Below, one piece after another: positions 1-59,573 of a stretch of 59,573 nt of DNA (positions are counted from its first letter, which is position 1; each line of letters starts with the position of its first letter). Below the pieces are notes generated by a model, which had not been told where the DNA came from, made no database searches, and saw only the letters and a program-made list of their open reading frames with translations. The DNA comes from a virus (lineage: Duplodnaviria > Caudoviricetes): the IMG/VR virus record IMGVR_UViG_3300028585_000026, positions 1 through 59,573 of that record. The stretch is one strand, 5' to 3'. A program made the position numbers and the translations under genes.

Positions 1-28
1 AGCAACTGGCTGAGAGCCGCATAAACAG

Positions 29-85
29 TGGTGCCCGGAGCCGGAATCGAACCGGCACGCCATTACTGGCGGGAGATTTTAAGTC
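29..85 (-). tRNA. 3' half of tRNA-Leu(UAA), att core fragment (not a complete tRNA)
   Basis: Minus strand reads GACTTAAAATC anticodon loop, long variable arm, GCCGGTTCGATTCCGGC T-arm and CCA end; D-arm/5' half absent. Confidence 0.85.
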
Positions 86-154
86 ACGAGTGAATATGTT
101 TGAAATCAAAATCTTAAGGCTGTTTTTCGTTCCGCAATAATGGAAATTGAACCA
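29..154. repeat. Left att direct repeat (126 bp)
   Basis: Identical to 59448-59573 (tggtgcccgg...aattgaacca). Confidence 0.95.
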
Positions 155-200
155 TGGATTCCTCCTATGGACGGCATGATCTACATGCCGTTTTGCGGAA

Positions 201-1316
201 CTATTTTGTTGGCGTTACGAGCTTACCTTTCCGGTGCCGGACGTAGTGTTGCGTCATCGTCTGCGTCGAGTGGCCGAGCTGACTTTGGGCCGCCGCAATC
301 CCTTGAGACTCCTCCTTGTCTGTCGCCGCCTTCGCGCGCAGATCTCGGAACTGGAACTGCTTGATCTTCGCTGTCAGGTGAGGGTGCTCGATCGCCGCGG
401 CTGCCCGCGCTCTATCCAATGCGCTGCGCAGCTCGAATTTCGTCATCGGGGTTCCATCGGTCATATTGACAAGATTCATCCCCATCACTTTCCTGCCGCC
501 CATTCGATCGAGCAGCACGGCCAATTCCCCCTCCACATTAATGCGCAGCTTCGCGCCCGTTTTATTCTGTCGAATCCATACGGCGCCGTCCTTCAAGTCC
601 GCGCGCGAAAGTTTCAACACGTCTGCCGGTCGCTGGCCAGTAAGGTACGCCAAGTCCATCGCGTCTTTAAGCGGAAGCTCGGCTGCACCATGGATGGCCT
701 TGAATACATCGTCCTCGATATAGACGTCGCGGCCTTTCTCCGCAAACCCTTTCACCCCCGCGCAAGGGTTGGCCTTATTGGTAATTCCTTTCGACCGGGC
801 GAAATTCCAGATGTGTGAGAACAGCGCCTTTTCCCTATTTGCTACTACGCTTCCATCAGTTTTACCGACTACCACGGCAGGCTTTCCGACTTTCGCTCGG
901 TCCAGATTTGCGGCGATCTTTGCCTGAATCGTTGACTGCACTCGCCAATCGAGATACTGGCGGACGTGCACGGGATCTATTTCATCCAGCGGTACCGGCG
1001 GATCATCGAAAAACTTGTATAGGCTTGTCAGTTCCTGGAGATTCTTTGCCTGGGTTGCCGGCGCCTTCGTGGGAAGCACCTCACGCTGATAACGCTCGGC
1101 TGCGTGCCGGAAGGTGATGCATTCGCGCCCCTTGCTTTCTCCAGCAGTCAGGTCCGCCCACTTTCTGATTGCCTCGATGTAGTCCAATCCGAGCGGAATC
1201 TCCTTCCGCTTCCCGTCGACCTTGCCGGCATCCAGATAGTAGTAGGTGCCGTACTTACGGCTCCGTACCCTCATGCCGGCCGGCAGATTCATATTCCTGG
1301 TTGGCTTGCGGCCCAT
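201..1316 (-). CDS. int: Tyrosine recombinase phage integrase
   Basis: LTGQRPADV (catalytic R), FRDLRAKAA, QLGHS...HYVR motifs; adjacent to att. Confidence 0.95.
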   Translation of the reverse strand: MGRKPTRNMNLPAGMRVRSRKYGTYYYLDAGKVDGKRKEIPLGLDYIEAIRKWADLTAGESKGRECITFRHAAERYQREVLPTKAPATQAKNLQELTSLYKFFDDPPVPLDEIDPVHVRQYLDWRVQSTIQAKIAANLDRAKVGKPAVVVGKTDGSVVANREKALFSHIWNFARSKGITNKANPCAGVKGFAEKGRDVYIEDDVFKAIHGAAELPLKDAMDLAYLTGQRPADVLKLSRADLKDGAVWIRQNKTGAKLRINVEGELAVLLDRMGGRKVMGMNLVNMTDGTPMTKFELRSALDRARAAAAIEHPHLTAKIKQFQFRDLRAKAATDKEESQGIAAAQSQLGHSTQTMTQHYVRHRKGKLVTPTK

Positions 1317-1319
1317 CGA

Positions 1320-1535
1320 TCATCCCGTTTTCAATACTCGTGGCGTCCAGGCTTTTTTCGGTGGCGCCGCGGACGTGCTGCGCCCTTCTACTGCTGACCT
1401 GGTGACCACCGGCCGGCCAATGCCATTTATGAAGAATGGCAATCCCATCTTCGACAGTGCATCGATCTGCAGCTTAATATAGCTGCGACCGGTCAACTCC
1501 CTTATCTCTTCTGGGCTAAGGAATGTTCCTGACAT
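1320..1535 (-). CDS. Excisionase-like protein (DUF4224 type)
   Basis: FLSPEEIRELTG...GRPVV pattern, directly upstream of the integrase. Confidence 0.8.
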   Translation of the reverse strand: MSGTFLSPEEIRELTGRSYIKLQIDALSKMGLPFFINGIGRPVVTRSAVEGRSTSAAPPKKAWTPRVLKTG

Positions 1536-1725
1536 CTGCCCCTCCTTTTCTGTCGACTTCATTTGCATGACGCTCGTAGCACTTGCTGTGGAACGGCCGC
1601 TTCGCCAGCAGCGCGCCGCCCGGCACCCTGGCGCGCACGTAGCGCTCGCCAGTCGGCACCGTGCGGCCGCAGCCGGCGCACAGGTAGTCGCGCCGCGCGG
1701 TGTGCGTGATCTCGCTCAAGATCAC
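1516..1725 (-). CDS. Small Zn-finger phage protein
   Basis: CAGC and HSKC motifs; GTGA overlap with upstream gene. Confidence 0.6.
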   Translation of the reverse strand: MILSEITHTARRDYLCAGCGRTVPTGERYVRARVPGGALLAKRPFHSKCYERHANEVDRKGGADVRNIP

Positions 1726-2093
1726 GGCACGGCCTCCAGCGACGCACGCATCTTCTCGACCAGTTCGGTATTCTCGGCACGCCAGTTCGCCCAGCTGTCG
1801 TGGGTGAGTTGGTGCTCGATCCATTTCGGGTGATCAGGCGACGGCTTGAATGCCGGCCGCTCATTCCAGCAGCGCTCGCAGCGTTGTCCCGGCTTCCGCG
1901 TCGCGAGAAGCAGATGGTCGTTGCAGAAAAACAGGCCGCACCCGTCGTCGCCGCCACCTGGCGCGCCGCCGCAGATGAACACCAAGCCGCGGTCGATCTC
2001 AGCCTTGCAGCCCGGGTGGTCGCAGTAGGCCGGCACGCCATAGCCGACGTCGCGCTGGTGGACGTGGTCGTATCCGATGCTCCAGCCCATCAT
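1722..2093 (-). CDS. Cys/His-rich hypothetical phage protein
   Basis: MGWSIGYD...CDHPGC...CGLFFC; 4-nt overlaps with neighbours. Confidence 0.7.
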   Translation of the reverse strand: MMGWSIGYDHVHQRDVGYGVPAYCDHPGCKAEIDRGLVFICGGAPGGGDDGCGLFFCNDHLLLATRKPGQRCERCWNERPAFKPSPDHPKWIEHQLTHDSWANWRAENTELVEKMRASLEAVP

Positions 2094-2335
2094 GCACCTC
2101 CTTGAGCAGCAGCCTGGATAGCTGCGTCGACCGTGGCGATCCAGCAAATGTGGCTGCCGGTGGTCCAGACCTTGTCGCGCGCCACCGTGCCGGCCCTCTC
2201 CATCTTCAGCAAGCGGCGGCGGAGCGCGGTAGTGGTTAGGCCAGGGGCGGAATCTCGAAGCACGTTCTTGACGAAGTAAGTGGGGCACGGCTGCCTGGTG
2301 CGCAGGACATGGATGATCTTTTCGTCGGTCAGCAC
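2090..2335 (-). CDS. Small putative wHTH protein
   Basis: Operon overlap; LRRRLLKMERAGTV helix-wing pattern. Confidence 0.55.
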   Translation of the reverse strand: MLTDEKIIHVLRTRQPCPTYFVKNVLRDSAPGLTTTALRRRLLKMERAGTVARDKVWTTGSHICWIATVDAAIQAAAQGGA

Positions 2336-3765
2336 GCTGCACCTCCTTCCTGAGCGGCACGGATAGCTGCGTCGACCGCTTCGTCCACGTCATCGGATAG
2401 GTGGCCCTCGCCGTCGATCACGTGGCGCTCGCCGTCGGCGTCATACCAGACCACCATGCCGCAGCCGTTCTCCAGCTCGATACGCACCTCGTAGCCCTCC
2501 GGAAGTTCGCCGCATGCGCGCAGCGTGGCCCGCCACAGCGCGCCGCCGTTGCGGTCCTCATCCGCTCCTGCATGCGCCTGCTGGGCGCTGGCTACCGGCA
2601 GGCCTGCGCCGACCAGGTACTTCTCATCGAGCAGCAGCCCGCCGGTCGCATACTGCGCCAGCGCCGCAGCGCGCGCCTGGTCCAGATAGGCCTCGCTCCA
2701 GCTGTAGCCGCGCGGGTCGATACTGGCGTGCACCGGGTATGCGGCGCCCAGGAACAGGCGCAGGGCGTCGACCTTCGGCGCGCGCTCTCTCTCTTCACTC
2801 TGTGCACGCACAACCGGAGAGGTAGCCACCGGCGTCACGTTGTCCCAGCCGCTGGTCTTGCCGAGTTCCGCGAGCTGCCGTCCGATGTTCCAGTATTCGT
2901 AAAGCCAGTGGTCTTCGCTCGGCGGCTTGTTGACGTTCTCGCGGCCGAACATGATCGCGGCGTCGATCGCGAAGCGTGCATCGTGGTCAGCCATCGGGGC
3001 TGACTTCTCGGTGGTGCCGGCTTCGTGCTGCGCCGCCACTGGTGCCGCTGCTACTGGTGCCTGCGGTGCGGCGCCTGCGAACAGTGGGATTGGGGTGTAC
3101 GGGTTGTCGTGCTGGGTGGCCCATGCTTCGACTTCCTTCCGGTCCGCCGTGGCGACACGCTCATCACCGAAGTCCAGCATCCATGCCACAGGCTCGGCCT
3201 GCTCCTGCGCTGGTTGATGCGCGAGGGCGAGTGCATGCGAGAGCTGTGCGGCAATGGTGTCCGGGGCAAAGATCAGATCCGCCGCCGCAGCACTCCAAGC
3301 CGCCTTGCCGCTTTCGGAGGCCATTGCCCATGGCAAGCTGCCTTGCTTGAAGCGACCGGTGACCATGAGGTAAAGCTGCTCGCCGGTCGGGATGGCCGGT
3401 GCAACCTGCTCCGGAGCGGCTGTCGGCGCTGGCTGGTTGGCGAGGGCGGCGCGGGCGTAGGCTTGCATCTGGTCAGCGGTGTAGACGTCGGCCAGAGGGC
3501 TTCCCGGCGGATTGGCATCCGGCAGGCCGGTCCAGTAGTTGCCGGAATAGATTGTGCCGATCTTCTCAGGCAGCGCCGACAGCGCATTCCCGGCTGTCGG
3601 CGCTGCTACTGGCTGGGTGGCGCGGCCAAGGTCGAAAGCGTACTGAGCAAGTGCTCGACGGCCCGCATCGCCGCCGCCAGCATCGCCCCAAACCTTCACG
3701 AAGATCGAATCGTGCATTCCGTTGTTCAGTTCGCCGCTCTCGCTGGCGGATGGTTGATTGGTCAT
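2329..3765 (-). CDS. Mosaic Ala/Pro-rich early phage protein
   Basis: 478-aa ORF with AEPVAW-type modules typical of lambdoid early regions. Confidence 0.7.
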   Translation of the reverse strand: MTNQPSASESGELNNGMHDSIFVKVWGDAGGGDAGRRALAQYAFDLGRATQPVAAPTAGNALSALPEKIGTIYSGNYWTGLPDANPPGSPLADVYTADQMQAYARAALANQPAPTAAPEQVAPAIPTGEQLYLMVTGRFKQGSLPWAMASESGKAAWSAAAADLIFAPDTIAAQLSHALALAHQPAQEQAEPVAWMLDFGDERVATADRKEVEAWATQHDNPYTPIPLFAGAAPQAPVAAAPVAAQHEAGTTEKSAPMADHDARFAIDAAIMFGRENVNKPPSEDHWLYEYWNIGRQLAELGKTSGWDNVTPVATSPVVRAQSEERERAPKVDALRLFLGAAYPVHASIDPRGYSWSEAYLDQARAAALAQYATGGLLLDEKYLVGAGLPVASAQQAHAGADEDRNGGALWRATLRACGELPEGYEVRIELENGCGMVVWYDADGERHVIDGEGHLSDDVDEAVDAAIRAAQEGGAAC

Positions 3766-4013
3766 GTCGTTTCCTTCGTTTCTGTTTTCGTCGCTGCCTC
3801 GACAGCATCCTTTGCTGCTTCGGCGGCGTCGCGCTGCAGCGATCGCGCCTGGTACGCCAGGGCGTGGGCGGTACGCAGGGCATTGGCGATCACTTGCTCG
3901 GCCTCGTTCTTGATGCTGCGCATGGCATAGCGCATCGGCTCGTCGTTGTCCGGGTCGATGGCCCGCAGGTCGGCCATCACGCTGATGAAGTCGTCGGCAA
4001 GTGATCGGTTCAC
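3762..4013 (-). CDS. Hypothetical protein
   Basis: GTG start overlapping the upstream stop. Confidence 0.55.
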   Translation of the reverse strand: MNRSLADDFISVMADLRAIDPDNDEPMRYAMRSIKNEAEQVIANALRTAHALAYQARSLQRDAAEAAKDAVEAATKTETKETT

Positions 4014-5368
4014 GATGCCGCCCCTTTCTCGGTTCCCGCTGCTTCTTGTGGGGAGCGCAGGGATTCGCTGGCTGGCTTTGATGGCAATGGCATCCAATGC
4101 GTGACTTTCACGACCGTCAGTTGGTCATACTCGGCTTCGTAGGTCGCCCACGTGCCATCATCACGAGCATGGCCAAAGCCGCAGCCAGTCGTACCGAATT
4201 CATTCTGGCCATAGACCATGAGCGAATCGGATACCTCGCAGCCACTTGACGTGCATTCGTGCCTGAATTCGGGCAAGCGCTCGTCGACGCTGATCCAGCC
4301 CGGCACCGCTACCTGACCGGCTTGTGCCGCGACCTCACGCTCGAATCGCCGTGCCAACCGGATGATGCACACAGGGTCTTCGTCGCCGTAATCTTCTTCG
4401 GCAGCTACTTCGATGATCATCTCATCCGTCAGCACCACAGGTTCGGCTTGTGCCGCCCCTTCTCCGCTGTGGGAGATAGCCACAGAAGCGCGCCCGACAA
4501 ACTCGTTGGCCTTGACCATGCCGCCGGCGCCGTCCCGCGCCGCCTGCTTCGTCAGCAGTGCACGAGCGCCCGGCGTGATCGGGTAGTTGACGCCATTGAT
4601 GGCCAGGCCATCTTGGGTATAGCCGCGCGCTACGCATGCAACGTGCGCGGCGGCCAGGACGGGCGAGCCTTCTTCGTCCGCGTGCGGGTAGTGCTGGCGC
4701 TTCTCGGGCGCCAGCTCGCCACGGCGCGCGGCGATCGAGCAAAGCGTGCGCGCCACCTCCAGAAGATCATCGTCACCCGGGCGCTGCGCATCCCTTGCTG
4801 CTCGCACCTGGCTTGCAACGTGCTGGTCGATGTGGGCGATGAGAGCGGCGCGCGCGTTTTCGTAGGCAGCCTTCGGCGCCATGGGGTCGCTGTCGCAAAT
4901 GCTGAACGTGGCCAGCAGCGAATCGAGCGCCGGCGTATCGACGCTTGCCCCTACAGGTGCAGAAGGGGCGGCGAGAGGGATGACGGTGCCGTCGATTGTG
5001 ATCCGGACCAGGCCGCCCAGGTCAGTGCCTGGCGCTGGCGCGGCGCCGGCTTCGACGATCTCCATCACCTGGACGCGCTCGTGCTTCTCGCCGGCGTGCG
5101 GGAAGGTGCTGCCGACCGGGCCCACAGTGCCGTGGTTCTCGCTGGTCAGCAGCAGTGCCCAGGTGCGAGGCTCGGCGCCGGCGGCGCGGACAGGGGCGGC
5201 GAACAGCTTGTCGCCGACCTGGGGCATGTTCTTGCGGTCGAACCAGCGCACGGCCGGCTCGCCGTCGACGTATCCCTTGAACTCGCCCACGGCGCGCGGT
5301 GCGCCGGCTGCCGGCGCCGCAGCGGTGGATTCGGCGCATGCGGCGCGGGTGATTGCTTGGTCCATCAT
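4010..5368 (-). CDS. Mosaic early protein with C-terminal DUF551-like domain
   Basis: WISVDERLPE...VTHWMPLP; GAGGAG RBS before ATG at 5368. Confidence 0.75.
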   Translation of the reverse strand: MMDQAITRAACAESTAAAPAAGAPRAVGEFKGYVDGEPAVRWFDRKNMPQVGDKLFAAPVRAAGAEPRTWALLLTSENHGTVGPVGSTFPHAGEKHERVQVMEIVEAGAAPAPGTDLGGLVRITIDGTVIPLAAPSAPVGASVDTPALDSLLATFSICDSDPMAPKAAYENARAALIAHIDQHVASQVRAARDAQRPGDDDLLEVARTLCSIAARRGELAPEKRQHYPHADEEGSPVLAAAHVACVARGYTQDGLAINGVNYPITPGARALLTKQAARDGAGGMVKANEFVGRASVAISHSGEGAAQAEPVVLTDEMIIEVAAEEDYGDEDPVCIIRLARRFEREVAAQAGQVAVPGWISVDERLPEFRHECTSSGCEVSDSLMVYGQNEFGTTGCGFGHARDDGTWATYEAEYDQLTVVKVTHWMPLPSKPASESLRSPQEAAGTEKGAAS

Positions 5369-5550
5369 TTCTCCTCGACTTGTCGGTGTGTGCGGCGCGG
5401 CGCCTTGGCCGCTGCCAGTTGTTCTTCCAGCTCGAGCCGGCGCGTCACCTCCCTGTTGATCCTGGCCTCGGCAAAATCCAGAAGGGCGTGCAGATCGCGC
5501 GCCATCTTCTCGGGACATTGATAGCTGATGCGCATTTCTTCGTAGGTCAC
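5365..5550 (-). CDS. Small coiled-coil hypothetical protein
   Basis: 4-nt overlaps with neighbours in the operon. Confidence 0.55.
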   Translation of the reverse strand: MTYEEMRISYQCPEKMARDLHALLDFAEARINREVTRRLELEEQLAAAKAPRRTHRQVEEK

Positions 5551-5678
5551 TTTCTCTGCGCTCCGTAACGGTCGTAGGGGTTGCGCTCATCCGCTGCTTC
5601 CTCGCTGCGCTGGACCTCGGCCACGATGATCAGGAACGCCAGGACGAAGACCAGCGCCTGGCCGATACGGCGGATCAC
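5547..5678 (-). CDS. Small single-TM protein
   Basis: ALVFVLAFLIIVA hydrophobic stretch; overlapping start/stop. Confidence 0.5.
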   Translation of the reverse strand: MIRRIGQALVFVLAFLIIVAEVQRSEEAADERNPYDRYGAQRK

Positions 5679-5788
5679 AGCGGGCCTCCGATCAGGATCG
5701 CGGCGACCGACGCAACGACGACAGCCAGGACTGCGGCCGAATACCACCCCGCCGCTGCAATGTCGTGCTCGCTGTATGGGCGCTTCAT
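5675..5788 (-). CDS. Small single-TM protein
   Basis: AVLAVVVASVAAILIG; overlapping start/stop. Confidence 0.5.
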   Translation of the reverse strand: MKRPYSEHDIAAAGWYSAAVLAVVVASVAAILIGGPL

Positions 5789-6204
5789 GGCTGCCCCGCA
5801 ATCTCGGCCATCGCGGCTCGGAAGCTTGCGATCGCCTTGCCCTGTGCAGCCTCGATACGATCCAGCTTGATCCGGGCTGCCGCGATGAGCGTGCCCGGGG
5901 AGCGCGCCAGGTCTTCGACAGAAGCCGCGAACAGCGTGCGCAGCTCGAAGCGCTCCGGCTGGGCCTGGATGTCGAGCAGGTGCTCCTCGGTGCGGATATC
6001 GGCCCAGAGCGGAAAGCGCTCGCCGCGCGGGTGGTATTGGTACACCACGCTGCCCGTGATAGGCGTGCCTTCTTCGTCCCATTCGAGTGGGCGCTTCGGC
6101 AGAGGGAAGTCGGTAAGACGGCGCATCAGCGCTGTGTTCGTCGCAGCCGGGATGATGCTTTCGCCTGCGTGGATTATCGGCTGCATGCTGGTGGTCTCGA
6201 TCAT
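5785..6204 (-). CDS. Hypothetical phage protein
   Basis: Operon ORF with ATGA overlaps. Confidence 0.65.
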   Translation of the reverse strand: MIETTSMQPIIHAGESIIPAATNTALMRRLTDFPLPKRPLEWDEEGTPITGSVVYQYHPRGERFPLWADIRTEEHLLDIQAQPERFELRTLFAASVEDLARSPGTLIAAARIKLDRIEAAQGKAIASFRAAMAEIAGQP

Positions 6205-6383
6205 TTCTTCGACTCCTCTGGGCGGGCTCGTTGAAAATCTTTCTCGGCGGCGCGATCGCGCTGGTAGCTGCTCGATTGCGCCAGGGCGCGCCCCTTGAAT
6301 GCGATGTCGCGCATTTCGGCGCGCTGGGCCGACGTCATGGATGCCTCTTCGGCCGAGAGGGCGCGGCGGCGGCGGGCGATCAT
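6201..6383 (-). CDS. Small basic hypothetical protein
   Basis: ATGA overlap with the rdgC stop. Confidence 0.5.
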   Translation of the reverse strand: MIARRRRALSAEEASMTSAQRAEMRDIAFKGRALAQSSSYQRDRAAEKDFQRARPEESKK

Positions 6384-7279
6384 GCTTTGGCCTCGCCGCC
6401 GAGCGCTTCGACCAGGTCGGCCAGCAGCTTGGTCAGCTCGCCGGACATCAGAGCGAAGTCGCTGTCGAAGCGCTCGTGGTCGTTGGCAGCCGGTGCCGCG
6501 CCTTCGCGGATCACGTCGAGCGGCTTGACGCCCTTGATCGCCAGCGAGTCGGTCAAGACGAAGCTGAGGCGGTCGTTCCAGGTCATGGCCAGGCGGGTGC
6601 ACTGCTTGCCCGCAGCGATATGGCGGCGGACGTCATCCGGTTCCAGCGTGTGCGACTTGTAGCCGATCTGGGCCCGGCTCTCGCCGGTGGCGAGCAGCGT
6701 GGCGTCACGGTCGATCGTAAAGCCGTACGGCGCTTCGTCGGCTTCAAGCCAGCCGGTCATCACGGCCACCGGCGACTTCTGCACGCGCAGCGATTCCAGC
6801 GGCATCTTGTCGACCGCCTTGAGCAGCAGCTTGACCACGTCGTCGGCCTTGGCCGGGCTGGCGGCGTCGACCACCAGCCACCCGTTCTTCGGATCGATCC
6901 AGACCAGCACCGCCGAGCGGATCGGGAATGCGCGCGGCAGCAGCTCGTCGGCCGTGCGCTCTTTCAGCTCGCGCATGGCCTTCTTCCCAGGTGGGAAGCC
7001 CTGCTGTTCTTCCAGCTCTGCGGCCTTGGCCTTGGCGACCTGGTTGATCACGGCGCCCGGCAGCACCTTCTTCTCGGTGACCAGCTGCAGCAGGAACTGG
7101 CCTTGCACGTTGTGAACGAGCGGCTCGCCGGCGCCGCGCGGCGCGGCCCAGCCCTGGCGCAGCAGTTCGTTGCTCGACGCCGGCGCGAAGGCCTGCGGCA
7201 GCAGGGCGGCGGCCAGGGCTTCGGCAGTCATGGCCCACGGCGCTGGCAGGCGGTAAATCTGGAGGTTGCGGAAGAACAT
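6380..7279 (-). CDS. rdgC: Recombination-associated protein RdgC
   Basis: MFFRNLQIYRL N-terminus, EKKVLP, KQCTRLAMTW, FDSDFALM; 299 aa. Confidence 0.95.
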   Translation of the reverse strand: MFFRNLQIYRLPAPWAMTAEALAAALLPQAFAPASSNELLRQGWAAPRGAGEPLVHNVQGQFLLQLVTEKKVLPGAVINQVAKAKAAELEEQQGFPPGKKAMRELKERTADELLPRAFPIRSAVLVWIDPKNGWLVVDAASPAKADDVVKLLLKAVDKMPLESLRVQKSPVAVMTGWLEADEAPYGFTIDRDATLLATGESRAQIGYKSHTLEPDDVRRHIAAGKQCTRLAMTWNDRLSFVLTDSLAIKGVKPLDVIREGAAPAANDHERFDSDFALMSGELTKLLADLVEALGGEAKA

Positions 7280-7307
7280 CGTCGGATCCTTGTCGTTGGG
7301 TGGGGCG

Positions 7308-7433
7308 TTACGGCTGCGGCGCGCCTGGGTCGATGGCGCCGGCCAGGCAGATCAGGGCGAAGAGCAGGGCGAGCATCACGCCCGGGCGGCGCTCGCACCA
7401 GTCGAGGCGGAAGAAGAGCAGGAAGTGGATCAT
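7308..7433 (-). CDS. Small hydrophobic protein
   Basis: MIHFLLFF...MLALLFALICLAG, GGAG RBS; below the ORF-track size cut-off. Confidence 0.45.
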   Translation of the reverse strand: MIHFLLFFRLDWCERRPGVMLALLFALICLAGAIDPGAPQP

Positions 7434-7453
7434 TGCGTTCTCCGGTGGCGGGA

Positions 7454-7891
7454 TCAGTGCGCGTCGCGCAGGTCGGTCAGGCGCTGGATCGCGGCTCGCA
7501 CGATGGCTGCCATCGCGGCCGCATCAGCGCTCGGGTGATCGGCATAGGCCTCGGTCGCGTTGCGCCGCCCGCCGCCCATGCCGACAGAGACGGTCCGCTC
7601 TTCGGCGTCGTGGCGAATGCTCAAGCCCAGTTCGGTGGCCAGCGGGCCGGCCGCCAACCAGGTGCGGCGCCAGAGCGGCGGCACTGGAGGAATGCGCGTC
7701 GAGAGAACTAGCCGCGGCGAATTGGCACCGCTATGGAGCGTGCTGGTGCGTGCGGCGTAGACGAGCGGAGCCTCTTGGCTCAGAACGGCTGGCGCCTTGA
7801 ATGTACGGCGCCACTGCGGGTGCAGCTTCGCCAGCGCGATCTCGTCGGCGACGGCTTGCTTCAGGTATTCCTTGTTCCACTGCTCGGTCAT
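7454..7891 (-). CDS. Hypothetical protein, first gene of the pL operon
   Basis: GGAG RBS, downstream of the predicted pL. Confidence 0.65.
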   Translation of the reverse strand: MTEQWNKEYLKQAVADEIALAKLHPQWRRTFKAPAVLSQEAPLVYAARTSTLHSGANSPRLVLSTRIPPVPPLWRRTWLAAGPLATELGLSIRHDAEERTVSVGMGGGRRNATEAYADHPSADAAAMAAIVRAAIQRLTDLRDAH

Positions 7892-7945
7892 GCTGATCTC
7901 CAGTTCTGCGTCTTCGTCGGTGAAGAGCTTGCTTCGTTAATTAGT

Positions 7946-7998
7946 ACTTTACCCCTAGGTAAAAGACAGCGCAAGTAAAAAATATACCCTAAGGTAAA
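7946..7998 (-). promoter_or_regulatory. pL promoter with two CI operator sites (oL)
   Basis: TTTACCCCTAGGTAAA (7948-7963) and TATACCCTAAGGTAAA (7983-7998) match the oR palindrome; minus-strand TTGCGC-N17-TAAAGT. Confidence 0.75.
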
Positions 7999-8039
7999 AA
8001 TCTTCTGTAAAATCTTTCTCATTGGCCGAGTTCGGCTGA

Positions 8040-8345
8040 TTGCAAGCCTGGGGCAGGGAGGGAAAACCGCCGACGCCTAGGACCAAGAGCCAAGGACGAC
8101 CAGAAGGGCAAACGCGTGGGTGGATCGTAGAGCGCGCTGGGGGACAGGCAGGAATGCCTGGGCAAGTCTGCGAACAAGCGAAAGTGTCCGAAGGCGAAAG
8201 CATGGGATGCAGTAGCCCTCCACGATAGCTCGATTTCGGTCGAGCGCTCTAGGGAGGGTTACGCTCTGGAACCGAGGCTCTGCTGGGATAAAACGAAGCC
8301 AGTAACTGAAGAAGACCTATCTGAACAGCCAAGTACAGAACCTGA
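8040..8345 (+). ncRNA. Candidate structured non-coding RNA
   Basis: No convincing ORF; hairpins 8145-8160 (GGAA loop) and 8212-8262 with an inner TTCG-capped stem. Confidence 0.35.
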
Positions 8346-8385
8346 ACAGTACCTATACAGGGTGCGTAGGAAAAAAGGCCCGAAA

Positions 8386-8769
8386 ATGTCGCAAAAATTG
8401 ACGCTGGCGCGCTACCTGGAGGGTAGGGGATCGGTAAAGTCGCTGACCCGCATTGAGGCGGAGGCCTTCGGCGTGCCGTATCCGCTCATCTCGGGCTGGC
8501 CCGCGCGCTACGGCGCGGTCGAAATTACGGACGCCATGCTCGAGGATCTGGCGACCCGCGTCGCGAGCGCCAGGCGGTCGACCGCAAATAAGGCGCGGCG
8601 CGGGCTGGAGGGCGTAGGGGCTCGCGCTGCAGTAGCGCCGAAACGAGTTGCTGTGGCTTTGCAAGCTACGCCTAATGTGCCATCACCGAAAATCGCCCGC
8701 GCTGTTCACGGGTTTGTGCTACGTAAGGCTAGGCGGTGCCGGCCGCGCGCATTAGCGCCCTTGGCGTGA
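8386..8769 (+). CDS. Basic hypothetical protein
   Basis: ORF downstream of the structured region. Confidence 0.6.
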   Translation: MSQKLTLARYLEGRGSVKSLTRIEAEAFGVPYPLISGWPARYGAVEITDAMLEDLATRVASARRSTANKARRGLEGVGARAAVAPKRVAVALQATPNVPSPKIARAVHGFVLRKARRCRPRALAPLA

Positions 8770-8797
8770 AAAGACAGTGCAGAAAAAAGGGGAGCAG

Positions 8798-9097
8798 GTG
8801 GAAAACCTTGAATTTCAGCGTGAGCACCATCGGCGAGCGCGCCGTGCCCGCATCATGGCGCAGCTTTCGATGCGGACCTATCAACGTGAGCTGGGGGGAT
8901 ATAGGGCCCTAGACTTGACTCGAGGCCTAGACTCGACGTTCTTCCTAGTCGAAAAACTGCGTTATCTTCCAGCAGTTGAGGGCTGTGCGGAGGCGAATGA
9001 GTTGATTAGCAACATACAGGCCAAAATAGGGATGGCCTCGCTCGGCGCGACTACTCTTCTGGGTACTCCCGCTCCATCGACCAAATATAGTAAGTGA
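8798..9097 (+). CDS. Hypothetical protein
   Basis: GGGAG RBS before GTG. Confidence 0.45.
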   Translation: MENLEFQREHHRRARRARIMAQLSMRTYQRELGGYRALDLTRGLDSTFFLVEKLRYLPAVEGCAEANELISNIQAKIGMASLGATTLLGTPAPSTKYSK

Positions 9098-9434
9098 TCT
9101 CGCCTTGAACAGTTCTCAAGCCTGATCGCCATTTTTGGCTGGATGGGCTGGTGTCCGTTCGCAGAAGAAAACGTGCTGATGCCTCCCTTAGCGCCGGATC
9201 ATAATATGCTGATTCCAGGGCAGTCTGCGGTTCTTGGTCATTAAGAATCTTACCCCGACGTGCAGCGGCTTTGATATCAGCCTTTAGCTCGACGGTTTCG
9301 TGCTTGAGGTGGTCCTCCAGCCAAGGCGAGAGCTTCGTTCCTTCCGGTGATTGTGCCAGCATCTCCTCAATACGTTTGTCCAGGACGCGCAATGCCAACA
9401 AAACCCGTTTTGCTTCGAGTGTATCGGTTCCCAT
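9051..9434 (-). CDS. Hypothetical cargo protein
   Basis: Lower-GC helical ORF. Confidence 0.6.
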   Translation of the reverse strand: MGTDTLEAKRVLLALRVLDKRIEEMLAQSPEGTKLSPWLEDHLKHETVELKADIKAAARRGKILNDQEPQTALESAYYDPALREASARFLLRTDTSPSSQKWRSGLRTVQGEITYYIWSMEREYPEE

Positions 9435-9483
9435 TTATTTTCGTTTTCAGAATTTACTGCAGATGGAATTGATGTTTCCAGTA

Positions 9484-10545
9484 TTAATTCGGCTTATTTT
9501 CAGTGGCCTCGCGCTGAGAAGTCCTTTTCTGTGACTTTCTGAGTTCTTTAGTTAGCGATGTCATTGCCTGAACTGCTTCACTTGCGAAATTGGTGTCAGG
9601 CTTCTTTAATAAATACGAATCCGGCCATTTAATCTGCTCCTCAAGCATCCGCAGCAATGTTTTAATGGCTTCGGTTTTTGCTTCTGTTAGCTCATTTGAT
9701 ATGTCATCACTCGCAAAATAAACCAAAGCAAAACGGTCGAAGATTGACTTAACTTTGAGTAAGTATGTCGCGGTGTCCACAAAGTGGCGGTATTGCCTTA
9801 AAAACCAAGCGCTCAAAAATTCAATGAATATAAAGAGGGTGGCGCAAGAGACAATCCCATATATGAATTCTGTTTGAAATCCTTTGATCCAAGAGACTGT
9901 TTGCCACGTTATTATGGAGATAATAAAGAACACTATCCCAGCGATAGTGTAAGTCGTACCTTTATCGAGTAATAGGGAGGCCTTCTCTTCCGCATTCGAG
10001 GCGCGTTCTTCGAGCTCCCTCGTAATTCCAATGAAGTGGTTGTAGAACTGATTTGAACTATTCTCTTCTTCGTCGTAGTCAGTGTAAATATGGTTGAGCG
10101 ATCTTTCACTTGTGGGGAATGGCCAGACGGTAGCCGGCATCACTCTTTTTTTGAGCCCAAGTCGCTGCCTAATATCGACATCTTGAAAGCTTCTAGACGC
10201 GCTACCAGTTATGGCAGCGGCCGATAACGTCGCCACGAACAGTATCATAAGCGCCAAAATTGTCTGCTGGTTCTCAAAAACCAACGTTGCAATCGCGACT
10301 TTTTTCAGGTCTGCATACAACAATAAAAAGCTGAATCCCACGGCGCTAATACAACCCAAGAGTTGAACGATAAGAATGATCCGCCGTCGTTTCTTTTCGT
10401 TTTCAACAGCTCGTTTATGTGCATGCTCTAATTCATCCTCGAAGTCTTCGCGCTGCTGTCGAAAAAAATTATCCGCAGGGGTGTCATTTTCCGATTGGTG
10501 CGAATTTTCTAGATTATCAGCAGCGGCGGTTGGAGGGATAGTCAT
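9484..10545 (-). CDS. AT-rich 4-TM membrane protein (possible exclusion/defence moron)
   Basis: Two pairs of hydrophobic helices with coiled segments; GC much lower than the phage core. Confidence 0.75.
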   Translation of the reverse strand: MTIPPTAAADNLENSHQSENDTPADNFFRQQREDFEDELEHAHKRAVENEKKRRRIILIVQLLGCISAVGFSFLLLYADLKKVAIATLVFENQQTILALMILFVATLSAAAITGSASRSFQDVDIRQRLGLKKRVMPATVWPFPTSERSLNHIYTDYDEEENSSNQFYNHFIGITRELEERASNAEEKASLLLDKGTTYTIAGIVFFIISIITWQTVSWIKGFQTEFIYGIVSCATLFIFIEFLSAWFLRQYRHFVDTATYLLKVKSIFDRFALVYFASDDISNELTEAKTEAIKTLLRMLEEQIKWPDSYLLKKPDTNFASEAVQAMTSLTKELRKSQKRTSQREATENKPN

Positions 10546-10629
10546 GGAGTTTCAAAAGGTTATCAAGATCGACACCTCATTGTGCCGTTTCGCTCGCGCG
10601 AGTATAGCTGCTGCTGAGTTGCAAAAATC

Positions 10630-11154
10630 TCACCAATCTTCACGGCGTGGCGCGACCGTCACATCTCGACCGTTCAGCGATAGTTCGGTGATCAGCCCAG
10701 TTGCAAGATCCCCCCTGCAGGTAGCGGCCGCAGCATTTAGAACGCCCTCGCTATCAGAGTAGTAAAAGGTACCCTTGGGCCAAACGAAATAGAAATCTGG
10801 TGGTGTGCCATAGTTCCTGGCGGCTGGTGGTAAAGGGACCTTTACGCCGATAGAAAGGGCTGAAATGCGTTTTTGACAGGTCATCAGCGCGGCCAGTTCT
10901 TTAAGCCCGCGCGGAGTGTCATCGACAGGCGCCATCCGTTCATAACCCAGCGATACGAGTGCGGCTGCCATCACCAGCAAAACCCCAGCGACAGTCCATC
11001 CCCGTGGACTTAGCCATGCCATGGATGAGCCAGGATGAGGAAGCGGGTGCTCTGCGTAAAATTGCGAGAGGGGTTGACCGCACCATGGGCATTTCACAAA
11101 CTGTGTTCGCCGCGAGAGTACAAATTTGCATGCTGGACAAATGATCTGTGGCAT
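10630..11154 (-). CDS. Zn-ribbon + TM protein
   Basis: CPAC/CPWC then a hydrophobic helix. Confidence 0.6.
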   Translation of the reverse strand: MPQIICPACKFVLSRRTQFVKCPWCGQPLSQFYAEHPLPHPGSSMAWLSPRGWTVAGVLLVMAAALVSLGYERMAPVDDTPRGLKELAALMTCQKRISALSIGVKVPLPPAARNYGTPPDFYFVWPKGTFYYSDSEGVLNAAAATCRGDLATGLITELSLNGRDVTVAPRREDW

Positions 11155-11241
11155 GACGGTGACCGATTAGAGAAAGCTGGATTGATGAGCTTTTGATCGA
11201 CCATGCTACGCCATTCAATCCGTATGAAATCTAGCCAATAC

Positions 11242-11523
11242 TCACCAGGCCGCCCGCCGGTTGCCGTCGATGGGCATCTCTTGCCATTCGATGTCTTCGG
11301 CGCCTGCCAGCAATTCAAACAGCGGCCGCTCTGAGTCGTGCGCTGCATATGCGCGCGCGGTGCGCCAACTCGAGTCATCGTTCGCCACCAGGACCGCCGG
11401 CAGTTCGAACTGCTGCTCTAGCTGGTGGACCAGGCCGGGCGCATACCTTCCACCCAACTGCCACCGTTCTACAAGCACCACCACCGTGCGCACGCCGCGC
11501 ACGCGCAAAACCGCATACTGCAT
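11242..11523 (-). CDS. Hypothetical protein coupled to cI
   Basis: TAATG overlap with the cI stop. Confidence 0.6.
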   Translation of the reverse strand: MQYAVLRVRGVRTVVVLVERWQLGGRYAPGLVHQLEQQFELPAVLVANDDSSWRTARAYAAHDSERPLFELLAGAEDIEWQEMPIDGNRRAAW

Positions 11524-12326
11524 TACAGCCTTTCGCTTTCCTTCCGTACCACACGGCCGACGATGATGCAGTCGTTTCCGTTGCAGATCCTGCGGTAGTA
11601 CTTGCGCTGATCCAAGTGGTCTGAGGTCAGCCACCATTGGCCCGCGTCGCGCGTCAGGCGCTTTACCGCAGGCTCACCTTCGTAGTTAATCGCATATACG
11701 TGGCCGTCGGCAGGGCGAGTGTCGGCGAGGTTGACCACCACCAGGTCATCTTCGTAGAGCGTGGGCTCCATGCTCTCGCCCTTCACGCGGATGGCAATGA
11801 GTTGCTCGCGGTGGTAGCCGTTCCGTACGATCCAGTCGGTTGGCACCGTCGTCGTCGATCCATCGAAGCGCTCTGGCTCTACCTGGAACCCACTGATGCC
11901 GGCCGACAGGCGCAGCTTTACCTTCGGGATATGGGTAAGCGCGGGGTCGTCGTTGTCGACCACTCGGACAGGCTTCGCACCCGGCATCAGGCGGAGGATG
12001 TCCTCTTGGCTCAATTTCCGATCCTCAGACGGCTGATCTGTCGGGCCAGCAGCAGGGTCCATAGTGGATGGCTCGATGCCGTCTCGTTCGGCAGTCGCGA
12101 GAGCTTCGTCGTCGAGGCGCCCCTTCGGTAATGCCAGTGCGGACTCGATCACCTTCTGCATGTCCTCGCCGATCCCCTTTTTGCCGCTCTTGCCCTCCGG
12201 GTAGAGCATGCGCGACACGTACGAGGCGGATCGGTCGATCTTCTCAGCCAGGCTCGCCGCTTTTCCTTCGCAGTGTGTGCGTATAACCGCCCGCAGGTTG
12301 AGTCTGCGGATTTCAAATTTGTCCAT
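11523..12326 (-). CDS. cI: CI-like repressor (HTH + S24 peptidase)
   Basis: N-terminal HTH (ASLAEKIDRSASYVSRM), AG cleavage site, VKGESMEP Ser and VKRL Lys; divergent from cro. Confidence 0.92.
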   Translation of the reverse strand: MDKFEIRRLNLRAVIRTHCEGKAASLAEKIDRSASYVSRMLYPEGKSGKKGIGEDMQKVIESALALPKGRLDDEALATAERDGIEPSTMDPAAGPTDQPSEDRKLSQEDILRLMPGAKPVRVVDNDDPALTHIPKVKLRLSAGISGFQVEPERFDGSTTTVPTDWIVRNGYHREQLIAIRVKGESMEPTLYEDDLVVVNLADTRPADGHVYAINYEGEPAVKRLTRDAGQWWLTSDHLDQRKYYRRICNGNDCIIVGRVVRKESERL

Positions 12327-12344
12327 GCGGCATTCAAACAGCAA

Positions 12345-12402
12345 TTTACTTGCAGGTAAATGACCTGCAGGTATTGACTTCGACTTTACCCAAGGGTAAA
12401 TT
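12345..12402 (+). promoter_or_regulatory. oR operators (three sites) and pR promoter
   Basis: 16-bp palindromes 12345-12360, 12360-12375 and 12385-12400 (consensus TTTACC-N4-GGTAAA); TTGACT-N17-TAAATT. Confidence 0.8.
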
Positions 12403-12408
12403 AGTGAC

Positions 12409-12657
12409 ATGGACAAATTGCTTAAGTACCTCAACTCCCTCGGCAAGGATGATCGCGCCGCATTCGTATCTGCATGCGGGACCAGCGAGGGGTATCTGCG
12501 CAAGGCCGCAAGCCGCCACCAGTCGTTCCGGGCCGAACTCTGCATCCTGCTCGAGCGCGAATCGTCCGGTGCGGTGCGATGCGAAGACCTGTTGCCGGAT
12601 GCGGACTGGGCATATATCCGGTCGCAATCCACCGCGGCGGCGCCGAACCCTGGCTGA
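12409..12657 (+). CDS. cro: Cro/YdaS-like repressor
   Basis: Short HTH, GAVRCEDLLPDADW C-terminal motif, divergent from cI. Confidence 0.85.
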   Translation: MDKLLKYLNSLGKDDRAAFVSACGTSEGYLRKAASRHQSFRAELCILLERESSGAVRCEDLLPDADWAYIRSQSTAAAPNPG

Positions 12658-12765
12658 GCAGGCCGGGCGAAACGGCGGTAGGTCATGGCGGTCATGGGTT
12701 CTTCGGGTCGGCAGTAGTTAAACAGTGTTGCCAGATTAGCTTGCAAATAAGAAAGAGTCACGAAT

Positions 12766-13353
12766 ATGGGTATTCAAAAACAGTCTCTGGTTGAAGTCCT
12801 CCGGTCCTCGATCGAAGCGTGGCGCACTGCCCAGTACATGACCAGCCGCGAAGCGATCGCGATTGCCATTACCGAAGCGCACCAGGCGCACGCCGCCGGC
12901 AGCGCGAAGGAGATTAGCTTCGAGTTCGCGGGCAGCGACGTCTATGACCGCGCGAAGAAGTCAGCCCAGAAGATTTTCCGCTGGCTCGACGAGGGCAACC
13001 TGCCGGCCAACATGATCCCGTCGATCCTCGCTGCGTTGCCGGCCGAGCACCGCATGGCCGCGCTGAACCAGATCCTGTGCCCGCTGGGCATCGAGGCGCG
13101 TCCGGTCGACCAGGTACCGTCGATCGGCTTCGACACGATGAAACACCTCCGCTCGATCACGAAGGAGGGCGCCGAGGCAAAGATGGCGCTGCTCAGCGTG
13201 GCGCCCGAGGCCAGCGACGCCGAGCTGCTCGCCGCGCACCGCGAGCTGGCCGAAGCCGAGCAGGCGTACGGCGCCGCCGCGGCGGACCTGATGGCCAAGA
13301 TCACTGCTCGCCAGGCGCTGGCCCAGATGCGCGCGAGCTCCCAGTCGACGTAG
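12766..13353 (+). CDS. CII/YdaT-like regulator
   Basis: Position after cro; QKIFRWLD and SILAALP motifs. Confidence 0.65.
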   Translation: MGIQKQSLVEVLRSSIEAWRTAQYMTSREAIAIAITEAHQAHAAGSAKEISFEFAGSDVYDRAKKSAQKIFRWLDEGNLPANMIPSILAALPAEHRMAALNQILCPLGIEARPVDQVPSIGFDTMKHLRSITKEGAEAKMALLSVAPEASDAELLAAHRELAEAEQAYGAAAADLMAKITARQALAQMRASSQST

Positions 13354-13409
13354 GCAGCACCCAGGCGGCGGGATGGCGCCGTCACCAACATTAGAACCAG
13401 GGAGACGAC

Positions 13410-13613
13410 TTGAAGAACGTATCGAAATTGATGGACACGCTGCGCGAGCGCTTCCAGATCGCGAGCGACGCGGCACTGGCCCGGGAGCTGGACATCGCTC
13501 CCAGCGTGATCAGCAAGCTGCGCGCCGGCGCGAAGCTGGGCCCGACGGTGATCCTGAGCATTCACGAGCACCTGGGCGTGCCGGTGAAGGAAATCCGCGC
13601 GCTGGCCGCGTAA
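13410..13613 (+). CDS. Small HTH protein
   Basis: SDAALARELDIAPSVISKLRAG. Confidence 0.75.
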   Translation: MKNVSKLMDTLRERFQIASDAALARELDIAPSVISKLRAGAKLGPTVILSIHEHLGVPVKEIRALAA

Positions 13614-13851
13614 AGACCGCTCCCCACCGATACCACGATACCGCGCGCCAGGTCCATGCGACTGACCCGCATCACATAAGGAGAGCAGATGGATCAACAG
13701 AAGGAAGGCGCTGCAGCGGCGCCGGTGCCGGAAGAGCCCGGCCACGTGATGAGCCGTGAGAAATACGAGCAGATGCTCGCAGAGCAGCAGAAGTGAAAAA
13801 GCCTCGATTGCAGTCGAGGCCCTTGAAGCAAATCCCTTGGAAGGAAACCAA

Positions 13852-14136
13852 ATGATAACACCATCAATTCCGTCGGCGGTGCACGGCGGTGAAGATCAGA
13901 CTTCGCCCGAGTTCGCGGCGCGCTCGGCGCACTGGGATGCGGCCCGGCTCGGCGTGGACCAATACTGGGCGCGCCGTCGCCCCAGCTGCGGCGTCTCGTC
14001 GCTGGCCGAGCTTGCCGAGCACGAGGAAACGCTGCGTGCCGGCGACATCGTCTATATCACCCAGGTCAGCCGCCACGTCCTGACTGATAACGACCTGAAT
14101 GCGGCCGCGCGCGCCGTGATCGGCGGTGGAGCATGA
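13852..14136 (+). CDS. Hypothetical protein
   Basis: AAGGA RBS; ATGA overlap with the next gene. Confidence 0.55.
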   Translation: MITPSIPSAVHGGEDQTSPEFAARSAHWDAARLGVDQYWARRRPSCGVSSLAELAEHEETLRAGDIVYITQVSRHVLTDNDLNAAARAVIGGGA

Positions 14137-14861
14137 CGCCGAACAAGCACGCCAACTTGCGCCTGACGGCCAAGCTCCTGCCGGTCATCGCGCCCTTTAT
14201 CGCGAAAGCGGACATCCGCTACTACCTCAACGCCATCAACGTCCGTCCCCACAAGGACGGTGGCGCCATCATTTGCGCCACCAACGGCCATGCCCTGGGC
14301 GCAATCTACGACCGTGATGCGGTCTGCGAGCACGAAGTCATCCTGCGCTTCGACTCGCGGATGCAGCAGGCATGCGCAGCTGGTCTGAAAGATGATCGGC
14401 ACGTCGTGATGATTGGCGATCGCCTAGCCGTCGTCGAGAACGGTGACCGCGATGTGTACATCCAGCCGGGCAAACCCGAAGTTGAAGCCACCTATCCGCG
14501 CTACGAGCGCGTGATACCCAAATGCGAATCGCTCCAAATTGGGTTGCCTGGAACCTTTGGCGCCCCGGTCGTCGAGCTTGCCCACAAAGCGGCCGCAGCG
14601 GCCGCCAAGATCTTCAAGAAGGTCTCGCGCGGTTCCGTAGGCATGACCTTCTACAGCAAGAAGGACGACCCGGCCTCGAGTGCTGTCTTCCGTCTGAGCT
14701 GTGTTCCCGAATTCGTTGGCGTCCTGATGCCAATGCGTGACGACTCCGGTCTGCCGCCAGCGCCGGCATGGGTTGCTGCGCTGCCGGTCGAGGACGACCT
14801 GGCATCGATGACCAAGACCTCTGCTGCCACCGCGGCTCCACGCGAAGAGGTGGCCGCATGA
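14133..14861 (+). CDS. DNA polymerase III beta-clamp-like protein (shortened)
   Basis: DIRYYLNAINV, ATNGHAL, YPRYERVIP and VLMPMR motifs resemble DnaN middle and C-terminal domains. Confidence 0.7.
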   Translation: MTPNKHANLRLTAKLLPVIAPFIAKADIRYYLNAINVRPHKDGGAIICATNGHALGAIYDRDAVCEHEVILRFDSRMQQACAAGLKDDRHVVMIGDRLAVVENGDRDVYIQPGKPEVEATYPRYERVIPKCESLQIGLPGTFGAPVVELAHKAAAAAAKIFKKVSRGSVGMTFYSKKDDPASSAVFRLSCVPEFVGVLMPMRDDSGLPPAPAWVAALPVEDDLASMTKTSAATAAPREEVAA

Positions 14862-15313
14862 CCCGCGCCAGCTACGTCACCCCTGGCCAGACCGCCGCGC
14901 GACTCGACAACCTGCGCCGCCTGGTGGGCGAGCTGCTGGTGCGCTCGATGCGCCGCGACGAGATCGGCGACCTGCTGCAGATGGGACCATCGGGCGTTCG
15001 TAAGTACATCGTCGACCTGGGTAATCGCGTGTCGGTCGTGAAGACTGGCGACGGCCCGGTCTACTTCCTTGCGATGACGCCGGAGCAGGCCCAGGCCTTT
15101 CTCCTGCAGCTGGCCGCGACGCGTGTCTCACGCCCGGTCGGACGTCCAAAGAAGGTCGCCGACGGCGCGCTGGTGGTGCCGGGCCGCCTCATCCACCTGA
15201 TGAAGGACGATGCCCACTATGCGGTGCGCCTGCACTCGGCGCCGGCGGCGCGCGATCCGCTGGTCGCTGCGTTCTTCGGTCCACGCGCGGCGGAGGCGCA
15301 CCATGGCCGGTAA
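14858..15313 (+). CDS. Putative wHTH protein
   Basis: RDEIGDLLQMGPSGVRKYIVDL. Confidence 0.6.
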   Translation: MTRASYVTPGQTAARLDNLRRLVGELLVRSMRRDEIGDLLQMGPSGVRKYIVDLGNRVSVVKTGDGPVYFLAMTPEQAQAFLLQLAATRVSRPVGRPKKVADGALVVPGRLIHLMKDDAHYAVRLHSAPAARDPLVAAFFGPRAAEAHHGR

Positions 15314-15890
15314 GCCTACCCATGGGCTGTCGTACACGCCCGAGTACCGCTGCTGGCAGACGATGCGCCTGCGCTGCAATGAGCCGAGCAATCCTGCGTA
15401 CAAGGATTACGGCGCTCGCGGCATCACGGTGTGCGATCGCTGGATCGAGTCGCCGGCAATCTTCCTGGCCGACATGGGTCCGAAGCCTTCGCCATTGCAC
15501 GAGCTCGATCGTCGCGATAACGACAAGGGCTACTCGCCGGACAACTGCCGCTGGGTGACTCGAAAAGTCAACGACCGCAATCGCCGCTCGAACAGGATGA
15601 TTGACTACCTGGGCGAGACGCAGGCTCTGGCCCACTGGTGCGAACGGTTTGGCATTGCTGGTGATACGGCGAAAAAGCGACTGGACGCTGGCTGGACCGT
15701 CGAGGAAACGTTCACCATTCCAACCCGCGCGAAGGCGCCGAACGGACACGCAAAGCAGGCAGTCAGGCGGCCGTGCATCGAATGCGGCACAGCGACCCTG
15801 GACACCCGCTGCCGCCCGTGCGAGAACCGGGCCCGCCCGCGCCGCGCCAACTTCGCCCGCGAGCGCGAGATTGTCGGGGTGGCAGCATGA
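15303..15890 (+). CDS. HNH-like (homing-type) endonuclease
   Basis: YGARGITVCDRW, LDRRDNDKGYSPDNCRW. Confidence 0.75.
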   Translation: MAGKPTHGLSYTPEYRCWQTMRLRCNEPSNPAYKDYGARGITVCDRWIESPAIFLADMGPKPSPLHELDRRDNDKGYSPDNCRWVTRKVNDRNRRSNRMIDYLGETQALAHWCERFGIAGDTAKKRLDAGWTVEETFTIPTRAKAPNGHAKQAVRRPCIECGTATLDTRCRPCENRARPRRANFAREREIVGVAA

Positions 15891-17116
15891 ACCAGATCGA
15901 AATCTTCGGCGCCGGCGCGCGCCGGATGCAGATGACAGAATCGATCGAGCTGACGATCCAGTCGCTGCTGGCCTACGGGGCCGACCACGACCATTGGGGC
16001 GTGGCCTGGTCAGGCGGGAAGGATTCATCGGCCACGCTGACCTTGCTGATCTACCTGATCGACACCGGCAAGGTGCCGCGACCCAAGACGCTGACCGTGT
16101 TCTATGCGGACACGCGCCAGGAGCTGCTCCCGCTAGCGGCATCGGCGCAGCAGATCATGGACGAACTGGAGGAGCGAGGCATCAAGGTCGAGGTCGTGAT
16201 GGCCCCGCTGGACGACCGCTTCATGGTCTACATCCTTGGCCGCGGCGTGCCGCCGCCGAACAACAACACGCTGCGCTGGTGCACCGGCCAGATCAAGATC
16301 GAACCGATGGAGGAGGCGCTGCGCCGCCACGTCGAAACGCTCGATGGCCAGGTTCTGATGATCACCGGCGTGCGCCAGGGCGAGAGCGCGATCCGCGACC
16401 GCCGCATCGAGATGAGCTGCGGCAAGGATGGCGCCGAGTGCGGGCAGGGCTGGTATCAGCAGGTGTTGCCGAACGCGAAGGGCCTGCGCGGCCGGCTGGC
16501 GACGCTGGCTCCGCTGCTGCACTGGCGCGTATGCCACGTTTGGGAATGGCTCAAGCACTGGGCGCCGATGGCCGAGTTCGGCGACTGGAGCACGGCGGCG
16601 ATCGCTGACGCCTATGGCGGGGACGAGGCTGAAGAGATTAACGCGCGCACCGGGTGCGTTGGCTGCCCGCTGGCCCAGGAAGACTCGGCGCTCGACACCA
16701 TCCTCAACAATCCGCACTGGGCCTACCTGGCTCCGATGAAGGGCATCAAAGTCCTGTGGCGCGAGTTGCGCGAGCCGCAGCATCGCCTGCGGAAGTCTGG
16801 CGCCGAGCGCCTGAAGGACGGCAGCATCGGGAAGAACCCGCAGCGCATGGGGCCGCTCACGCTGGAGGCGCGCCGGATGGGGCTGGAGCGGCTGCTTGCC
16901 ATCCAGGCCGAGGTGAACACTGCAGCTGCGAAGCTGGGGCGCGCGAAGGTCGACATGATCAACGCCGAGGAAGAGGCGCGCATCCGCGAGCTAATTGCTG
17001 CTGGCACGTGGCCGAACAAGTGGGATGGTTCAGAGCCGCTCGCCACCACGATCATGGACACCGTCTACCAGAACGGCGCCGTGCAGCCGCGACTCTTCTC
17101 GGAGGCCGAGCTATGA
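15887..17116 (+). CDS. PAPS reductase family protein (DndC-like)
   Basis: SGGKDS PP-loop, RWCTGQIKIEP, GVRQGES, RTGCVGC. Confidence 0.85.
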   Translation: MNQIEIFGAGARRMQMTESIELTIQSLLAYGADHDHWGVAWSGGKDSSATLTLLIYLIDTGKVPRPKTLTVFYADTRQELLPLAASAQQIMDELEERGIKVEVVMAPLDDRFMVYILGRGVPPPNNNTLRWCTGQIKIEPMEEALRRHVETLDGQVLMITGVRQGESAIRDRRIEMSCGKDGAECGQGWYQQVLPNAKGLRGRLATLAPLLHWRVCHVWEWLKHWAPMAEFGDWSTAAIADAYGGDEAEEINARTGCVGCPLAQEDSALDTILNNPHWAYLAPMKGIKVLWRELREPQHRLRKSGAERLKDGSIGKNPQRMGPLTLEARRMGLERLLAIQAEVNTAAAKLGRAKVDMINAEEEARIRELIAAGTWPNKWDGSEPLATTIMDTVYQNGAVQPRLFSEAEL

Positions 17117-17224
17117 CCTACATCCGCCATTCCGCGTCGCGCTGCGTCGCTTGCGGCCGGCCTGCTGGCCGCGCGCACTCCACCGACTGCCAATTCGCAC
17201 AATTCACTATTCGGAGGGCCGATC

Positions 17225-17638
17225 ATGGCCAGATCTAACGCAATCCGCACCGCGCCGCGCAATGGCGCTTCGTACGCCGCTGGCCATCACCTGCACAAAA
17301 ACGGCCCGCTGACCGAAGGTGAGCTGTTCGCCGCGATTCCATTCGGCAGCCGCAGTACCCCGGCTGAGGATGTGCTGCAGCGCGCGCTAACCTCAGGCTG
17401 GCTGTCGCTGCGTCAGGACGGCAAGATCGACATCAGCTCGTTCGCCCGGGCCCACTACGACCAGCTGGCCGGCGAGGCTGAGCGCCCGGTGGGCCAGATC
17501 GCCGCCGTGCGCACGCCGGCCGATGTCTTCGCGCGTCCGCCGCTGAGCAAAAAGCATATCCCCAACCCGCGCGGTACCCGCCTGGACATTCCGGACTGGT
17601 CGGTGCGCACTGGTCAGTCCTTCCACACGAAAGCCTGA
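17225..17638 (+). CDS. Hypothetical protein (wHTH-like)
   Basis: GGAGG RBS; operon ORF. Confidence 0.6.
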   Translation: MARSNAIRTAPRNGASYAAGHHLHKNGPLTEGELFAAIPFGSRSTPAEDVLQRALTSGWLSLRQDGKIDISSFARAHYDQLAGEAERPVGQIAAVRTPADVFARPPLSKKHIPNPRGTRLDIPDWSVRTGQSFHTKA

Positions 17639-17640
17639 CC

Positions 17641-18267
17641 ATGAGCGAGCAGATTAAAGAACGGCCGATCCTGTTCAGCGGTGCCATGGTGCGCGCGCTG
17701 CTCGACGGCAGCAAGACACAGACGCGGCGGCCGGTGAAGGATGACCCGGGCCCGTACTGGCATCCAGTCGTCGGGTTGTACAACCCTGTGGTGATCGCCA
17801 ATGGTGGCTATGAGGCACCTGGCCCTGAGATCTACGGCGCGGCAGACGAGAACCAGGGGCGCAAATGTCCATACGGTCAGCCCGGGGACTACCTATGGGT
17901 GCGCGAGACCTGGGCGCCGCACCCGGACTTCCCGGAGACCGTGCGCCGCAGCGTGTACCGCGCCGATCCCGAGTGCAAATACGACGTGCCGCGCTGGCGC
18001 CCGAGCATCCATATGCCGCGCTGGGCCAGCCGCATCCTGCTGGAGATCGTGTCGGTGCGCGTCGAGCGGCTGCAGGACATCAGCGAGGCTGACGCTGGTG
18101 CCGAGGGCGCTCTGGAATGGGCGCGTCGCGCGGAAGGCGTCAAAAACGTCCCGAGCCTGATGAACGTGGGGCTCCTCTCGAAGTTGTGGGAGCAGACCTA
18201 TGGCCCAGTCAGCTGGGACATAAACCCCTGGGTATGGGCGATCGAAGTTCGCCGGGTGACGCTGTGA
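17641..18267 (+). CDS. ASCH/PUA-like phage protein
   Basis: RALLDGSKTQTRR, WVRETW, WRPSIHMPRWASRI, NPWVW. Confidence 0.75.
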   Translation: MSEQIKERPILFSGAMVRALLDGSKTQTRRPVKDDPGPYWHPVVGLYNPVVIANGGYEAPGPEIYGAADENQGRKCPYGQPGDYLWVRETWAPHPDFPETVRRSVYRADPECKYDVPRWRPSIHMPRWASRILLEIVSVRVERLQDISEADAGAEGALEWARRAEGVKNVPSLMNVGLLSKLWEQTYGPVSWDINPWVWAIEVRRVTL

Positions 18268-18275
18268 GTAAGTAT

Positions 18276-18521
18276 TCAGTCTCCCCCGTGAGCATCGATC
18301 CACTTACGAGCAATCGTAAATGCGCTTTCCGTGGCCTTCTCGCGATCGCTGAACGCCTCGGCGTCCCTTGCTCTGCGCTGATGCGCGAGTGGCAGAGCGA
18401 TGGGCGGGCGGCTAATGATGTGTTCGTGAATTACGAATGCATTGACAAACTTGCCCGGGGCGGTCCCAGTATTTACGGTAATTGTATAGCCCCGGTATTC
18501 CTGGCTTTGGTCATCTTGCAT
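18276..18521 (-). CDS. Small counter-oriented moron protein
   Basis: EYRGYTITV N-terminus; lower GC. Confidence 0.5.
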   Translation of the reverse strand: MQDDQSQEYRGYTITVNTGTAPGKFVNAFVIHEHIISRPPIALPLAHQRRARDAEAFSDREKATESAFTIARKWIDAHGGD

Positions 18522-18559
18522 GCTGGTCTTCCAATCGGTTGGTGGTCAGGAATCGTAGC

Positions 18560-19075
18560 ATGATGCGCCGCTCACCCCTCAAGCAGGGAAAGCCGCTCGA
18601 GCGCAAGACGCCGATGGCGCGCGGCACTGGCTTCGCGACGCCTGCAGCTGGCGCCGGCTTGCTGCGCGTCGCAGCGGTCCAGGCTCAGGGCCGGGCTCGC
18701 GAGCCGAAGCTGCGCAAGCCGATCGCATCGCGCGGGATGAAAGGCCGCCCGCCGACCGCCGACGAGGCGCGTTTCATGACGGCGGTCGCCGGCCTAGGCT
18801 GCATCGCCTGCAAGAAGGACGGCTGGCACAACCCTGACGTGAGCGTGCATCACATCGACGGCCGTACGAAGCCGGGCGCGCACCTGCTGGTCCTGCCGCT
18901 GTGCGCTGGCCATCACCAGGACGGGACCGGCCCGAACCCAACCCTGATCGCGGTTCATCCGTACAAGGCGCGCTTCGAAGAACGCTATGGCCCGCAGTTG
19001 CAGCTGCTGGTCGAGTGCATGCAAATGATCAGAGGCCAACTGGCCTCGAAAGAATACGAATTGGAGATGGGATGA
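18560..19075 (+). CDS. Ref-family (recombination enhancement) HNH nuclease
   Basis: Basic N-tail, LGCIAC, HHIDGR, LPLCAGHHQ. Confidence 0.75.
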   Translation: MMRRSPLKQGKPLERKTPMARGTGFATPAAGAGLLRVAAVQAQGRAREPKLRKPIASRGMKGRPPTADEARFMTAVAGLGCIACKKDGWHNPDVSVHHIDGRTKPGAHLLVLPLCAGHHQDGTGPNPTLIAVHPYKARFEERYGPQLQLLVECMQMIRGQLASKEYELEMG

Positions 19076-19320
19076 ATATTTACACGCGGCAGTTTGTCGC
19101 AAATTGCCCGAACAACGGCCAGCCGATCATCTACAACCTGCGGATCGAGACCGGGGGGCGGATGATCCAGGTCGAGCACCTTGTCATTGCGACGGCGCTC
19201 ATCGTGCGCGGCTACCATGAAGAGATCGCGGACGAGCTGCATAAGCGCTTCGGCGGCCGTCAGGCCCTGCGCGCGCACCACCATGGCGTTGACATCGAGA
19301 CGATCCGGGAGGACGCATGA
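19072..19320 (+). CDS. Small QueF-like (T-fold) protein
   Basis: FVANCPNNGQP and YHEEIAD resemble the QueF CP..GQP and HE motifs. Confidence 0.5.
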   Translation: MNIYTRQFVANCPNNGQPIIYNLRIETGGRMIQVEHLVIATALIVRGYHEEIADELHKRFGGRQALRAHHHGVDIETIREDA

Positions 19321-20003
19321 CGCTCCACTATCACGGCACCCCGATCACGCCTCGTACGATGCTGGTCCAACTCGCCGGCCGGTGCTTCTGCGTGTCCTTC
19401 GCGCGACCTGACGACGTCGAGTGGTGCCATCGGTTCGGCCAGAGCGTCATGCTGGACAACGGCGCCTTCACGATCTGGAACAAGGGCGGCGAGCCGAACT
19501 GGACGGCCTTCTACGCATGGTGCGAGCGCTGGCTCGACTATCGCACGACCTGGGCCGTCATCCCCGACGTGATCATGGGCGACGCCGAAGCGAACGACGA
19601 CTTGGTGCACCAGTGGCCGCACGGCCAGCGCGGCGCGCCCGTATGGCACATGCACGAGCCGGTGGACCGCCTCAAGCGCCTGTGCGACGAGTGGGAGCGC
19701 GTCTGCATTGGCTCGTCGGCCCAATACCGTCAAGTGGGCTCCGATATTTGGCACTCGCGCATGGCGCTGGCCATGAATGCGATCTGCAAGACCGGCCGCG
19801 TGCCGACCTGGCTGCACATGCTGCGCGGGATGAACGCCGCGCGCTGGGGTTACCCATTCGCCAGCGTGGACAGCACCGACATCGCGCGCAACCACAACCG
19901 CAAGGGTAACCCGCGCGAGATGGCAGAGGCTTGGGATGCGATTCAGTGCACGCCGACCTGGAAGCGCAAATACGTTCAGGTCGACCTCTTGGAGGCAGCA
20001 TGA
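19317..20003 (+). CDS. TGT/DpdA-like transglycosylase
   Basis: MLDNGAF, IPDVI, PVWH, LHMLRG and SVDST motifs in TGT-fold order. Confidence 0.55.
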   Translation: MTLHYHGTPITPRTMLVQLAGRCFCVSFARPDDVEWCHRFGQSVMLDNGAFTIWNKGGEPNWTAFYAWCERWLDYRTTWAVIPDVIMGDAEANDDLVHQWPHGQRGAPVWHMHEPVDRLKRLCDEWERVCIGSSAQYRQVGSDIWHSRMALAMNAICKTGRVPTWLHMLRGMNAARWGYPFASVDSTDIARNHNRKGNPREMAEAWDAIQCTPTWKRKYVQVDLLEAA

Positions 20004-21064
20004 CCACGACTATTCTGATCGGCGACGTGCGCGAGCAGCTACGTACCCTGGCCGACAACTCGGTGCACTGCATCGTCACCAGCCCGCCATACTGGGGCTT
20101 GCGCGACTATGGCGTTGACGGCCAGATCGGGTTGGAGGCCTCGCCCGCCGAATTCATCGCCGCCATGGTCGAGGTCTTTGAGGAGCTGCGCCGCGTGCTG
20201 CGTCCGGACGGCACCTGCTGGATGAACATGGGCGACAGCTACGCAACCGGCGCTGGCAGGGTGAATACGGCGCCCGGCGGCGGAACCCAGGGTGAGCGTT
20301 GGGCTGGCGTGCGGGGTGAGGGCACGGTATTTGCGCGCGGACCGATGCAGCAGCCGAATCGCATGCCGCAACCTGGTCTGAAGCCGAAGGACCTCTGCAT
20401 GATGCCGCATCGCTTGGCCATTGCTCTGCAAGATGCCGGCTGGTGGGTCCGCCAGGACATCGTCTGGCACAAGTCCAATCCAATGCCCGAGTCGACGCGC
20501 GATCGTTGCACCAAGGCCCATGAGTACATCTTTCTACTGACGAAGCAGGAACGGTATTACTACGACCAGGATGCGATTCGCACCCCATTCGCCGACAAGA
20601 CCACCGCACTGTCCTTCTCGACAATGGACGGTGACAGACGCCAGAAATACAAGAAGCCAGACGGCTGGGACACTGGCGCCGGCGCGCACGGAACGATCCA
20701 TCGGGATGGACGCGAGAAGGGCGAGGCAGCGCCGGCTGACTACGTGCCGCCAACTGGAGCCAATAAGCGTAGCGTGTGGACGATAGCGACCGCTGCCTAT
20801 GCCGATGCCCACTTCGCCACTTTCCCGCCCGAACTGCCCGAGACCTGCATCAAGGCCGGTTGCCCACCTGGCGGGACAGTGCTCGACCCATTCTTCGGCG
20901 CTGGTACTACTGGCCTGGTGGCCGAACGGCTACAGCGCGACTGCATCGGCATTGAGCTGAACCCGGCCTATGCAGAGATCGCCCGCAGCCGCATCAAAGA
21001 AGATTCGCCGCTTTTCGCGGACATCATTGTGGTTCGCGGGGCGACCGCGTTGGAGGCCGCATGA
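20000..21064 (+). CDS. Beta-class DNA methyltransferase (N4-C/N6-A)
   Basis: VTSPPYW catalytic motif before the LDPFFGAGTT SAM motif. Confidence 0.92.
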   Translation: MTTTILIGDVREQLRTLADNSVHCIVTSPPYWGLRDYGVDGQIGLEASPAEFIAAMVEVFEELRRVLRPDGTCWMNMGDSYATGAGRVNTAPGGGTQGERWAGVRGEGTVFARGPMQQPNRMPQPGLKPKDLCMMPHRLAIALQDAGWWVRQDIVWHKSNPMPESTRDRCTKAHEYIFLLTKQERYYYDQDAIRTPFADKTTALSFSTMDGDRRQKYKKPDGWDTGAGAHGTIHRDGREKGEAAPADYVPPTGANKRSVWTIATAAYADAHFATFPPELPETCIKAGCPPGGTVLDPFFGAGTTGLVAERLQRDCIGIELNPAYAEIARSRIKEDSPLFADIIVVRGATALEAA

Positions 21065-21549
21065 AAAAAGCGCGCAACAAAAAGTACCGCCCGAAATACG
21101 TTGCCCGCAACGTCCTGTCCACTGTCTTCGGCGGAATGAGCGGCGACCACGTCGACCATCTGCGCCTGATCCAGATTCGCAGCCACAAGGCGCTCGCCGA
21201 CATGGCAAAAGGCGCCGGCACCAGGGAGGGCTGGGACCTGCTCGTCGGTGCAATCAACATGGCGAACGTGATGTGCGAGCAGGGGATCGGCGACGAGTTC
21301 CGCCAGGTGACCATCGCCGCGCGCGACGCGCTGCTCGAGGTGGGCAAGCGGATCGTGAAGCTCGACCGCGTGATCATGAAGGGCGACGAGCTCAACGCCA
21401 TTCGCGAGGCGCTCGAGTGCCACGACGCCCAGCTGGAGAACATCCGCGCCATCGATGTGGAGCGCGCCAGCCGTGAGGTCGACCGCCGGGTCCACCACCG
21501 CATCAACTCGACCAGCGTCATGTGCGAGCTGGCCAGGGAAGCCGCCTGA
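21061..21549 (+). CDS. Hypothetical phage protein
   Basis: Operon ORF, ATGA overlap. Confidence 0.65.
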   Translation: MKKARNKKYRPKYVARNVLSTVFGGMSGDHVDHLRLIQIRSHKALADMAKGAGTREGWDLLVGAINMANVMCEQGIGDEFRQVTIAARDALLEVGKRIVKLDRVIMKGDELNAIREALECHDAQLENIRAIDVERASREVDRRVHHRINSTSVMCELAREAA

Positions 21550-21574
21550 CGCGGCGCCATAGAAAGGAAACGAC

Positions 21575-22279
21575 ATGGGAAGCATGCTGAATTTGCAAAC
21601 CGCTGCCGCCGCTGACGTCACGATGTCGAGCCGCGAAGTTGCGGAGCTGACCGGGCGGCGCCACGACCAGGTGCTCCGGACTGCCCGCGAATTGGTTGCG
21701 CAGGGGGTTACACAATCCGTGGAGACCCGCTATCGACACGAGCAGAACGGCGTCGAGTATCCGGAGCATCGCTTGAACAAGCGCGACTCGCTCGTGTTGG
21801 TCGCACGTCTGTCCCCAGAGTTCACGGGGCGGATTGTCGATCGTTGGATGGAGCTTGAGGCCGCAGTGCCGGTAGTCCTGGACCTCTCGGACCCGCACGC
21901 GCTGCGCGGCCTGCTGCTGCAGTACTCGGAGAAGGTGATCGAGCTGGATGCGAAGATCACCGCCGACGCGCCGAAGGTGGCGTTTGCGGAAGCGGTGCGT
22001 GCGATCGATGGCGCATGCCACATCGAGAAGATCGCCAAGACGCTGGGGCACGGCCGCAACAAGTTTTTCAAGCGCCTGCGCGCCGACTGCATCCTGCTTG
22101 AAAATAACCTGCCGTATCAGAAATACATCGATCGCGGCTACTTCACGGTAGTGGAACAGCAGCCCTACACCGACACCAAGGGAGTCACGCATGCGACCTT
22201 CACCACGATGGTGACCGGCGCTGGCCAGGTCTTCCTGGCGAAGCGGTACGCGAACATCGGGGAGGGCGGCCATGCGTGA
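21575..22279 (+). CDS. Rha + KilAC antirepressor-like protein
   Basis: MSSREVAELTGRRHDQV, DAPKVAFAEAV, LPYQKYIDRGYF, VTGAGQ. Confidence 0.85.
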   Translation: MGSMLNLQTAAAADVTMSSREVAELTGRRHDQVLRTARELVAQGVTQSVETRYRHEQNGVEYPEHRLNKRDSLVLVARLSPEFTGRIVDRWMELEAAVPVVLDLSDPHALRGLLLQYSEKVIELDAKITADAPKVAFAEAVRAIDGACHIEKIAKTLGHGRNKFFKRLRADCILLENNLPYQKYIDRGYFTVVEQQPYTDTKGVTHATFTTMVTGAGQVFLAKRYANIGEGGHA

Positions 22280-22955
22280 CTATTCCCCGCTACGCGGCTT
22301 GGCCGCCGCCGGCGCCACCGTGCATCTGAAGTCGTCGACCGTGATTGAGCTGCTGGACGAGCTCGACCGCCTGCGCGCGGCCGGCGCCAAGCCCGCCAAG
22401 CTGAAGCGCAATGACTACCCCGCCGACTTCGAGGCGGTCTGGGAGGTCTATCCCGCGCGCCCGGGCGACAGCAAGAAAGCCGCGCACAAGGCCTGGGCCG
22501 CTCGCCTGGCTGCCGGCGCCACGGTGTCGGAGATGCTCGCCGGCGCCCAGGCATACGCTGCCTTCGTCAAGGTGATGAAGATCGAGCCGATGTTCATCCT
22601 GCTGTCCGCCACCTTCTTCGGGCCCGGCGAGCGGTATGCGGCTGACTGGACGCCGCCCGAGGCGCAGAAGAAGCCGGCCGGCGGCAACTGGTGGGCGACT
22701 GACACCACGATTCTGGCAAAGGGCGCAGAGTTGGGCCTGTCGCCGAGGTCGGGCGAATACATGGGGCAGTTCAAGGCGCGCATCGAGCTGGCTCTGGATC
22801 CTGCACTGGCGCCACCGGTGAGCACCTCGCCCATCCGCGCGGCCATCTCGCCGCCAACGACGGACCAGGCGGAGCAGCGTACGCGCAAGCCAGAGGGAAT
22901 CGGCTCGCTGAAAGACCTGGTGCGCCGTAGCCCACCGGCGGCGAGGGCGCCGTGA
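22272..22955 (+). CDS. Replication-protein-like C-terminal domain protein
   Basis: FEAVWEVYPARPGDSKKAAHKAW...ATFFGP pattern. Confidence 0.6.
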   Translation: MRDYSPLRGLAAAGATVHLKSSTVIELLDELDRLRAAGAKPAKLKRNDYPADFEAVWEVYPARPGDSKKAAHKAWAARLAAGATVSEMLAGAQAYAAFVKVMKIEPMFILLSATFFGPGERYAADWTPPEAQKKPAGGNWWATDTTILAKGAELGLSPRSGEYMGQFKARIELALDPALAPPVSTSPIRAAISPPTTDQAEQRTRKPEGIGSLKDLVRRSPPAARAP

Positions 22956-23209
22956 CGGAGAAGCCCTGCGCGCTGTGCGGCCACTTCAAGATGAAGGAAT
23001 ACCCAGAGCACGCCAAGGTGGGCCTGGGCCGGTGCGCGGTCCGCGCGGCGGCGCGCTCAGACCGGATAGCCCCGTTTCTGCCGTGGCCGACGCCCGCCTG
23101 CGAGCGGTACCTGGCCGCTCCGAACGTCGAGGACCGCAAGGCGTGGATTGCGAAGCGCCGCTCTCCTGATCAAAACAACAACGCAGCACCACCCAAAACG
23201 AAAGGATGA
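22952..23209 (+). CDS. Small Cys-rich protein
   Basis: CALC...GRC...AC. Confidence 0.55.
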   Translation: MTEKPCALCGHFKMKEYPEHAKVGLGRCAVRAAARSDRIAPFLPWPTPACERYLAAPNVEDRKAWIAKRRSPDQNNNAAPPKTKG

Positions 23210-23210
23210 C

Positions 23211-23684
23211 ATGAACGATTCGCATGAAATGCTGACCTTCCACGCGATGGAGGGCGATAAGCCGACTAACCCGAAGGACATGGTGGGCGTGCGCAAGGCC
23301 CCGATGTCGACGGTCCCGGCGACGGTACTGGCCGAGATCGGCGTGGCCATGCTGGAAGGCGCCAGCAAGTACGGGCGCCACAATTACCGCGCGGTGGGCG
23401 TACGCGGCTCGGTCTACTACGACGGCGTGATGCGGCACCTGATGGCCTGGTGGGAGGGCGAGGACATCGACCCGGATTCGGGTATGTCGCACGTAACGAA
23501 GGCGATCACCTCGCTCGTGGTGCTGCGCGACGCAATGATGCAGGGGAAGCTCACAGACGACCGGCCGCCGCGCGCGCTGCCGTTCTACCCGGCGCTGAAC
23601 GCCGGCGCGGCCAACATCATCGATCGCTACGCTGACCGCAACCCGACCCACTACACCATCACCTACGGAGGCCTGGCCAAATGA
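23211..23684 (+). CDS. dATP/dGTP diphosphohydrolase domain protein (DUF5664-like)
   Basis: GASKYGRHNY, RHLMAWWEGEDIDPDSGMSH. Confidence 0.8.
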   Translation: MNDSHEMLTFHAMEGDKPTNPKDMVGVRKAPMSTVPATVLAEIGVAMLEGASKYGRHNYRAVGVRGSVYYDGVMRHLMAWWEGEDIDPDSGMSHVTKAITSLVVLRDAMMQGKLTDDRPPRALPFYPALNAGAANIIDRYADRNPTHYTITYGGLAK

Positions 23685-23935
23685 CGCAGACCCGACTCGG
23701 CTCATTCATCGAGGCCGTCATCAACGTGGTGATCGGCTTCGGGATCAACTTCACTGCCAACATGTTCATCTTCCCGTTGTTCGGGTTCCACATCACACCC
23801 GGCGCCAACCTGCTCATGGGCCTGATCTACACCGTGATCAGCATGGTGCGCTCGTATGCGGTGCGCCGCTGGTTCAACGCGCGGTTGCACCGGCTGGCCA
23901 GCGCCGTGGCTTCGTCCATTGAGGCGCGCCAATGA
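23681..23935 (+). CDS. Small 2-TM phage protein
   Basis: SFIEAVINVVIGF...RSYAVRRWFN. Confidence 0.75.
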   Translation: MTQTRLGSFIEAVINVVIGFGINFTANMFIFPLFGFHITPGANLLMGLIYTVISMVRSYAVRRWFNARLHRLASAVASSIEARQ

Positions 23936-24282
23936 CGGCGAAGCGCGCGCTCCAGGCGCTGGGCCGGCTCAAGACCGGCACCATGAACAAGACCGAGGCC
24001 GCCTACGCCGCCACGTTGGACGCGCGGCGCTACGCTGGCGAGGTTGCTTGGTTCAAGTTCGAAGGGGTAAAGCTGCGGCTGGCCGACAACACTTTTTACA
24101 CCCCCGACTTCGCCGTTATGCTGGCCGACGGGGCGCTGGAGATGCACGAGGTAAAGGGCTTCTGGACCGACGACGGAAGGGCGAAGATCAAGATCGCCGC
24201 CGATCTATATCCGATACGCTTCGTGGCAGTTCGCGTAAAGCTGAAAAGGGACGGTGGGGGCTGGGAGGTCGAGGAGTTTTAG
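23932..24282 (+). CDS. PD-(D/E)XK nuclease (DUF1064-like)
   Basis: YTPDF...HEVKG. Confidence 0.8.
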   Translation: MTAKRALQALGRLKTGTMNKTEAAYAATLDARRYAGEVAWFKFEGVKLRLADNTFYTPDFAVMLADGALEMHEVKGFWTDDGRAKIKIAADLYPIRFVAVRVKLKRDGGGWEVEEF

Positions 24283-24369
24283 AGGCGGAGAGGACTGCGA
24301 GAATAGTGGTTGTCGAAAATGATTTGCAAATGCGCTAGAGTATATGGACCAATTACATGAGGTCACTTT

Positions 24370-24831
24370 ATGCAACCGTTCGAAATCAACTCTTACCTGA
24401 GCGGCGCCGATGGCGTCGATGCTACTGCGAAGTCCTTACGCGAGTTTCTCCTCGGAGATCATGCTGGCCGCTCGCACGCGGATCGAGTCAGCTATAGTGC
24501 TGCGCCGCATGATCCAACCGGGCTTATCGTGCAAGTGCTCCACGCCAAACTTAAAGTTCGTTTTGAATACGCGCGCTACGTGACTACCGACTTCAAGCTG
24601 ATCAGTGGCCAATTCATATTTACGAAAAAGGTTGGCGAAACCGAGACCGATCTGCCAATTCGCCTCCGCATAGTCAACCCTAATAATCTGGTAATGCCAG
24701 ATGGGAAGGTGTATCAGCTACCTTACCCCCATACCATCCAGCCATACGAGAACATAGTATGGGATGCGTTAACTTATGCACTGCTTGGCGAAGTGCTTGA
24801 CAGCGCGGAGGAATGGACGCTGGCGGCTTAA
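24370..24831 (+). CDS. Hypothetical moron protein
   Basis: Lower GC; own RBS. Confidence 0.65.
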   Translation: MQPFEINSYLSGADGVDATAKSLREFLLGDHAGRSHADRVSYSAAPHDPTGLIVQVLHAKLKVRFEYARYVTTDFKLISGQFIFTKKVGETETDLPIRLRIVNPNNLVMPDGKVYQLPYPHTIQPYENIVWDALTYALLGEVLDSAEEWTLAA

Positions 24832-24945
24832 TCAATTCGTAGCTTGATCAATTGATACAGGTCGAGTTGCAATTTGGAAAATCTCGTGCAAAACTCATCA
24901 GTTCGGCGCTGCTGGTAATCTCGTGGGAATTCCACGGAGAAACCA

Positions 24946-25488
24946 ATGTTCGCCGAACGCTACCTCAATGCTCTGAGCACTTCCAACCTGCAGGACGACG
25001 ACCAGCACCACCACACGGAGCCGCTCGTCGCCGCCGCGCTTGCCGATCTATCGGGCGGCTCGGGCGAGCTGTTCGGCACAATGTTGTTGCGCGCCCACAT
25101 CGCGGGCGTGCCGCGCCAGCCGACGGAGAGCGCCGCGCGCGGCCTGGCCGTGCTGTTGCGCATCTGGACCGGCGAGGTGGCGCGCAAGGGCTTCGATCGC
25201 AAGTGGATCAACATCAAGTACGAGTGGGACATCACGGCCGCCTACGCCATGTACGCCAAGATCGCGCGCGTCAGCCTGGCTCACTGGCTGGGCGGTGAGT
25301 GCCAGTGCTGCCACGGTACGAAGATCGTCGAGAGCCGCGCGTGCACGCACTGCAACGGCACCGGCCGCGAGCTGGTCCAGGGCGGTGCGCTCGAGCGCGA
25401 GAAGGTCCTAGACATGGTGTCTGAGCTGGAAGGGATGTTTCAGGCGCATAGCGCGCGCGCTGGAGCAAGGCTTCGAAAGGCGGCATAG
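24946..25488 (+). CDS. Antitermination protein Q-like
   Basis: CQCCHG/CTHCNGTG zinc motifs; last early gene before the late promoter. Confidence 0.7.
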   Translation: MFAERYLNALSTSNLQDDDQHHHTEPLVAAALADLSGGSGELFGTMLLRAHIAGVPRQPTESAARGLAVLLRIWTGEVARKGFDRKWINIKYEWDITAAYAMYAKIARVSLAHWLGGECQCCHGTKIVESRACTHCNGTGRELVQGGALEREKVLDMVSELEGMFQAHSARAGARLRKAA

Positions 25489-25496
25489 CCGTGGCT

Positions 25497-26234
25497 TCAA
25501 TCGTACCGACTAGATGGGTATCGCGGCGCGAAGCGTCGGCCAACTGTAGTGGATTCGATGGCGGTACGATATGCCTCTGCAACTTCCCCGGATGTAAGCG
25601 GACCGCATGCGCTCATACATTTCAAGGCTTGCATAATTAGGTCAGCCAGAACAGCAAACCCCGATGCTAACGTCTGCGGTGAGACTAGATCATTTGAATG
25701 ATGTGTGTCCGGGACCAACATGTCGCCATGTCCAAGGGAAAAGCTCTTGAGCAAGGCTCGATACGTCCGGTGGGTGAACTTAGACAGTTGCTTGTAGTAG
25801 TCACGCCTTGCGTAAGCGAACTCAGCACCGCGAACCTCTTCAATATGCTGACGTGATTCACCGTGCGATATCGTCTGATCCTTATACCATTCACGCAATG
25901 CCCTCTCGGCGCGAGGGTTGGCGGCGTGTAGTACCTCAAGGAGATCGATGGTCTCAACCACGTCCCTCAGCAGACGGAATGCCACTCGGTGCCGTCGTTC
26001 AACCAGGAGTTTTTTGATCTCTGTGAGAGCATCTACTAGATCAAGATTAAGCATCCAGCTTGCCTTTTCAAGGCTCCGATCATCGCGATGAAATGCCATT
26101 GTCAGGCGGTCCAAGCTGCTGCTTAGCGCCTTCAAAAGTGCGCTCGCCTCACGAACGAACTGCTCTTGGGCTTCATACTCGTATGGATTGTCGTACGCCT
26201 CTTGCGGATGGCGTCCCCAAACGATGCTAGGCAT
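25497..26234 (-). CDS. Counter-oriented moron, DUF5677/HEPN-like helical protein
   Basis: LLRDVVE and YKQLSKFTH motifs; lower GC. Confidence 0.6.
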   Translation of the reverse strand: MPSIVWGRHPQEAYDNPYEYEAQEQFVREASALLKALSSSLDRLTMAFHRDDRSLEKASWMLNLDLVDALTEIKKLLVERRHRVAFRLLRDVVETIDLLEVLHAANPRAERALREWYKDQTISHGESRQHIEEVRGAEFAYARRDYYKQLSKFTHRTYRALLKSFSLGHGDMLVPDTHHSNDLVSPQTLASGFAVLADLIMQALKCMSACGPLTSGEVAEAYRTAIESTTVGRRFAPRYPSSRYD

Positions 26235-26317
26235 TTATTCCTCTGCTGTTAGCTAAATGGCTGTTGCCGCACGCGACACGCAATGTGCCAATGATGTGCC
26301 TACGTAACACAGCAGTA

Positions 26318-26346
26318 TTGTAAAGCGTACGGATCAGGCGTAAACT
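26318..26346 (+). promoter_or_regulatory. Late promoter pR'-like
   Basis: TTGTAA-N17-TAAACT downstream of Q, followed by a terminator. Confidence 0.6.
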
Positions 26347-26451
26347 ACGGTTTCACAGTTCCCTCGATCCACGTAATGCGCGCTTAGGCGCCAACGTCAC
26401 CCGAGGCAGTCGAGCAGTCCGGCCAGCAGTAAAGCCGGCGCTCGCCTAGAA

Positions 26452-26482
26452 AAAAGGGCTCACCATCTCGGTGGGCCTTTTT
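26452..26482 (+). terminator. Intrinsic terminator (tR'-like)
   Basis: GGGCTCACC/GGTGGGCCT stem with T-tract. Confidence 0.7.
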
Positions 26483-26790
26483 CGTTTCCGGCCCACTTGT
26501 CAGATAGACCTGGGGCCGACCGGCCCCGCCTCATCCGAGGTAGGGGCAACCTCCCGCGAGGAGCTGGCCATGAAGCGCTAATTCCCCCTGACGCTGGTCA
26601 TCACATAGAAGCGCGCCGAAATGCGCACGGGATCAAACTTGCCCGAGAAGTGCCGGAGCGCCCGCCCGGCGACACTTCGAAGACGGCGCCCACGCACACA
26701 CGAACATAATCTGGCATAGGCCAGACCAGGCGAGCGCCTACCGGGCGCGCTGATGCTGCAGGACGCTGTACCGAGCAACCCGCTGGTTGC

Positions 26791-27009
26791 TTAGAAGAAG
26801 CCCTTGCGATGAGGTTCAAGATGGATAACTTTTTCTGCAGTGAAGAACCATACTCGATCCCCAGCTTCCAACGCGTAAGTGCTGTCGCCCGCGATCATAA
26901 TTTTTCCAGTCTTTGTCTCACCATTTATGAACGTGACCGACCAGGATAATTGGCCGTGGCCTGGGTTGTCTTCTTGATTGCTTAAGGCATCTAGGACGAA
27001 GTCGCTCAT
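26791..27009 (-). CDS. Small counter-oriented protein
   Basis: AGGAG RBS; lower GC. Confidence 0.55.
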   Translation of the reverse strand: MSDFVLDALSNQEDNPGHGQLSWSVTFINGETKTGKIMIAGDSTYALEAGDRVWFFTAEKVIHLEPHRKGFF

Positions 27010-27196
27010 GCATTGCTCCTAATATGTGTTGTTAGAAATTCTATATTACCAGTACAGCCGCCCCTCGCAGCAATGCGCCGGCGGCTTTTCTATTTGTGAG
27101 GTGCCCCATGCGCATGTCCGTCGAAGATGAGTTGGCTTGGCTGCGCTATGCGGTGCAACGTCGGCGCGAGCAGGTGGCAGAAGGGATCGGTGGCGC

Positions 27197-27355
27197 ATGA
27201 ACAAGATCACCCTGAGCATCGGAATCCGCTGGTGGTTGAAGCCGTGGATCTGCCTGGTGCTGATCCTGAACTGCGCGACAGGCTGGCGCCCAAGCGAGTC
27301 CACCATCGCGCGTGTGGCCCGCCGCTCACTATATGTGCGAGAGAAGCATGAATGA
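27197..27355 (+). CDS. Small hydrophobic protein
   Basis: IRWWLKPWICLVLIL. Confidence 0.5.
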   Translation: MNKITLSIGIRWWLKPWICLVLILNCATGWRPSESTIARVARRSLYVREKHE

Positions 27356-27626
27356 CATAGCACGCATCTACCGCACCGAGATCCTGCGCGCTGCCTTCGG
27401 GCCTGGCGCCGGACCGTCGCAAGCGGCAGACCTGGCGCGCATCAACCAGATTGCCCAGCACCTGGCTGACTGCCACGACGCCCAGGAGATCCTCCGCGCG
27501 AATGGCCACGGCGCCGCCGGCATGTCAGTCGTCGACGTGGCGCGCAGTGTGCCGGGCGATCCTCGACAGATGGCCGACAGCTTGTTCACACGCCTGGGCT
27601 CGACCAACCAACGGAGTGCTCGCTGA
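27348..27626 (+). CDS. Hypothetical protein
   Basis: Overlapping operon ORF. Confidence 0.55.
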   Translation: MNDIARIYRTEILRAAFGPGAGPSQAADLARINQIAQHLADCHDAQEILRANGHGAAGMSVVDVARSVPGDPRQMADSLFTRLGSTNQRSAR

Positions 27627-27781
27627 TGGCAACCATCAAAGTGAAACTGCGCACGCGCATCGCCTGGTGGGTGCGCCCCGCGCTGGCCATGGCCTTCGTG
27701 TGCGGGACGGTATGCCCGGCTCGAGTCGATGGCTGGATCGATGTGATTGTCGACCGCGGCGTCAAGGTGGACCTGACGTAG
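27626..27781 (+). CDS. Small hydrophobic protein similar to 27197-27355
   Basis: IAWWVRPALAMAFV; TGATG overlap. Confidence 0.5.
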   Translation: MATIKVKLRTRIAWWVRPALAMAFVCGTVCPARVDGWIDVIVDRGVKVDLT

Positions 27782-27802
27782 CGCGGCGCCGCACCAGGCG
27801 CT

Positions 27803-28870
27803 GTGCATCAACCGTTGTGCGAACTCGGTACCATTAGCACTACTGGCTATCGAGGGCGTAGTGTGATCGACGAGGCGCGCGCGAGGGCCGCATGCAAATG
27901 CGGCAACGAAGTTACTAAGGTTTTCAAGTCCGGCAAGTCAGGCAAGTATTGCGACGCCTGCATGGCTCGTCAGGTTGGACCGCCTAAAGGTGAATGGCGC
28001 CAAGGCGCTATCGCATGTGCGTGCTGCCAGGCCAGCTTCACTCCAGACTACGCGCATCAGCGCTTCTGCTCATCACGGTGCAGGTACCGGGACAGAGATC
28101 GCCGCGAGAGCGCGACCGGGCTGACACTGGCGGATTATCGGACGGCCCGCACCAGGCGGTCTGTCGAGCGGCTGTCGTTCACCTGCGCCCAATGCGGCTG
28201 CACTGCTCATAGAAAGCTCAGCGCAACGAACGCTGCCGCTGGCTATGCCAATAGGTTTTGCTCGATGTCTTGCCGGGATGGGTCCCGCGCAGATGCCCAG
28301 CACATGGCCCGCTTGAGCAAGGAGCTGTATAGCAAGTGTTTTGCCCTGTACTGCGGCGTGTGTTCTTCCCCGTTCGTGTCAAGGTATGAGAGGGCGTTCT
28401 GCGGGGCGGCGTGTGCCGCGCGCCAAAGAAGCCGGAACCTCCACGCTCTTGCGGCACGCTCAATCTATTGCGAGGACTGCGGCCTGGAGTTCTGCCCGAT
28501 CTACGGTCGCAGTCACGCCTCGCTATGTGTGCCATGTGCTGATGGCCGGCAGAGAGCGCAGCGACTTGCCGCGAAGGCAGTGCGCCGCACACGCATCCAG
28601 ATGCGGTTCATCGAGCAGGTCGACCCATTAGTCGTGTTCGATCGAGATAACTGGACGTGTCAACTGTGCGGCGTCCCAACGCCGCGCGAGAAGCGGGGCA
28701 CATATGACGATGATGCTCCCGAGCTCGATCATGTCGTTGCGTTAGCAGCCGGCGGAGAGCATTCCTATCGAAATACCCAGTGTGCTTGCAGGCGATGCAA
28801 TGGATTGAAATCCGATCGGCCCATGCACGCGTTTGTCGCATCGGCTTCCCGCGGAAGCGCCGTTAAGTAG
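27803..28870 (+). CDS. Multi-Zn-finger HNH endonuclease
   Basis: Many CxxC/FCSxxC repeats; C-terminal RDNWTCQLCG...LDHVV...NTQCACRRCN. Confidence 0.8.
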   Translation: MHQPLCELGTISTTGYRGRSVIDEARARAACKCGNEVTKVFKSGKSGKYCDACMARQVGPPKGEWRQGAIACACCQASFTPDYAHQRFCSSRCRYRDRDRRESATGLTLADYRTARTRRSVERLSFTCAQCGCTAHRKLSATNAAAGYANRFCSMSCRDGSRADAQHMARLSKELYSKCFALYCGVCSSPFVSRYERAFCGAACAARQRSRNLHALAARSIYCEDCGLEFCPIYGRSHASLCVPCADGRQRAQRLAAKAVRRTRIQMRFIEQVDPLVVFDRDNWTCQLCGVPTPREKRGTYDDDAPELDHVVALAAGGEHSYRNTQCACRRCNGLKSDRPMHAFVASASRGSAVK

Positions 28871-28880
28871 AGAAGGTCTC

Positions 28881-29261
28881 ATGGCCGCACGACCGAAGAC
28901 GATTTGCCGAAAAGTGAGTTGCGGCAGGCTGATTGACGCCCCTGGTTACTGCGACCTCCACGCCAAGCAGGCGTCCGGGTGGGCACGCAGTCACGGCAAC
29001 CAGACCAGCGCGCAGCGAGGGTATGGGTACGAATGGCAGCAGCGCCGCGAGCGCATCCTGCAACGAGACTGCGGGCTTTGCCAGATCAAGGGTCCTGCTT
29101 GCCGATTCGTTGCCAGCGAGGTCGACCACAAGGTCAGCAAGGCAGCGGCGCGCGCCCAGGGCTGGAAGACCGAGCAGATCGAGGCCGACGCGAACCTGCA
29201 GGCGGCCTGTTCCGACTGCCACAAGGCCAAAACCCAGGCCGAACGGGTGGGGCGGGTCTAG
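28881..29261 (+). CDS. Terminase-associated HNH endonuclease (HK97 gp74-like)
   Basis: RGYGYEWQQRR, EVDHKV, NLQAACSDCHKAKT; precedes terS. Confidence 0.85.
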   Translation: MAARPKTICRKVSCGRLIDAPGYCDLHAKQASGWARSHGNQTSAQRGYGYEWQQRRERILQRDCGLCQIKGPACRFVASEVDHKVSKAAARAQGWKTEQIEADANLQAACSDCHKAKTQAERVGRV

Positions 29262-29347
29262 CCTTTGGGGCCTTTTGGCCCTAGACCGACTAGCAAGTTC
29301 TATTTTTACTTCCGCAATTCAGACTTTCGGACCTCAGGAGTAACAGG

Positions 29348-29749
29348 ATGCCCAAGCCCCGGACCCCCTCGGCGGTGCTCGAGGCGCGGGGTGCCTTTGA
29401 TAAGGATCCTGCGCGCCGCCGCGACGATTTCGAATCTGGCGCGTTCGACCCGACTCCGCCCACCTACTTCAAAGCCCACCAAAAAGCTGCCTGGAATGAG
29501 ATCGTCGCAGCCCTGCCGGCGACGGTCCTGCAAGCGACGGACCGGATGGCTGTCGAACTTGCGGCGCGCCTGATCGCCCACTTTCGCAAACTGCCTGACG
29601 ACGAGGTAACCTCGGCGCAGGTGGCTCAGATTCGCACCGCGTTGGCAGTGCTCGGCATGACGCCGGCGGATCGCTCCCGGGTATCGGCCAAAAAGCAGGA
29701 CCCGGTTAACCCGTTCGCCGACATGGTGGGCAGTAAGAAGGCACACTGA
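29348..29749 (+). CDS. terS: Terminase small subunit
   Basis: LGMTPADRSRV motif; upstream of terL. Confidence 0.85.
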   Translation: MPKPRTPSAVLEARGAFDKDPARRRDDFESGAFDPTPPTYFKAHQKAAWNEIVAALPATVLQATDRMAVELAARLIAHFRKLPDDEVTSAQVAQIRTALAVLGMTPADRSRVSAKKQDPVNPFADMVGSKKAH

Positions 29750-29751
29750 TC

Positions 29752-31428
29752 ATGTCGGCCGGTTTCGTCGGCACGGCACTGGAATACGCGCAGGCAGTCA
29801 CAAAAGGGAAGATCGTCGCCTGCAAGTGGGTCAAGCTGGCCTGCAAGAAGCACCTGGACGATCTGAAGGCGAGCCGGCGAAAAGCCTTCCCGTACTACTT
29901 CGACCCGGATGCGGCCAACAAGGTCTGCAAGTTCCTGTCGCTGATGCCCCACACCAAAGGGAAGTGGGCGAGAAAGCGCGAGACAATCAAGCTGGAGCCA
30001 TGGCAGTGCTTCGCGTTCGTTTCCCTATTTGGCTGGAAGATCAAGAAGAACGACCGGCGCCGGTACCGAAAAGCCTACTTCGCGGTGCCGCGGAAAAACG
30101 GCAAATCGATTATTGGCTCCGGCATCGGCCTGTATATGTTTTCGGTCGACGGTGAATTCGGCGCCGAGGTGTACTCGGGTGCAACCACTGAGGCGCAGGC
30201 CTGGGAAGTGTTCAGGCCGGCCAAGCAGATGCTCGAGCGGACGCCGCAGCTGCAGGAGGCGCTCGGCGCCGAGGTCTGGGCGAAGGCGCTGCTGGCGCCG
30301 GCCGACGGATCTCGCTTCGAGCCGGTGATCGGCAAGCCAGGCGATGGCGCATCGCCGTCATGCGCGATCGTGGACGAATACCACGAACACGACACGTCTG
30401 AGCTGGTCGACACGATGGAAACCGGCATGGGCGCGCGCGAGCAGCCGCTGCTGCTCATGATCACCACGGCCGGCTTCAACATCGCCGGACCTTGCTACGA
30501 CCAGGAGCAGGATGCCAAGAAGGTGCTCGAGGGAGTGCTGGACGATCCGGAGCTGTTCGCCCTGATCTATACGATCGACGACGGCGACGACTGGACCAGT
30601 CCAGCGGTCCTGCGCAAGGCCAACCCAAACTACGGGATTTCGGTCGACGAGGATTTCCTCCTGGCCCAGCAGAAGCTCGCGACGCAGAGCGCTTCGAAAC
30701 AGACTCGTTTCAAGACGAAGCACTTGAACATCTGGTGCTCGGCGAAGTCCGCCTGGCTGAATATGCTCGAGTGGAACAAGTGCGCGGATCTGACGCTGCG
30801 CCGTGAGCAGTTCAAAGGGGAGCGATGCTACCTCACGCTGGACTTGGCCAGCCGCTCCGACGTGTGCGTCCTGATGCTGGTGTTCGTGCGCGAGATCGAG
30901 GGCAAGCAGCACTTCTACCTGTTCGGAGACTACTACCTACCTGAGGCCGCGATCGAGAACGCGGAGAAGAACGCGAATGCCTACCGGAAGTGGGTGATCG
31001 AGGGATTCCTTCAGCAGCACGACGGCGCCGAGATCGACTTCGATTTGATCGAGGAAGACATGCTCGCCCTGGTGGCGGAATTTGGGCCGGATGAGGTTGT
31101 GTTCGACCCATACCGCGCCGCGCAGCTCGAGCAGCGGCTTACGAAAAACGGCGTCACTGCCGTCGAACTCGGGCAGACCGTCAAGAACCTGTCGCTCCCG
31201 ATGAAGGAATTTGAGAGCGCCATCAAGGCCGGCCGCGTGCATCACGACGGCAATCCGATGCTTGCCTGGATGATGTCGAACGTCGTGGCAAAGCTCGATG
31301 CCAAAGACAACATCTATCCGCGCAAGGAAAAGCCGGAGCAAAAAATCGACGGCGCTGTCGCCTCGATCATGGGGGTGTCTCGCGCTATCAGCAACGAGGC
31401 TACCGCTACTTCATTCTGGGAGTCCTGA
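29752..31428 (+). CDS. terL: Terminase large subunit
   Basis: PRKNGKS Walker A, IVDEYH, LDLAS, KIDGAVA. Confidence 0.95.
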   Translation: MSAGFVGTALEYAQAVTKGKIVACKWVKLACKKHLDDLKASRRKAFPYYFDPDAANKVCKFLSLMPHTKGKWARKRETIKLEPWQCFAFVSLFGWKIKKNDRRRYRKAYFAVPRKNGKSIIGSGIGLYMFSVDGEFGAEVYSGATTEAQAWEVFRPAKQMLERTPQLQEALGAEVWAKALLAPADGSRFEPVIGKPGDGASPSCAIVDEYHEHDTSELVDTMETGMGAREQPLLLMITTAGFNIAGPCYDQEQDAKKVLEGVLDDPELFALIYTIDDGDDWTSPAVLRKANPNYGISVDEDFLLAQQKLATQSASKQTRFKTKHLNIWCSAKSAWLNMLEWNKCADLTLRREQFKGERCYLTLDLASRSDVCVLMLVFVREIEGKQHFYLFGDYYLPEAAIENAEKNANAYRKWVIEGFLQQHDGAEIDFDLIEEDMLALVAEFGPDEVVFDPYRAAQLEQRLTKNGVTAVELGQTVKNLSLPMKEFESAIKAGRVHHDGNPMLAWMMSNVVAKLDAKDNIYPRKEKPEQKIDGAVASIMGVSRAISNEATATSFWES

Positions 31429-31604
31429 TGAAAACCCTTACCAAACTGGCTCCCGATGCCCTTATCGTCGCCGGCGCCGCGGCATTCTCTTTCGGCGTTG
31501 GCTTGCTGCATCCGGCAGCCGGCTGCATTGCCGCCGGCGTCCTGATGATGGTCGGCGGCGTCCTGGCGAGCGTGAACATCGCACGCGCCAAGGTGGGGGA
31601 CTGA
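31428..31604 (+). CDS. Small 2-TM protein
   Basis: Hydrophobic ORF with TGATG overlaps between terL and portal. Confidence 0.65.
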   Translation: MKTLTKLAPDALIVAGAAAFSFGVGLLHPAAGCIAAGVLMMVGGVLASVNIARAKVGD

Positions 31605-32836
31605 TGTCGATTTTCGTCCGATCCGGATCTGGCCGGCGAAACGAGGCATTCAAGGAGCCTTTCTGGCAAGAGATGGCAGGATGGCTCTCATCCGCGACCG
31701 GACGTGCAGTGAATGTGCGAACTGCGATCCAGGTGGCCACGGTCTTCTCATGCGCTCGGGTAATCGGCAACGGCATGGCGCAAGTCCCGTTCAAGCTGAT
31801 GCAGGAGGTGCGCGGGCGTCGCGTGCCAGCGAAGTGGCACAAGCTATATCGAATGCTGTCGCTAAAACCGAACGACTGGCAGACCAGCTTCGAATTTCGG
31901 CAGATGCTAGCGTGGCACATCGAGCTGTGCGGGCAGGCCTTCGTGTTCAAGAACTTGAGCATGACGGGGAAAATCCTCGAGCTGATTCCGTTCGCGCCTG
32001 GGCAGGTTCTGGTGCGCCGCGATGCGCAGACGCTGGAAATCTTCTATGACGTCTACGGCTTGGACGGAACCTTCAAAACCTTCACCAGGAAGCACATCTG
32101 GCATCTGCGTGGCCCCACGCTGGACGGCATCGAAGGTCTAGACGTCATCAGGCTAGCGCGCGAAGCGATCGGGTTGGCGCTGGCCACCGAGGAAACCGCG
32201 GCGCAGCTGCACAAGAACGGGATTCGCAACTCGGGTATTTACTCGATCGAGGGCACGCTCGACAAGAAGCAGCACGATGATCTGACCGCCTGGGTGGTCA
32301 AGCAGTTCGCTGGCGCGCAGAACGCCGGCCGGCCGATGATCCTCGACCGCAATGCCAAATTCCTGAACACGTCCATGAGCAGCGTCGACGCTCAGGCGAA
32401 TGAGACGCGCAAGCTTCAGATCGAGCAAATCTGCTCGTTCTTCGGGGTCCTGCCGATCAAGGTCGGCTTCTCGGACAAAACCGCAACCTTCGCCAGCGCC
32501 GAGGAGATGAATCGCGCGCACCGGGAAGATTGTCTGGCGCCGCGCTGGGAAGCGTTCGAGCAGTCTGCCGTGATCAACCTGCTGTCCGAGGCAGAGATCG
32601 AAGAAGGGTATTACACCAACTTCACCGAAGAAGGGATGCTGCGCGGCTCTGCCAAAGATACGAAGGACATCATCTTGGGCTATGTGAACGGCGGCATCTT
32701 GACGCCGAACGAAGGGCGCGGGCTGCTCGACCGCAATCCCGACGACGACCCTGCCAGCAACCTTCTCCGCATCCCCGCAAACATCGTCGGCGAGCAAAAG
32801 CCCGCCGAGCCTGAAACACCAGCTCCTCAGGAGTAA
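31604..32836 (+). CDS. HK97-family portal protein
   Basis: PNDWQTSFEF, IWHLRG, LTPNEGR. Confidence 0.95.
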   Translation: MSIFVRSGSGRRNEAFKEPFWQEMAGWLSSATGRAVNVRTAIQVATVFSCARVIGNGMAQVPFKLMQEVRGRRVPAKWHKLYRMLSLKPNDWQTSFEFRQMLAWHIELCGQAFVFKNLSMTGKILELIPFAPGQVLVRRDAQTLEIFYDVYGLDGTFKTFTRKHIWHLRGPTLDGIEGLDVIRLAREAIGLALATEETAAQLHKNGIRNSGIYSIEGTLDKKQHDDLTAWVVKQFAGAQNAGRPMILDRNAKFLNTSMSSVDAQANETRKLQIEQICSFFGVLPIKVGFSDKTATFASAEEMNRAHREDCLAPRWEAFEQSAVINLLSEAEIEEGYYTNFTEEGMLRGSAKDTKDIILGYVNGGILTPNEGRGLLDRNPDDDPASNLLRIPANIVGEQKPAEPETPAPQE

Positions 32837-32842
32837 TCCGGT

Positions 32843-33856
32843 ATGTCCAAATTGAATATGCAGCCACTTGCTGCAGGACGAGTGCTGTCCGCCGCAAACG
32901 AGAGCGCGCTGCGCGCGGCGCGGGACAGCCTCGATTCCGTCCTCTCACAACTGGCCCAGGAAGATCCGGCGGACGCTGGCTCTTTCCGTTACGTCAATCG
33001 CATGGCGCTGAAGCCTGGGCAGGTTCGCATCAATGCGGATACCGGCGACAACCAGGCCGAAGTCCTGATCTACGGTGACATCGGCGGCGGCTGGTACGAC
33101 GAAGGCATCACTGGCGAGTCGATCTCGAACCAGATCGCCGCACTGGACGTCGCCGAGATCCACGTGCGCATCAACAGCGGCGGTGGACTGGTATTCGAAG
33201 GGCTGGCCATCTACCAAGCGTTTGCGCGGCACGATGCAAAAATCATCGTCCACATCGACAGCATCGCAGCATCGATCGCGAGTGTGATCGCGATGGCTGG
33301 CGACGAGATCCGCATCAGCGAGGGCGCGAATCTGATGATCCACAAGCCGTGGTCCGGCATGTGGGGCGATGCGGACGCAATGCGCAAGGAAGCCGACATC
33401 CTCGACCAGCTTCAAGCGGGCCTGATCAACATCTACGAGGCGCGCACTGATGCGAAGCGCGCTGACCTGGAGGCGTGGGTCAACGCTGAGACCTGGTTCC
33501 TCGGGCAGCAGGCCGTCGACGCCGGCTTTGCCGACGTGCTGGTGCCGGCCAAAAAGAAGAAGGCCGCCAACTCGGCGATGCTCAACCTCTTCAAGAACAC
33601 CCCGCAGAACCTGCTGGCTTCCGCCGGTACCCCCGAAATCCGCGAGTTCGAAGCCTTCCTGCGCGATGCAGAAGGGCTGTCGCACGCGCAGGCAAAGCGC
33701 ATCGCAGCAGCGATGCCGAAGGCGAATCGCGACGATTCGTCGAACCCGTCAGTACAGCCCCTCCGTGATGGTGGGGACCCTGCGGATGAGCAGCGCTCGG
33801 CGGCCCACCGCCTGGCGCAGGGCATCAAACAACTTACCTCCACCATCAAGGAATGA
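32843..33856 (+). CDS. ClpP-like prohead protease
   Basis: RINSGGG, AASIAS, MIHKPW, AETW. Confidence 0.9.
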   Translation: MSKLNMQPLAAGRVLSAANESALRAARDSLDSVLSQLAQEDPADAGSFRYVNRMALKPGQVRINADTGDNQAEVLIYGDIGGGWYDEGITGESISNQIAALDVAEIHVRINSGGGLVFEGLAIYQAFARHDAKIIVHIDSIAASIASVIAMAGDEIRISEGANLMIHKPWSGMWGDADAMRKEADILDQLQAGLINIYEARTDAKRADLEAWVNAETWFLGQQAVDAGFADVLVPAKKKKAANSAMLNLFKNTPQNLLASAGTPEIREFEAFLRDAEGLSHAQAKRIAAAMPKANRDDSSNPSVQPLRDGGDPADEQRSAAHRLAQGIKQLTSTIKE

Positions 33857-33858
33857 CC

Positions 33859-35088
33859 ATGGCAGACAAAGACGCCGTTCAAGAAGTAATGGAAGCGTTC
33901 ACCGAGTTCAAGAAAACGAACGACGCGAACCAATCGAAACGCAGCTCGGACCTGGACGCGAAGCTCGACAAAATCAACGCAGCACTCGACAAGCACGAAG
34001 GGGCGAACCAGCAACTGATGCTGATCGAAAAGCAGAACAAAGCGATGCAGGACCAGCTGGACGCGATCGAAAAAATCGCAAACCGTGCAGGCCTGGGCGG
34101 CGCCGCCGATCCGCAGGCAAAAGCTGCGCAAGAATATATGGACGCGTTCGACCGCTCCATGCGCCGTGCCGCCGGCGACCGCGACCCGGCCGACATGGTT
34201 CTGCTGCGTGAGCGCTCCGCTGCACTGGTAAAGAGCGACGACGCCAGCGCTGGATATCTGCTGGCCCCGCCGGAAATGCAGAAAGAAATCATCAAGAACG
34301 TGATCGAGCTGACGCCGATTCGCGCTCTGGCCACCGTGCGCACGATCGGCGTCGGGAGCCTGAAGATGCCGAAGAAGACCGGCAACGGCGCTGCTTCGCG
34401 CGTCGGCGAGACCGCCAAGCGCACCAACACCGGCGATCCAGAATACGGCATGCTGGAGTTCTTCGCTCCAGAAATGTTCGCCCGTATCGAAGTGTCGCAG
34501 CAGATGCTGGAAGACTCCGATTACGACCTGTTCGCCGAACTGCGCGAAGACGCGTCGGAGCAGTTTGCGGTGCGCGAAGGCCAGGAATCGATCAGCGGCA
34601 CCGGCGGTTCGGCGCAGATGGAAGGCATCCTGACCAATACCGGCATCGGCTTCACGCTGAGCGGCGATGCAGCCAAGCTCACGGCCGACGGCCTGATCTC
34701 GCTGTTCCATGACCTGAAAACGGCGCATGCCCGTAATGCGATCTGGGGCCTGAACCGCAATACCCTCGGCCAGGTTCGCAAGCTGAAGGACACCAGCAAC
34801 CAGTACCTGTGGGCACCTGGCATCGCGAACGGTGCGCCGAACACCATTCTCGGTTCGTCGTATGCCGAAATGGCAGACATGCCGAACGTCGCTGCAAACG
34901 CATTCCCGATCGTCTTCGCTGACTTCAAAAAGCTGTACGTCATCGTCGACCGCGTGAATGTGTCTCTGCAGGCCGACTACACCACTGGCGCCGACGACGG
35001 CCTGGTCGTGTTCCGTGCTCGCCGCCGCGTCGGTGGCGGCGTGCGCCAGGCGGAAGCCGGCCGCAAGCTGAAGATCGCAGCAGCTTAA
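33859..35088 (+). CDS. HK97-fold major capsid protein
   Basis: Coiled-coil delta domain, AGYLLAP, VSQQMLED, RVGGGV. Confidence 0.95.
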   Translation: MADKDAVQEVMEAFTEFKKTNDANQSKRSSDLDAKLDKINAALDKHEGANQQLMLIEKQNKAMQDQLDAIEKIANRAGLGGAADPQAKAAQEYMDAFDRSMRRAAGDRDPADMVLLRERSAALVKSDDASAGYLLAPPEMQKEIIKNVIELTPIRALATVRTIGVGSLKMPKKTGNGAASRVGETAKRTNTGDPEYGMLEFFAPEMFARIEVSQQMLEDSDYDLFAELREDASEQFAVREGQESISGTGGSAQMEGILTNTGIGFTLSGDAAKLTADGLISLFHDLKTAHARNAIWGLNRNTLGQVRKLKDTSNQYLWAPGIANGAPNTILGSSYAEMADMPNVAANAFPIVFADFKKLYVIVDRVNVSLQADYTTGADDGLVVFRARRRVGGGVRQAEAGRKLKIAAA

Positions 35089-35140
35089 TCCACCCACCCA
35101 TGGCGAGCCTTCAACGGCTCGCCATTCACATGGAGTAGAG

Positions 35141-35413
35141 ATGAAGCTCAAAGCAATTTTGCCCTTTGACTGGGCGCACGGTGGCGTCAAGGTAGAACAC
35201 TTCCCGGTCGGCGCCGAGATCGAGACCGAAGACCAGGGCCTGATCACGGTTTCGACGAATGAAGGATGGACCGTGGAGGCTGGCGCGGCGTCGGAGGCGT
35301 CGAGCTGTGCGAATCCGGCGGACGAAACGCCCGCCGACCCAGCGCCTGACGCTGAAGACCCTCCCGCGGTCGAAATCCCAGCGGCGCCGAAGCGTGCCCG
35401 CGCGAAGCAGTAA
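35141..35413 (+). CDS. Small head-associated protein
   Basis: Follows the capsid gene; GGAG RBS. Confidence 0.65.
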   Translation: MKLKAILPFDWAHGGVKVEHFPVGAEIETEDQGLITVSTNEGWTVEAGAASEASSCANPADETPADPAPDAEDPPAVEIPAAPKRARAKQ

Positions 35414-35431
35414 CCACCTCGGCGGATCGTC

Positions 35432-35704
35432 ATGACCCACCTGCATATGACCCCCATGGTCTCGACCCTCCGCGTGTATGACGCGCCGGGCGGCTACGAG
35501 CAACGCCGGCCGTACCTGGGAATCATGACGGTCAGCCACCTCTCGGACAAGGTCGTCTACCTGCATGGCGCCGTCGGAGAAATCGACCGAGCCACGTATG
35601 AAGCGGCCCTGGCCATGCTCCGCGAGCGCGGAGTGACCACGGTGCAGTACGAGCGCCGCGGCCGAATGAAGATTCTGACTCTGGCCACGGCCAGCGAAAC
35701 CTAG
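35432..35704 (+). CDS. Hypothetical protein
   Basis: ORF with phage-like codon usage. Confidence 0.55.
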   Translation: MTHLHMTPMVSTLRVYDAPGGYEQRRPYLGIMTVSHLSDKVVYLHGAVGEIDRATYEAALAMLRERGVTTVQYERRGRMKILTLATASET

Positions 35705-35729
35705 ATTACCGATAGCGAGACTGACGCGC

Positions 35730-37487
35730 ATGATCTACAACTGCATCAAGACGACGACCACAGCCGCAGCAATCGGGACCGGCAATGGGACCGTGGTCAG
35801 CGCCGCAGCAGCGCGCGCACGCCCACTCTCGGATATCCCGGTCGGGAAGCAAGTCGCGCTGCGCATCGAGGATGAGGCAGGCACGGCATGGGAGCTTTCC
35901 CTCTGCACGGTCCTTTCCGCCACGACGTTCTCGCGCGATGTCATCATCAACGGCTCGGCCGGTGCGGGGCAGAAGGTGAACTTCGGAGCCGGCGCCAAGA
36001 CGGTGCAGCAGGTCCTGACCGCCGACGAGATTAACTCGCTGACAGGCGTCTTCGATGTGTCGTTCTCGTCGACCATTCCATTGGCACGCGCCGGCCATGC
36101 GTTCATGCAGCAGCAGACGGTCAGTGGGCCGCTGACCTTCACGCCGGCGGCATCGGCCGTGCGCGGGGCGCTGGTCTACCTGCGCCTGGTCGCCGACGGC
36201 ACCAATGCGCCGAACTTCTCCGCGTTTAAGGAGTGGGGCGGCTCGCTCGGGTACGACAACCGCGCTGGCATCGCCAACCAGGTGCAGTTCTTCCACGACG
36301 GGGTCGACTCGTGGGTGTCGATCAGTCAGGCGATCGGCGCTGCGCCGGCCCCTGTACTCGACACCACTGCGCCGAGCATGAGCGGCAGTATCTCGTCGTC
36401 GAGCATCAGTACCAGCGGTTTCAATACCAGCTGGACGGCCGGCTCGGACAACGTCGGCGTGACGGCGTACGAACACAGCATCGATGGCGGCGCCACTTAC
36501 ACCGCTGTCGGGAATGTGCTGACCCGCACGGTCAGCGGCCTGGTGGCAAACACAACCTATCAGGTGCGGGTGCGCGCGCTCGACGCAGCGGGCAACCGCT
36601 CTGCCGCGCTGTCGCTGGCCGTCAGCACCGAAAGCGACGCTGTTGTGGTGCCGGGCGATACCACCGCGCCGACCATGAACGGGGCGATCACCATCTCGAA
36701 CATTACGCAGACCGGCTATACGCCAGCGTGGCCAGCGGCCAGCGATGCCGTGGGCGTTGCCGGCTACGAGTTCAGCCGCAATGCTGGCACGAGCTATGTC
36801 GATTTGGGCAATGTGCTGACCACCAGCGTGACCAACGCCACCGCCGGCAGCACCGAGCAACTGCGCGTGCGCTCGTATGACGCCGCGGGGAACCGCGCCA
36901 CACCATTGCAGGCCAGTGTCACCATGTTGGCGGCAAGCACTCCAGGCGTCGAAGAAGACGGGCGCTTCACTGCACTGGACCGCGTGGCCGAGGAAGGCAC
37001 TGCCGCTCCGTATGGTTACTACCAGAACGCCGGCACCGCTGCCGGTTTCGGATCGTCAATCGCGAGCCCCGGAGGCATGAGCGTCACATCTCTCCCGGCC
37101 AACGCTGACGGCTTTATCCAAGTGCAGACGACTCGCGGTTCACAGATGGACGCGATGCTGTTCGCAAAGAGCACCAACGCGCTCGAAAGAATCAACGCGT
37201 GGGAATATGCGATCTTCCTAAAAGCGGACGGCAGCTACATTGCTTATGCCAACGGATCGACTGCGTCGCCATATACGGCAACTGCGAGAGTCGGCGGCGA
37301 TAAAATCCGGTTGCGTCGCGCCGGGTCGTCGATCATTGCAGAAATTGAGCGCGCCGACGGCACCGTGGCGGTGATGAAAACCTGGGCCGGCGCGGCGACC
37401 GGCCAACTGTTCTTCGGCGCAGCGTTCTCAGCCGTGGCGAACGCCGAAGGCCGGCTCCATACCATCCGCACCAAGGGTTTCTCATGA
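35730..37487 (+). CDS. Fibronectin type III repeat virion protein (putative fibre)
   Basis: Two DTTAP...W.A.SD.VGV..YE...VR..DAAGNR FN3 repeats. Confidence 0.8.
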   Translation: MIYNCIKTTTTAAAIGTGNGTVVSAAAARARPLSDIPVGKQVALRIEDEAGTAWELSLCTVLSATTFSRDVIINGSAGAGQKVNFGAGAKTVQQVLTADEINSLTGVFDVSFSSTIPLARAGHAFMQQQTVSGPLTFTPAASAVRGALVYLRLVADGTNAPNFSAFKEWGGSLGYDNRAGIANQVQFFHDGVDSWVSISQAIGAAPAPVLDTTAPSMSGSISSSSISTSGFNTSWTAGSDNVGVTAYEHSIDGGATYTAVGNVLTRTVSGLVANTTYQVRVRALDAAGNRSAALSLAVSTESDAVVVPGDTTAPTMNGAITISNITQTGYTPAWPAASDAVGVAGYEFSRNAGTSYVDLGNVLTTSVTNATAGSTEQLRVRSYDAAGNRATPLQASVTMLAASTPGVEEDGRFTALDRVAEEGTAAPYGYYQNAGTAAGFGSSIASPGGMSVTSLPANADGFIQVQTTRGSQMDAMLFAKSTNALERINAWEYAIFLKADGSYIAYANGSTASPYTATARVGGDKIRLRRAGSSIIAEIERADGTVAVMKTWAGAATGQLFFGAAFSAVANAEGRLHTIRTKGFS

Positions 37488-38206
37488 TCGCGCCGATTAT
37501 GGGTGGCTCGGGCGGTCTCAACTACACCGCTGACCGAGTGGCCGTCACCGCTGACGGCAATTCGCTGGTGTATGGCGACGGCTCAACGAACGGGCGGTCG
37601 TTCCCTGTCCAGCTCGCGGAGATGGCGCCGATTCGCGGACGCCTTGCGATCACCAATCTAGGCATCAACGGCCAGCGCACGAACCAGATGACGTCGAGCG
37701 CGTCCGATGTGAACGCAGCGCATCAAGCCGGCAAGCAGAATATCCTGCTCGTATGGGAGGCCGTCAACGATATCTTGGGCTCAGGCTCGAGTGCGCAGCA
37801 GGCCTACACGAACATGCGGGCCTACATTCAGGCGCGCTTGGCGACCAACCCGGCAAACCCATGGCGGGTCGTGCTGCTGACACTGGCGCCGGTCTATCCG
37901 GGCGATTCCTCCAGCGACGCCTACGTCCCAACGATCAATCAGCGGTTTCAGGATTACAACCAGCTTATCCGGGAAAATCAGGCGGCCATGGGCTACGAGG
38001 CGATGGTCGACGTGCGCCAGCCGGGTAGCCCGTTCGCGATCCCAAATTTTGAACGCGCCACCTTCAAGGCGACCGGGTACCAGCGTTACTTCAAGGTCGA
38101 AGCCGACAACAAGCTGTTGCATTTCAATAACTCGGGCTATGCCGAGATTGCCAAGATGGTGGCGGCGGTCCTTCGGCGCTTGCCGTCTCGCCCACCTACC
38201 GCCTAA
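37484..38206 (+). CDS. SGNH/GDSL hydrolase
   Basis: DGNSL block I, NLGING, VND, LHFNNSGY. Confidence 0.8.
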   Translation: MIAPIMGGSGGLNYTADRVAVTADGNSLVYGDGSTNGRSFPVQLAEMAPIRGRLAITNLGINGQRTNQMTSSASDVNAAHQAGKQNILLVWEAVNDILGSGSSAQQAYTNMRAYIQARLATNPANPWRVVLLTLAPVYPGDSSSDAYVPTINQRFQDYNQLIRENQAAMGYEAMVDVRQPGSPFAIPNFERATFKATGYQRYFKVEADNKLLHFNNSGYAEIAKMVAAVLRRLPSRPPTA

Positions 38207-38222
38207 TCCAAAAGGAAATCCA

Positions 38223-38420
38223 ATGATCGGATTCGACGCAGTGGGCATGCGCTCGGTTAGCGGCCCGCAGGCGGCAACAGCAGCGCCGCCGGATGAGGGC
38301 GATTCCGAGCAGATCGACGTATCAAAAATCTCCCTGGCCCGGATCGTCGTTTTCGAAGGCAGCGGCAGCCGGGTAACGCCCTTTGAGGGTAGCGGTAGCC
38401 GAGTAGTGAGGTTCGAATGA
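38223..38420 (+). CDS. Small virion protein
   Basis: AAGGA RBS; FEGSGSRV repeated twice. Confidence 0.55.
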   Translation: MIGFDAVGMRSVSGPQAATAAPPDEGDSEQIDVSKISLARIVVFEGSGSRVTPFEGSGSRVVRFE

Positions 38421-38761
38421 ATGAAAAGGCCCCTTGGCAAGAAGGAAGTGACTGGTTCGTCTTCCGCGATCCAGACGAGAAAAGCTACTACGTGGCCGAC
38501 ATCACGGCAGAGCTGGCCGACCGAGCAACCACTCCGAAATCAACTGGCGCGCTGGAGCTCGTACTGGCTGGCGTTGTGCAGCTGGAAGCTCCGCAAATTC
38601 AGGTGGTCACCGTCGGCGGCGAGCAACGCACCTACGCAATAGCATTCCTGGGCGGCATCGATGGCGATCCGCCTGCGGCTTGGAAATGGACTGCGCGTGT
38701 GACGTGCGCCAACGGCGAGCGTTTCGACAAAACCACCAACTTCAAAAGGCGGGATACCTGA
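38417..38761 (+). CDS. Putative fibre adaptor protein
   Basis: RDPDEKSYYVAD motif; beta-rich. Confidence 0.55.
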   Translation: MNEKAPWQEGSDWFVFRDPDEKSYYVADITAELADRATTPKSTGALELVLAGVVQLEAPQIQVVTVGGEQRTYAIAFLGGIDGDPPAAWKWTARVTCANGERFDKTTNFKRRDT

Positions 38762-38928
38762 TGTACGACGTCAGCAGACTTCCGGCTGTGCGCGCTCAGC
38801 TCGAGCAATCAGGCCAAGCCGATCAGAAACGGGCAAAGCAGCCAGTTGAGTACGCGCGCGCTCCGATCGCGACCGGCGGCCAGGTCGGCGCCGGCCGCCC
38901 GCCAGCAACACAAGGAACAACCCGATGA
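38761..38928 (+). CDS. Small hypothetical protein
   Basis: Overlapping start/stop on both sides. Confidence 0.5.
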   Translation: MYDVSRLPAVRAQLEQSGQADQKRAKQPVEYARAPIATGGQVGAGRPPATQGTTR

Positions 38929-39485
38929 ACTGGAAACTGATCACGCCGCCCACCGGGCTCGCCGTTTCGATGGTCGAGGCCCGCCTGGCCGCGCGCGTCG
39001 ACGTCGAAGAAGACGGCACCTCGGCGCTGGACAGCGAGATCGAGCGCGCGATCCGGACCTACACCACAGAAGCAGAAGGGGAAACCAACCGCGCGGTGAT
39101 GGAGCAGACCTGGCGCCTGACGCTGGACCGCTTCGACGGCGCGATCGCGCTGCGCCGGCCGCCGCTGCTACAGGTCGACCACATCAAGTTTTACAACGCC
39201 GAGGGCGTCCAGCAAACCCTCGACCCGCTCGATTACCAGGTCGACGGCGAGAGCGAGCCGGGCTACATCGTGCCGGCGACCGGGCGGCGCTGGCCAGCGA
39301 CGGCGCGCCGGATCAACGCAGTCGAGGTGCAAATCCGTTGCGGCTACGGCCCTGACCACACGACGGTGCCGGATGCGATCTCGGGGTTCATTCTGGCGCG
39401 CCTGTCCGAGCATTTCCAGTCCGGTGGCCAGCCGAAGAACGAACACGTGAAGCGGCTGTTGTGGCCGGAGGTGGTCTACGGATGA
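38925..39485 (+). CDS. Head-tail connector (gp6-like)
   Basis: RAVMEQTWRLTLDRF, GYG...VPDAI. Confidence 0.85.
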   Translation: MNWKLITPPTGLAVSMVEARLAARVDVEEDGTSALDSEIERAIRTYTTEAEGETNRAVMEQTWRLTLDRFDGAIALRRPPLLQVDHIKFYNAEGVQQTLDPLDYQVDGESEPGYIVPATGRRWPATARRINAVEVQIRCGYGPDHTTVPDAISGFILARLSEHFQSGGQPKNEHVKRLLWPEVVYG

Positions 39486-39787
39486 TGAACGATCGAGTGC
39501 AGATCCTGAAGCGCGTCGCCGGCCGCGACAGCGCTGGCCAGCCCACCGAAAGCTGGTCGGCGCTCCGGTCAACCTGGGCGAACGTCAAATTCCAGTCCGG
39601 CGCCGGCGCCATCCGTGCGAATGCGGACCTCTCGATCGTGAAGTGCTCGATCAGGATCCGGGTTTGCCGCGACATCGATGCCTCAATGCGCGCGCGCTAC
39701 AAGGGCATCGATTACGACATCGAGGCGGTGCTGCCAGATTCGGACGATCGGGACTTCATGTTTCTGGTCTGCGAGAGCGTGAAATGA
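39482..39787 (+). CDS. Head closure / head-tail adaptor
   Basis: DSAGQPTESW, WANV, YDIEAV. Confidence 0.85.
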   Translation: MMNDRVQILKRVAGRDSAGQPTESWSALRSTWANVKFQSGAGAIRANADLSIVKCSIRIRVCRDIDASMRARYKGIDYDIEAVLPDSDDRDFMFLVCESVK

Positions 39788-40332
39788 TCGACTTTGACAT
39801 GAGTGGTTTTGAAGCCGCGATGACAGCGGCACAAAGGACGATCACTGAAGCAGTTGGCGAAGAGACGCTGCGTACGGTTGGATTCTCAGCTGCCGAAGTG
39901 TTTCGCGATGAGGCCAAACTCAACGCACTGAAGCGCGCCAAAACCTACACGATTTATAGAAACATCATTGCCAAACGGCTGATTGAAGAAGCTGACGGCG
40001 GCCGGCGGCAGGTCTATTTGGTGACTGTGCGCTCAGGCCAATTTAACGGCAGCGACGCGTTTTATTGGAAATTTGTCGCAAACGGTCACGCGAAGGTAAG
40101 GCAAAACAAGAACGTCAGCAAGAAGACTGGCCGCGTAGTGAACTGGAAGCGGCATAGAGCTCGAGAGGCGAAATACTGGGAGAAAAAAGCAGCGGAGCTG
40201 GAGAACGGCACCGCTATGGTCCCAGCGTATCCGTTTATGAGGCCAGCCTTTGAGAGTAAGAAGCAAGAGGCGGCTGATGCCATGACAAAAACCTTGGCTG
40301 AACAACTTAGCAAAAATCTGACAAAACCATGA
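39784..40332 (+). CDS. HK97 gp10-family neck/tail-completion protein
   Basis: AFYWKFV..G and PAYPFMRPAFE motifs; position between head closure and tail terminator. Confidence 0.85.
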   Translation: MIDFDMSGFEAAMTAAQRTITEAVGEETLRTVGFSAAEVFRDEAKLNALKRAKTYTIYRNIIAKRLIEEADGGRRQVYLVTVRSGQFNGSDAFYWKFVANGHAKVRQNKNVSKKTGRVVNWKRHRAREAKYWEKKAAELENGTAMVPAYPFMRPAFESKKQEAADAMTKTLAEQLSKNLTKP

Positions 40333-40679
40333 CACCCGAAGAGCACATCTACCAGGTCCTCCTGGGCCTCGCTGGCGGTCGGGTCTTCCCAGACATTGCG
40401 CCGCTCGACACCGTGAAGCCGTATGTCACGTTTCAATCCGTGGGCGGTGCCCCGACTAACTACCTGAGCGGAGATCGCCCTGATAAGCAGCATGTGCGCA
40501 TGCAGGTCAACGTCTGGGCCGAGCGCCGCATGGAGGCGTCCGAGCTCGGGATGTTGGTTGAGGACGCTATGCGCTCCGCAAATCACCTGCAGGTCGAGGT
40601 GCTGACCGGCCGCGTGGCCACATACGACGAACCGACGAACCTTCGCGGAACTATGCAGGACTTCAGCTTGTTCTGCTGA
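40329..40679 (+). CDS. Tail terminator (DUF3168-like)
   Basis: RVFPDIAP, PYVTF, RMQVNVWA. Confidence 0.85.
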   Translation: MTPEEHIYQVLLGLAGGRVFPDIAPLDTVKPYVTFQSVGGAPTNYLSGDRPDKQHVRMQVNVWAERRMEASELGMLVEDAMRSANHLQVEVLTGRVATYDEPTNLRGTMQDFSLFC

Positions 40680-40699
40680 CCTAGCAACACCCAATCCCC

Positions 40700-40732
40700 A
40701 AGCCGCTCCGATATTCCGGGCGGCTTTTCTTT
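40700..40732 (+). terminator. Intrinsic terminator-like hairpin
   Basis: AGCCGC...GCGGCT stem followed by TTTTCTTT. Confidence 0.5.
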
Positions 40733-40787
40733 GCCCAAACGGGCGCAACTGGCCCGGCGACGGGCCTTTTTCATTTGGAAGGCCCTT

Positions 40788-41420
40788 ATGCAACTGCCCA
40801 ATAATATCGCGTTCGCAATTGCGTCCGCCTTTGCCGCCGCCATCAGCATTACTGCAATCAGCAATGCTACGGAAGCGGTCGCCACCGCAACCAACACCTT
40901 CGCTGCTGGCGACTATTTCGAATACATCGGTGGCTGGAGCCAGGCTACTGGCCGCGTGTTCCGCGCGAAGGCAGCTTCGGGCACGTCGCTCACCTTCGAG
41001 GGCCTGGATACGACCGACACTTCGCTGTTCCCGGTTGGCGCCGGCACAGGCACTGTGCGCAAGGTCACGACCTGGGTGCCGGTAACCGGCGTGGTGAGCG
41101 CAGAGATCTCCGGCGGCGATGGCAAGAACGTCGAGGTGGCTCTGCTCGACTCCAACATGCCAGTCATGTTGCCGGACGGCTTCACCGCCACGTCCGTCAC
41201 TTTGACGACCGCAGACGACAAGTCGCTGCCGCACCACGCTGCGCTCAAGGCCGTTTCGGACGGCGTGAAGCTGACCTGCCTGCGCGGCTTGCTGCCTGGC
41301 GGCGGCGTGCTGCTGTATGCCGGCTACTGCTCGTTCAACGAATCGCCGAGCCTGGCGAAAGGCAGCGTCATGTCCGTCAAGTCGATCTTCTCGCTGCAGA
41401 ACAAGGTCGTCCGCTACTAA
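40788..41420 (+). CDS. Major tail tube protein
   Basis: MQLPN..., ITAISNATEAV, SFNESP; position. Confidence 0.85.
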   Translation: MQLPNNIAFAIASAFAAAISITAISNATEAVATATNTFAAGDYFEYIGGWSQATGRVFRAKAASGTSLTFEGLDTTDTSLFPVGAGTGTVRKVTTWVPVTGVVSAEISGGDGKNVEVALLDSNMPVMLPDGFTATSVTLTTADDKSLPHHAALKAVSDGVKLTCLRGLLPGGGVLLYAGYCSFNESPSLAKGSVMSVKSIFSLQNKVVRY

Positions 41421-41526
41421 ACCGCGTTGCCAGCTGGCGCCGAATGGTCGGCGCTAGCTTTTCCTGCCGCGGGGTCGCGCCTCGCGGTCTTTTTCCTGAA
41501 TCACTCCCACCTGAAAGAAAATAATC

Positions 41527-41844
41527 ATGGCAAAAGCAAAACTCTCCCTGGCCGTCGCCGCTACCTTCGCTGCAGTCGTTGCCATTCCGGTCCCGGGCGG
41601 CAAAACCGCCGATGTGGAATTCACCTTCAAGTGGATGAGCCGCGACAACTTTAAAGAATTCATCGAGAACCTGGCCGGCGCCGAAGACGTCGACGCGCTG
41701 ATGGACATCCTGGCAGGCTGGGACCTGGACGAGACCTTCAACAAGGACCAGGTCGAAAAGCTGGTGCAGCGCTACATGGGCGCCGCGCGCGCCATCCTCG
41801 ACAAGTTCATCGCCGAAGTCACCGGCGCCCGCGCAAAAAACTAA
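41527..41844 (+). CDS. Tail assembly chaperone (gpG-like)
   Basis: VEFTFK, GWDLDE; ends at slippery AAAAAAC. Confidence 0.85.
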   Translation: MAKAKLSLAVAATFAAVVAIPVPGGKTADVEFTFKWMSRDNFKEFIENLAGAEDVDALMDILAGWDLDETFNKDQVEKLVQRYMGAARAILDKFIAEVTGARAKN

Positions 41845-42158
41845 GGGCCGTCGCCTCGGCCCTTTACGAAGCAGAGCCCAGCGACGCCGATCTGGAGGTC
41901 GCGGGCCTGCGCCGTGAAGACTTGGCGGCGGATGCAGTTGAAGTCTGGCCCGAGAACCTGCGGGCCTTCGATCTTTTCTATGGGCTGCGCAAGCAGTGGC
42001 GACTCGCTCCAATGGGCGGTCCGATCGGTTTGGATTTTCTTGTCGCCTACAGCCGGATGGATCGGATGGGGCTGACGCCCGAGGAATACAACCAGTTGGA
42101 TGCGGACTTGCAGACGATGGAGGATGCAGCTCTCGAGGCGATGCGACGCAAGAACTAA
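41841..42158 (+). CDS. Tail assembly chaperone frameshift extension (gpT/DUF1799-like)
   Basis: Open -1 frame after A AAA AAC (41835-41841); VWPEN, QWR, GLD, MEDAAL. Confidence 0.8.
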   Translation, partial: LRAVASALYEAEPSDADLEVAGLRREDLAADAVEVWPENLRAFDLFYGLRKQWRLAPMGGPIGLDFLVAYSRMDRMGLTPEEYNQLDADLQTMEDAALEAMRRKN

Positions 42159-42185
42159 AGGGGGTATCGAATCGATACCCCCTTT
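42157..42185. terminator. Perfect 14-bp inverted repeat, probable bidirectional terminator
   Basis: AAAGGGGGTATCGA-A-TCGATACCCCCTTT between convergent genes. Confidence 0.65.
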
Positions 42186-42712
42186 CACGGAAGAATTTTT
42201 TTGCGCCCAGCCGTTTCACTCATTTCGAGAATCGCCTCTTGGAACTCGTTTAAGTCTAGGCCCGCTTCCGCGGCCCCAGAAAGGCTTTGCAGCTGTTCAA
42301 GGCTCTTTCGCATTTCGTCGATACGCTTCATCGACTCCTGTTGCAGCATTTGCGGAGAATGAATTGCTGAGCTTGCCTCAGACATCATTTTTTTGACCTC
42401 TGCTATGAGCTGAACTTCTGCCGGGTCAAGACGGGGGAGAAGGAGCTCCCCAAGCTGGCGAAGATGCGTGGCAACGATTGTTGACTTCAACTGCTCGGTA
42501 ATTTTCTGCGCATCCGTGAGATTCAGAAGAATACTTAAGCGTGCCACTGCAGTGGCCATCGCGGGGGCGGTGTCATCGAATGACTGTTCGAGCCGGGCGA
42601 TGAATTCTGCATTGAGCGACTTGCCGCTGCCGTCTGCAGCTTCTTGGAGTTTTGCGTGCAATGGCCTCGGAAGCCGCAATGCAGTTTTTACGTAATCGTC
42701 TTGGGTTGCCAT
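42185..42712 (-). CDS. Arc/Mnt-family ribbon-helix-helix repressor
   Basis: TALRLPRPLHAKLQEAADGSGKSLNAEFIARLEQSF. Confidence 0.85.
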   Translation of the reverse strand: MATQDDYVKTALRLPRPLHAKLQEAADGSGKSLNAEFIARLEQSFDDTAPAMATAVARLSILLNLTDAQKITEQLKSTIVATHLRQLGELLLPRLDPAEVQLIAEVKKMMSEASSAIHSPQMLQQESMKRIDEMRKSLEQLQSLSGAAEAGLDLNEFQEAILEMSETAGRKKILP

Positions 42713-42760
42713 AGCCGCAATGGTACACAGCGTGTCCCAAGTGTGCCACTAAAATAGTTC

Positions 42761-42815
42761 TTGCCTTCACTTTGGAGGCACTATACTATTGTCTACATGC
42801 CTTCAAAATGAAGGC
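42761..42815 (+). promoter_or_regulatory. Pant-like promoter with two 17-bp palindromic operators
   Basis: GCCTTCACTTTGGAGGC (42763-42779), GCCTTCAAAATGAAGGC (42799-42815); TTGCCT-N17-TACTAT. Confidence 0.7.
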
Positions 42816-42833
42816 GAAAATGGAGAGGAAATG

Positions 42834-43004
42834 ATGGCAACTCGAAAGGACATCGAGATCTGGCGCGGCCAAGTCCGCCTGCCCGGGCCTCTTGCGGAGT
42901 GGATAAAGGAGCGCGCGGATCAAAGTTATCGTTCGCTGAACGCGGAATTTGTGGAAGTAATTCGCGAGGCGAAGCATGCGGCTGAGAAACGGGAAGTCGC
43001 TTAA
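42834..43004 (+). CDS. Arc-like repressor
   Basis: QVRLPGPLAEWIKERADQSYRSLNAEFV. Confidence 0.85.
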   Translation: MATRKDIEIWRGQVRLPGPLAEWIKERADQSYRSLNAEFVEVIREAKHAAEKREVA

Positions 43005-43079
43005 CAAAAGAAAACCCCGAGCGATCTTGGCGGATGGGCTCGGGGCTTTAGTGAAACCACAGCTAAATGAGGAATCGAG

Positions 43080-43862
43080 ATGAATGCTATGACAAGCACG
43101 GCGAAATTGCAACTGGCACTGACCTTCGAAGGTCATTCAATCAAGACTATCGTGCGCGATGGTCAACTGTGGATGAGTGGCACCGAGGTCGGGGTGGCGC
43201 TCGCGTATGCCAGCCCGGACAAGGCAATTAAGCAGCTCTTTAACGCTCGCGCTGATGAGTTCACGTCAACAATGACGAAAGTCATTAAGGTCCTGACGGC
43301 GGGCGGCAAGCAAGCAGTGCGGTTTTTCAGTCTGCGCGGCGCCCACCTTCTGGCCATGTTCGCCAGGACCGACAAAGCGAAGGCGTTTCGCGTTTGGGTG
43401 CTGAACATCCTCGATAAGGAAGTGGCGCAGGTTAAGGCTGCTCCTGTCCAGAGCTATAGCTTTCCCCTGGCGAGTTGCAAGCCAGTGCCGAGGGGCGATT
43501 GCTTTGATAGCCAGGCGCAGTTCGATCTCAAGTCGCTGACCGATCCTCGCAACCCGGCGCCGGAGCTTGACTTGATCAGGCAGCTCGAGCGCGATGGCCA
43601 CGACGTCACCGGCGCGCGGGTTCGCATCCTCGCCCTGCGCGAACAGTTGGGCTATATGCTGATGGCCAATGAGCGCATGGGCGTATGGCAGGAGCGGCTG
43701 GCAGGCATGATGCGGGAGATGACTGATTACCAGCGGCCTCAAGGTGTCGGGGCGCTTTTCTCTCGAGAGCCGCAGGGGCTTTCGCGACTCTCTTTCAGTG
43801 CGCAGCTGCCTGACTACGATGGCATGAAGTTTGGCTTCCGCAAGCTGGGAGGTGCTGCGTAA
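43080..43862 (+). CDS. BRO-N domain antirepressor
   Basis: FSLRGAHLLAMFARTDKAKAFRVWVLNILD. Confidence 0.85.
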   Translation: MNAMTSTAKLQLALTFEGHSIKTIVRDGQLWMSGTEVGVALAYASPDKAIKQLFNARADEFTSTMTKVIKVLTAGGKQAVRFFSLRGAHLLAMFARTDKAKAFRVWVLNILDKEVAQVKAAPVQSYSFPLASCKPVPRGDCFDSQAQFDLKSLTDPRNPAPELDLIRQLERDGHDVTGARVRILALREQLGYMLMANERMGVWQERLAGMMREMTDYQRPQGVGALFSREPQGLSRLSFSAQLPDYDGMKFGFRKLGGAA

Positions 43863-44431
43863 TGGAGATCCTCAAGCTCAAACTGACCGGTACATCGCCG
43901 CTGATGATGCACAGCGACCGATTGGCCAACCCACTGCTGCCCGAGACGAAAGCGCACAAGTCGCTGACAGCAAAGCGCAAAAAGACTGACGAGGATCACC
44001 TCGCAATCGCACGATCCGAGTTCGTCAGCGGCCTTTACTGGAATGAGGCCGCCGGCGTGCACGTGCCGGGACAGAACTTCGATGCCACGTTCCTGGCTGG
44101 CGCCAAGCTGCAGAAACTCGGCACCGCATGGAAGCGCGGCGCGTTGGTGATGACCGACCGGGTGAAACTGCTGTACGACGGCCCGAAATCTCCAGCAGCG
44201 CTGTGGGAGGACAATCGCTTCATCGACTGCCGCGGCGTGAAGGTTGGCTCGGCAAAGGTGATGAGGTATCGGCCGGTCTTCCTGGAATGGGCAGCCGAGC
44301 TCGAGCTCGCATTCAATCCTGAAATTCTCGATGAGGGCGAGGTGCGGAAAGCGCTGGCAGACGCTGGCGCGCTGATCGGCGTCTGCGAGTACCGCCCTCG
44401 CTTCGGCCGCTTCGAGGTGGCGTATGGATGA
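43862..44431 (+). CDS. Stand-alone RAMP/Cas7-like protein (Vipr-like RNA-guided effector)
   Basis: LKLTGTSPLMMH first strand, HVPGQNF helix-start motif, C-terminal Gly-rich loop GALIGVCEYRPRFGRFEV; upstream of the pentamer arrays. Confidence 0.8.
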   Translation: MEILKLKLTGTSPLMMHSDRLANPLLPETKAHKSLTAKRKKTDEDHLAIARSEFVSGLYWNEAAGVHVPGQNFDATFLAGAKLQKLGTAWKRGALVMTDRVKLLYDGPKSPAALWEDNRFIDCRGVKVGSAKVMRYRPVFLEWAAELELAFNPEILDEGEVRKALADAGALIGVCEYRPRFGRFEVAYG

Positions 44432-44894
44432 CACGGCAGAGCCGACCCTGCTGCCGGAATGGCGTCAAGCGGTGAGGGATTTCCTCTCCGCTGGCTTCAA
44501 GGAGGGCGATATCGTGCCGCACGCCTGGCTCGAGCAGCACTTCGGCATGGCAAAGTTGGACGAGGACAAGCCGCTGCTGCCGGCTGACTGGAGCGCGAGG
44601 CAGTTCGACTGGCTGCGCAATATTGAATCGTTTCGAACCGAGCTGCTCGAACAGCATCAGGTTTTTCTCAGCAGCGTTTATGGCGAAGGCTATAGGCTGG
44701 TACCACCCAGGGAGCAGAGCGCGATCGCGCAAGAGCGGTTCGAGCGGGACGCGAAGCGCTCATATAGGAAGGCAGCGGCAACGCTGAAGAACGTGAGGCT
44801 CGGCGAGTTGACGGAGGCGGAACGAAAGGAAAACCTCGATGCCATCGCGCGCATTGCGATGTTGCGCGGAATGCACAAGACGGCAGTGGAATAG
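44424..44894 (+). CDS. Accessory wHTH-like protein of the RAMP cassette
   Basis: LSSVYGEGYRLV wing motif, helical C-terminus; overlaps the RAMP gene stop. Confidence 0.65.
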   Translation: MDDTAEPTLLPEWRQAVRDFLSAGFKEGDIVPHAWLEQHFGMAKLDEDKPLLPADWSARQFDWLRNIESFRTELLEQHQVFLSSVYGEGYRLVPPREQSAIAQERFERDAKRSYRKAAATLKNVRLGELTEAERKENLDAIARIAMLRGMHKTAVE

Positions 44895-44900
44895 AATTCC

Positions 44901-45004
44901 GCCGAGCTTCGATTCGGCAGGCTCGGCCTTGGTACGGCATGGCATGGCTTGGCGGGCTATGGGCTGACAACAGCAGCCAGCATCTTCGATGAGGGTGTTG
45001 GTTG
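44901..45004 (+). ncRNA. Guide-like RNA 1: 13 GGY-NN pentamers plus a 14-bp hairpin
   Basis: gccga gcttc gattc ggcag gctcg gcctt ggtac ggcat ggcat ggctt ggcgg gctat gggct; hairpin 44974-45004 with 4 G-U pairs. Confidence 0.8.
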
Positions 45005-45021
45005 ATGCGGTTAGCATCGCT

Positions 45022-45153
45022 AGCGAGGTACGGCAAGTCTTGGCTGGGTCCGATTCGGCTCGGCACGGCAAGCTCGGGTCAGGCTAGGTAAGGCGCGGTT
45101 TGCCGTGGTATGGGTAGCAAGCGAAAAGCTCCGAGAGGGGCTTTTCGTGTTGC
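45022..45153 (+). ncRNA. Guide-like RNA 2: 18-19 GGY-NN pentamers plus a GAGA-tetraloop hairpin
   Basis: Strict 5-nt period over 45027-45116; hairpin 45121-45148. Confidence 0.8.
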
Positions 45154-45197
45154 CCGATTGTGCTGGTGTAACATTGCCGCTCAATAAAGGAGGCGGC

Positions 45198-45557
45198 ATG
45201 GCGAAACTTGAAATACACGCGGGTGATTTCCCGAATGGTAGCCACTCGATTGGCTTCAACGTGATTACGTTGAACTGGCAGCCGGGCGACGGCCTTACCG
45301 GAAAAAGCATCGCTCTCATTGGCTACTTGACATCGGTGTCTATAGCGACAGAGGAAGAAGTTAGGCGAGTTGGCGGAACGATCGGTTGGGGTCTAGCAGG
45401 AGCTGCAATCCTCGGACCGGTTGGGCTGCTTGCGGGAGCGCTCCTGGGTGGCAAGGGGAAGGACGTTACGTTCGTTGCTCAGTTCAACGACGGCAAGAAG
45501 ATGCTTGCCACTACGGATTCGAAAACATTTACAAAAATGCAGGCGCTTGTGTTTTAG
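45198..45557 (+). CDS. Small protein with Gly-zipper hydrophobic segment
   Basis: AGGAGG RBS; GWGLAGAAILGPVGLLAGALLGG. Confidence 0.7.
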   Translation: MAKLEIHAGDFPNGSHSIGFNVITLNWQPGDGLTGKSIALIGYLTSVSIATEEEVRRVGGTIGWGLAGAAILGPVGLLAGALLGGKGKDVTFVAQFNDGKKMLATTDSKTFTKMQALVF

Positions 45558-45578
45558 TGAGCGCAGCTACCGGCAACC

Positions 45579-45603
45579 AAGCCGCCTTCGGGCGGCTTTT
45601 TTT
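45579..45603 (+). terminator. Intrinsic terminator
   Basis: GCCGCC-TTCG-GGCGGC plus T7. Confidence 0.8.
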
Positions 45604-45614
45604 ATGGGCGGAAC

Positions 45615-48600
45615 ATGAGCGAAATCGTAAACGAGGCAGTCATTAAGGTTTCGGCCGACGCCAGCGGCGTCGAGACTGGTCTTCGTGAAGTCGAGAAAGC
45701 GACCGCCAAGACAGGAAAGAATCTCGAGAACCTCGCTGCGACTGCAGGCAAGGCCAGCAAGTCCCTCGAAAACCTTGGTAGCACGCCGGGCTTGCGGACT
45801 GTCGGCGACGGCGCTGGCGCAGCAGCGGGCAAGGTCGACAGCGCGACCAAAAGCATGGCCGAAGCGATCCAGCGCGCCACCGCTACGATGAATGTTGGCG
45901 CGAAGGGTAGCGCCGCCTACTACGCGGCCTTGGCAAATACACGTGGGCTGAACGTCGCGGCGCTGCAGCCTTACCTTGATCAGTTGGATGCCGTCACCAA
46001 GAAGACGGCGCAGGCAGCCGCCGCCCAGCGTCAGCTTGACGAGGGCAATAATTTTCTCGCCGGATTGCGCTCCCAGGCGGATGGAATCGGAAAGACTGCG
46101 TCACAACTAGCCGCCCTGCGCGCCGAGCAGTTGGGTGTTGCAGATGATGCGCGCCCGCTGATCGAGCAGTTGGGAGCTGCAGAGGAGGCCGCCGGGAATG
46201 CAGGAAATTCAGTGAGTGGTTTCGCTGCTGCACTCGCCGCGGCCGGCGCCAGCGCCGGGATCGCGAGCGTGGTGCAACTCTCGGATGCATACGGCAGTTA
46301 CCTCGCCCAACTCAAGCTGGCGACAACCGGCCAAAGCGAGTTTTTGAGGGCTCAGGCATCTACGCAGCAGATTGCCGCCTCCGCCCAGTCGGACCTTGCA
46401 AGCACCGCTTCACTCTACGCGAGCATCACGAAGAGCACCCGCGATCTCGGCATTGCCCAGGCACAGGTGGCCAATATCACAGAAGTCGTAAGTCTGGCGC
46501 TGAAGGTATCGGGGGCAAGCACGCAATCAGCGTCTTCGGCGATCCTGCAGCTATCCCAAGCATTCGCGTCAGGAGTTCTGCGCGGTGAGGAATTCAACTC
46601 TGTAAATGAAGCGTCGCCGCGATTGATGGAGGCGCTAGCCGATGGGATCGGCGTGCCAGTCGGCGCACTGCGCGCAATGGCCGAACAGGGTGCGCTGACG
46701 ACCGAGGTGCTTGCAAACGGATTGCCACGAGCGCTGGAAAAGCTCCGCGAAGAGGCGAAGTCGGTTGAGACGGTCGGCGGCGCGATCACGGTCCTCAAGG
46801 ACAAAACGATGCTGCTCGTCGGTGCCACCGCGCAGTCGAGCGGAGTAGTCGCCGTGCTGTCGGGCGGGATCAGGCTGCTGAGCGATAACCTCGTACTCGC
46901 GGGCGGGGCGATGGCTACCGTTGCTGCTGTCAAACTCGGGGCATCCCTTGCGTCGGCAGCCTCCGGCGCCTACGCCAGCGTAGTAGCAAACAACGCCAGG
47001 CTAGCATCGAATCTTGCGGCCGCCCGGTCGGACGTCGCTGCCACTGCAAGTGCTGCCGCGCTCGCTAGCGCGCGTGTGACCGAATTGCGTGCTGCTGTAC
47101 TCGCTGCCGAGGGCAATGTCGCGCTGGCGATTACTACGAACGCTCTGATTCCCGCTCAGGCGAAAGCCACTACTGCGGCCGCAGCGCACGCAGCGGCGCT
47201 ATCCGCACAGGCTGCAGCTGCAGGCGCGGCATCGGTAGCGGGGCGCGCCTTCAGCGGCGTGATGGCGCTGGCCGGCGGTCCGGTGGGCGTCATCATCGGT
47301 CTGCTGGGCGTGGCTGCTACGATCTGGGGTGTATGGGCAAGCAAGGCGAAAGAGTCAAATGACAAGGTAGCGCAGTCTACCGACGAATCGACAGCTGACA
47401 TGATCAAGCGGCTGGACGAGCAAATCGCGAAACTTCGCGAGCGCAATGCTCTGGCCGCCGAGGACCCGCGAGTCAAGGCCCTGGATGGCATAAGCCAGGT
47501 CGACCGGGATGGACTTGAGCGCGCTCGGGAGGCGCTGGCGAAGAATAAAGCTGACCAACAGGCGAATCGCGACAACAGGCAATACCACCTCAATATTGAC
47601 CTGCGCACGCAGGAAATTGAACTTTCGAAAAACTATGAGGCGGCGCTGAGCAGGGTGGCTACCCTGCAAGGCGAGGTTGCGATTGCAGCAGCACGCACTC
47701 GCAATGAGCGACTCGATCAGTGGTTCGAGAAAAACGGCACCCCGGCGCAGCGTCTTGCGGCGGAACTCGCAGAACTCAAAAAGCAGTTTGGGGCCATTCC
47801 GCCAGAGATGGAAAAGCTGGTGCGCGCCAAGTATGTCGACCCGGCTGCAGCGAAAGCGATCTCGGACCAGGGAAGAGCCGCCAAGGAGTATGCCGATCTA
47901 CTCGCCCGCATCAACGGCAAGAGCCTGGGCGTCGATTCAGACTACGAAGAGAACGTAGCAAAGCTGGCCGCTGGGTTTAAAGCTGGCAAGCAGTCGCTGG
48001 CCGAGTACAACGCTACTCTCGAAAAGTACAACAGCCAACAGCCACGCGCGAAGCAGGCGGAAGAGGACCGGGCCAAGGCCCTCAAGGAAATCAGCGACTT
48101 CCAGACCGAGTATTCGAAAGGCTTGGAGGCGACGAGCACGGTCTATGCCAAGCGCCTGCAGGATGCCGAAACCGAAGCGAGCCGCAACGAGGACCTGGCG
48201 CGCACCTACGGCATGACCACGTCAGCGATCGAGCAGCTGGAGCTGGCGCGGCTGGAGGAGCAGCTGGCCCAGCGCTCGACGCTCGGCCTGACGCTGGACG
48301 AGATTGAGCACCTCGAAAAGCTGATCGACGTGAAGAGGCGCAATGCGGTGGCCGTATCCGCAATGGAGCAGGTCGACGCAGCGAAGAAGGCTGCTGAGGA
48401 ATGGAAGCGCACCTCTGCAACGATCGAGCAGTCACTGACCGATGCGCTGCTGCGCGGGTTCGAGTCCGGCAATGGCTTGGGCAAGAACTTTGTCGAGACG
48501 ATGAAGAACATGTTCAGCACGCTGGTCCTGCGTCCCGTGATCCAGGCGGTGGTGGCGCCGGCGAGCAACAGCCTGGCCGGCATGCTTGGCCAAGGCGGAT

Positions 48601-51281
48601 CGAGTGGTACGCTGGCCAACGCCGGCAGCCTGATCAATATGGGCAAGACGATCTACTCCGGGTTCACCGGCGGGATCGCGAGCACGCTGGGCGGCTGGGC
48701 GAGCTCGGCTGGCTCGATGTTTGGATCGTCGGCCGTGTCGTCGTTCGGCGCGGGCCTGTCGGCGGCGGGCGGCAACACCGGCATGGCGGCGATGTACGCG
48801 TCGGCCCAGACCTCCGGGAACTTGGCCGCTGGAGCCTCTGCCGGCATGAGCGCGGGCACCTACGCCATCCCAATTGCAGGCTGGATCGCGGCCGGAATGG
48901 CCCTGTCGAACAACCTGTACAAGCAGGGCTGGGACGCCAACAACGGCACGGTGAACTCGCTGGGCAAGGTGGTAAATGCGCCGATGTTCCTGGCAAACAA
49001 TATCCTCAAGGGTATTGGGCTGAGCGACTCTGCTGCCAACATCTTCGCCGGCATGGGACCGATCTCGAAGCTGTTCGGCCGGAAGAACCCTGAGATCGAA
49101 GAGGGCGGAGTTCGCGGCTCGATCAGTGCCGCCGGATTCGTTGGCGAGAACTACGCAAAAATCCTGGAGAAAGGGGGCTGGTTCCGCAGCGACAAGCGTT
49201 ACACCGAAACCAACCCGCTGAGCACTGACCAGCAGAGCGGCTTCTCCGACAGTACGAAAGCGCTGATGGATGCGGCGCGCGGCTTCGCTGCAACGCTGGG
49301 CATCGAAGCAAGCATCATCGACGGCTACAACAAGCAGATCACGCTGCAGCTCGGTGCCGACGAGGAAAAGAACAAGGAGGCGATCGCCAAGCTGTTCGGC
49401 AACATCGGCGATGACCTGTCGCTGCTGCTCTTGCCATCCGTGGCGTCCTTCTCGACCGCAGGCGAAAGCGTGAGCACCACGATGCAGCGACTGGTGACGG
49501 ACTACGTCGCCATCGACGAAGCATTCACCGCCATCGGGACGACCTTTGGCACGTCGGGCGCTGCATCCTTGGCGGCGCGGGAGAAGTTTCTTGCGGCGGC
49601 CGGCGGCTTGGAGTCGTTCGCAAACAACGCGGCCTTTTTCCACGAGAACTTCCTCTCCGAGGCGGAGCGCAATGCGCCGGTGTTGAGGTCGGTCACCGAG
49701 CAGATGGCGGCGCTCAGCCTGGCCAGCGTGGACACGCGTGAGGAGTTCAAGCAGGCGGTGCTCGCCCTGACTGAGAGCGGCGCGCTGGCAACCGAGGAGG
49801 GCGCTGCTCGCTACGCGGCATTGATGAAGGTGCAGGCCGGCTTCGCGCAGGTCTATCCGGCGATCGATGCTACGGCCGAAGCGGCCGCGCGCGCGGCAGA
49901 CGTTCTACAAGAGCGGAATGACCTGCAGCGGGAACTCGACCAGCTCACACTTTCGGCAGCCGAACTGTTGGCCCAACAGCGCGCCGCGCTCGACGAGAGC
50001 AACCGCGGGCTGTTTGACCAGATACAGGTGATCAAGGCCAAAACGGCGGCGGAGGAGGCGGCCACCGAGGCAGCCCAGAAGGCGAAAGATGCTGCCGCGT
50101 CGCTGATGTCTGGCGTAGACGGCGCGTTCTCGGTCCTCCAGAAGGTGGCCGACCGCCAGAAGAAGGCGCTGCAGGAAGAGATCAACGTGCGCACGCAGTC
50201 GGTCCAAAAGATCGAAGCGCTTTCCCAGTCCCTGCGCAGCACGCTGGAGGGCATGACAGTTCAAGGCCGCGAGGCTGAGGACCGCCAGGCAGCCCAAGCG
50301 CAGATCCAGGCGGCGCTGGCCATCGCGAAAGCGAGCGGCAAGCTGCCGAACGCGGACGACCTGAAAACGGCCCTGTCGGTGGTCAGCAAGGATTCGGCCA
50401 ATCTGTTCGCCACGCAGGAGGACTACCTGCGCGACTTCTACGCCACCCGGATCGGTATCGAGGATCTGGCAGGCCTGACCGACGATGCACTGTCGGTCGA
50501 GGAGCGCAGCTTGGCCAAGCTGGAGGACCAGGTAAAGCAGTACGACCTGATGCTCGAGCGCGAGCAGGAGCAGATCGACGTCCTCAAGGGCATCAGCACC
50601 ATCGGTCTTTCGATCGAGCAGGCCATCCAGGCGCTGCACGGCGCAATGCAGGCCGCCAGCGCGAACCCGGTCAACTCGGCCACGTCGGCGATTAACCAAG
50701 CCTACCAGTCCGCTCTCGGCCGTGCGCCGGATCAGGCTGGGCTCGACTACTGGAAAGACCGGGCCGCTGGCGGTATCTCGACCGGCGCCATCGTCGATTC
50801 GATCAAGGGTTCGCCTGAGGCGCAGATCCAGAAGCTGTACCAGGACGTGTTCGGCCGCCCGGCTGATGCGGCCGGGTTGAGTTATTGGGTCGACCGGCTC
50901 AGCGGTGGGATCAGCCTGGGCGCCATCCGGGGCACGCTGGAAGACAGCGACGAGGCCAAAAAGAAGCTTCGCGGCTTCGCCGTTGGCACCAACTTCATCC
51001 CGGCCGACATGCCAGCGATGGTCCACCAGGGTGAGCGGATCATTCCTGCGGCTGACAACCGCGAACTGATGCGCCGCCTGGCCAGCCCAGAGCAGGGCAG
51101 CAATGCGTTGATCGCCGAGATCCGCGCGCTCCGTGAGGAGGTTGCTCTTCTGCGCGGAGAGGCCGAAAGGGGAACGGACGCGGCTGTGCAGCTCGCCGAT
51201 CAGTTCGACAACGTAACGGACGGCGGAAACGCTTGCCGCGTCGAAGTCATCAATAAAGTGCGCACCAAGGAGACCGCATGA
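45615..51281 (+). CDS. Tape measure protein
   Basis: 1888 aa, Ala-rich; QLSQAFASGVLRGEEFNSVNE tape-measure motif. Confidence 0.95.
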   Translation: MSEIVNEAVIKVSADASGVETGLREVEKATAKTGKNLENLAATAGKASKSLENLGSTPGLRTVGDGAGAAAGKVDSATKSMAEAIQRATATMNVGAKGSAAYYAALANTRGLNVAALQPYLDQLDAVTKKTAQAAAAQRQLDEGNNFLAGLRSQADGIGKTASQLAALRAEQLGVADDARPLIEQLGAAEEAAGNAGNSVSGFAAALAAAGASAGIASVVQLSDAYGSYLAQLKLATTGQSEFLRAQASTQQIAASAQSDLASTASLYASITKSTRDLGIAQAQVANITEVVSLALKVSGASTQSASSAILQLSQAFASGVLRGEEFNSVNEASPRLMEALADGIGVPVGALRAMAEQGALTTEVLANGLPRALEKLREEAKSVETVGGAITVLKDKTMLLVGATAQSSGVVAVLSGGIRLLSDNLVLAGGAMATVAAVKLGASLASAASGAYASVVANNARLASNLAAARSDVAATASAAALASARVTELRAAVLAAEGNVALAITTNALIPAQAKATTAAAAHAAALSAQAAAAGAASVAGRAFSGVMALAGGPVGVIIGLLGVAATIWGVWASKAKESNDKVAQSTDESTADMIKRLDEQIAKLRERNALAAEDPRVKALDGISQVDRDGLERAREALAKNKADQQANRDNRQYHLNIDLRTQEIELSKNYEAALSRVATLQGEVAIAAARTRNERLDQWFEKNGTPAQRLAAELAELKKQFGAIPPEMEKLVRAKYVDPAAAKAISDQGRAAKEYADLLARINGKSLGVDSDYEENVAKLAAGFKAGKQSLAEYNATLEKYNSQQPRAKQAEEDRAKALKEISDFQTEYSKGLEATSTVYAKRLQDAETEASRNEDLARTYGMTTSAIEQLELARLEEQLAQRSTLGLTLDEIEHLEKLIDVKRRNAVAVSAMEQVDAAKKAAEEWKRTSATIEQSLTDALLRGFESGNGLGKNFVETMKNMFSTLVLRPVIQAVVAPASNSLAGMLGQGGSSGTLANAGSLINMGKTIYSGFTGGIASTLGGWASSAGSMFGSSAVSSFGAGLSAAGGNTGMAAMYASAQTSGNLAAGASAGMSAGTYAIPIAGWIAAGMALSNNLYKQGWDANNGTVNSLGKVVNAPMFLANNILKGIGLSDSAANIFAGMGPISKLFGRKNPEIEEGGVRGSISAAGFVGENYAKILEKGGWFRSDKRYTETNPLSTDQQSGFSDSTKALMDAARGFAATLGIEASIIDGYNKQITLQLGADEEKNKEAIAKLFGNIGDDLSLLLLPSVASFSTAGESVSTTMQRLVTDYVAIDEAFTAIGTTFGTSGAASLAAREKFLAAAGGLESFANNAAFFHENFLSEAERNAPVLRSVTEQMAALSLASVDTREEFKQAVLALTESGALATEEGAARYAALMKVQAGFAQVYPAIDATAEAAARAADVLQERNDLQRELDQLTLSAAELLAQQRAALDESNRGLFDQIQVIKAKTAAEEAATEAAQKAKDAAASLMSGVDGAFSVLQKVADRQKKALQEEINVRTQSVQKIEALSQSLRSTLEGMTVQGREAEDRQAAQAQIQAALAIAKASGKLPNADDLKTALSVVSKDSANLFATQEDYLRDFYATRIGIEDLAGLTDDALSVEERSLAKLEDQVKQYDLMLEREQEQIDVLKGISTIGLSIEQAIQALHGAMQAASANPVNSATSAINQAYQSALGRAPDQAGLDYWKDRAAGGISTGAIVDSIKGSPEAQIQKLYQDVFGRPADAAGLSYWVDRLSGGISLGAIRGTLEDSDEAKKKLRGFAVGTNFIPADMPAMVHQGERIIPAADNRELMRRLASPEQGSNALIAEIRALREEVALLRGEAERGTDAAVQLADQFDNVTDGGNACRVEVINKVRTKETA

Positions 51282-52213
51282 CTGTAAAGGTGAGGGTCAT
51301 GGTCCCGATCGACGTCAAGGCCAGCATGATCAAGGCCGGGACGTCGGTCCCTGAGCCAGACGTATCGAAGGGGGAGGTGGCGTGGGTCGCGAGCGCGAGC
51401 CAGGTCGTAGGCAATGAGCGCACGTACAACGGGTCCATCTGGATCTGCGCACAGGCGCATTCTGGCCGCACGATAACTCCAGACCTCGATGCACTTTACT
51501 GGGCGCGGCTGGGACCGACAAACCGCATGGCGCCATTCGATGACTATTCGAACACGAAAGTGGTCGGTGTCACGTCGATGACCTATGTTGTGCAGCCCGG
51601 TTTTCTGAATGGCCTCGCGGTCTACGGCATGGAAGGAGCAACCTACAGCATCGTTGTCCGCGATGCCCCGGGCGGCACGGCTATGCGCACGCAGGCCGGC
51701 GATCTGTACAGCCAGGCAGCAGGCTTCTATGAGCTGCTGTACTCACCGCTGCTGCCGACTGAGCAATTGTCGTTCGACGACATCCCGCTGTCGCCGACGG
51801 CAGAGGTGACCATCACTGTGACATCGGCACCCGGCGGGCGCGTTGCGATCGGGACCATCAAGATGGGCGACTGGCGCCAGTTCGTCGAGAACGGCATGCC
51901 AGGTGGCACGCGGCATGGCGCCGAGTCAACTCGCAAGAGCCGCACGCTGCGCGAATACAACGCCGACGGCACCTACAAGATCGTCCGCCGCGCCAGCAGC
52001 CGGGACGTCACCTGCAGCATCGTCGTCCATCCAGATCAGGCGATGCAGGCAGACGCGATCTTGGGTGAGGTCGAGGACTTGGCCGTTCCATTCGAGGCGA
52101 GCGGTCTGCCGAAGTACGGCTACCTGAACACGCTCGGATTCGTCACCGGAACCATTCGCGCGGACTCACCGGGCACGTCCAGTATTAATTTGAAAGTTGA
52201 AGGGAATATCTGA
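51278..52213 (+). CDS. Distal tail / tail-tip protein
   Basis: Follows the TMP; beta-rich. Confidence 0.7.
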   Translation: MTVKVRVMVPIDVKASMIKAGTSVPEPDVSKGEVAWVASASQVVGNERTYNGSIWICAQAHSGRTITPDLDALYWARLGPTNRMAPFDDYSNTKVVGVTSMTYVVQPGFLNGLAVYGMEGATYSIVVRDAPGGTAMRTQAGDLYSQAAGFYELLYSPLLPTEQLSFDDIPLSPTAEVTITVTSAPGGRVAIGTIKMGDWRQFVENGMPGGTRHGAESTRKSRTLREYNADGTYKIVRRASSRDVTCSIVVHPDQAMQADAILGEVEDLAVPFEASGLPKYGYLNTLGFVTGTIRADSPGTSSINLKVEGNI

Positions 52214-52917
52214 TGGCATTTACTCCAGTACCGCCGATGACGGACACCCCGCCGTTTCCGGCCCTCTCGGATCGCGCAGCTGGCAGCTACAACAGCAAGG
52301 CATTCGCCTTCGGCACGCACATGGCTGAAACGTTCAACGGTGAACTAGCCGCAGTGGCGGGGAGCGCGGCCGCGAATGCCGCCGAGGCAGCGGCGAAAGC
52401 TGTTGCTGCGAGTGAATCGGCGCAGACCGCTGTGTCGGCCGCCGAAGATGCGGCGCAGCTTGTCGGCGTCAACGCGTGGGTCAGCGGCACAGCGTACGCA
52501 AAGAATGTCGCCGTGATCAGCCAGGTCAACTTCCAGACCTACCGCCGACGAGTGGCAGGCGCGGGCACCAGCGACCCGGCGAACGATTCGACGAACTGGG
52601 CGATGTTGACCGGTGCCGGGTCGTTCATTCCACAGCCAGTGGCTGCATCGTCTCTCAACCTTGCCGCCGGTAATTATTTCACCCGGACGCAGACGGCGAA
52701 CCAGACCTATTCGTTCGACAATTGCCCGCAGGATGGCTACAGCTTCACGCTGGAGCTGACGGTTACCGGCGGGGTTGCGACCTTGCCGACGTCGGTAAAG
52801 ACCCCGAGCGACAACCCATACACGCTCACTGCCGGCAAGACCCACCTTCTGATGTTCGTCACCTCGAACCGTGGCGCCCGCTGGCGCCTTGCGGCTGCCA
52901 CCAACTACACGACCTGA
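52213..52917 (+). CDS. Tail protein with carbohydrate-binding-like module
   Basis: AWVSGTAY...DPANDSTNW. Confidence 0.65.
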   Translation: MAFTPVPPMTDTPPFPALSDRAAGSYNSKAFAFGTHMAETFNGELAAVAGSAAANAAEAAAKAVAASESAQTAVSAAEDAAQLVGVNAWVSGTAYAKNVAVISQVNFQTYRRRVAGAGTSDPANDSTNWAMLTGAGSFIPQPVAASSLNLAAGNYFTRTQTANQTYSFDNCPQDGYSFTLELTVTGGVATLPTSVKTPSDNPYTLTAGKTHLLMFVTSNRGARWRLAAATNYTT

Positions 52918-52920
52918 GCT

Positions 52921-53694
52921 ATGGACCCAACAACACTTCGGATGATGATGGGGGCGGCGGCAGGGAATCCAGTCGGTCAAATGGAATGGCGGGATGGGGC
53001 AACAGCATCGTTTGTAGTCCCTGACGGGGTATTCAAGCTTTGTGCGGTAGCCGTTGGCCCAGGCCAGCGAGGCTCTGCCAATTCAGCAGGGGCGACGTCT
53101 GGCGGCGCTGGTGGAAGGGGTAGCGACCTTCGCTGGATTAACGACTTGCCAGTGACCCCCGGCGAGACGCTGACCATCTCCATTCAATTCGCGAATGGCA
53201 CTGGCTCGGGAGCTCGCATCCTGCGCGGTAGCAATATCCTTTTGCGCGCCGACACCGGCAACTCTACGCCTTTAGGAGCCGGCCCGTTTGGCGGCATTGT
53301 CGGCGGAGGGAATGGCGGGCTTGGCGGATTTGGCCCCGTAGAAACCGTTACTTGGTGTGGTGGCGGAGGCGGAGCTGGCGGGTATTCCGGGTCTGGGGGG
53401 CGCGGCGCCGATGCGCAATCGGGAGGCGGCGGTGTTGGCCAAGGCGGGGCAGGAGCTGGTGGGAATAGCACTAGAGTCACAGGCGGTCACGGCGGCGGCG
53501 TGGGGCTAGGCGGAGAGGGGGCGTCGGGGGCCACAGGCAGTGCGGATGGCAGCCCGTTCTCAGATCGCTCATTCGGCGGCGGCGGACCAGGTGACACATC
53601 GGGAAGCCCAACAGGTGGAATAGGCGGCATCCGCGTTATCTGGGGCGATAACCGAGCGTTCCCATCCACCCGAACTACAGATCAATTCCCATAA
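52921..53694 (+). CDS. Glycine-rich tail fibre protein
   Basis: FVVPDGV, VTPGETLTI, GGGGGAGGY. Confidence 0.7.
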   Translation: MDPTTLRMMMGAAAGNPVGQMEWRDGATASFVVPDGVFKLCAVAVGPGQRGSANSAGATSGGAGGRGSDLRWINDLPVTPGETLTISIQFANGTGSGARILRGSNILLRADTGNSTPLGAGPFGGIVGGGNGGLGGFGPVETVTWCGGGGGAGGYSGSGGRGADAQSGGGGVGQGGAGAGGNSTRVTGGHGGGVGLGGEGASGATGSADGSPFSDRSFGGGGPGDTSGSPTGGIGGIRVIWGDNRAFPSTRTTDQFP

Positions 53695-53703
53695 GGAGGC
53701 GCC

Positions 53704-54210
53704 ATGTACTACCAGCCTGAAACCGGCCGCTTGTTCGGCCTGCACACTGAAATTCGCTCGGAGCTGCCGCATGTGATGTTCGGTGCTTCTATCGCCGAGG
53801 AAGATTTGGCGTTTGTTGGCATCTTCCCATTGAGTAGCGAGAGGCCCGAGCTCGAGCCGGGCCAGGTCGCGGAGCCTGCCATGATCGACCTTGTGGACGG
53901 CCAATGGACGCAACTGTGGACCGTGCGCGACGCGACGCCGGAAGAGATGAACGCGCTGAAGCCGCCGGTACCGCAGCAAATCACTTCGGGCCAAGGCCGC
54001 GAGGCACTTTACAACGCCGACCTGTTCGCAAATGTCCAGCCCGCCATCGATGCGATCGACGACGTCGATACGAAATGGCGTGTACAGAACGCATGGGACT
54101 ACCGCCCTACGTGGGAGCGGCAGTCTCCATTCGTGGCCATGATGGCCGGCATCCTGGGCCTGGACGGCGCAGCACTCGATCAGCTGTTCATCACCGCTGC
54201 AGCGCTGTAA
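53704..54210 (+). CDS. Tail fibre-associated protein
   Basis: WTQLWTVRD, VPQQIT, LDQLFITAA. Confidence 0.7.
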   Translation: MYYQPETGRLFGLHTEIRSELPHVMFGASIAEEDLAFVGIFPLSSERPELEPGQVAEPAMIDLVDGQWTQLWTVRDATPEEMNALKPPVPQQITSGQGREALYNADLFANVQPAIDAIDDVDTKWRVQNAWDYRPTWERQSPFVAMMAGILGLDGAALDQLFITAAAL

Positions 54211-54237
54211 AGCAGCCTGCGCCAGCCACCTCGCAAC

Positions 54238-54261
54238 AGCCCGCTTCGGCGGGCTTTTTTT
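54238..54261 (+). terminator. Intrinsic terminator
   Basis: AGCCCGC-TTCG-GCGGGCT plus T-tract. Confidence 0.8.
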
Positions 54262-54281
54262 ACGCCCGTCGAAAGGCCGCA

Positions 54282-54515
54282 ATGAAAATCACCCCGCCCG
54301 AAATGGGCAGCTATGCCGGCGGTGCCGTCGCAATCGGCACGTCCCTGACGCTGACCCAGGTCGGCATCATCGTCGGCATCGTCACCGCGCTGCTGACGTT
54401 CGGCCTGAATGCCTGGTACACGGCGAAGAAGAACGCACGCGAGCAGCGGCTGGCCGACCTCGAGGCGCGCGAGCGGGAAGTGCGCCTGGCGCAGCTCGCC
54501 CAGATCGGCAAATAA
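54282..54515 (+). CDS. Holin (HP1-like)
   Basis: TM segment VGIIVGIVTALLTFGLNAWY, charged C-tail. Confidence 0.75.
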   Translation: MKITPPEMGSYAGGAVAIGTSLTLTQVGIIVGIVTALLTFGLNAWYTAKKNAREQRLADLEAREREVRLAQLAQIGK

Positions 54516-54564
54516 CCACCCAGCGCCGGCCGCATGCCGGCGCGCAAACCGAAAGGATCGAACC

Positions 54565-54777
54565 GTGAATTTCATCGAAGATGCACGCAAGCAGTTCCCG
54601 AAACTCTGGTCGGTACGCTTCGCGCTGCTGGCGGCCATCGCCTCGGCCGTCGAGGCCGGCATGCACCTGTACGCCAGCGGCACCGCGCCCATCCTGGTGG
54701 TGGCCGCCGGCCTGACCTCGCTCGGCGCCGCGATCGCGCGCGTGGTGGCGCAACCGTCGGTGACTGGCAATGGCTGA
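54565..54777 (+). CDS. Second holin/antiholin-like 2-TM protein
   Basis: KLWSVRF, ARVVAQ; immediately before the endolysin. Confidence 0.7.
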   Translation: MNFIEDARKQFPKLWSVRFALLAAIASAVEAGMHLYASGTAPILVVAAGLTSLGAAIARVVAQPSVTGNG

Positions 54778-55258
54778 GCGCTCGACGACCCAGCGGCGCG
54801 GCCTGGTCGCGCTGGTCGGCGCCGTGGCCGCGACCGCGCTGCTCAGCTTCACGCCGGCATTCGAAGGCACCGAACTGTCCACCTACCGCGACATGGGCGG
54901 CGTGCTCACGTACTGCACCGGCGCTACCGAGAACGCCGCTTGGGGCAAAACCTACACGCCCGACCAGTGCCGGGCCCAGCTGGACCGCGACCTGGAGCGA
55001 CACGCGGCCGGCATCGCCACGTGCATCCCGCTCGCGCGCCTGACCGATGGCCAGAAGGTGGCCTTCGTTGATGTCGCCTACAACATCGGGGTCAGCGGGT
55101 TCTGCGGCTCGAGCATGGCGCGGCGCACGAACGCCGGCGACATGGCCGGCGCGTGCAATGCGCTGCTGCTGTGGAACAAGGTCGGCGGCAAGGAAGTGCG
55201 CGGGCTCACGCGCCGGCGCCAGGCTGAGCGCGAACTGTGCCTGCGGGGCCTGCCATGA
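54770..55258 (+). CDS. SAR endolysin, GH24 lysozyme
   Basis: N-terminal SAR helix, FEG...YRD...T triad, YNIG, GLTRRRQAE. Confidence 0.92.
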   Translation: MAERSTTQRRGLVALVGAVAATALLSFTPAFEGTELSTYRDMGGVLTYCTGATENAAWGKTYTPDQCRAQLDRDLERHAAGIATCIPLARLTDGQKVAFVDVAYNIGVSGFCGSSMARRTNAGDMAGACNALLLWNKVGGKEVRGLTRRRQAERELCLRGLP

Positions 55259-55602
55259 AATTGCGTCTGATGGAAGAACTCGTGATGTTTCATTGCCCCG
55301 GCTGCAGTGAGGATCATGCGATCACGGTGCGCGCGAGCGATATCCCGGGCCCGGTGTGGTCGTTCAACGGCGACGCGGCGCGCCCGACGTTCTTGCCCTC
55401 AATCCTCGTGAGCGCCCCACTCTGGGAGCCACCGGTCAACGCCAGCAACTGGGCGGAGTGGCGCCGCGCGCCGTGGGAGCAAAAGCAGGTCGACCACATC
55501 TGCCACAGCTTCGTGACCGACGGCCGCATCCAGTTCCTCGACGATTGCACGCACGCGCTCGCTGGCCAGACGGTCGACCTGCCGGATTGGGGGCAACCAT
55601 GA
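55255..55602 (+). CDS. DUF6527-like metal-binding protein
   Basis: HCPGC, WSFNGD..RPTF.PSI, CHSFVTDGRIQFLDDCTH. Confidence 0.7.
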   Translation: MKLRLMEELVMFHCPGCSEDHAITVRASDIPGPVWSFNGDAARPTFLPSILVSAPLWEPPVNASNWAEWRRAPWEQKQVDHICHSFVTDGRIQFLDDCTHALAGQTVDLPDWGQP

Positions 55603-55976
55603 TCCCGATCCAGTACCGCGCGCTCGCGGCCGGCCTGGCGCTGCTGCTCGCAATGGCCCTGGCCGCCACCGCCGGCTGGTTCGTGAACGGATGGCGGCAC
55701 GGCGCCGAGATCGCCGAGCTGCAGCGCGCGCACGCGGAAACGATGCGCAGCCAGTCCGAGCTGGCCCTGTCCACTCTGCAGGCCGACGCCGCGCTCATCG
55801 CCCAGGCGGCCACCGAGTTCGCCACCATTCAATCCACCCTCGCGCCGCGCATGACGGCGCTCACCAAGGAGCTGCGCAATGCACCGAAACTACCTGCTGG
55901 CTGTGTGCCTGGCCCTGAGCGCGTGCGCAACCTCGACGCCGCAATCGACGCCGCCAACAAAAGCATCCCTCGATAG
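55599..55976 (+). CDS. i-spanin (Rz-like)
   Basis: N-terminal TM plus coiled coil. Confidence 0.75.
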   Translation: MIPIQYRALAAGLALLLAMALAATAGWFVNGWRHGAEIAELQRAHAETMRSQSELALSTLQADAALIAQAATEFATIQSTLAPRMTALTKELRNAPKLPAGCVPGPERVRNLDAAIDAANKSIPR

Positions 55977-56121
55977 CGCGCTGGCGGCGCCGTGCCCACG
56001 GGTGGAGCGGCCGACCGCCGATGACTTCGACGCGTGGCAGGCCTGGGCGATCGAGCTTCTGCAGCAATATGCCGAGTGCGCGGCGCGTCACGCCAAGGCG
56101 GTTCAGGCCTGGCCGAAGTGA
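55879..56121 (+). CDS. o-spanin (Rz1-like lipoprotein)
   Basis: Lipobox LSAC, overlaps Rz, YAECAARH. Confidence 0.75.
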   Translation: MHRNYLLAVCLALSACATSTPQSTPPTKASLDSALAAPCPRVERPTADDFDAWQAWAIELLQQYAECAARHAKAVQAWPK

Positions 56122-56216
56122 ACCGCTATCTTTGATCTCTAGCGGTTCATAGTCGATTTTTCGAACGACCGTGCGCATACAATGGGGCTATCCAAATTGG
56201 ACCCGAAGGTTGCCGC

Positions 56217-56522
56217 ATGCCAGTCGCTCTTGTTGTTGACCCTTTGCTTGCGAGCCCAGACTCCATGCGGGAGCTCTCCCACGAATCTTGGACGTTCGTG
56301 TTGGTAGAAACGCCAGCCAAAGCTATCGCAGCCATCCACGCCGTCGTATTTGATGCTGTTGCCGTCTCTAGCGCTGCCGTCGATCAGCGCGAATACGAGC
56401 CTCTTTTTTCCGCCATGAGGCTGGTAGCCCCTACTACCCGCCTGGTGGTTGTTGCTCGTAAGATGGCTCAGCCGACGTTATTCCTCGCCGAGGGCTTCCC
56501 TGAATCATCACTCGCTGAATGA
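56217..56522 (+). CDS. Hypothetical protein (degenerate receiver-like)
   Basis: ALVVDP, FDAVAV beta/alpha pattern. Confidence 0.4.
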   Translation: MPVALVVDPLLASPDSMRELSHESWTFVLVETPAKAIAAIHAVVFDAVAVSSAAVDQREYEPLFSAMRLVAPTTRLVVVARKMAQPTLFLAEGFPESSLAE

Positions 56523-56643
56523 CCGGCAGCGGCACGAGGCAGGTATGCAGTGAGAGGACGCCGGCCGCCATACCGAATACACCCGCGATGTTCACAGCGA
56601 GGTCGACCTGTACGGCGGTCAATCGATCAGTTCGTTTATCCAT
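56434..56643 (-). CDS. Small hypothetical protein
   Basis: Short ORF divergent from imuA. Confidence 0.4.
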   Translation of the reverse strand: MDKRTDRLTAVQVDLAVNIAGVFGMAAGVLSLHTCLVPLPVIQRVMIQGSPRRGITSAEPSYEQQPPGG

Positions 56644-56705
56644 GGAAAAATCTTACTGGCTGGATGTGGCGCGAGTTTGAGCTAGATCAAACTTCGAGCC
56701 TGTTA

Positions 56706-56725
56706 TACTGTATAAAAACACAGTA
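56706..56725. promoter_or_regulatory. LexA SOS box
   Basis: TACTGTATAAAAACACAGTA, matching CTG-N10-CAG, 16 bp upstream of imuA. Confidence 0.9.
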
Positions 56726-56741
56726 TTTCTAGGAATCAATC

Positions 56742-57437
56742 ATGGGCTCAGCCGCGACCATCAACCCCGAGGAACTTCACCCATCGCTCTGGCGCGCTTC
56801 CCAGTTGGCACGAAGTCACACGCGGTGCGTGAGCACCGGCCACATCGCGCTTGACCGTCAACTCCCCGGCGGAGGCTGGCCGACTGGCTCCATGATTGAC
56901 CTGCACGTGCAGCAGCCTGGGGTTGGAGAGATCACGATGCTTGCGCCTGCGCTGGCGGCGGTGGCCGGCCGCAGCGTGGTGATGCTCGAGCCGCCGCGCG
57001 TGCCGCAGGCGCTGTCGCTGGCCCGGCTGGGGATCGCGCCGGAATCCGCGCTCTGGGTGCGCGCACCTCGCACGGCTGACGCGCTCTGGTCGGCGGAGCA
57101 GGTACTTCGAAGGGGCTCATGCGGCGCGCTGCTGTTCTGGCAGAACCAGATCCGGAACGAGAACCTGCGCCGGCTGTGCCTGGCCGCCCAGGCGGGCGAG
57201 ACCCTGTTCTTCATGATGCGGACGCTGATCTCGGCACAGGACGCTTCGCCTGCGGCGCTGCGCCTGGCGCTCAGGCCGAGCGCCGGTGGGATCGAGGTCG
57301 AGTTCGTAAAGCGAAGAGGGCCGCGTCGTGACGAGTGCCTGTTCCTACCGCTGCAGATCGCGCCGGCACACGTCATGCTGCCGAACCGCCAGGTGGCGCC
57401 GGTGGTCCATGCGATGGAGCCCGCCTTGCACCAGTGA
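56742..57437 (+). CDS. imuA: Translesion synthesis-associated protein ImuA
   Basis: STGHIALDRQLPGGGWP, LWSAEQ, LRRL.LAAQ, KRRGP. Confidence 0.9.
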   Translation: MGSAATINPEELHPSLWRASQLARSHTRCVSTGHIALDRQLPGGGWPTGSMIDLHVQQPGVGEITMLAPALAAVAGRSVVMLEPPRVPQALSLARLGIAPESALWVRAPRTADALWSAEQVLRRGSCGALLFWQNQIRNENLRRLCLAAQAGETLFFMMRTLISAQDASPAALRLALRPSAGGIEVEFVKRRGPRRDECLFLPLQIAPAHVMLPNRQVAPVVHAMEPALHQ

Positions 57438-57602
57438 CGGCTATCTGACCTTTACTATTGAACCCTGCCGACCCGAGTGAAAACAAGGGTTACGACGGCA
57501 CCTGCGCTGGTTCTGTAGTACAGGCCACCCACGCTAATCGCTTGTCCGGAAACAGGAAATCGGCAAAGCATGGATAGATTCATAGGCTTCACACGTAAAA
57601 GC

Positions 57603-58280
57603 CTAAGCAGATCTGATGGCAGCCAAGCGGTCAAGTTCACGAAACACTGCCATCGTGATTTCGGCTTGACGCGCATATTCCCCGTTCAGAAAGGGGACGA
57701 TCTCGACTGGGCCGTAGTTTGTACCTTTCCTATGAAAGGGGATAAATTCGCCGCGTGTTGGTGCGACCTCGTCGAGACTGACCATCAAGCTCGCTTCAAC
57801 AATATTGCGGTGCTTGGCTTGATTAGCCAGCGCATCTAGAAGCCGGTATGAATCGTGGTCGAGAAACGTATTGATCAGCCTGGCAACTTCTATCTCGTGT
57901 GGAGTTAGCGCGCGTGGTACGTCTCTGAGGTACTTGGACCAATTGAGCTCGCCTTGTAACGCAGTGACAATCATCGTTCCTAAAATGTCTGCAATAGAGT
58001 GCAGGGCCTGAACCGCAGCGATCGCATGTGCCTCAGCCTGTTCCTTGATCGGCATCAACCTTTCTTCGGGCCGACCCAGAAGCTCTGCGACCAATTCATA
58101 TCCTTGCCTGCCGTCTACAGCCTTCTCAACCAGCCGAGTAAATTCATCTATGTGATACGCCCCGTGCGCGAACCTGCTGAGGACAGACTCTAGGGACAGA
58201 CCGAGTTGAATCTCCACTTTGCGGCCGTACAGCGTCTTGACGTTTCTTCGAAGAGACGTCGTGTTCCAATCGGTGCTCAT
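57603..58280 (-). CDS. HEPN-like moron protein
   Basis: Helical; LHSIADIL and ANQAKHR motifs; lower GC. Confidence 0.55.
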   Translation of the reverse strand: MSTDWNTTSLRRNVKTLYGRKVEIQLGLSLESVLSRFAHGAYHIDEFTRLVEKAVDGRQGYELVAELLGRPEERLMPIKEQAEAHAIAAVQALHSIADILGTMIVTALQGELNWSKYLRDVPRALTPHEIEVARLINTFLDHDSYRLLDALANQAKHRNIVEASLMVSLDEVAPTRGEFIPFHRKGTNYGPVEIVPFLNGEYARQAEITMAVFRELDRLAAIRSA

Positions 58281-58578
58281 CTGTCTAAGTTCCCTTACGT
58301 TGCCCACTGTCTCGTTGCGCTATTCAACACTTCCACATTCAATCGAATCAAGGGCTTAACTTATTACAATCAATAATTGAATAGCGCAGCCTGGGCCATG
58401 CAAGAGTCTGATTCGATTGGCGAAAATGCCGATAGAGCGTCTGACTTCTAAGCTGGTGCTCGATCGACTCCAGGGGCGTGCGGGAAGAAAAAAGCCACCG
58501 AAAGGGTGGCTCGAACCCACGACAACAGGAATCACAACCTGTAGTGCTAAATTCATCGCTAGTCGCCACCGAAAGGCG

Positions 58579-59337
58579 TCAAGCAACTCGCGGTTTTAGC
58601 CCTTCATTGCTGTTTATTCGATTGATCGCCTCTATGATTAAACTGTCATCCGCAGGTCGTGGGAAAACCTTTTCAAGGCAGAAATTTACAATCGAGAATA
58701 TTTCAAGAAGCTCCTTACGACTAGCACCGCTGAATCCATGGCTGCCATCATTACCAACGTATTTGACGGCGAGCAAAGCCTTTTTAACCTGTTCAAAGTT
58801 CGGATCGGTGAACATTTCGATGCGGCGATGCAGCGATAGATATCTCCCATCTGTTCGGGTCCGACTAACGCCCTTGAAATCCAGAATTTCTTCAACAATG
58901 GCGCGCAGGCGATTTAGGGCCGAATCCGGATCTGCCCAACAAACTTCATGAGCCTTATGCAAAAGCTGAGTAATCTCGAAAGGAACATTGTCGCCGGTTT
59001 TTGGGTTGATGACCTTCAACGGAGGATTAAAATAAGTTGGCGTGAGGAATAAAGTATATTCCCAGCTAGTGCCGTCTTCTGTGTAGTCTTGGCATACGTC
59101 GCCGGTTCCCGAAACTGTCACATGCTCATTGCATGCAGCGCATTTTAAGAGGCCCATAAAGATGTATCCGGCGTACTCGTAGTCCCACCACTCTTCGTCC
59201 TGGTTGTTTTGTGTTCCAGCATTTGCCTCAACCGTTAGGTCCGAAACCGGCCTAAGTTGACCATGGCCGCAGGTGGGGCAAGTCCAGGTCGGAACGCTTT
59301 TTCTAGGGAAGCTAGTGCTGGTGAATTCTGGATTCAT
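58579..59337 (-). CDS. Zn-ribbon + DUF4145 (HEPN) protein
   Basis: CPTC/CAAC, RLRAIVE, LHRRIE, YVGNDGSH. Confidence 0.75.
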   Translation of the reverse strand: MNPEFTSTSFPRKSVPTWTCPTCGHGQLRPVSDLTVEANAGTQNNQDEEWWDYEYAGYIFMGLLKCAACNEHVTVSGTGDVCQDYTEDGTSWEYTLFLTPTYFNPPLKVINPKTGDNVPFEITQLLHKAHEVCWADPDSALNRLRAIVEEILDFKGVSRTRTDGRYLSLHRRIEMFTDPNFEQVKKALLAVKYVGNDGSHGFSGASRKELLEIFSIVNFCLEKVFPRPADDSLIIEAINRINSNEGLKPRVA

Positions 59338-59378
59338 CTCGGGTGTTGGGCGCGTAGTGGAACAACGGATAGACCAAA

Positions 59379-59409
59379 TTGCGGAACTACGTGGTTTTTG
59401 CGGAACTAC
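59379..59409 (+). repeat. Tandem integrase arm-type sites
   Basis: TTGCGGAACTAC twice; same motif at 193-203 and inverted at 129-137. Confidence 0.6.
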
Positions 59410-59447
59410 GGCAATAAGCGACGAATCTCTGAGGGTCGCATAAACAC

Positions 59448-59504
59448 TGGTGCCCGGAGCCGGAATCGAACCGGCACGCCATTACTGGCGGGAGATTTTA
59501 AGTC
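59448..59504 (-). tRNA. 3' half of tRNA-Leu(UAA), second att core fragment
   Basis: Same fragment as 29-85, also lacking the 5' half. Confidence 0.85.
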
Positions 59505-59573
59505 ACGAGTGAATATGTTTGAAATCAAAATCTTAAGGCTGTTTTTCGTTCCGCAATAATGGAAATTGAACCA
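59448..59573. repeat. Right att direct repeat (126 bp, may extend beyond the window)
   Basis: Identical to 29-154. Confidence 0.95.

What the first reader, a model, noticed from the sequence alone, without database searches (positions are those of the whole stretch)
39958..40098. Both guides decode, in codon register and skipping wobble bases, to the HK97-gp10 neck gene
I took only the internal NN pairs, reverse-complemented them and inserted one skipped base. Guide 1 gives CCn AAn ATn ATn GTn AAn CGn CTn GAn GAn, compatible with P-N-I-I-V-K-R-L-E-E. The prophage's own gp10 reads R-N-I-I-A-K-R-L-I-E at 39958-39987 (7/10 dinucleotides exact). Guide 2 gives ACn AAn GCn TTn TAn TGn CGn TTn GTn GAn GAn GGn CAn AAn TTn GTn, compatible with T-N-A-F-Y-W-R-F-V-E-D/E-G-H-K-F-V. 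The own gene reads S-D-A-F-Y-W-K-F-V-A-N-G-H-A-K-V at 40051-40098 (9/16 exact). Each match alone is modest, but both fall in one gene, on the same strand, ~65 bp apart, with the skipped base on codon position 3. Inference: the guides pair with the coding strand (or mRNA) of gp10 in related competitor phages, in a way synonymous mutation cannot escape.
Basis: partly seen in the sequence, partly recalled or inferred. Interest (0 to 1): 0.95.

Follow-up and report, generated by a model that had tools for sequence, protein, structure and literature searches.

The report
VIPR guide RNAs targeting rival phages
This phage carries a recently described VIPR system, whose two small guide RNAs read only the first two letters of each codon and are aimed at the neck-protein gene of related rival phages; it is a clear new example of a known system, not a new kind.

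Summary
The two "guides" are period-5 arrays (NN-G-N-Y units) at 44899-44960 and 45025-45111. Their NN pairs, reverse-complemented with one skipped base, give the unique best hits of the whole window at 39958-39986 (7/10) and 40051-40097 (9/16). Both lie in the Neck1/tail-completion gene 39784-40332, in frame, with the skipped base on codon position 3.

Orthologues in other phages match better than the self copy:
- The 9-unit core of guide 1 is exact in 65 IMG/VR stretches.
- The 14-unit core of guide 2 is exact in 7.
- 71 of these 72 lie inside homologues of this gene.

The system is already published in 2026 preprints as VIPR (Viral Interference Programmable Repeat). It has a small RAMP protein (Vipr), an accessory protein (Vap) and vrRNAs of GGY/NN repeats that bind double-stranded DNA by a "1-nt skip" rule aligned to wobble positions.
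- The upstream ORF 43862-44431 is 43.6% identical to SUSP1 Vipr (PDB 36pp, E 5e-45).
- ORF 44424-44894 resembles SUSP1 vap1.

Verdict: a new member of a known kind, probably type II.

The parts
43862..44431 (+). vipr gene: 189-aa minimal RAMP protein (phrog_4652)
   Evidence: 43.6% identity over 98% of its length to the SUSP1 protein at NC_028808.2 28501-29061 (blastp E 1.3e-56). PDB 36pp 'SUSP1 Vipr protein' matches at E 5.2e-45 over residues 1-186. The AF2 model from 29 sequences has pLDDT 91.5. All Foldseek PDB matches listed in the output are CRISPR RAMPs (Csm/Cmr/type III-D/type VII subunits, Cas6), best E 5e-5, TM about 0.5. No Pfam or PADLOC hit.
44424..44894 (+). vap1-like accessory gene: 156 aa (phrog_5926)
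   Evidence: Overlaps the vipr stop. 27.6% identity over 116 aa to the SUSP1 gene directly after vipr (blastp E 1.6e-16). PHROG E 2.5e-39. No Pfam, PADLOC or PDB sequence match of note.
44899..44960 (+). vrRNA1 repeat tract: 12 NN-G-N-Y units plus a final AT. The guide core that matches orthologues 9/9 is 44909-44950.
   Evidence: Six of the 12 scaffold triplets are canonical GGY; the rest are GCT x3, GCC x2 and GAT.
44961..45020 (+). vrRNA1 3' tail: invariant GGGCTGnnnnCAGC, then a covarying hairpin and a third small hairpin
   Evidence: Alignment of 44 tails from the family: columns 1-6 and 11-14 are invariant, and 11 of 16 predicted pairs keep pairing through changes on both sides. The hairpin is also in the MFE fold of the window RNA.
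45025..45111 (+). vrRNA2 repeat tract: 17 units plus a final AT. The guide core that matches orthologues 14/14 is 45030-45096.
   Evidence: Thirteen of the 17 scaffold triplets are GGY.
45112..45150 (+). vrRNA2 tail (GGGTAGCAAGCG) with a terminator-like hairpin AAAAGCTCC-GAGA-GGGGCTTTT
   Evidence: The hairpin is in the MFE fold. The same tail type occurs after the last array of L002 and, by eye, after an array in SUSP1. The consensus terminator scan did not flag it.
39784..40332 (+). The carrier's own Neck1/tail-completion (HK97 gp10-like) gene. Its orthologues in other phages are the targets.
   Evidence: phrog_5, E 2.4e-13. 71 of 72 IMG/VR loci with an exact guide-core match have it inside a tblastn match to this protein (44-74% identity).
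39958..39987 (+).
   Evidence: The mismatches are amino-acid-changing: own A and I where the targeted alleles have V and E.
40051..40098 (+).
   Evidence: The five core mismatches are amino-acid-changing: own K, A, N, A, K where the targeted alleles have R, E, D/E, K, F.

Best explanation
The stretch 43862-45150 is a VIPR (Viral Interference Programmable Repeat) locus of the SUSP1 / Pseudomonas-prophage kind, probably type II. It holds vipr, a vap1-like gene and two tandem vrRNAs.

By homology with the published systems, Vipr protomers would polymerise along each vrRNA, one per 5-nt unit. Each would bury the G-N-Y triplet and display the NN pair. The filament would then bind double-stranded DNA in which every third base is skipped, blocking transcription.

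Shown here:
- the homology of both proteins;
- the repeat and tail anatomy;
- the 1-nt skip rule across the family;
- the wobble register;
- the two vrRNAs of this phage match, exactly over their cores, two conserved motifs of the neck gene of many related phages (NIIVKRLEE and AFYWRFVE[D/E]GHKFV; the second letters of the D/E codon are fixed as GA);
- the carrier's own allele matches only 7/9 and 9/14, because of amino-acid differences.

Inferred, not shown:
- the RNAs are made and loaded;
- binding silences the rival's late operon from the neck gene onward;
- this excludes or cripples related phages in a lysogen while sparing the carrier.
For: Protein membership:
- Vipr homology.
- RAMP fold.
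- Four of the five SUSP1 residues whose alanine substitution abolished or reduced silencing are identical (K33, R39, K82, R138). The fifth is conservative (D177 to E). H17, G87 and R179 are also kept, and W178 becomes Y (residues from 10.64898/2026.04.26.720927, Results).
- Vap homology.

RNA anatomy:
- There are only two such arrays in the window.
- 76 of 80 related loci have at least one + strand array.
- Across 136 unique arrays of 8-23 units, 75.6% of scaffold triplets are GGY.
- The tail is conserved and covarying.

Code:
- With a 1-nt skip, 28 of 136 arrays find a site at 80% NN or more in the pooled loci, against 0 of 136 shuffled.
- With skips of 0 or 2, the count is 0 of 136 for both real and shuffled arrays.

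Register:
- 38 of 47 strong hits put NN on codon positions 1-2, against 59 of 136 for shuffled guides (Fisher p 6e-6).

Targets of this window.

Closest relative: in L002 (Vipr 91% identical), two of three vrRNAs also hit this gene family, at 10/11 and 12/15. One of these is a third motif.

Self matches: none reaches 80% in the window. None of the 47 strong hits in the family is a self hit. This agrees with the published 80% criterion and the absence of self-targeting (10.64898/2026.04.26.720920, Methods, 'Analysis of vrRNA natural targets').
Against: - Nothing about expression, loading or silencing was or could be tested for this locus.
- No sigma-70-like promoter was found in 43700-45700.
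- Half of vrRNA1's scaffold triplets are not GGY. The residues that hold G2 and Y3 in SUSP1 differ in part (W178 to Y, E71 to Q, M72 to N, C173 to I). Scaffold recognition may therefore differ in detail.
- vrRNA1's self match is 7/9 (78%) over the core, close to the published 80% cut-off. Some self-binding cannot be excluded.
- The annotation-free wobble test is weak. 33 of 47 strong hits skip the highest-GC phase, against 74 of 136 for shuffled guides (p 0.04), so composition explains part of that bias.
- Nine of the 47 strong hits were not in phase 0 by the longest-ORF proxy. I did not re-annotate them.
- The type II assignment rests on best homology to type II exemplars, not on the authors' phylogeny.
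Confidence: 0.9

Rival explanations
1. Self-regulation. The two vrRNAs act on the carrier's own neck gene through partial pairing, for example to keep late genes quiet in the lysogen. The better matches elsewhere would be incidental.
For: The best sites in the carrier's own genome are exactly the orthologous sites. vrRNA1 matches its core 7/9, just under the published 80% line.
Against: - Orthologues in 65 and 7 other contigs match the cores exactly. Guides tuned to the own gene would match the own gene best.
- vrRNA2 matches the self site only 9/14.
- The published survey found no self hit at 80% or more in any clade (10.64898/2026.04.26.720920, Methods).
- None of 47 strong family hits is a self hit, although those loci cover only about 10 kb either side.
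Confidence: 0.04
2. Antisense RNA. The guides pair with the neck-gene mRNA rather than with DNA.
For: Both guides of this window are complementary to the coding strand, hence also to the mRNA. The cryo-EM preprint reports that SUSP1 VIPR can pair with ssRNA (10.64898/2026.04.26.720927, Results).
Against: - In the family, 25 of 38 phase-0 strong hits are on the template strand, which no mRNA represents.
- The preprints report dsDNA binding and silencing from either strand. With ssRNA most particles (66%) were a 7-subunit intermediate, and no triplex formed (10.64898/2026.04.26.720920 and .720927, Results).
Confidence: 0.05
3. Chance resemblance, or arrays that are only protein-binding repeats with meaningless NN spacers. 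The second was my first idea, by analogy with TRAP-type triplet repeats (recalled).
For: Guide 1 alone is modest in the window: 55 of 1000 shuffles reach 7 or more.
Against: - Guide 2 reaches its score in 2 of 1000 shuffles, and co-location occurs in 5 of 1000.
- Exact 28-base and 18-base gapped matches fall inside orthologues in 71 of 72 loci.
- The family-wide excess appears only at a 1-nt skip.
Confidence: 0.005

Closest known systems
SUSP1 VIPR system (type II), Escherichia phage SUSP1. bioRxiv 10.64898/2026.04.26.720920, 10.64898/2026.04.26.720927 and 10.64898/2026.10.15.759431; PDB 36pp.
   Same: - Gene order vipr then vap1 then tandem vrRNAs on the same strand.
- Vipr 43.6% identical and Vap 27.6% identical.
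- Pentanucleotide GGY/NN repeats followed by a tail that starts (A/G)T-GGG.
- 1-nt skip rule, wobble register, sites on both strands, no self hit at 80% or more.
   Different: - The carrier here looks like a temperate phage. It has a long tape measure and an Arc/Ant immunity module, whereas SUSP1 is classed in Ounavirinae.
- There is no vrRNA upstream of vipr, because the anti-repressor gene abuts it.
- The targets are a late structural gene of related phages, not a satellite recombinase.
- The scaffold triplets are more degenerate.
- The tail is a set of hairpins. The SUSP1 pseudoknot was not tested here.
Pseudomonas fulva prophage VIPR clade (same preprints)
   Same: - Prophage-borne type II VIPR with vrRNA arrays that target other prophages and other VIPR loci.
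- In my family set, several strong hits fall inside vipr itself, for example L066 10082-10116 and L074 10079-10116.
- The nearest named phages are Pseudomonas phages: Medea1 at 71.8% and LESphi2 at 48.9%.
   Different: - I had no P. fulva sequence to compare, so membership of that clade (defined in the paper as more than 90% Vipr identity) is untested.
- The paper says that clade's vrRNAs mainly target lysis-lysogeny regulators. Here both vrRNAs target a neck gene.
- The paper's target tables (data S3) are supplements I could not open. Neck-gene targets may already be listed there.
Class 1 CRISPR-Cas backbone filaments (Cas7/Csm3/Cmr4 on crRNA)
   Same: RAMP fold. A protein filament on a guide RNA, with a thumb that interrupts the guide-target duplex periodically (10.64898/2026.04.26.720927, Results).
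   Different: - Two paired plus three buried bases per guide unit, and two paired plus one flipped per target unit. The preprint describes Class 1 CRISPR thumbs as disrupting base pairing at every sixth position.
- No CRISPR repeat-spacer array was found in the window.
- Among the nine ORFs I scanned around the locus, no cas gene and no nuclease turned up.

Membership tests
VIPR | Vipr protein: small (about 20 kDa) RAMP homologous to characterised Vipr | tested here: met
   189 aa. 43.6% identity to SUSP1 Vipr, E 1.3e-56. PDB 36pp E 5.2e-45. All Foldseek matches listed are CRISPR RAMPs (on a model with pLDDT 91.5).
VIPR | Residues that hold the GGY scaffold and the DNA strands in SUSP1 Vipr | tested here: met
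- Identical: H17, K33, R39, K82, G87, R138, R179.
- Conservative: D177 to E, W178 to Y.
- Changed: E71 to Q, M72 to N, K88 to T, C173 to I.
- The paper's 'T175' is V in the SUSP1 record and V here.
Of the five positions with reported alanine phenotypes, four are identical and one is conservative.
VIPR | Adjacent vap accessory gene | tested here: met
   The 156-aa ORF overlaps the vipr stop. Its identity to SUSP1 vap1 is 27.6%, E 1.6e-16. The predicted DNA-binding fold was not tested.
VIPR | vrRNA: tandem pentanucleotide repeats with conserved GGY (or a related consensus) and hypervariable NN; at least 4 units, typically 9-16 | tested here: met
   There are 12 and 17 G-N-Y units; 6/12 and 13/17 are GGY. 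In the family, 136 unique arrays have 8-23 units, 75.6% GGY, and NN that differ between loci. Note that my detector required G at position 1 and Y at position 3, so only position 2 was free to vary.
VIPR | Conserved, structured 3' tail after the repeat tract | tested here: met
   Invariant GGGCTGnnnnCAGC plus a hairpin. Eleven of 16 pairs are kept through double changes in 44 tails. A pseudoknot was not tested.
VIPR | 1-nt skip rule | tested here: met
   Arrays with a site at 80% NN or more:
- skip 1: 28 of 136 real against 0 of 136 shuffled;
- skips 0 and 2: 0 against 0.
Skip 3 only finds the array itself.
VIPR | Skipped base aligned to the codon wobble position; sites on either strand | tested here: met
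   38 of 47 strong hits are in phase 0 (13 sense, 25 antisense) against 59 of 136 shuffled, p 6e-6. The GC-phase proxy is weaker: 33/47 against 74/136, p 0.04.
VIPR | Natural targets at 80% NN or more in other mobile elements, and none in the own genome | tested here: met
- Self: 70% and 56%.
- Orthologues: 9/10 and 14/16, with the cores exact.
VIPR | vrRNAs expressed and bound by Vipr; dsDNA binding and transcriptional silencing | not testable with these tools
No bench data.
VIPR type II | Placement in the authors' Vipr phylogeny, with vap1 and a tandem downstream array | tested here: inconclusive
   Both proteins are homologous to those of the type II exemplar SUSP1, and there is a tandem downstream array. 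No tree was built.
CRISPR-Cas | Repeat-spacer array and cas operon | tested here: not met
   Tandem Repeats Finder and Rfam find no CRISPR repeat in the window. The neighbouring ORFs are Arc-like proteins, an anti-repressor and phage structural genes.
HK97 gp10-like (Pfam) / Neck1 tail-completion (PHROG) | Profile match of the target protein | tested here: inconclusive
   Pfam gives no HK97-gp10 hit even at E up to 10. PHROG phrog_5 'tail completion or Neck1' matches at E 2.4e-13. Synteny between head closure (PF05521) and tail terminator (PF11367) fits.

The most novel reading that the evidence does not exclude
This may be kin-directed VIPR acting on structural genes.

In this sub-lineage the vrRNAs are aimed at the most conserved motifs of the neck protein of the carrier's own phage family. 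There are two motifs here and a third in the 91%-identical relative L002. The carrier is spared only because its own allele differs at amino-acid-determining bases: 2 of 9 and 5 of 14 core units.

If so, VIPR would define heritable 'exclusion groups' among related temperate phages. It would also drive protein-level diversification of an essential virion gene. That target class and consequence are not stated in the main texts of the three preprints I read, though their supplements may list such targets.
Probability: 0.3. Interest if true: 0.5.

Novelty: new member of a known kind. Interest (0 to 1): 0.3.

Why it matters
The rule holds here, so the call is sound, but the mechanism is already in print.

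What this locus adds is modest.
- It is a clean natural case in which both guides of one phage converge on a late structural gene of its relatives.
- The carrier's own allele is a built-in near-cognate control (7/9 and 9/14).
- Dozens of exact natural targets are on record.

That makes it a convenient system for two measurements. One is how many NN mismatches VIPR tolerates. The other is whether silencing inside a late operon is enough to exclude a rival phage.

Tried and rejected
Searches that gave nothing:
- Tandem Repeats Finder does not report the arrays.
- ARAGORN finds no tRNA. Rfam at gathering scores finds no family.
- Pfam has no family for Vipr, Vap or the target protein. PADLOC has none for Vipr or Vap.
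- A PDB sequence search with Vap gave only E of 0.07 or worse.
- blastn of the locus against named phages found only Medea1 (two records) and LESphi2.
- The sigma-70 promoter scan found none in 43700-45700, and the terminator scan did not flag the vrRNA2 hairpin.
- A single-sequence AF2 model of Vipr was useless (pLDDT 32.4). It was replaced by a model from a 29-sequence alignment chosen by hand from the 80 related loci plus the window.

Ideas rejected:
- NN as meaningless spacers of a TRAP-like protein-binding array. One search shows that they carry target information.
- A quintuplet or otherwise translated reading of the arrays. There is no support, and the match is to DNA of either strand.
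- Skips of 0 or 2 bases.
- Special divergence of the carrier's allele inside the footprints. By eye, the footprints are at least as conserved as the rest of the protein against L083 (7/9 and 11/14 residues, against 68% overall). There is therefore no sign of targeted escape, only ordinary allelic difference.

Caveats on counts:
- Searches used + strand arrays of at least 8 perfect G-N-Y units and at least 4 different NN. That gave 156 arrays, 136 of them unique. Shorter or degenerate arrays were dropped.
- The pooled target set was only the 80 loci plus the window.
- Gene calls are 'longest open frame over the site', not annotation.
They may already list this locus, this clade or neck-gene targets.

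Full report
WHAT IS THERE

The finding's coordinates (39958-40098) lie inside an ORF that starts with ATG at 39784 and ends at 40332. PHROGs calls the protein 'tail completion or Neck1' (phrog_5, E 2.4e-13). Pfam has no match for it, not even HK97-gp10 at a lax threshold. Its neighbours are a head-closure protein (PF05521) and a tail terminator (PF11367).

The 'guides' were not located in the finding. Searching for its dinucleotides at fixed spacing found them once each, with 3-base spacers, at 44909-44955 and 45030-45106 on the + strand. They are period-5 arrays of NN-G-N-Y units. A detector for at least 7 perfect units finds exactly two arrays in the window on both strands, with 12 and 17 units.

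The arrays sit in the 300-bp gap after two overlapping ORFs: 43862-44431 (189 aa, phrog_4652) and 44424-44894 (156 aa, phrog_5926). Downstream come a small ORF and the tape-measure gene. The window is a whole virus record of 59,573 bases.

IS THE MATCH MORE THAN CHANCE?

- Guide 1: 7/10, with the next best at 6.
- Guide 2: 9/16, with the next best at 7.

With the order of the NN pairs shuffled:
- 55 of 1000 shuffles reach guide 1's score.
- 2 of 1000 reach guide 2's score.
- The two best sites are co-located in one frame in 5 of 1000.

IS IT GENERAL?

The 189-aa protein brought in 80 related IMG/VR loci. 76 of them carry at least one + strand array. The four without one are cut close to the gene, or belong to the clade whose arrays lie upstream.

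From these loci and the window I took 136 unique arrays of at least 8 units, and searched the pooled loci with skips of 0, 1, 2 and 3 bases.
- 1-nt skip: 28 of 136 arrays reach 80% NN match or more, against 0 of 136 shuffled. At 70% or more the counts are 63 against 11.
- Skips 0 and 2: no excess.
- Skip 3: each array only finds itself.

Among the 47 arrays whose best hit is at least 75%:
- 38 place the NN on codon positions 1-2 of the longest open frame (25 on the template strand, 13 on the coding strand).
- The same measure gives 59 of 136 for shuffled guides (Fisher p 6e-6).
- An annotation-free proxy (does the skipped phase have the highest G+C?) gives 33 of 47 against 74 of 136 (p 0.04). 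Base composition therefore explains part of that second signal.
- None of the 47 is a hit to the array's own locus.

WHAT DO THIS PHAGE'S GUIDES TARGET?

In 11 loci fetched with the neck protein, orthologues beat the self copy.
- Guide 1's nine central units are 9/9 in L083, L085 and L086, against 7/9 in self.
- Guide 2's fourteen central units reach 12/14 in several of those orthologues, against 9/14 in self. Between them, L083 and L085 cover all fourteen.

An exact scan of IMG/VR gave these results.
- The 14-unit pattern found 7 contigs. All are in orthologues, in frame, reading AFYWRFVE[D/E]GHKFV.
- The 9-unit pattern found 65 stretches. 64 read NIIVKRL[E/D]E.
- 63 of the 65 have a guide-2 site 96 or 99 nt downstream in the same frame, scoring 9 to 13 of 14. 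Thirty score 13 and thirteen score 12. One further stretch is cut by the locus end and one is a chance hit.
- In 71 of the 72 loci the pattern lies inside a tblastn match to the window's protein (44-74% identity).

The self mismatches are all amino-acid-changing. In the closest relative, L002 (Vipr 91% identical), two of three arrays also hit this gene family, at 10/11 and 12/15. One of them hits a third motif, ELEYGTASAPAYPFM.

WHAT IS IT?

A literature search led to three 2026 bioRxiv preprints.
- 10.64898/2026.04.26.720920: I read the abstract, all of Results, the Discussion, three Methods sections and some passages.
- 10.64898/2026.04.26.720927: I read the abstract and the first part of Results.
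- 10.64898/2026.10.15.759431: I read the abstract, one Results section, the Discussion and one Methods section.

They describe VIPR as follows:
- a roughly 20 kDa RAMP protein (Vipr) and an accessory gene (vap);
- vrRNAs of 9-16 YNNGG repeats with a conserved 3' tail;
- recognition of double-stranded DNA by the NN pairs with one skipped target base;
- skipped bases mostly at wobble positions, with sites on both strands;
- transcriptional silencing, with targets in rival phages and satellites;
- a working cut-off of 80% NN match, and no self hits at that cut-off.

A second search for the system's own terms listed no other primary description.

MEMBERSHIP

- The 189-aa protein is 43.6% identical to the SUSP1 protein that lies between such arrays in NC_028808.2.
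- It matches PDB 36pp 'SUSP1 Vipr protein' at E 5.2e-45.
- A model built from 29 family sequences (pLDDT 91.5) finds only CRISPR RAMPs among the Foldseek matches listed, in a PDB copy that predates 36pp.
- The contact residues named in the cryo-EM preprint are mostly kept.
- The 156-aa protein is homologous to SUSP1 vap1 (E 1.6e-16).
- The tail after the arrays is conserved: an invariant GGGCTGnnnnCAGC, then a hairpin in which 11 of 16 pairs are kept through double changes across 44 tails. The last vrRNA ends in a terminator-like hairpin.

HOW IT MOST LIKELY WORKS

By homology, Vipr would coat each vrRNA with one protomer per unit, bury the G-N-Y triplet and expose the NN. The filament would bind the neck gene of an incoming or resident related phage on its coding strand and block transcription.

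Because the gene lies early in the head-tail joining and tail part of the late operon, a block there would probably also starve the downstream tail genes.

These steps are inferred. Nothing about expression or silencing could be tested here. No promoter was seen.

VERDICT

The locus is a new member of a known kind.

The residual interest is the target class (a structural gene of the carrier's own kin, hit at two or three conserved motifs) and the carrier's near-cognate own allele. I could not find either in the main texts I read.

Noticed in passing
window 42185-43862: Directly upstream of vipr lies a P22 immI-like set: two divergently oriented Arc-like genes (42185-42712 on the - strand, 42789-43004 on the + strand) and a Bro-N/Ant anti-repressor (43080-43862). 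The whole block, together with the VIPR locus, is wedged between the likely tail-chaperone ORFs (41527-42158, assigned by position only) and the tape measure (45615-51281).
   Followed up: partly
window 45198-45557: A 119-aa ORF lies between the vrRNAs and the tape measure (phrog_12025 and phrog_20920, function unknown). By eye it has a glycine-rich hydrophobic stretch (GWGLAGAAILGPVGLLAGALLGG). A clean terminator follows at 45579-45598. It could be another moron, for example a membrane protein.
   Followed up: no
L020 12163-12218 and the vipr genes of L033, L066, L067 and L074: About a dozen different arrays from other loci converge, in antisense orientation, on one site in the 995-codon ORF just downstream of the VIPR locus of L020. 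Others hit inside vipr itself, for example L066 10082-10116 and L074 10079-10116. [quoted passage not shown]
   Followed up: partly
L070-L081: In the loci whose Vipr is 52-57% identical, the arrays mostly lie upstream of vipr and use almost only GGC scaffolds. Some reach 17 units.
   Followed up: no
window 45030-45036 and 45100-45106: The guide region of vrRNA2 is bracketed by a 7-nt inverted repeat (ACGGCAA ... TTGCCGT), seen by eye. It may be chance, because both arms are themselves repeat units.
   Followed up: no
window 44899-44960, against the family: Half of vrRNA1's scaffold triplets are GCT, GCC or GAT rather than GGY. Across 136 family arrays, 24% of triplets have a non-G second base. 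The residue that stacks on G2 in SUSP1 (W178) is Y here. Recognition of the second scaffold base may be relaxed in this clade.
   Followed up: partly
L043 333-370: A plain (GCCCA)n simple repeat was picked up by the array detector. I excluded it from all counts by requiring at least 4 different NN.
   Followed up: yes

What the first reader, a model, noticed from the sequence alone, without database searches (positions are those of the whole stretch)
43862..45153. Phage-encoded RNA-guided system: lone RAMP/Cas7-like protein, wHTH partner and GGY-NN pentamer guide RNAs
Seen: a 189-aa ORF with RAMP-like hallmarks (LKLTGTSPLMMH first strand, VPGQNF, C-terminal GALIGVCEYRPRFGRFEV Gly-loop), an overlapping 156-aa ORF, then two non-coding tracts with strict 5-nt periodicity, each closed by a hairpin. 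I recognise no cas1/2/3/5/6 genes and no CRISPR array in the window. Established: Cas7-type RAMPs polymerise along an RNA with a fixed nucleotide step. Inference: each subunit grips one constant GGY and presents the variable NN for pairing, making a minimal programmable nucleic-acid-targeting complex. It matches my recollection of recently reported VIPR-type phage systems; novelty should be checked against the literature.
Basis: partly seen in the sequence, partly recalled or inferred. Interest (0 to 1): 0.97.

Follow-up and report, generated by a model that had tools for sequence, protein, structure and literature searches.

The report
Phage VIPR locus aimed at rival phages
This is a genuine member of the recently published VIPR family, a phage-borne RNA-guided DNA-silencing system, and its two guide RNAs appear to target the neck/tail-completion gene of related rival phages while sparing the phage's own copy.

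Summary
VIPR was described in three bioRxiv preprints of 2026.

- **Vipr protein.** The 189-aa ORF (43862-44431) matches the solved SUSP1 Vipr protein (PDB 36pp, E 5e-45). It folds as a Cas7/Csm3-like RAMP (Z 10.8) and keeps the residues that read GGY in SUSP1.
- **Accessory protein.** The overlapping 156-aa ORF is a homologue of SUSP1 vap1 (28% identity, E 2e-16). Its N-terminal domain is weakly winged-helix-like.
- **Guide tracts.** Two YNNGG tracts follow, with 10 units at 44913-44962 and 18 units at 45024-45113. Their periodicity is far beyond chance (0 of 2000 shuffles) but not strict (7/10 and 14/18 units carry GG).
- **Relatives.** 76 of 80 related viral loci carry such tracts beside vipr-vap. 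The 3' tail is conserved, with covariation.
- **Predicted target (new here).** Under the published 1-nt-skip rule both guides match, at 80% or more, two sites 117 nt apart in the HK97-gp10-like neck/tail-completion gene of many other viral contigs. The phage's own allele scores 61-65%.
- **Context.** The locus sits in an Arc-Arc-antirepressor cassette inserted between the tail chaperone and tape-measure genes.

Verdict: new member of a known kind, of moderate interest.

The parts
42185..42712 (-). Arc-like ribbon-helix-helix regulator (175 aa), divergent from the cassette. Candidate Mnt-like repressor of the operon.
   Evidence: Pfam Arc PF03869 E 5.9e-07; PHROG Arc-like repressor families. 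The Mnt-like role is inference.
42789..43004 (+). Small Arc-like regulator (71 aa), first gene of the + strand cassette.
   Evidence: Pfam Arc PF03869 E 2e-04; PHROG Arc-like DNA-binding domain.
43080..43862 (+). Bro-N-type antirepressor (260 aa). Its stop codon overlaps the vipr start codon.
   Evidence: Pfam Bro-N E 1.2e-11; PHROG anti-repressor Ant E 4.4e-36. Sequence read.
43862..44431 (+). vipr: 189-aa RAMP protein that should polymerise on the vrRNA, one protomer per YNNGG unit.
   Evidence: PDB 36pp_D 'SUSP1 Vipr protein' E 5.2e-45 over residues 1-186. phrog_4652 E 5.7e-72. AlphaFold2 pLDDT 94.3. VIA-align Z 10.8 to Csm3 / type VII Cas7. SUSP1 H17/K33/R138/D177/W178/R179 map to H17/K33/R137/E176/Y177/R178.
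44424..44894 (+). vap1-like accessory gene (156 aa): winged-helix-like N-terminal domain plus a C-terminal helical hairpin.
   Evidence: 28% identity, E 2e-16 to the SUSP1 gene next to vipr. 48% to Medea1 gp08 and 34% to LESphi2 P21_8. phrog_5926 E 2.5e-39. AlphaFold2 pLDDT 92.9. Weak winged-helix matches.
44913..44962 (+). vrRNA1 guide tract, 10 pentamer units. NN = TC AG CG TT AC AT AT TT GG AT.
   Evidence: Phasing. 17/20 NN match to the rival neck gene in L119, L121 and many loci. The first three units also form part of a 7-bp hairpin (44901-44926, by eye).
44963..45018 (+). vrRNA1 3' tail. H1 GCUG-ACAA-CAGC (44963-44974), H2 (44975-45003), H3 GAUGC-GGUUA-GCAUC (45004-45018). H3 may instead be the 5' handle of vrRNA2.
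   Evidence: RNAalifold on 47 tails from relatives: 22 pairs, 15 with compensatory changes. Single-sequence fold z -5.3.
45024..45113 (+). vrRNA2 guide tract, 18 pentamer units. NN = GA AC AA TT TG CC TC TC AC AA CG CA TA AA GC TT GT AT.
   Evidence: Phasing. 29-31 of 36 NN positions match the rival neck gene. Units 2-15 are perfect in L129.
45114..45150 (+). vrRNA2 tail with a terminator-like hairpin (12 bp, 45121-45148) followed by UUUUCGUG.
   Evidence: strand folding -19.1 kcal/mol, z -4.2. The same GTAG..hairpin..TTTTCGTG ending occurs in L005 and L006.
39643..40332 (+). The phage's own neck/tail-completion gene (HK97-gp10-like). It is the self homologue of the predicted target and is spared by divergence at both guide sites.
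   Evidence: phrog_5 E 2.8e-13. 55% identical to the L118 target protein. vrRNA2 scores 22/36 at 40048-40100 and vrRNA1 13/20 at the homologous offset.

Best explanation
This is a type II VIPR (Viral Interference Programmable Repeat) locus carried by a temperate-looking siphovirus.

Inferred from the SUSP1 homologue: Vipr protomers coat each vrRNA, one per YNNGG unit. They sequester GGY and present the NN dinucleotides. The filament then binds double-stranded DNA in which matching NN pairs are separated by one skipped base, and it blocks transcription. Vap1 assists.

Shown here by computation: the two guides of this phage point at two sites 117 nt apart in the neck/tail-completion gene (HK97-gp10-like, PHROG 5) of related phages and prophages. 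The NN pair with codon positions 1-2 and the skipped base falls on the wobble position. The phage's own allele differs at both sites.

Inferred consequence: the likely effect is a transcriptional roadblock early in the rival's tail operon, which cripples a competing phage in the same cell.
For: Family membership
- Vipr matches PDB 36pp_D, E 5.2e-45.
- It has a RAMP fold: 54 Foldseek matches at E <= 0.001, led by Csm3/Cas7 and Cas6. VIA-align gives Z 10.8, and all 50 entries listed are CRISPR-Cas effector complexes (Csm, Cmr, type VII, Cas7-11).
- The GGY-reading residues are kept (against sections 5-6 of 10.64898/2026.04.26.720927).
- The accessory gene is a vap1 homologue.
- The tracts are non-random.

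Comparative evidence
- 76 of 80 IMG/VR loci with a Vipr relative have at least one NNNGG tract beside vipr-vap, with 161 tracts on the coding strand against 5 on the other. The four misses are L018, L059 and L072, which are truncated, and L051, where degenerate tracts are visible by eye.
- Medea1, LESphi2 and SUSP1 show the same arrangement.
- The tail structure is conserved with covariation.

Targets
- An 8-unit exact seed from vrRNA2 found 22 IMG/VR loci. 8 of them score 29-31 of 36 over the full guide.
- A reversed-pattern control seed gave 6 loci with a maximum of 25. A seed from units 11-18 gave 8 loci with a maximum of 24.
- An independent vrRNA1 seed matched 84 stretches, of which 80 were returned. 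At 55 of the 80 sites vrRNA2 scores at least 23/36 exactly 117 nt away. 28 sites reach at least 29/36, and 27 have both guides at 80% or more.
- On those 78 new loci (738,508 bases), which were chosen without reference to vrRNA2, vrRNA2 reaches 30/36 with 30 sites at 29 or more under a 1-nt skip. Under 0-, 2- or 3-nt skips the maxima are 23-24 with 0 sites. In 500 unit-order permutations the maximum is 25.
- Self-targeting check: the best self scores are 23/36 and 14/20, and the phage's own neck gene scores 22/36 and 13/20.
- Of 5 target records, 0 encode a Vipr and 3 are classed as proviruses.
Against:
- No sigma-70-like promoter was found next to the tracts.
- The guides are imperfect. 3 of 10 and 4 of 18 units lack GG. 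vrRNA1 looks like a shortened version of the first guide of relative L005.
- No target matches better than 31/36 or 17/20. Units 16-18 of vrRNA2 never match.
- The permutation test for vrRNA1 alone is only moderate: 8 of 1000 permutations reach 17/20 on L113-L134.
- No target was found in 401 Pseudomonas genomes with the full guide at up to 3 mismatches. The same held for the five named genomes that carry Vipr relatives, G001-G005. The hosts of both the phage and the rivals therefore remain unknown.
- The target contigs are homologous to one another, so their counts are not independent events.
Confidence: 0.85

Rival explanations
1. The locus is a decaying or inactive VIPR remnant. The proteins are intact, but the guides have degenerated and no longer direct useful silencing.
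For: 7 of 17 degenerate-or-short features: 3 of 10 units of vrRNA1 and 4 of 18 units of vrRNA2 lack GG. vrRNA1 shares only five NN with the 10-unit first guide of L005 and appears truncated. The best targets match at 81-86%, never fully.
Against: Both ORFs are intact with conserved functional residues. The degenerate units 3, 6 and 10 still carry NN that match the target perfectly in L129. Two guides converge on one gene at a fixed spacing. The discovery paper notes frequent internal degeneracy in working vrRNAs (section 20) and uses 80% as its target threshold (section 27).
Confidence: 0.08
2. The complex acts on RNA rather than DNA. The guides pair with the rival's neck-gene mRNA and block translation or trigger decay.
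For: Both guides of this phage are identical in sense to the template strand, so they are complementary to the mRNA, at every neck-gene site found. The closest CRISPR folds (Csm3, type VII Cas7, Cas7-11) belong to RNA-targeting complexes.
Against: For SUSP1, double-stranded DNA binding, repression from either strand and an R-loop triplex are reported (10.64898/2026.04.26.720920 Results; 10.64898/2026.04.26.720927 section 6). In this clade other guides (L023, L060) match the sense strand of vipr, so they are not complementary to its mRNA.
Confidence: 0.05
3. The tracts are not guides at all. They are G-rich structured spacers or terminators of a tail-module accessory operon, and the protein has some other nucleic-acid-binding role.
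For: The cassette lies inside the tail gene module. No promoter-like site was found. Rfam has no family for the region.
Against: There is strong homology to a protein whose solved complexes contain exactly such RNA. The tracts recur strand-specifically in 76 of 80 relatives. Specific matches depend on the 1-nt-skip rule and vanish under other spacings and permutations.
Confidence: 0.02

Closest known systems
Escherichia phage SUSP1 VIPR (type II; the reference system; PDB 36pp)
   Same: - Vipr is 43.6% identical over 186 residues.
- A vap1 homologue sits directly downstream.
- YNNGG vrRNAs lie in an array downstream of vap.
- The 1-nt-skip rule holds, with the skipped base on the codon wobble position.
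- No self-target reaches 80%.
   Different: - SUSP1 is a lytic Ounavirinae phage. This record is a siphovirus-type genome with an immunity-like cassette.
- The SUSP1 tails form a pseudoknot. Here the tail is three hairpins, or a terminator hairpin on the last guide.
- SUSP1 guides mostly hit a satellite. These hit a neck/tail-completion gene of related phages.
- D177 to E and W178 to Y substitutions in the G-loop.
Pseudomonas fulva prophage VIPR clade (type II)
   Same: It is a prophage-borne vipr-vap1 system in a proteobacterial host, with several vrRNAs whose targets are other prophages and other VIPR systems (section 8 and methods 27 of 10.64898/2026.04.26.720920).
   Different: - The cloned P. 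fulva locus is described as 'vrRNA1-3, vipr, vap1', which suggests the guides lie upstream. Here they lie downstream.
- Its targets are reported as mainly lysis-lysogeny regulators. Here the target is a structural gene.
The supplementary tables were closed and may list this very clade.
Class 1 CRISPR backbone RAMPs (Csm3/Cas7, type VII Cas7, Cas7-11)
   Same: Same fold over the whole protein: Z 9.3-10.8 with 139-155 residues aligned. G-loop and thumb hairpin are present. Polymerisation along a guide with periodic base flipping is reported for SUSP1 Vipr.
   Different: - The period is 5 nt with three bases sequestered, against 6 nt with one flipped.
- The guide is gapped rather than contiguous.
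- There is no cas1, cas2 or CRISPR array.
- Sequence identity is only 7-13%.
Phage P22 immI region (mnt-arc-ant), recalled from general knowledge and not from a call
   Same: A divergent Arc-fold regulator, a small Arc-like gene and an antirepressor gene lie in that order inside the late region.
   Different: Here the antirepressor is Bro-N type and is followed in the same apparent operon by vipr, vap and two vrRNAs. Regulation was not tested.

Membership tests
VIPR (type II) | A Vipr protein homologous to the reference Vipr | tested here: met
   phmmer against PDB: 36pp_D 'SUSP1 Vipr protein', E 5.2e-45, residues 1-186. tblastn finds 131 phage records, including SUSP1 at 43.6%.
VIPR (type II) | Single-RRM RAMP fold with G-loop and thumb, and the residues that read GGY | tested here: met
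   AlphaFold2 pLDDT 94.3. Foldseek and VIA-align put Csm3/Cas7 on top, Z 10.8. H17, K33, R137 and R178 are identical to SUSP1; E176 and Y177 are conservative replacements of D177 and W178. H17, R137, G169, G173, R178 and G182 are invariant in 43 relatives.
VIPR (type II) | Minimal locus: vipr plus one vap gene (vap1, a predicted DNA binder), with no cas genes and no CRISPR array | tested here: met
   vap is 28% identical, E 2e-16, to the SUSP1 gene after vipr. Winged-helix-like matches are weak: Foldseek E 0.07, VIA Z 5.5-7.3. No Cas1 or Cas2 match and no array. Other cas families were not searched individually.
VIPR (type II) | vrRNA genes: tandem YNNGG units (at least 4; 9-16 typical) in the flanking intergenic DNA, on the vipr strand | tested here: met
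   10 and 18 units. 0 of 2000 shuffles reach the observed counts.
VIPR (type II) | GGY conserved and NN hypervariable among relatives, with a conserved structured 3' tail | tested here: met
   196 distinct guides of at least 9 units among the loci held, while tail helix H1 is invariant. H2 and H3 covary: 15 of 22 pairs show compensatory changes in 47 tails. The tail differs from the SUSP1 pseudoknot.
VIPR (type II) | Guides have at least 80% NN matches under the 1-nt-skip rule in other mobile elements, and none in the element itself | tested here: met
   vrRNA2 scores 29-31 of 36 and vrRNA1 16-17 of 20 in the neck gene of many IMG/VR contigs. Controls with other skips, permutations and reversed seeds are negative. 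Self maxima are 64% and 70%.
VIPR (type II) | vrRNAs are transcribed and co-purify with Vipr, and the RNP binds dsDNA and represses transcription | not testable with these tools
Bench work is needed.
CRISPR-Cas (class 1) | A CRISPR array of direct repeats and spacers, and the adaptation genes cas1 and cas2 | tested here: not met
   TRF finds only two unrelated 18-nt repeats in 59.6 kb. PF01867 and PF09827 give no match, while the control genomes ring.

The most novel reading that the evidence does not exclude
The Arc-Arc-antirepressor-vipr-vap-vrRNA string is one immI-like operon that works as an 'induce-and-disarm' weapon. On infection the antirepressor lifts the repression of a resident related prophage. 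Meanwhile VIPR sits on that prophage's neck/tail-completion gene and blocks its late tail operon. The rival is woken but cannot make infectious particles, and the incoming phage may even use its other products. An antirepressor gene directly upstream of vipr recurs in 48 of 108 related loci (Rha type). This phage has a non-homologous Bro-N type at the same place. The discovery preprint does not mention antirepressors in its main text; its supplements could not be seen.
Probability: 0.2. Interest if true: 0.6.

Novelty: new member of a known kind. Interest (0 to 1): 0.4.

Why it matters
VIPR was described only in 2026 and has been studied mainly in one E. coli phage. This record adds an intact, compact example from a different phage type and a different Vipr subclade. 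Its two guides have a clear, control-tested predicted target, a structural neck gene of related prophages. It also provides a natural self versus non-self pair of alleles (61-65% against 80-86% NN match) that could be used directly to measure the mismatch tolerance of the gapped code. The recurrent linkage to antirepressor cassettes suggests how VIPR may be deployed during superinfection. None of this changes the concept, which is already published.

Tried and rejected
- **Tandem Repeats Finder** on the tracts and on the whole window does not see them, because the units are too variable. A phase-count script was used instead.
- **Pfam** has no family for Vipr or Vap. **Rfam 15** has none for the vrRNAs.
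- **Megablast** of 40000-47000 against named phages gave no match.
- **blastn** of a target-gene stretch (L151) against named phages gave no match.
- **Full 18-unit vrRNA2 pattern** with up to 3 mismatches: 0 of 5 genomes that carry Vipr relatives and 0 of 401 Pseudomonas genomes.
- **14-unit core pattern:** 0 of the same 5 genomes. The best real matches carry 5-6 mismatches, so these searches were too strict to be informative.
- **Seed from vrRNA2 units 11-18** found only chance-level hits, maximum 24/36. The 3' units of the guide have no known match.
- **Guides of relatives against this window:** the only notable hit is the L023 guide on this phage's own vipr (20/24). After correcting for 194 guides it is borderline. 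The L103 hit at 34391 was rejected as GC-rich chance.
- **Vap fold:** no Foldseek match at E <= 0.001. VIA-align scores are middling, so 'winged helix' stays a weak call.
- **Complex prediction** was not used. The published filament needs RNA, and no protein-protein claim is made here.
- **Host** was not determined. The nearest Vipr relatives in named genomes are spread over Achromobacter, Pelagibacterium, Pseudomonas, Pusillimonas and Comamonas.
- **Supplementary files** of the three preprints were closed. They may already list this clade, its tails or structural-gene targets.
Full report
**What is there**

The window is a whole IMG/VR virus record of 59,573 bases, estimated 98% complete. The gene order around the finding is as follows:
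- 39643-40332: neck/tail-completion gene.
- 40329-40679: tail terminator.
- 40731-41420: major tail protein.
- 41527-42158: two tail-assembly chaperone ORFs.
- 42185-45557: an inserted cassette.
- 45615-51281: the 1888-aa tape-measure gene.

The cassette holds these features:
- 42185-42712 (-): a divergent Arc-like regulator.
- 42789-43004: a small Arc-like gene.
- 43080-43862: a Bro-N antirepressor.
- 43862-44431: the 189-aa ORF of the finding.
- 44424-44894: the overlapping 156-aa ORF.
- 44895-45197: a 303-nt non-coding stretch.
- 45198-45557: a 119-aa ORF of unknown function.

**The observation**

The non-coding stretch contains two tracts in which GG recurs every five bases on the + strand. 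Tract 1 (44913-44962) has 10 units, 7 ending in GG. Tract 2 (45024-45113) has 18 units, 14 ending in GG, nearly all starting with a pyrimidine. None of 2000 dinucleotide-preserving shuffles of the stretch reaches the observed 8 of 10 or 14 of 18 YNNGG units. Over the whole window, the tract finder reports only these two on the + strand.

Tract 1 is followed by three hairpins and tract 2 by a terminator-like hairpin.

**The proteins**

The 189-aa protein has no Pfam family. It matches PHROG 4652 (E 5.7e-72) and PDB entry 36pp, 'SUSP1 Vipr protein' (E 5.2e-45 over residues 1-186).

An AlphaFold2 model built on 43 relatives has pLDDT 94.3. Its best structural matches are all CRISPR RAMPs:
- Foldseek gives 54 matches at E <= 0.001, led by Csm3/Cas7 of types III and VII and by Cas6.
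- VIA-align gives Z up to 10.8 over the whole chain.

The cryo-EM preprint names the residues that read GGY and the skipped base in SUSP1: H17, R138, D177, W178, R179 and K33 (sections 5-6 read). They align to H17, R137, E176, Y177, R178 and K33 here.

The 156-aa protein is 28% identical (E 2e-16) to the SUSP1 gene that follows vipr. By position and by the 1,114-bp vipr-vap1 deletion described in the third preprint, that gene is vap1. Its model (pLDDT 92.9) has an N-terminal helix-strand-helix-helix-hairpin domain. This domain gives weak matches to winged-helix DNA-binding domains (Foldseek E 0.07 and above; VIA Z 5.5-7.3). The C-terminus is a helical hairpin.

**Relatives**

tblastn finds Vipr relatives in 131 named phage records. 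The best are Pseudomonas phage Medea1 (71.8%), then LESphi2 (48.9%) and the SUSP1 group (43.6%). All three loci examined carry YNNGG tracts in the flanking intergenic DNA.

In IMG/VR, 80 related loci were fetched. Of these, 76 have at least one tract, with 161 on the vipr strand against 5 on the other. The tracts lie either just downstream of vap or just upstream of vipr. The four misses are three truncated loci and L051, whose tracts are degenerate.

The tails are conserved while the NN differ. An alignment of 47 internal tails gives a consensus of three helices. H1 (GCUG-N4-CAGC) is invariant, and H2 and H3 covary, with compensatory changes in 15 of 22 pairs. The last guide of an array ends in a different motif plus a terminator hairpin, shared with L005 and L006.

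**What is known**

A literature search found three preprints on VIPR and a fourth that mentions it.

I read the Results and methods sections 18, 20 and 25-27 of 10.64898/2026.04.26.720920. They describe exactly this system:
- a lone RAMP (Vipr);
- an accessory vap gene;
- vrRNAs of 9-16 YNNGG repeats with a structured tail;
- recognition of dsDNA with one skipped base per unit;
- transcriptional repression;
- natural targets in competing phages, satellites and other VIPR systems;
- seven types, with SUSP1 and a P. fulva prophage as type II.

I also read the outlines, including the abstracts, of 10.64898/2026.04.26.720927 and 10.64898/2026.10.15.759431, sections 5-6 of the former and section 8 of the latter. 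The family and its mechanism are thus already known.

**What the guides point at**

I applied the published rule to the window's own guides.
- An exact seed from units 6-13 of vrRNA2 found 22 IMG/VR loci.
- Over all 18 units, 8 of those loci score 29-31 of 36.
- Every such hit lies antisense in a gene encoding ..DAFYWRFVEEGHKFVP.., an HK97-gp10-like, PHROG 5 'tail completion or Neck1' protein.
- The NN pair with codon positions 1-2 and the skipped base is the wobble position, as the preprint reports for its own targets.
- A reversed-pattern seed gave 6 loci with a maximum of 25. A seed from units 11-18 gave 8 loci with a maximum of 24.

vrRNA1, read as 10 units, has its best match at exactly +117 nt from the vrRNA2 site in 11 of those 22 loci, scoring up to 17/20. 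On this set alone, 8 of 1000 unit-order permutations do as well.

An independent exact seed from vrRNA1 then matched 84 stretches, of which 80 were returned.
- At 55 of the 80 sites vrRNA2 scores at least 23/36 at -117.
- At 28 sites vrRNA2 scores at least 29/36, and at 27 sites both guides reach 80% or more.
- These 78 new loci were chosen without reference to vrRNA2. On them vrRNA2 gives 30 sites at 29 or more under a 1-nt skip, and none under 0-, 2- or 3-nt skips (maxima 23-24). None of 500 permutations passes 25.

The phage's own neck protein is 55% identical to a target's. Its DNA scores only 22/36 and 13/20 at the two sites, and nothing in the record passes 70%. None of five target records encodes a Vipr, and three are classed as proviruses.

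**How it most likely works**

Shown here:
- homology of both proteins;
- the make-up, conservation and strand of the guide genes;
- the specific predicted targets, which depend on the skip rule;
- sparing of self.

Taken from the SUSP1 work:
- one Vipr protomer per unit;
- GGY sequestered and NN presented;
- dsDNA bound as a gapped R-loop triplex;
- transcription blocked;
- Vap1 enhances the effect.

Inferred:
- The cassette is one operon. The stop and start codons of the antirepressor, vipr and vap overlap, and no promoter-like site was found inside it.
- A roadblock in the neck gene would be polar on the rival's downstream tail genes.

**Rivals**

A decayed locus, RNA targeting and non-guide tracts were considered. 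They are given low odds for the reasons listed in the Rival explanations section.

**Verdict**

This is a correct and well-read finding of an already published kind of system. It is a new member of type II VIPR, from a subclade with downstream guide arrays and three-hairpin tails. It comes with a computationally well-supported natural target and an interesting, untested link to an antirepressor cassette.

Noticed in passing
window 42185-43862; L001 1309-2998; loci L005-L112: VIPR sits behind an immI-like module: a divergent Arc-fold regulator, a small Arc-like gene, then an antirepressor. A Rha-type antirepressor homologue lies directly upstream of vipr in 48 of 108 related loci. This window has a non-homologous Bro-N antirepressor at the same place, with 0 of 108 loci holding a homologue.
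   Followed up: partly
window 43943-43977 (inside vipr): A 12-unit guide of another VIPR phage (L023 4070-4129) matches this phage's vipr codons 28-39 at 20/24. It matches the same site of many other vipr genes at 21-22/24. A guide of L060 does likewise at 23/26. These are anti-VIPR guides of the kind the preprints describe.
   Followed up: partly
L001 (Pseudomonas phage Medea1) 212, 4972, 6265, 3082: The isolated phage Medea1 is a predicted target of guides from other VIPR loci: tail tip L gene (L050, 21/22), tail assembly I (L089, 17/20), host-specificity J (L055 and L057, 21/24) and vipr (L023, 21/24). Several guides also converge on L023 5163-5213, downstream of its VIPR locus. In this clade the guides often hit tail-module genes.
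   Followed up: no
window 44913-44962 versus L005 4015-4064: vrRNA1 shares five consecutive NN (TT AC AT AT TT) with the first guide of the closest relative (Vipr 91% identical). It is shorter at the 3' end and looks like a deletion derivative. Both hit the same neck gene.
   Followed up: partly
window 45198-45557: A 119-aa ORF lies between the vrRNA2 terminator and the tape-measure gene. It matches PHROG 12025 (unknown function) and has a glycine-rich hydrophobic stretch, so it may be a small membrane protein or moron. Homologues occur in only 2 of 108 related loci.
   Followed up: no
L025 and L026, 4080-4229: Some relatives carry uninterrupted tracts of 30 pentamer units, well beyond the 9-16 quoted in the discovery preprint.
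   Followed up: no
window 44901-44926: A perfect 7-bp hairpin (GCCGAGC ... GCUCGGC) overlaps the first three units of vrRNA1, and these units still match the target. It was seen by eye only. It may be a 5' processing element or a coincidence.
   Followed up: no

Follow-up and report, generated by a model that had tools for sequence, protein, structure and literature searches.

VIPR (Viral Interference Programmable Repeat), as the accessible parts of the 2026 preprints that first described it set out, is an RNA-guided DNA-silencing system. Its guide, the vrRNA, is there composed of alternating GGY/NN motifs and a structured tail, and the NN dinucleotides alone confer specificity (10.64898/2026.04.26.720920). 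Characteristic of such systems are vrRNAs expressed at a length of about 100 nt that co-purify with Vipr, in a complex that represses transcription. Type II systems have been reported from the Escherichia phages SUSP1 and SUSP2 (10.64898/2026.04.26.720920, 10.64898/2026.04.26.720927, 10.64898/2026.10.15.759431) and from a clade of Pseudomonas fulva prophages, which the accessible text of the same preprints defines by an identity above 90% with the P. fulva Vipr, and whose vrRNAs are said there to target resident prophages and other VIPR systems, mainly at lysis-lysogeny regulators. The backbone is likened in that text to Class 1 CRISPR-Cas, where Cas7 assembles on the crRNA: a RAMP protein polymerises on the guide, and its thumb insertions break the duplex periodically. 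The two differ in that VIPR has a period of 5 nt of RNA against 3 nt of DNA, not 6 against 6, with three guide bases sequestered in each unit.

We analyzed a window of 59,573 nt (the whole stretch of phage DNA under study) and find that it very probably carries the vrRNA array of a type II VIPR system in a siphovirus-like phage. A vipr homologue is followed directly by a vap1 homologue and then, on the same strand, by the array, as in SUSP1 and SUSP2, while the prophage-borne type II character, the vap1 gene and the presence of several vrRNAs in one array are shared with the P. fulva clade. The genes and the two repeat tracts are as follows:

43862..44431, + strand: vipr gene, encoding a RAMP-like protein of 189 aa (phmmer; PHROG phrog_4652)
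44424..44894, + strand: vap1-like accessory gene, 156 aa (BLASTP to SUSP2; phrog_5926)
44901..44960, + strand: vrRNA1 repeat tract, 12 GGY/NN units, with GGG next
44901..44960, + strand: vrRNA1 NN series, GA TC TC AG CG TT AC AT AT TT GG AT
45022..45111, + strand: vrRNA2 repeat tract, 18 units, the first of which (AGC-GA) is non-canonical, with GGG next
45022..45111, + strand: vrRNA2 NN series, GA AC AA TT TG CC TC TC AC AA CG CA TA AA GC TT GT AT

The published definition of VIPR asks for at least 4 tandem YNNGG (GGY/NN) units, and the two tracts hold 12 and 18; a Vipr protein with its contact residues, a vap1 neighbour and a structured 3′ tail are present as well. In vrRNA1, position 1 is G and position 3 is Y in 12/12 pentamers, with G at position 2 in 6/12, and vrRNA2 has G at position 1 in 17/18 (the first pentamer being AGC), Y at position 3 in 18/18 and G at position 2 in 14/18. 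These base counts bear out the grammar proposed by an earlier, sequence-only reading of the region, namely G at position 1 except in the first vrRNA2 pentamer and a pyrimidine at position 3. The two period-5 G-N-Y runs, of 17 and 12 units, are far above chance expectation: elsewhere in the 59.6-kb window, counting both strands, the longest run has 6 units, and the maximum in 50 first-order Markov simulations was 4-7 units. The lag-5 autocorrelation that the same reading had put forward as a check singles out this place too, since the 14 top windows for G autocorrelation all lie within 44851-45061. Tandem Repeats Finder returned no row in the pentamer region because the units are dissimilar to each other, and blastn of 44880-45200 against the phage collection gave no match, as expected from the divergence of the NN positions. 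Rfam gave 0 matches at the gathering score over the whole window and, at E <= 10, only chance-level matches (E >= 2) in 44700-45400; a scan of 42700-45700 for sigma-70-like promoters found 0 sites. On the - strand, spurious ORFs of 99-132 aa run across the pentamer region.

The Vipr protein aligns over residues 1-186 with residues 1-187 of PDB 36pp_D, the 'SUSP1 Vipr protein' (phmmer, E 5.2e-45), is 43.6% identical to its SUSP2 counterpart by tblastn, and has 603 homologues at E <= 0.001, including many Pseudomonas prophage Viprs at about 70-74% identity. According to the accessible text on the cryo-EM structures of VIPR, the residues that read G1, G2 and Y3 or clamp the DNA are H17, R138, D177, W178, R179, K33, R39 and K82, and we mapped them onto the window protein through its alignment with 36pp_D. 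H17, K33, R39 and K82 are identical, R138 and R179 are kept as R137 and R178, and D177 and W178 are conservatively replaced by E176 and Y177; the contact residues E71/M72 and K88 are lost, being Q71/N72 and T88 here. Among 23 members of the Vipr clade, H17, R39, K82, R137, E176, Y177 and R178 are invariant, and K33 is kept in at least 90%. The C-terminal RPRFGRF motif aligns with the G-loop region of SUSP1. An AlphaFold2 model built from the 23-sequence alignment was poor (mean pLDDT 57.9) and gave no structural confirmation of the RAMP fold (RRM core, G-loop and thumb).

The vap1-like protein matches the second gene of the SUSP2 locus, the one after vipr, with 28% identity over 116 residues (BLASTP, E 2e-16); that this gene is vap1 is inferred from the published description of the locus. 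A PDB sequence search with the 156-aa protein gave nothing significant, and Pfam assigned no family to vipr, vap or the downstream ORF and no DNA-binding domain to the vap1-like protein. The vipr-vap pair is also found in Pseudomonas phage Medea1 and in LESphi2. The genes surrounding the array are Arc, Ant, vipr, vap and tail genes, with no cas genes nearby, a point of difference from Class 1 CRISPR-Cas; a CRISPR array was considered as well and rejected, no 20-40-nt direct repeats with unique spacers being found. Judging from the closest relatives of its Vipr, the siphovirus-like phage probably has a betaproteobacterial host, which would set it apart from SUSP1 and SUSP2, as does the lack of a vrRNA upstream of vipr in the window.

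Each tract leads into a structured tail on the + strand:

44961..45019, + strand: vrRNA1 tail, GGG and then helices H1, H2 and H3
44963-44966 with 44971-44974, + strand: helix H1 of the vrRNA1 tail
44975-44987 with 44991-45003, + strand: helix H2 of the vrRNA1 tail, G-U pairs included
45004-45008 with 45014-45018, + strand: helix H3 of the vrRNA1 tail
45112..45155, + strand: vrRNA2 tail, GGGUAG and then a terminator-like hairpin
45121-45132 with 45137-45148, + strand: vrRNA2 hairpin, with a GAGA loop
45112-45118 with 45149-45155, + strand: outer pairs of the vrRNA2 tail

The vrRNA1 and vrRNA2 tails fold at -31.5 and -30.7 kcal/mol on the + strand (z -5.3 and -6.9), against -14.7 and -17.9 kcal/mol for the same two tails on the - strand (z -1.2 and -3.6). 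The + strand tails thus fold far better than the - strand, which we count in favour of VIPR, and both of the 3′ hairpins that had been picked out by eye are real. The first of them is more exactly the middle helix (H2) of a three-helix tail; for the SUSP1 clade, a pseudoknot has been reported. When 44 internal tails from related loci were aligned, 95.4% of the cells proved to be paired, compared with 30-61% when the partner was slid by 1-3 columns. The covariation at homologous loci that had been called for is found in H2, where 11/13 pairs show compensatory changes, and H1 hardly varies at all among the 44 tails. The final vrRNA of related arrays likewise closes with a hairpin and then a U-run. 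The vrRNA2 hairpin has an interrupted T-run and for that reason escaped a simple scan for terminators. An ORF (45198-45557) lies just downstream of this hairpin.

The related loci show the same arrangement. A + strand array was found within 1.6 kb downstream of vipr in 89 of 101 Vipr-relative loci, which were not de-duplicated, and upstream of it in 7. In 207 unique arrays, the information content is as low as 0.05 bits at position 4 and 0.04 bits at position 5, while 74% of units have G at position 2, so that the NN positions vary almost at random at homologous loci, as the sequence-only reading required; the frequencies at positions 1 and 3 are circular, since the array caller accepts only pentamers that begin with G and have Y as their third base, and leaves position 2 free. 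The number of units per array ranges from 8 to 29, which together with the period of 5 makes translation of the region implausible, again in line with that reading. Two of its finer points fared less well. A CGA start, proposed as part of the conserved grammar, occurs in only 5/177 related arrays and has to be given up, and the TATGGG end holds as a tendency, the last NN being AT in 105/177 of these arrays (all chosen for GGG at the start of the tail), but not as a fixed end. The central proposal of two + strand guide units, each with a constant scaffold, variable NN and a 3′ hairpin, coincides with the published architecture of the vrRNA.

By homology to the SUSP1 and P. fulva systems, + strand transcription would give two RNAs, each a GGY-NN pentamer tract that ends in a structured tail. 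Every repeat would be occupied by one Vipr protomer, sequestering the G, G and Y bases and presenting the NN. The NN would base-pair with double-stranded DNA discontinuously, two bases paired and then one skipped, and the resulting protein-held R-loop would block transcription.

Targets were searched for by the published 1-nt-skip rule, in which two bases pair and one is skipped. In the window itself, the best matches (16/24 for vrRNA1 and 23/36 for vrRNA2) fell inside the null of shuffled guides, giving no self-target. Among 401 genomes from the same order as a Telluria MAG, units 2-17 of vrRNA2 with up to 3 mismatches gave one match, with 2 mismatches in 32 positions, and the reversed controls gave 0; the full vrRNA2 matches this site at 31/36. 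The matched gene is a tail-completion/Neck1 gene (phrog_5; Pfam HK97-gp10_like). With up to 3 mismatches, vrRNA1 had 0 matches in genome G402; its best match in the 80 kb around the vrRNA2 site was 19/24, with units 2-10 perfect. The two sites lie 93 nt apart in one gene and share both strand and frame, and the skip bases of both guides fall on codon wobble positions. In related phages and prophages, it is the antisense strand of the tail-completion gene that the guides match.

The exact vrRNA2 core (units 2-15, 28 specified bases) was found at 7 viral_contigs loci, and the exact vrRNA1 core (units 2-10, 18 specified bases) at 65, compared with 3 for the reversed vrRNA1 core; a homologue of the target gene is present in 71/72 of the core-matching loci. 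In 63/64 loci picked by the vrRNA1 core alone, the vrRNA2 site was also present at 23-30/36, reaching at least 29 in 33 of them. Over 53 unique sites, the mean entropy was 0.435 bits at the NN positions versus 1.165 bits at the skip positions. The sites coincide with the conserved protein motifs HRNIIVKRLEEE and DAFYWRFVEEGHKFV, so that protein conservation accounts for some of the wide range of matches. In another clade, more distant, the match is confined to units 8-17 of vrRNA2 (24-25/36 overall); units 2-15 of this guide fit one phage group and units 8-17 another. In every target seen, mismatches fall on unit 1 and on the final one to three units. The vrRNA2 pattern was found in 0/5 genomes that carry related VIPR loci, and Vipr homologues were absent from the fetched parts of the target loci, which is weakly informative because these loci are fragments.

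Taken together, the guides follow the features published for VIPR targets (the 1-nt skip, sites in other mobile elements, none in self), with vrRNA1 reaching at most 19/24 (79%) over all 12 units, just under the 80% used in the papers. The likely target of both vrRNAs, in our view, is the HK97 gp10-like tail-completion gene that related phages carry. The use of coding-sequence targets with a wobble skip base and no self-target is shared with SUSP1 and SUSP2, but the predicted target itself is not: it is a virion gene of sibling phages, whereas a satellite recombinase is named in the accessible text for SUSP1 and SUSP2, and lysis-lysogeny regulators for the P. fulva clade. Tail-completion or gp10 targets are absent from the main text of 10.64898/2026.04.26.720920 and 10.64898/2026.10.15.759431.

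No match exceeds 31/36 or 19/24, the 3′-most units never match, the longer-core scans of metagenome_contigs (vrRNA2 units 2-17 and vrRNA1 units 2-11) gave 0 perfect targets, and the distant clade fits only the 3′ half of vrRNA2. These points would suit a reading in which the vrRNAs are genuine but the sibling tail-completion gene is not their functional target, the guides instead deriving from, or drifting with, a conserved motif, with the real target unsampled or the guides serving as decoys, a use of vrRNAs that the accessible text of 10.64898/2026.10.15.759431 describes for satellites. We regard this as unlikely. It does not readily account for the convergence of two independent guides on one gene, strand and frame, for the excess of vrRNA1 core matches over the reversed core, for skip bases that sit on wobble positions, or for the clearly worse match of the phage's own copy of the gene (61-63%); moreover, a natural functional footprint cited in the same preprint is as short as 18 bp.

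The comparison with the phage's own copy bears further on the tail-completion gene of related phages as the predicted target. The window contains:

39643..40332, + strand: the phage's own tail-completion/Neck1 (HK97 gp10-like) gene (phrog_5, E 1.9e-13)

Its real start is likely the ATG at 39781, and it is the orthologue of the gene matched by both vrRNAs in other phages. At the orthologous sites, the phage's own guides match at only 15/24 and 22/36, and by its sequence the orthologue is too different to be matched by them, reading YRNIIAKRLIEE and DAFYWKFVANGHAKV where the target has the two motifs given above. In the other direction, the third vrRNA of the closest relative (L024) matches this own tail-completion gene at 23/26 (position 40198, - strand), with its skip bases on codon position 3, and vrRNAs of other relatives match the vipr of this phage at 18/20 and 18/22. 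On balance we lean towards a reciprocal VIPR arms race between sibling temperate siphophages over one orthologous virion gene, in which both guides are aimed at the tail-completion gene of relatives, the phage's copy has been altered in its protein sequence so as to escape them, relatives aim back, and vrRNA2 may be a guide for two clades. Because the guides use the protein-constrained codon positions 1-2, synonymous drift would give no escape. The system would silence the virion-assembly gene of siblings that share the host, the late operon downstream of the roadblock would probably be silenced too, and the siblings would direct their own vrRNAs at this phage in return.

Since this kind of system was published in 2026, the locus has limited value as a discovery, but it illustrates the noncontiguous GGY/NN guide code with a natural case of textbook quality, and the recognition of that code from raw sequence alone indicates that it can be spotted without prior knowledge. 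It adds an environmental type II system that is neither enterobacterial nor from Pseudomonas and in which the predicted targets of two guides can be read. It further adds guides that converge on a virion-assembly gene of siblings, as against the satellite recombinase and lysis-lysogeny regulators in the accessible published text, and an apparently reciprocal targeting between relatives, together with the escape of the phage's own gene copy. Confirmation would mean that VIPR also serves sibling phages, co-infecting or co-resident, in competing directly by way of their structural genes, and that a simple rule could predict which phages exclude which others.

TRAP of Bacillus also recognizes a short repeat of this form, (G/U)AG triplets with spacers of 2-3 nt, as an oligomeric protein that devotes one subunit to each repeat. 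A TRAP-like titrating or attenuator RNA, in which a ring protein would read triplets in a leader and so control the ORF at 45198-45557, would accommodate the triplet and 2-nt-spacer period, the unstructured RNA and a terminator-like hairpin just upstream of that ORF. We nevertheless judge it very improbable: the triplet is a different one, the spacers encode DNA-target information and find specific DNA targets by the gapped rule, the partner protein is a RAMP, no Rfam family matches, and the array co-occurs with vipr-vap in 89 + 7 of 101 loci, whereas the ORF that follows is not conserved with it, L002 and Medea1 having different ORFs there. The idea of a non-functional degenerate tandem repeat, of two-tier G-quadruplex-prone G-rich DNA or of a translated segment, to which the GG every 5 nt and the overlapping - strand ORFs (99-132 aa) might lead, can be set aside almost entirely, because in the 207 arrays the scaffold is conserved while NN is randomised, the adjacent tail covaries, a period of 5 and a unit number of 8-29 are incompatible with codons, and the frequent non-G at position 2 (G in 6/12 in the first guide) breaks the G-quartets; a microsatellite, which the sequence-only reading had also set aside, is rejected as well.

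Within the vrRNA array of a type II VIPR system, as we read the region, vrRNA2 is long, with 17-18 units compared with the 9-16 quoted in the accessible text for the SUSP1 and P. fulva sets, and the GGY/NN units end in ...GGTATGGGTAG both here and in SUSP2.

The guide array of this phage consists of two tandem pentamer tracts, each followed by a tail, in an intergenic gap downstream of a gene for a RAMP-like protein, Vipr. The features of the region are as follows.

40731-41420, major tail protein gene in the array neighbourhood
Array neighbourhood, two Arc-like genes and a Bro-N/Ant antirepressor gene
43862-44431, vipr, 189-aa ORF (phrog_4652; matches PDB 36pp chain D)
44424-44894, vap1 homologue, 156-aa ORF (phrog_5926; homologous to a SUSP2 gene)
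44895-45197, intergenic gap holding the array, between the 156-aa and 119-aa ORFs
44901-44960, + strand, vrRNA1 repeat tract, 12 G-N-Y-N-N pentamers and then GGG
45022-45111, + strand, vrRNA2 repeat tract, 18 G-N-Y-N-N pentamers (unit 1 is AGC) and then GGG
45198-45557, 119-aa ORF after the array (phrog_12025; glycine-rich hydrophobic stretch)
45615-51281, 1888-aa ORF, with the array just upstream

The sequence-only reading had proposed two in-register + strand tracts with 3′ hairpins, and run lengths, simulations, autocorrelation and folding all confirmed this. The period-5 G-N-Y runs in the array comprise 12 and 17 units, the runner-up on either strand of the whole window has 6, and the longest run in 50 Markov simulations was at most 7. 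Lag-5 autocorrelation, which that reading had put forward as a check, was computed for G and peaked window-wide at the array. Tandem Repeats Finder reported no repeat at the array, and no Rfam family matched there. A stable hairpin follows each tract on the + strand (-31.5 and -30.7 kcal/mol; z -5.3 and -6.9), whereas the complementary strand of the same two tails folds more weakly (-14.7 and -17.9 kcal/mol).

The 189-aa protein aligned over its whole length with PDB 36pp chain D, annotated as the SUSP1 Vipr protein (E 5.2e-45). VIPR (Viral Interference Programmable Repeat) systems are already in print as 2026 preprints, which describe a Vipr protein of minimal RAMP type, in most cases a single accessory gene (vap), and the guide vrRNAs (10.64898/2026.04.26.720920; 10.64898/2026.04.26.720927; 10.64898/2026.10.15.759431). 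In the definition of these three preprints, a vrRNA is a run of GGY/NN repeats capped by a structured tail that is conserved; each repeat is bound by one Vipr protomer, the G, G and Y are hidden, and the NN bases pair with DNA such that every third target base is skipped and transcription is repressed. The guide grammar read from the sequence is the published vrRNA definition, and its interpretation was correct. Residues named in the available part of the cryo-EM study as reading G1 and G2 and clamping the DNA (10.64898/2026.04.26.720927) are either identical in our protein (H17, K33, R39 and K82) or align as R138 to R137, D177 to E176, W178 to Y177 and R179 to R178; they are invariant in 23 clade members, K33 nearly so (90% or more). 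The predicted GGY-reading and DNA-clamping residues are therefore, on this alignment, retained or conservatively replaced. The AlphaFold prediction for Vipr (pLDDT 57.9) was of too low quality to be informative. In phage SUSP2, vipr is followed by a gene whose product is homologous to the 156-aa protein (E 2e-16), which makes the latter a vap1 homologue and the system type II. The vrRNAs of SUSP2 itself end ...GGTATGGGTAG, and our vrRNA2 ends alike. We conclude with high confidence that the array is a type II VIPR vrRNA array.

We then compared related loci from Vipr-alignment searches, keeping 19 genome loci and 80 of 222 viral loci, which with Medea1 and LESphi2 gave 101 loci, not de-duplicated. 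A + strand pentamer array lies within 1.6 kb downstream of vipr in 89/101 and upstream of it in 7/101; in 7/101, several of them incomplete, an array was found in neither place. The 207 unique arrays have 8-29 units (median 12). Since the array caller required positions 1 and 3, their frequencies are circular; G occupies position 2, on which it made no demand, in 74% of units. The information content of positions 4 and 5 is 0.05 and 0.04 bits, as expected from the claim that the NN bases vary freely within a conserved scaffold. The closest relative, whose Vipr is 91% identical (L002/L024), encodes three vrRNAs, which differ widely in their NN bases but have the same tail. A CGA start, proposed as part of the grammar, occurs in only 5/177 arrays and is not a general feature; of the proposed TATGGG end, the AT preceding GGG is common (105/177 arrays) but not universal. 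Across 44 internal tails from related loci, three helices were supported, with 95.4% of cells paired compared to 30-61% when the partner was slid by 1-3 columns, and 151 compensatory cells compared to 38 ± 6 in shuffles. The central helix has compensatory changes at 11/13 pairs and one invariant U-G pair, and this covariation supports a + strand RNA, as the hairpins had originally suggested.

Several of the distant upstream-array loci (LESphi2, L004 3116-3304; L018, L020, L022, L028, L032 and L103) were called on both strands at nearly equal coordinates, a hint that their units follow another consensus. Two loci carry single unbroken runs of 26 (L045 5083-5212) and 29 units (L046 5083-5227), far above the 9-16 quoted in the available text of the VIPR paper; these may be fused or tail-less vrRNAs.

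Targets were scored by the published 1-nt-skip rule, as NN bases matched out of those specified. Neither guide exceeded the shuffled-guide null in the phage's own genome (best 16/24 and 23/36), and the VIPR paper, in its available part, likewise reports an absence of self-targets (10.64898/2026.04.26.720920). The closest named Vipr is carried by a Telluria MAG. When 401 genomes from the order of this MAG were searched with vrRNA2 units 2-17 at a tolerance of 3 mismatches, a single match emerged, differing at 2 of 32 positions; the reversed control had no match. The full guide scores 31/36 at this site, units 2-15 being perfect, and the site lies in a prophage gene assigned to phrog_5 tail completion/Neck1 (E 1.5e-14) and Pfam HK97-gp10_like (21.9 bits, cut-off 21.4). 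Within the surrounding 80 kb, vrRNA1 matches best (19/24, units 2-10 perfect) at a point of this gene 93 nt from the vrRNA2 site, on the same strand and in the same frame; the bases skipped at either site are third codon positions. In exact scans of the viral collection, 7 contigs contained the vrRNA2 core and 65 the vrRNA1 core (reversed vrRNA1 core, 3); 71 of the 72 core-matched loci hold a homologue of the target gene, the exception being L130. In the less biased subset of 64 loci picked solely by the vrRNA1 core, the vrRNA2 site scores 23-30/36 in 63, and at least 29 in 33. Over 53 unique sites, mean entropy is 1.165 bits at skipped and 0.435 bits at NN positions. The phage's own tail-completion orthologue (39643-40332) reaches only 15/24 and 22/36. 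The prophage with the best vrRNA2 target (G402:C1, ~665-677 kb) is 81% identical in nucleotide sequence to a 2.5-kb segment of the window and 67% identical to the region with the tail-completion and major tail genes (the compared parts of the window being 28880-31391 and 38922-41534), and is therefore a relative of this phage.

Nothing better than 31/36 and 19/24 was found; unit 1 and the final one to three units are mismatched in all targets found, and metagenome scans with longer guide cores gave zero matches. Units 8-17 of vrRNA2 also match exactly in 18 further viral contigs, 17 of them at a distant gp10-like homologue (27-35% amino acid identity), where the 5′ units are unmatched (24-25/36 overall). 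vrRNA2 may thus span two target clades, or these matches may merely reflect a conserved protein motif; since the target sites lie on such motifs, some breadth of matching is due to protein conservation. In view of these caveats we can only infer the target, although the assignment gains weight from two guides pointing to one gene: the guides probably target the tail-completion gene of related phages.

A scan of the window with the guides from related loci gave three notable matches, all of longer guides; those of short guides were disregarded, because 12/14 is reached by chance. This phage's tail-completion gene is matched at 23/26 by the third vrRNA of L024 (40198-40235, - strand), and its vipr at 18/20 and 18/22 by vrRNAs of two other loci, L042 and L093 (43946-43974 and 44240-44271, + strand). 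In all three the skipped bases are third codon positions, and vipr targeting is described in the available text of the VIPR papers. Targeting between sibling phages is apparently reciprocal, and the locus adds a readable example in which it is directed at a structural gene. By analogy with the published systems, the array would be transcribed and matured into two RNAs, each unit would bind one Vipr, and a gapped R-loop triplex would silence transcription. For this phage we would further predict that, when it infects or resides in a cell together with a sibling, the sibling's tail-completion gene is silenced, with a polar block of the late operon.

The 59.6-kb record has an estimated completeness of 98%. 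The Arc-like genes, Ant/Bro-N, vipr, vap, the array and the small ORF form one block (42185-45557), flanked by the major tail gene and the 1888-aa ORF, which we read as a putative tape-measure gene from its size and its place after the major tail gene. The same block lies between tail genes K and I in the Pseudomonas phage Medea1 (L003 1726-5044). The block therefore resembles a mobile cassette with an immI-like (arc/ant) module joined to it. A sigma-70-like promoter scan of 42700-45700 found no site. A strong intrinsic terminator (45579-45598; 8-bp stem with 6 G-C pairs, then a T-run) separates the small ORF from the 1888-aa ORF, which begins at 45615, and the cassette therefore seems insulated from the tail operon. 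The small ORFs 3′ of the array are all unlike in the window (45198-45557), L002 (3836-4180, beginning with a lipoprotein-like signal) and Medea1 (L003 4652-5044, a third kind), and this slot seems to be a place for variable cargo.
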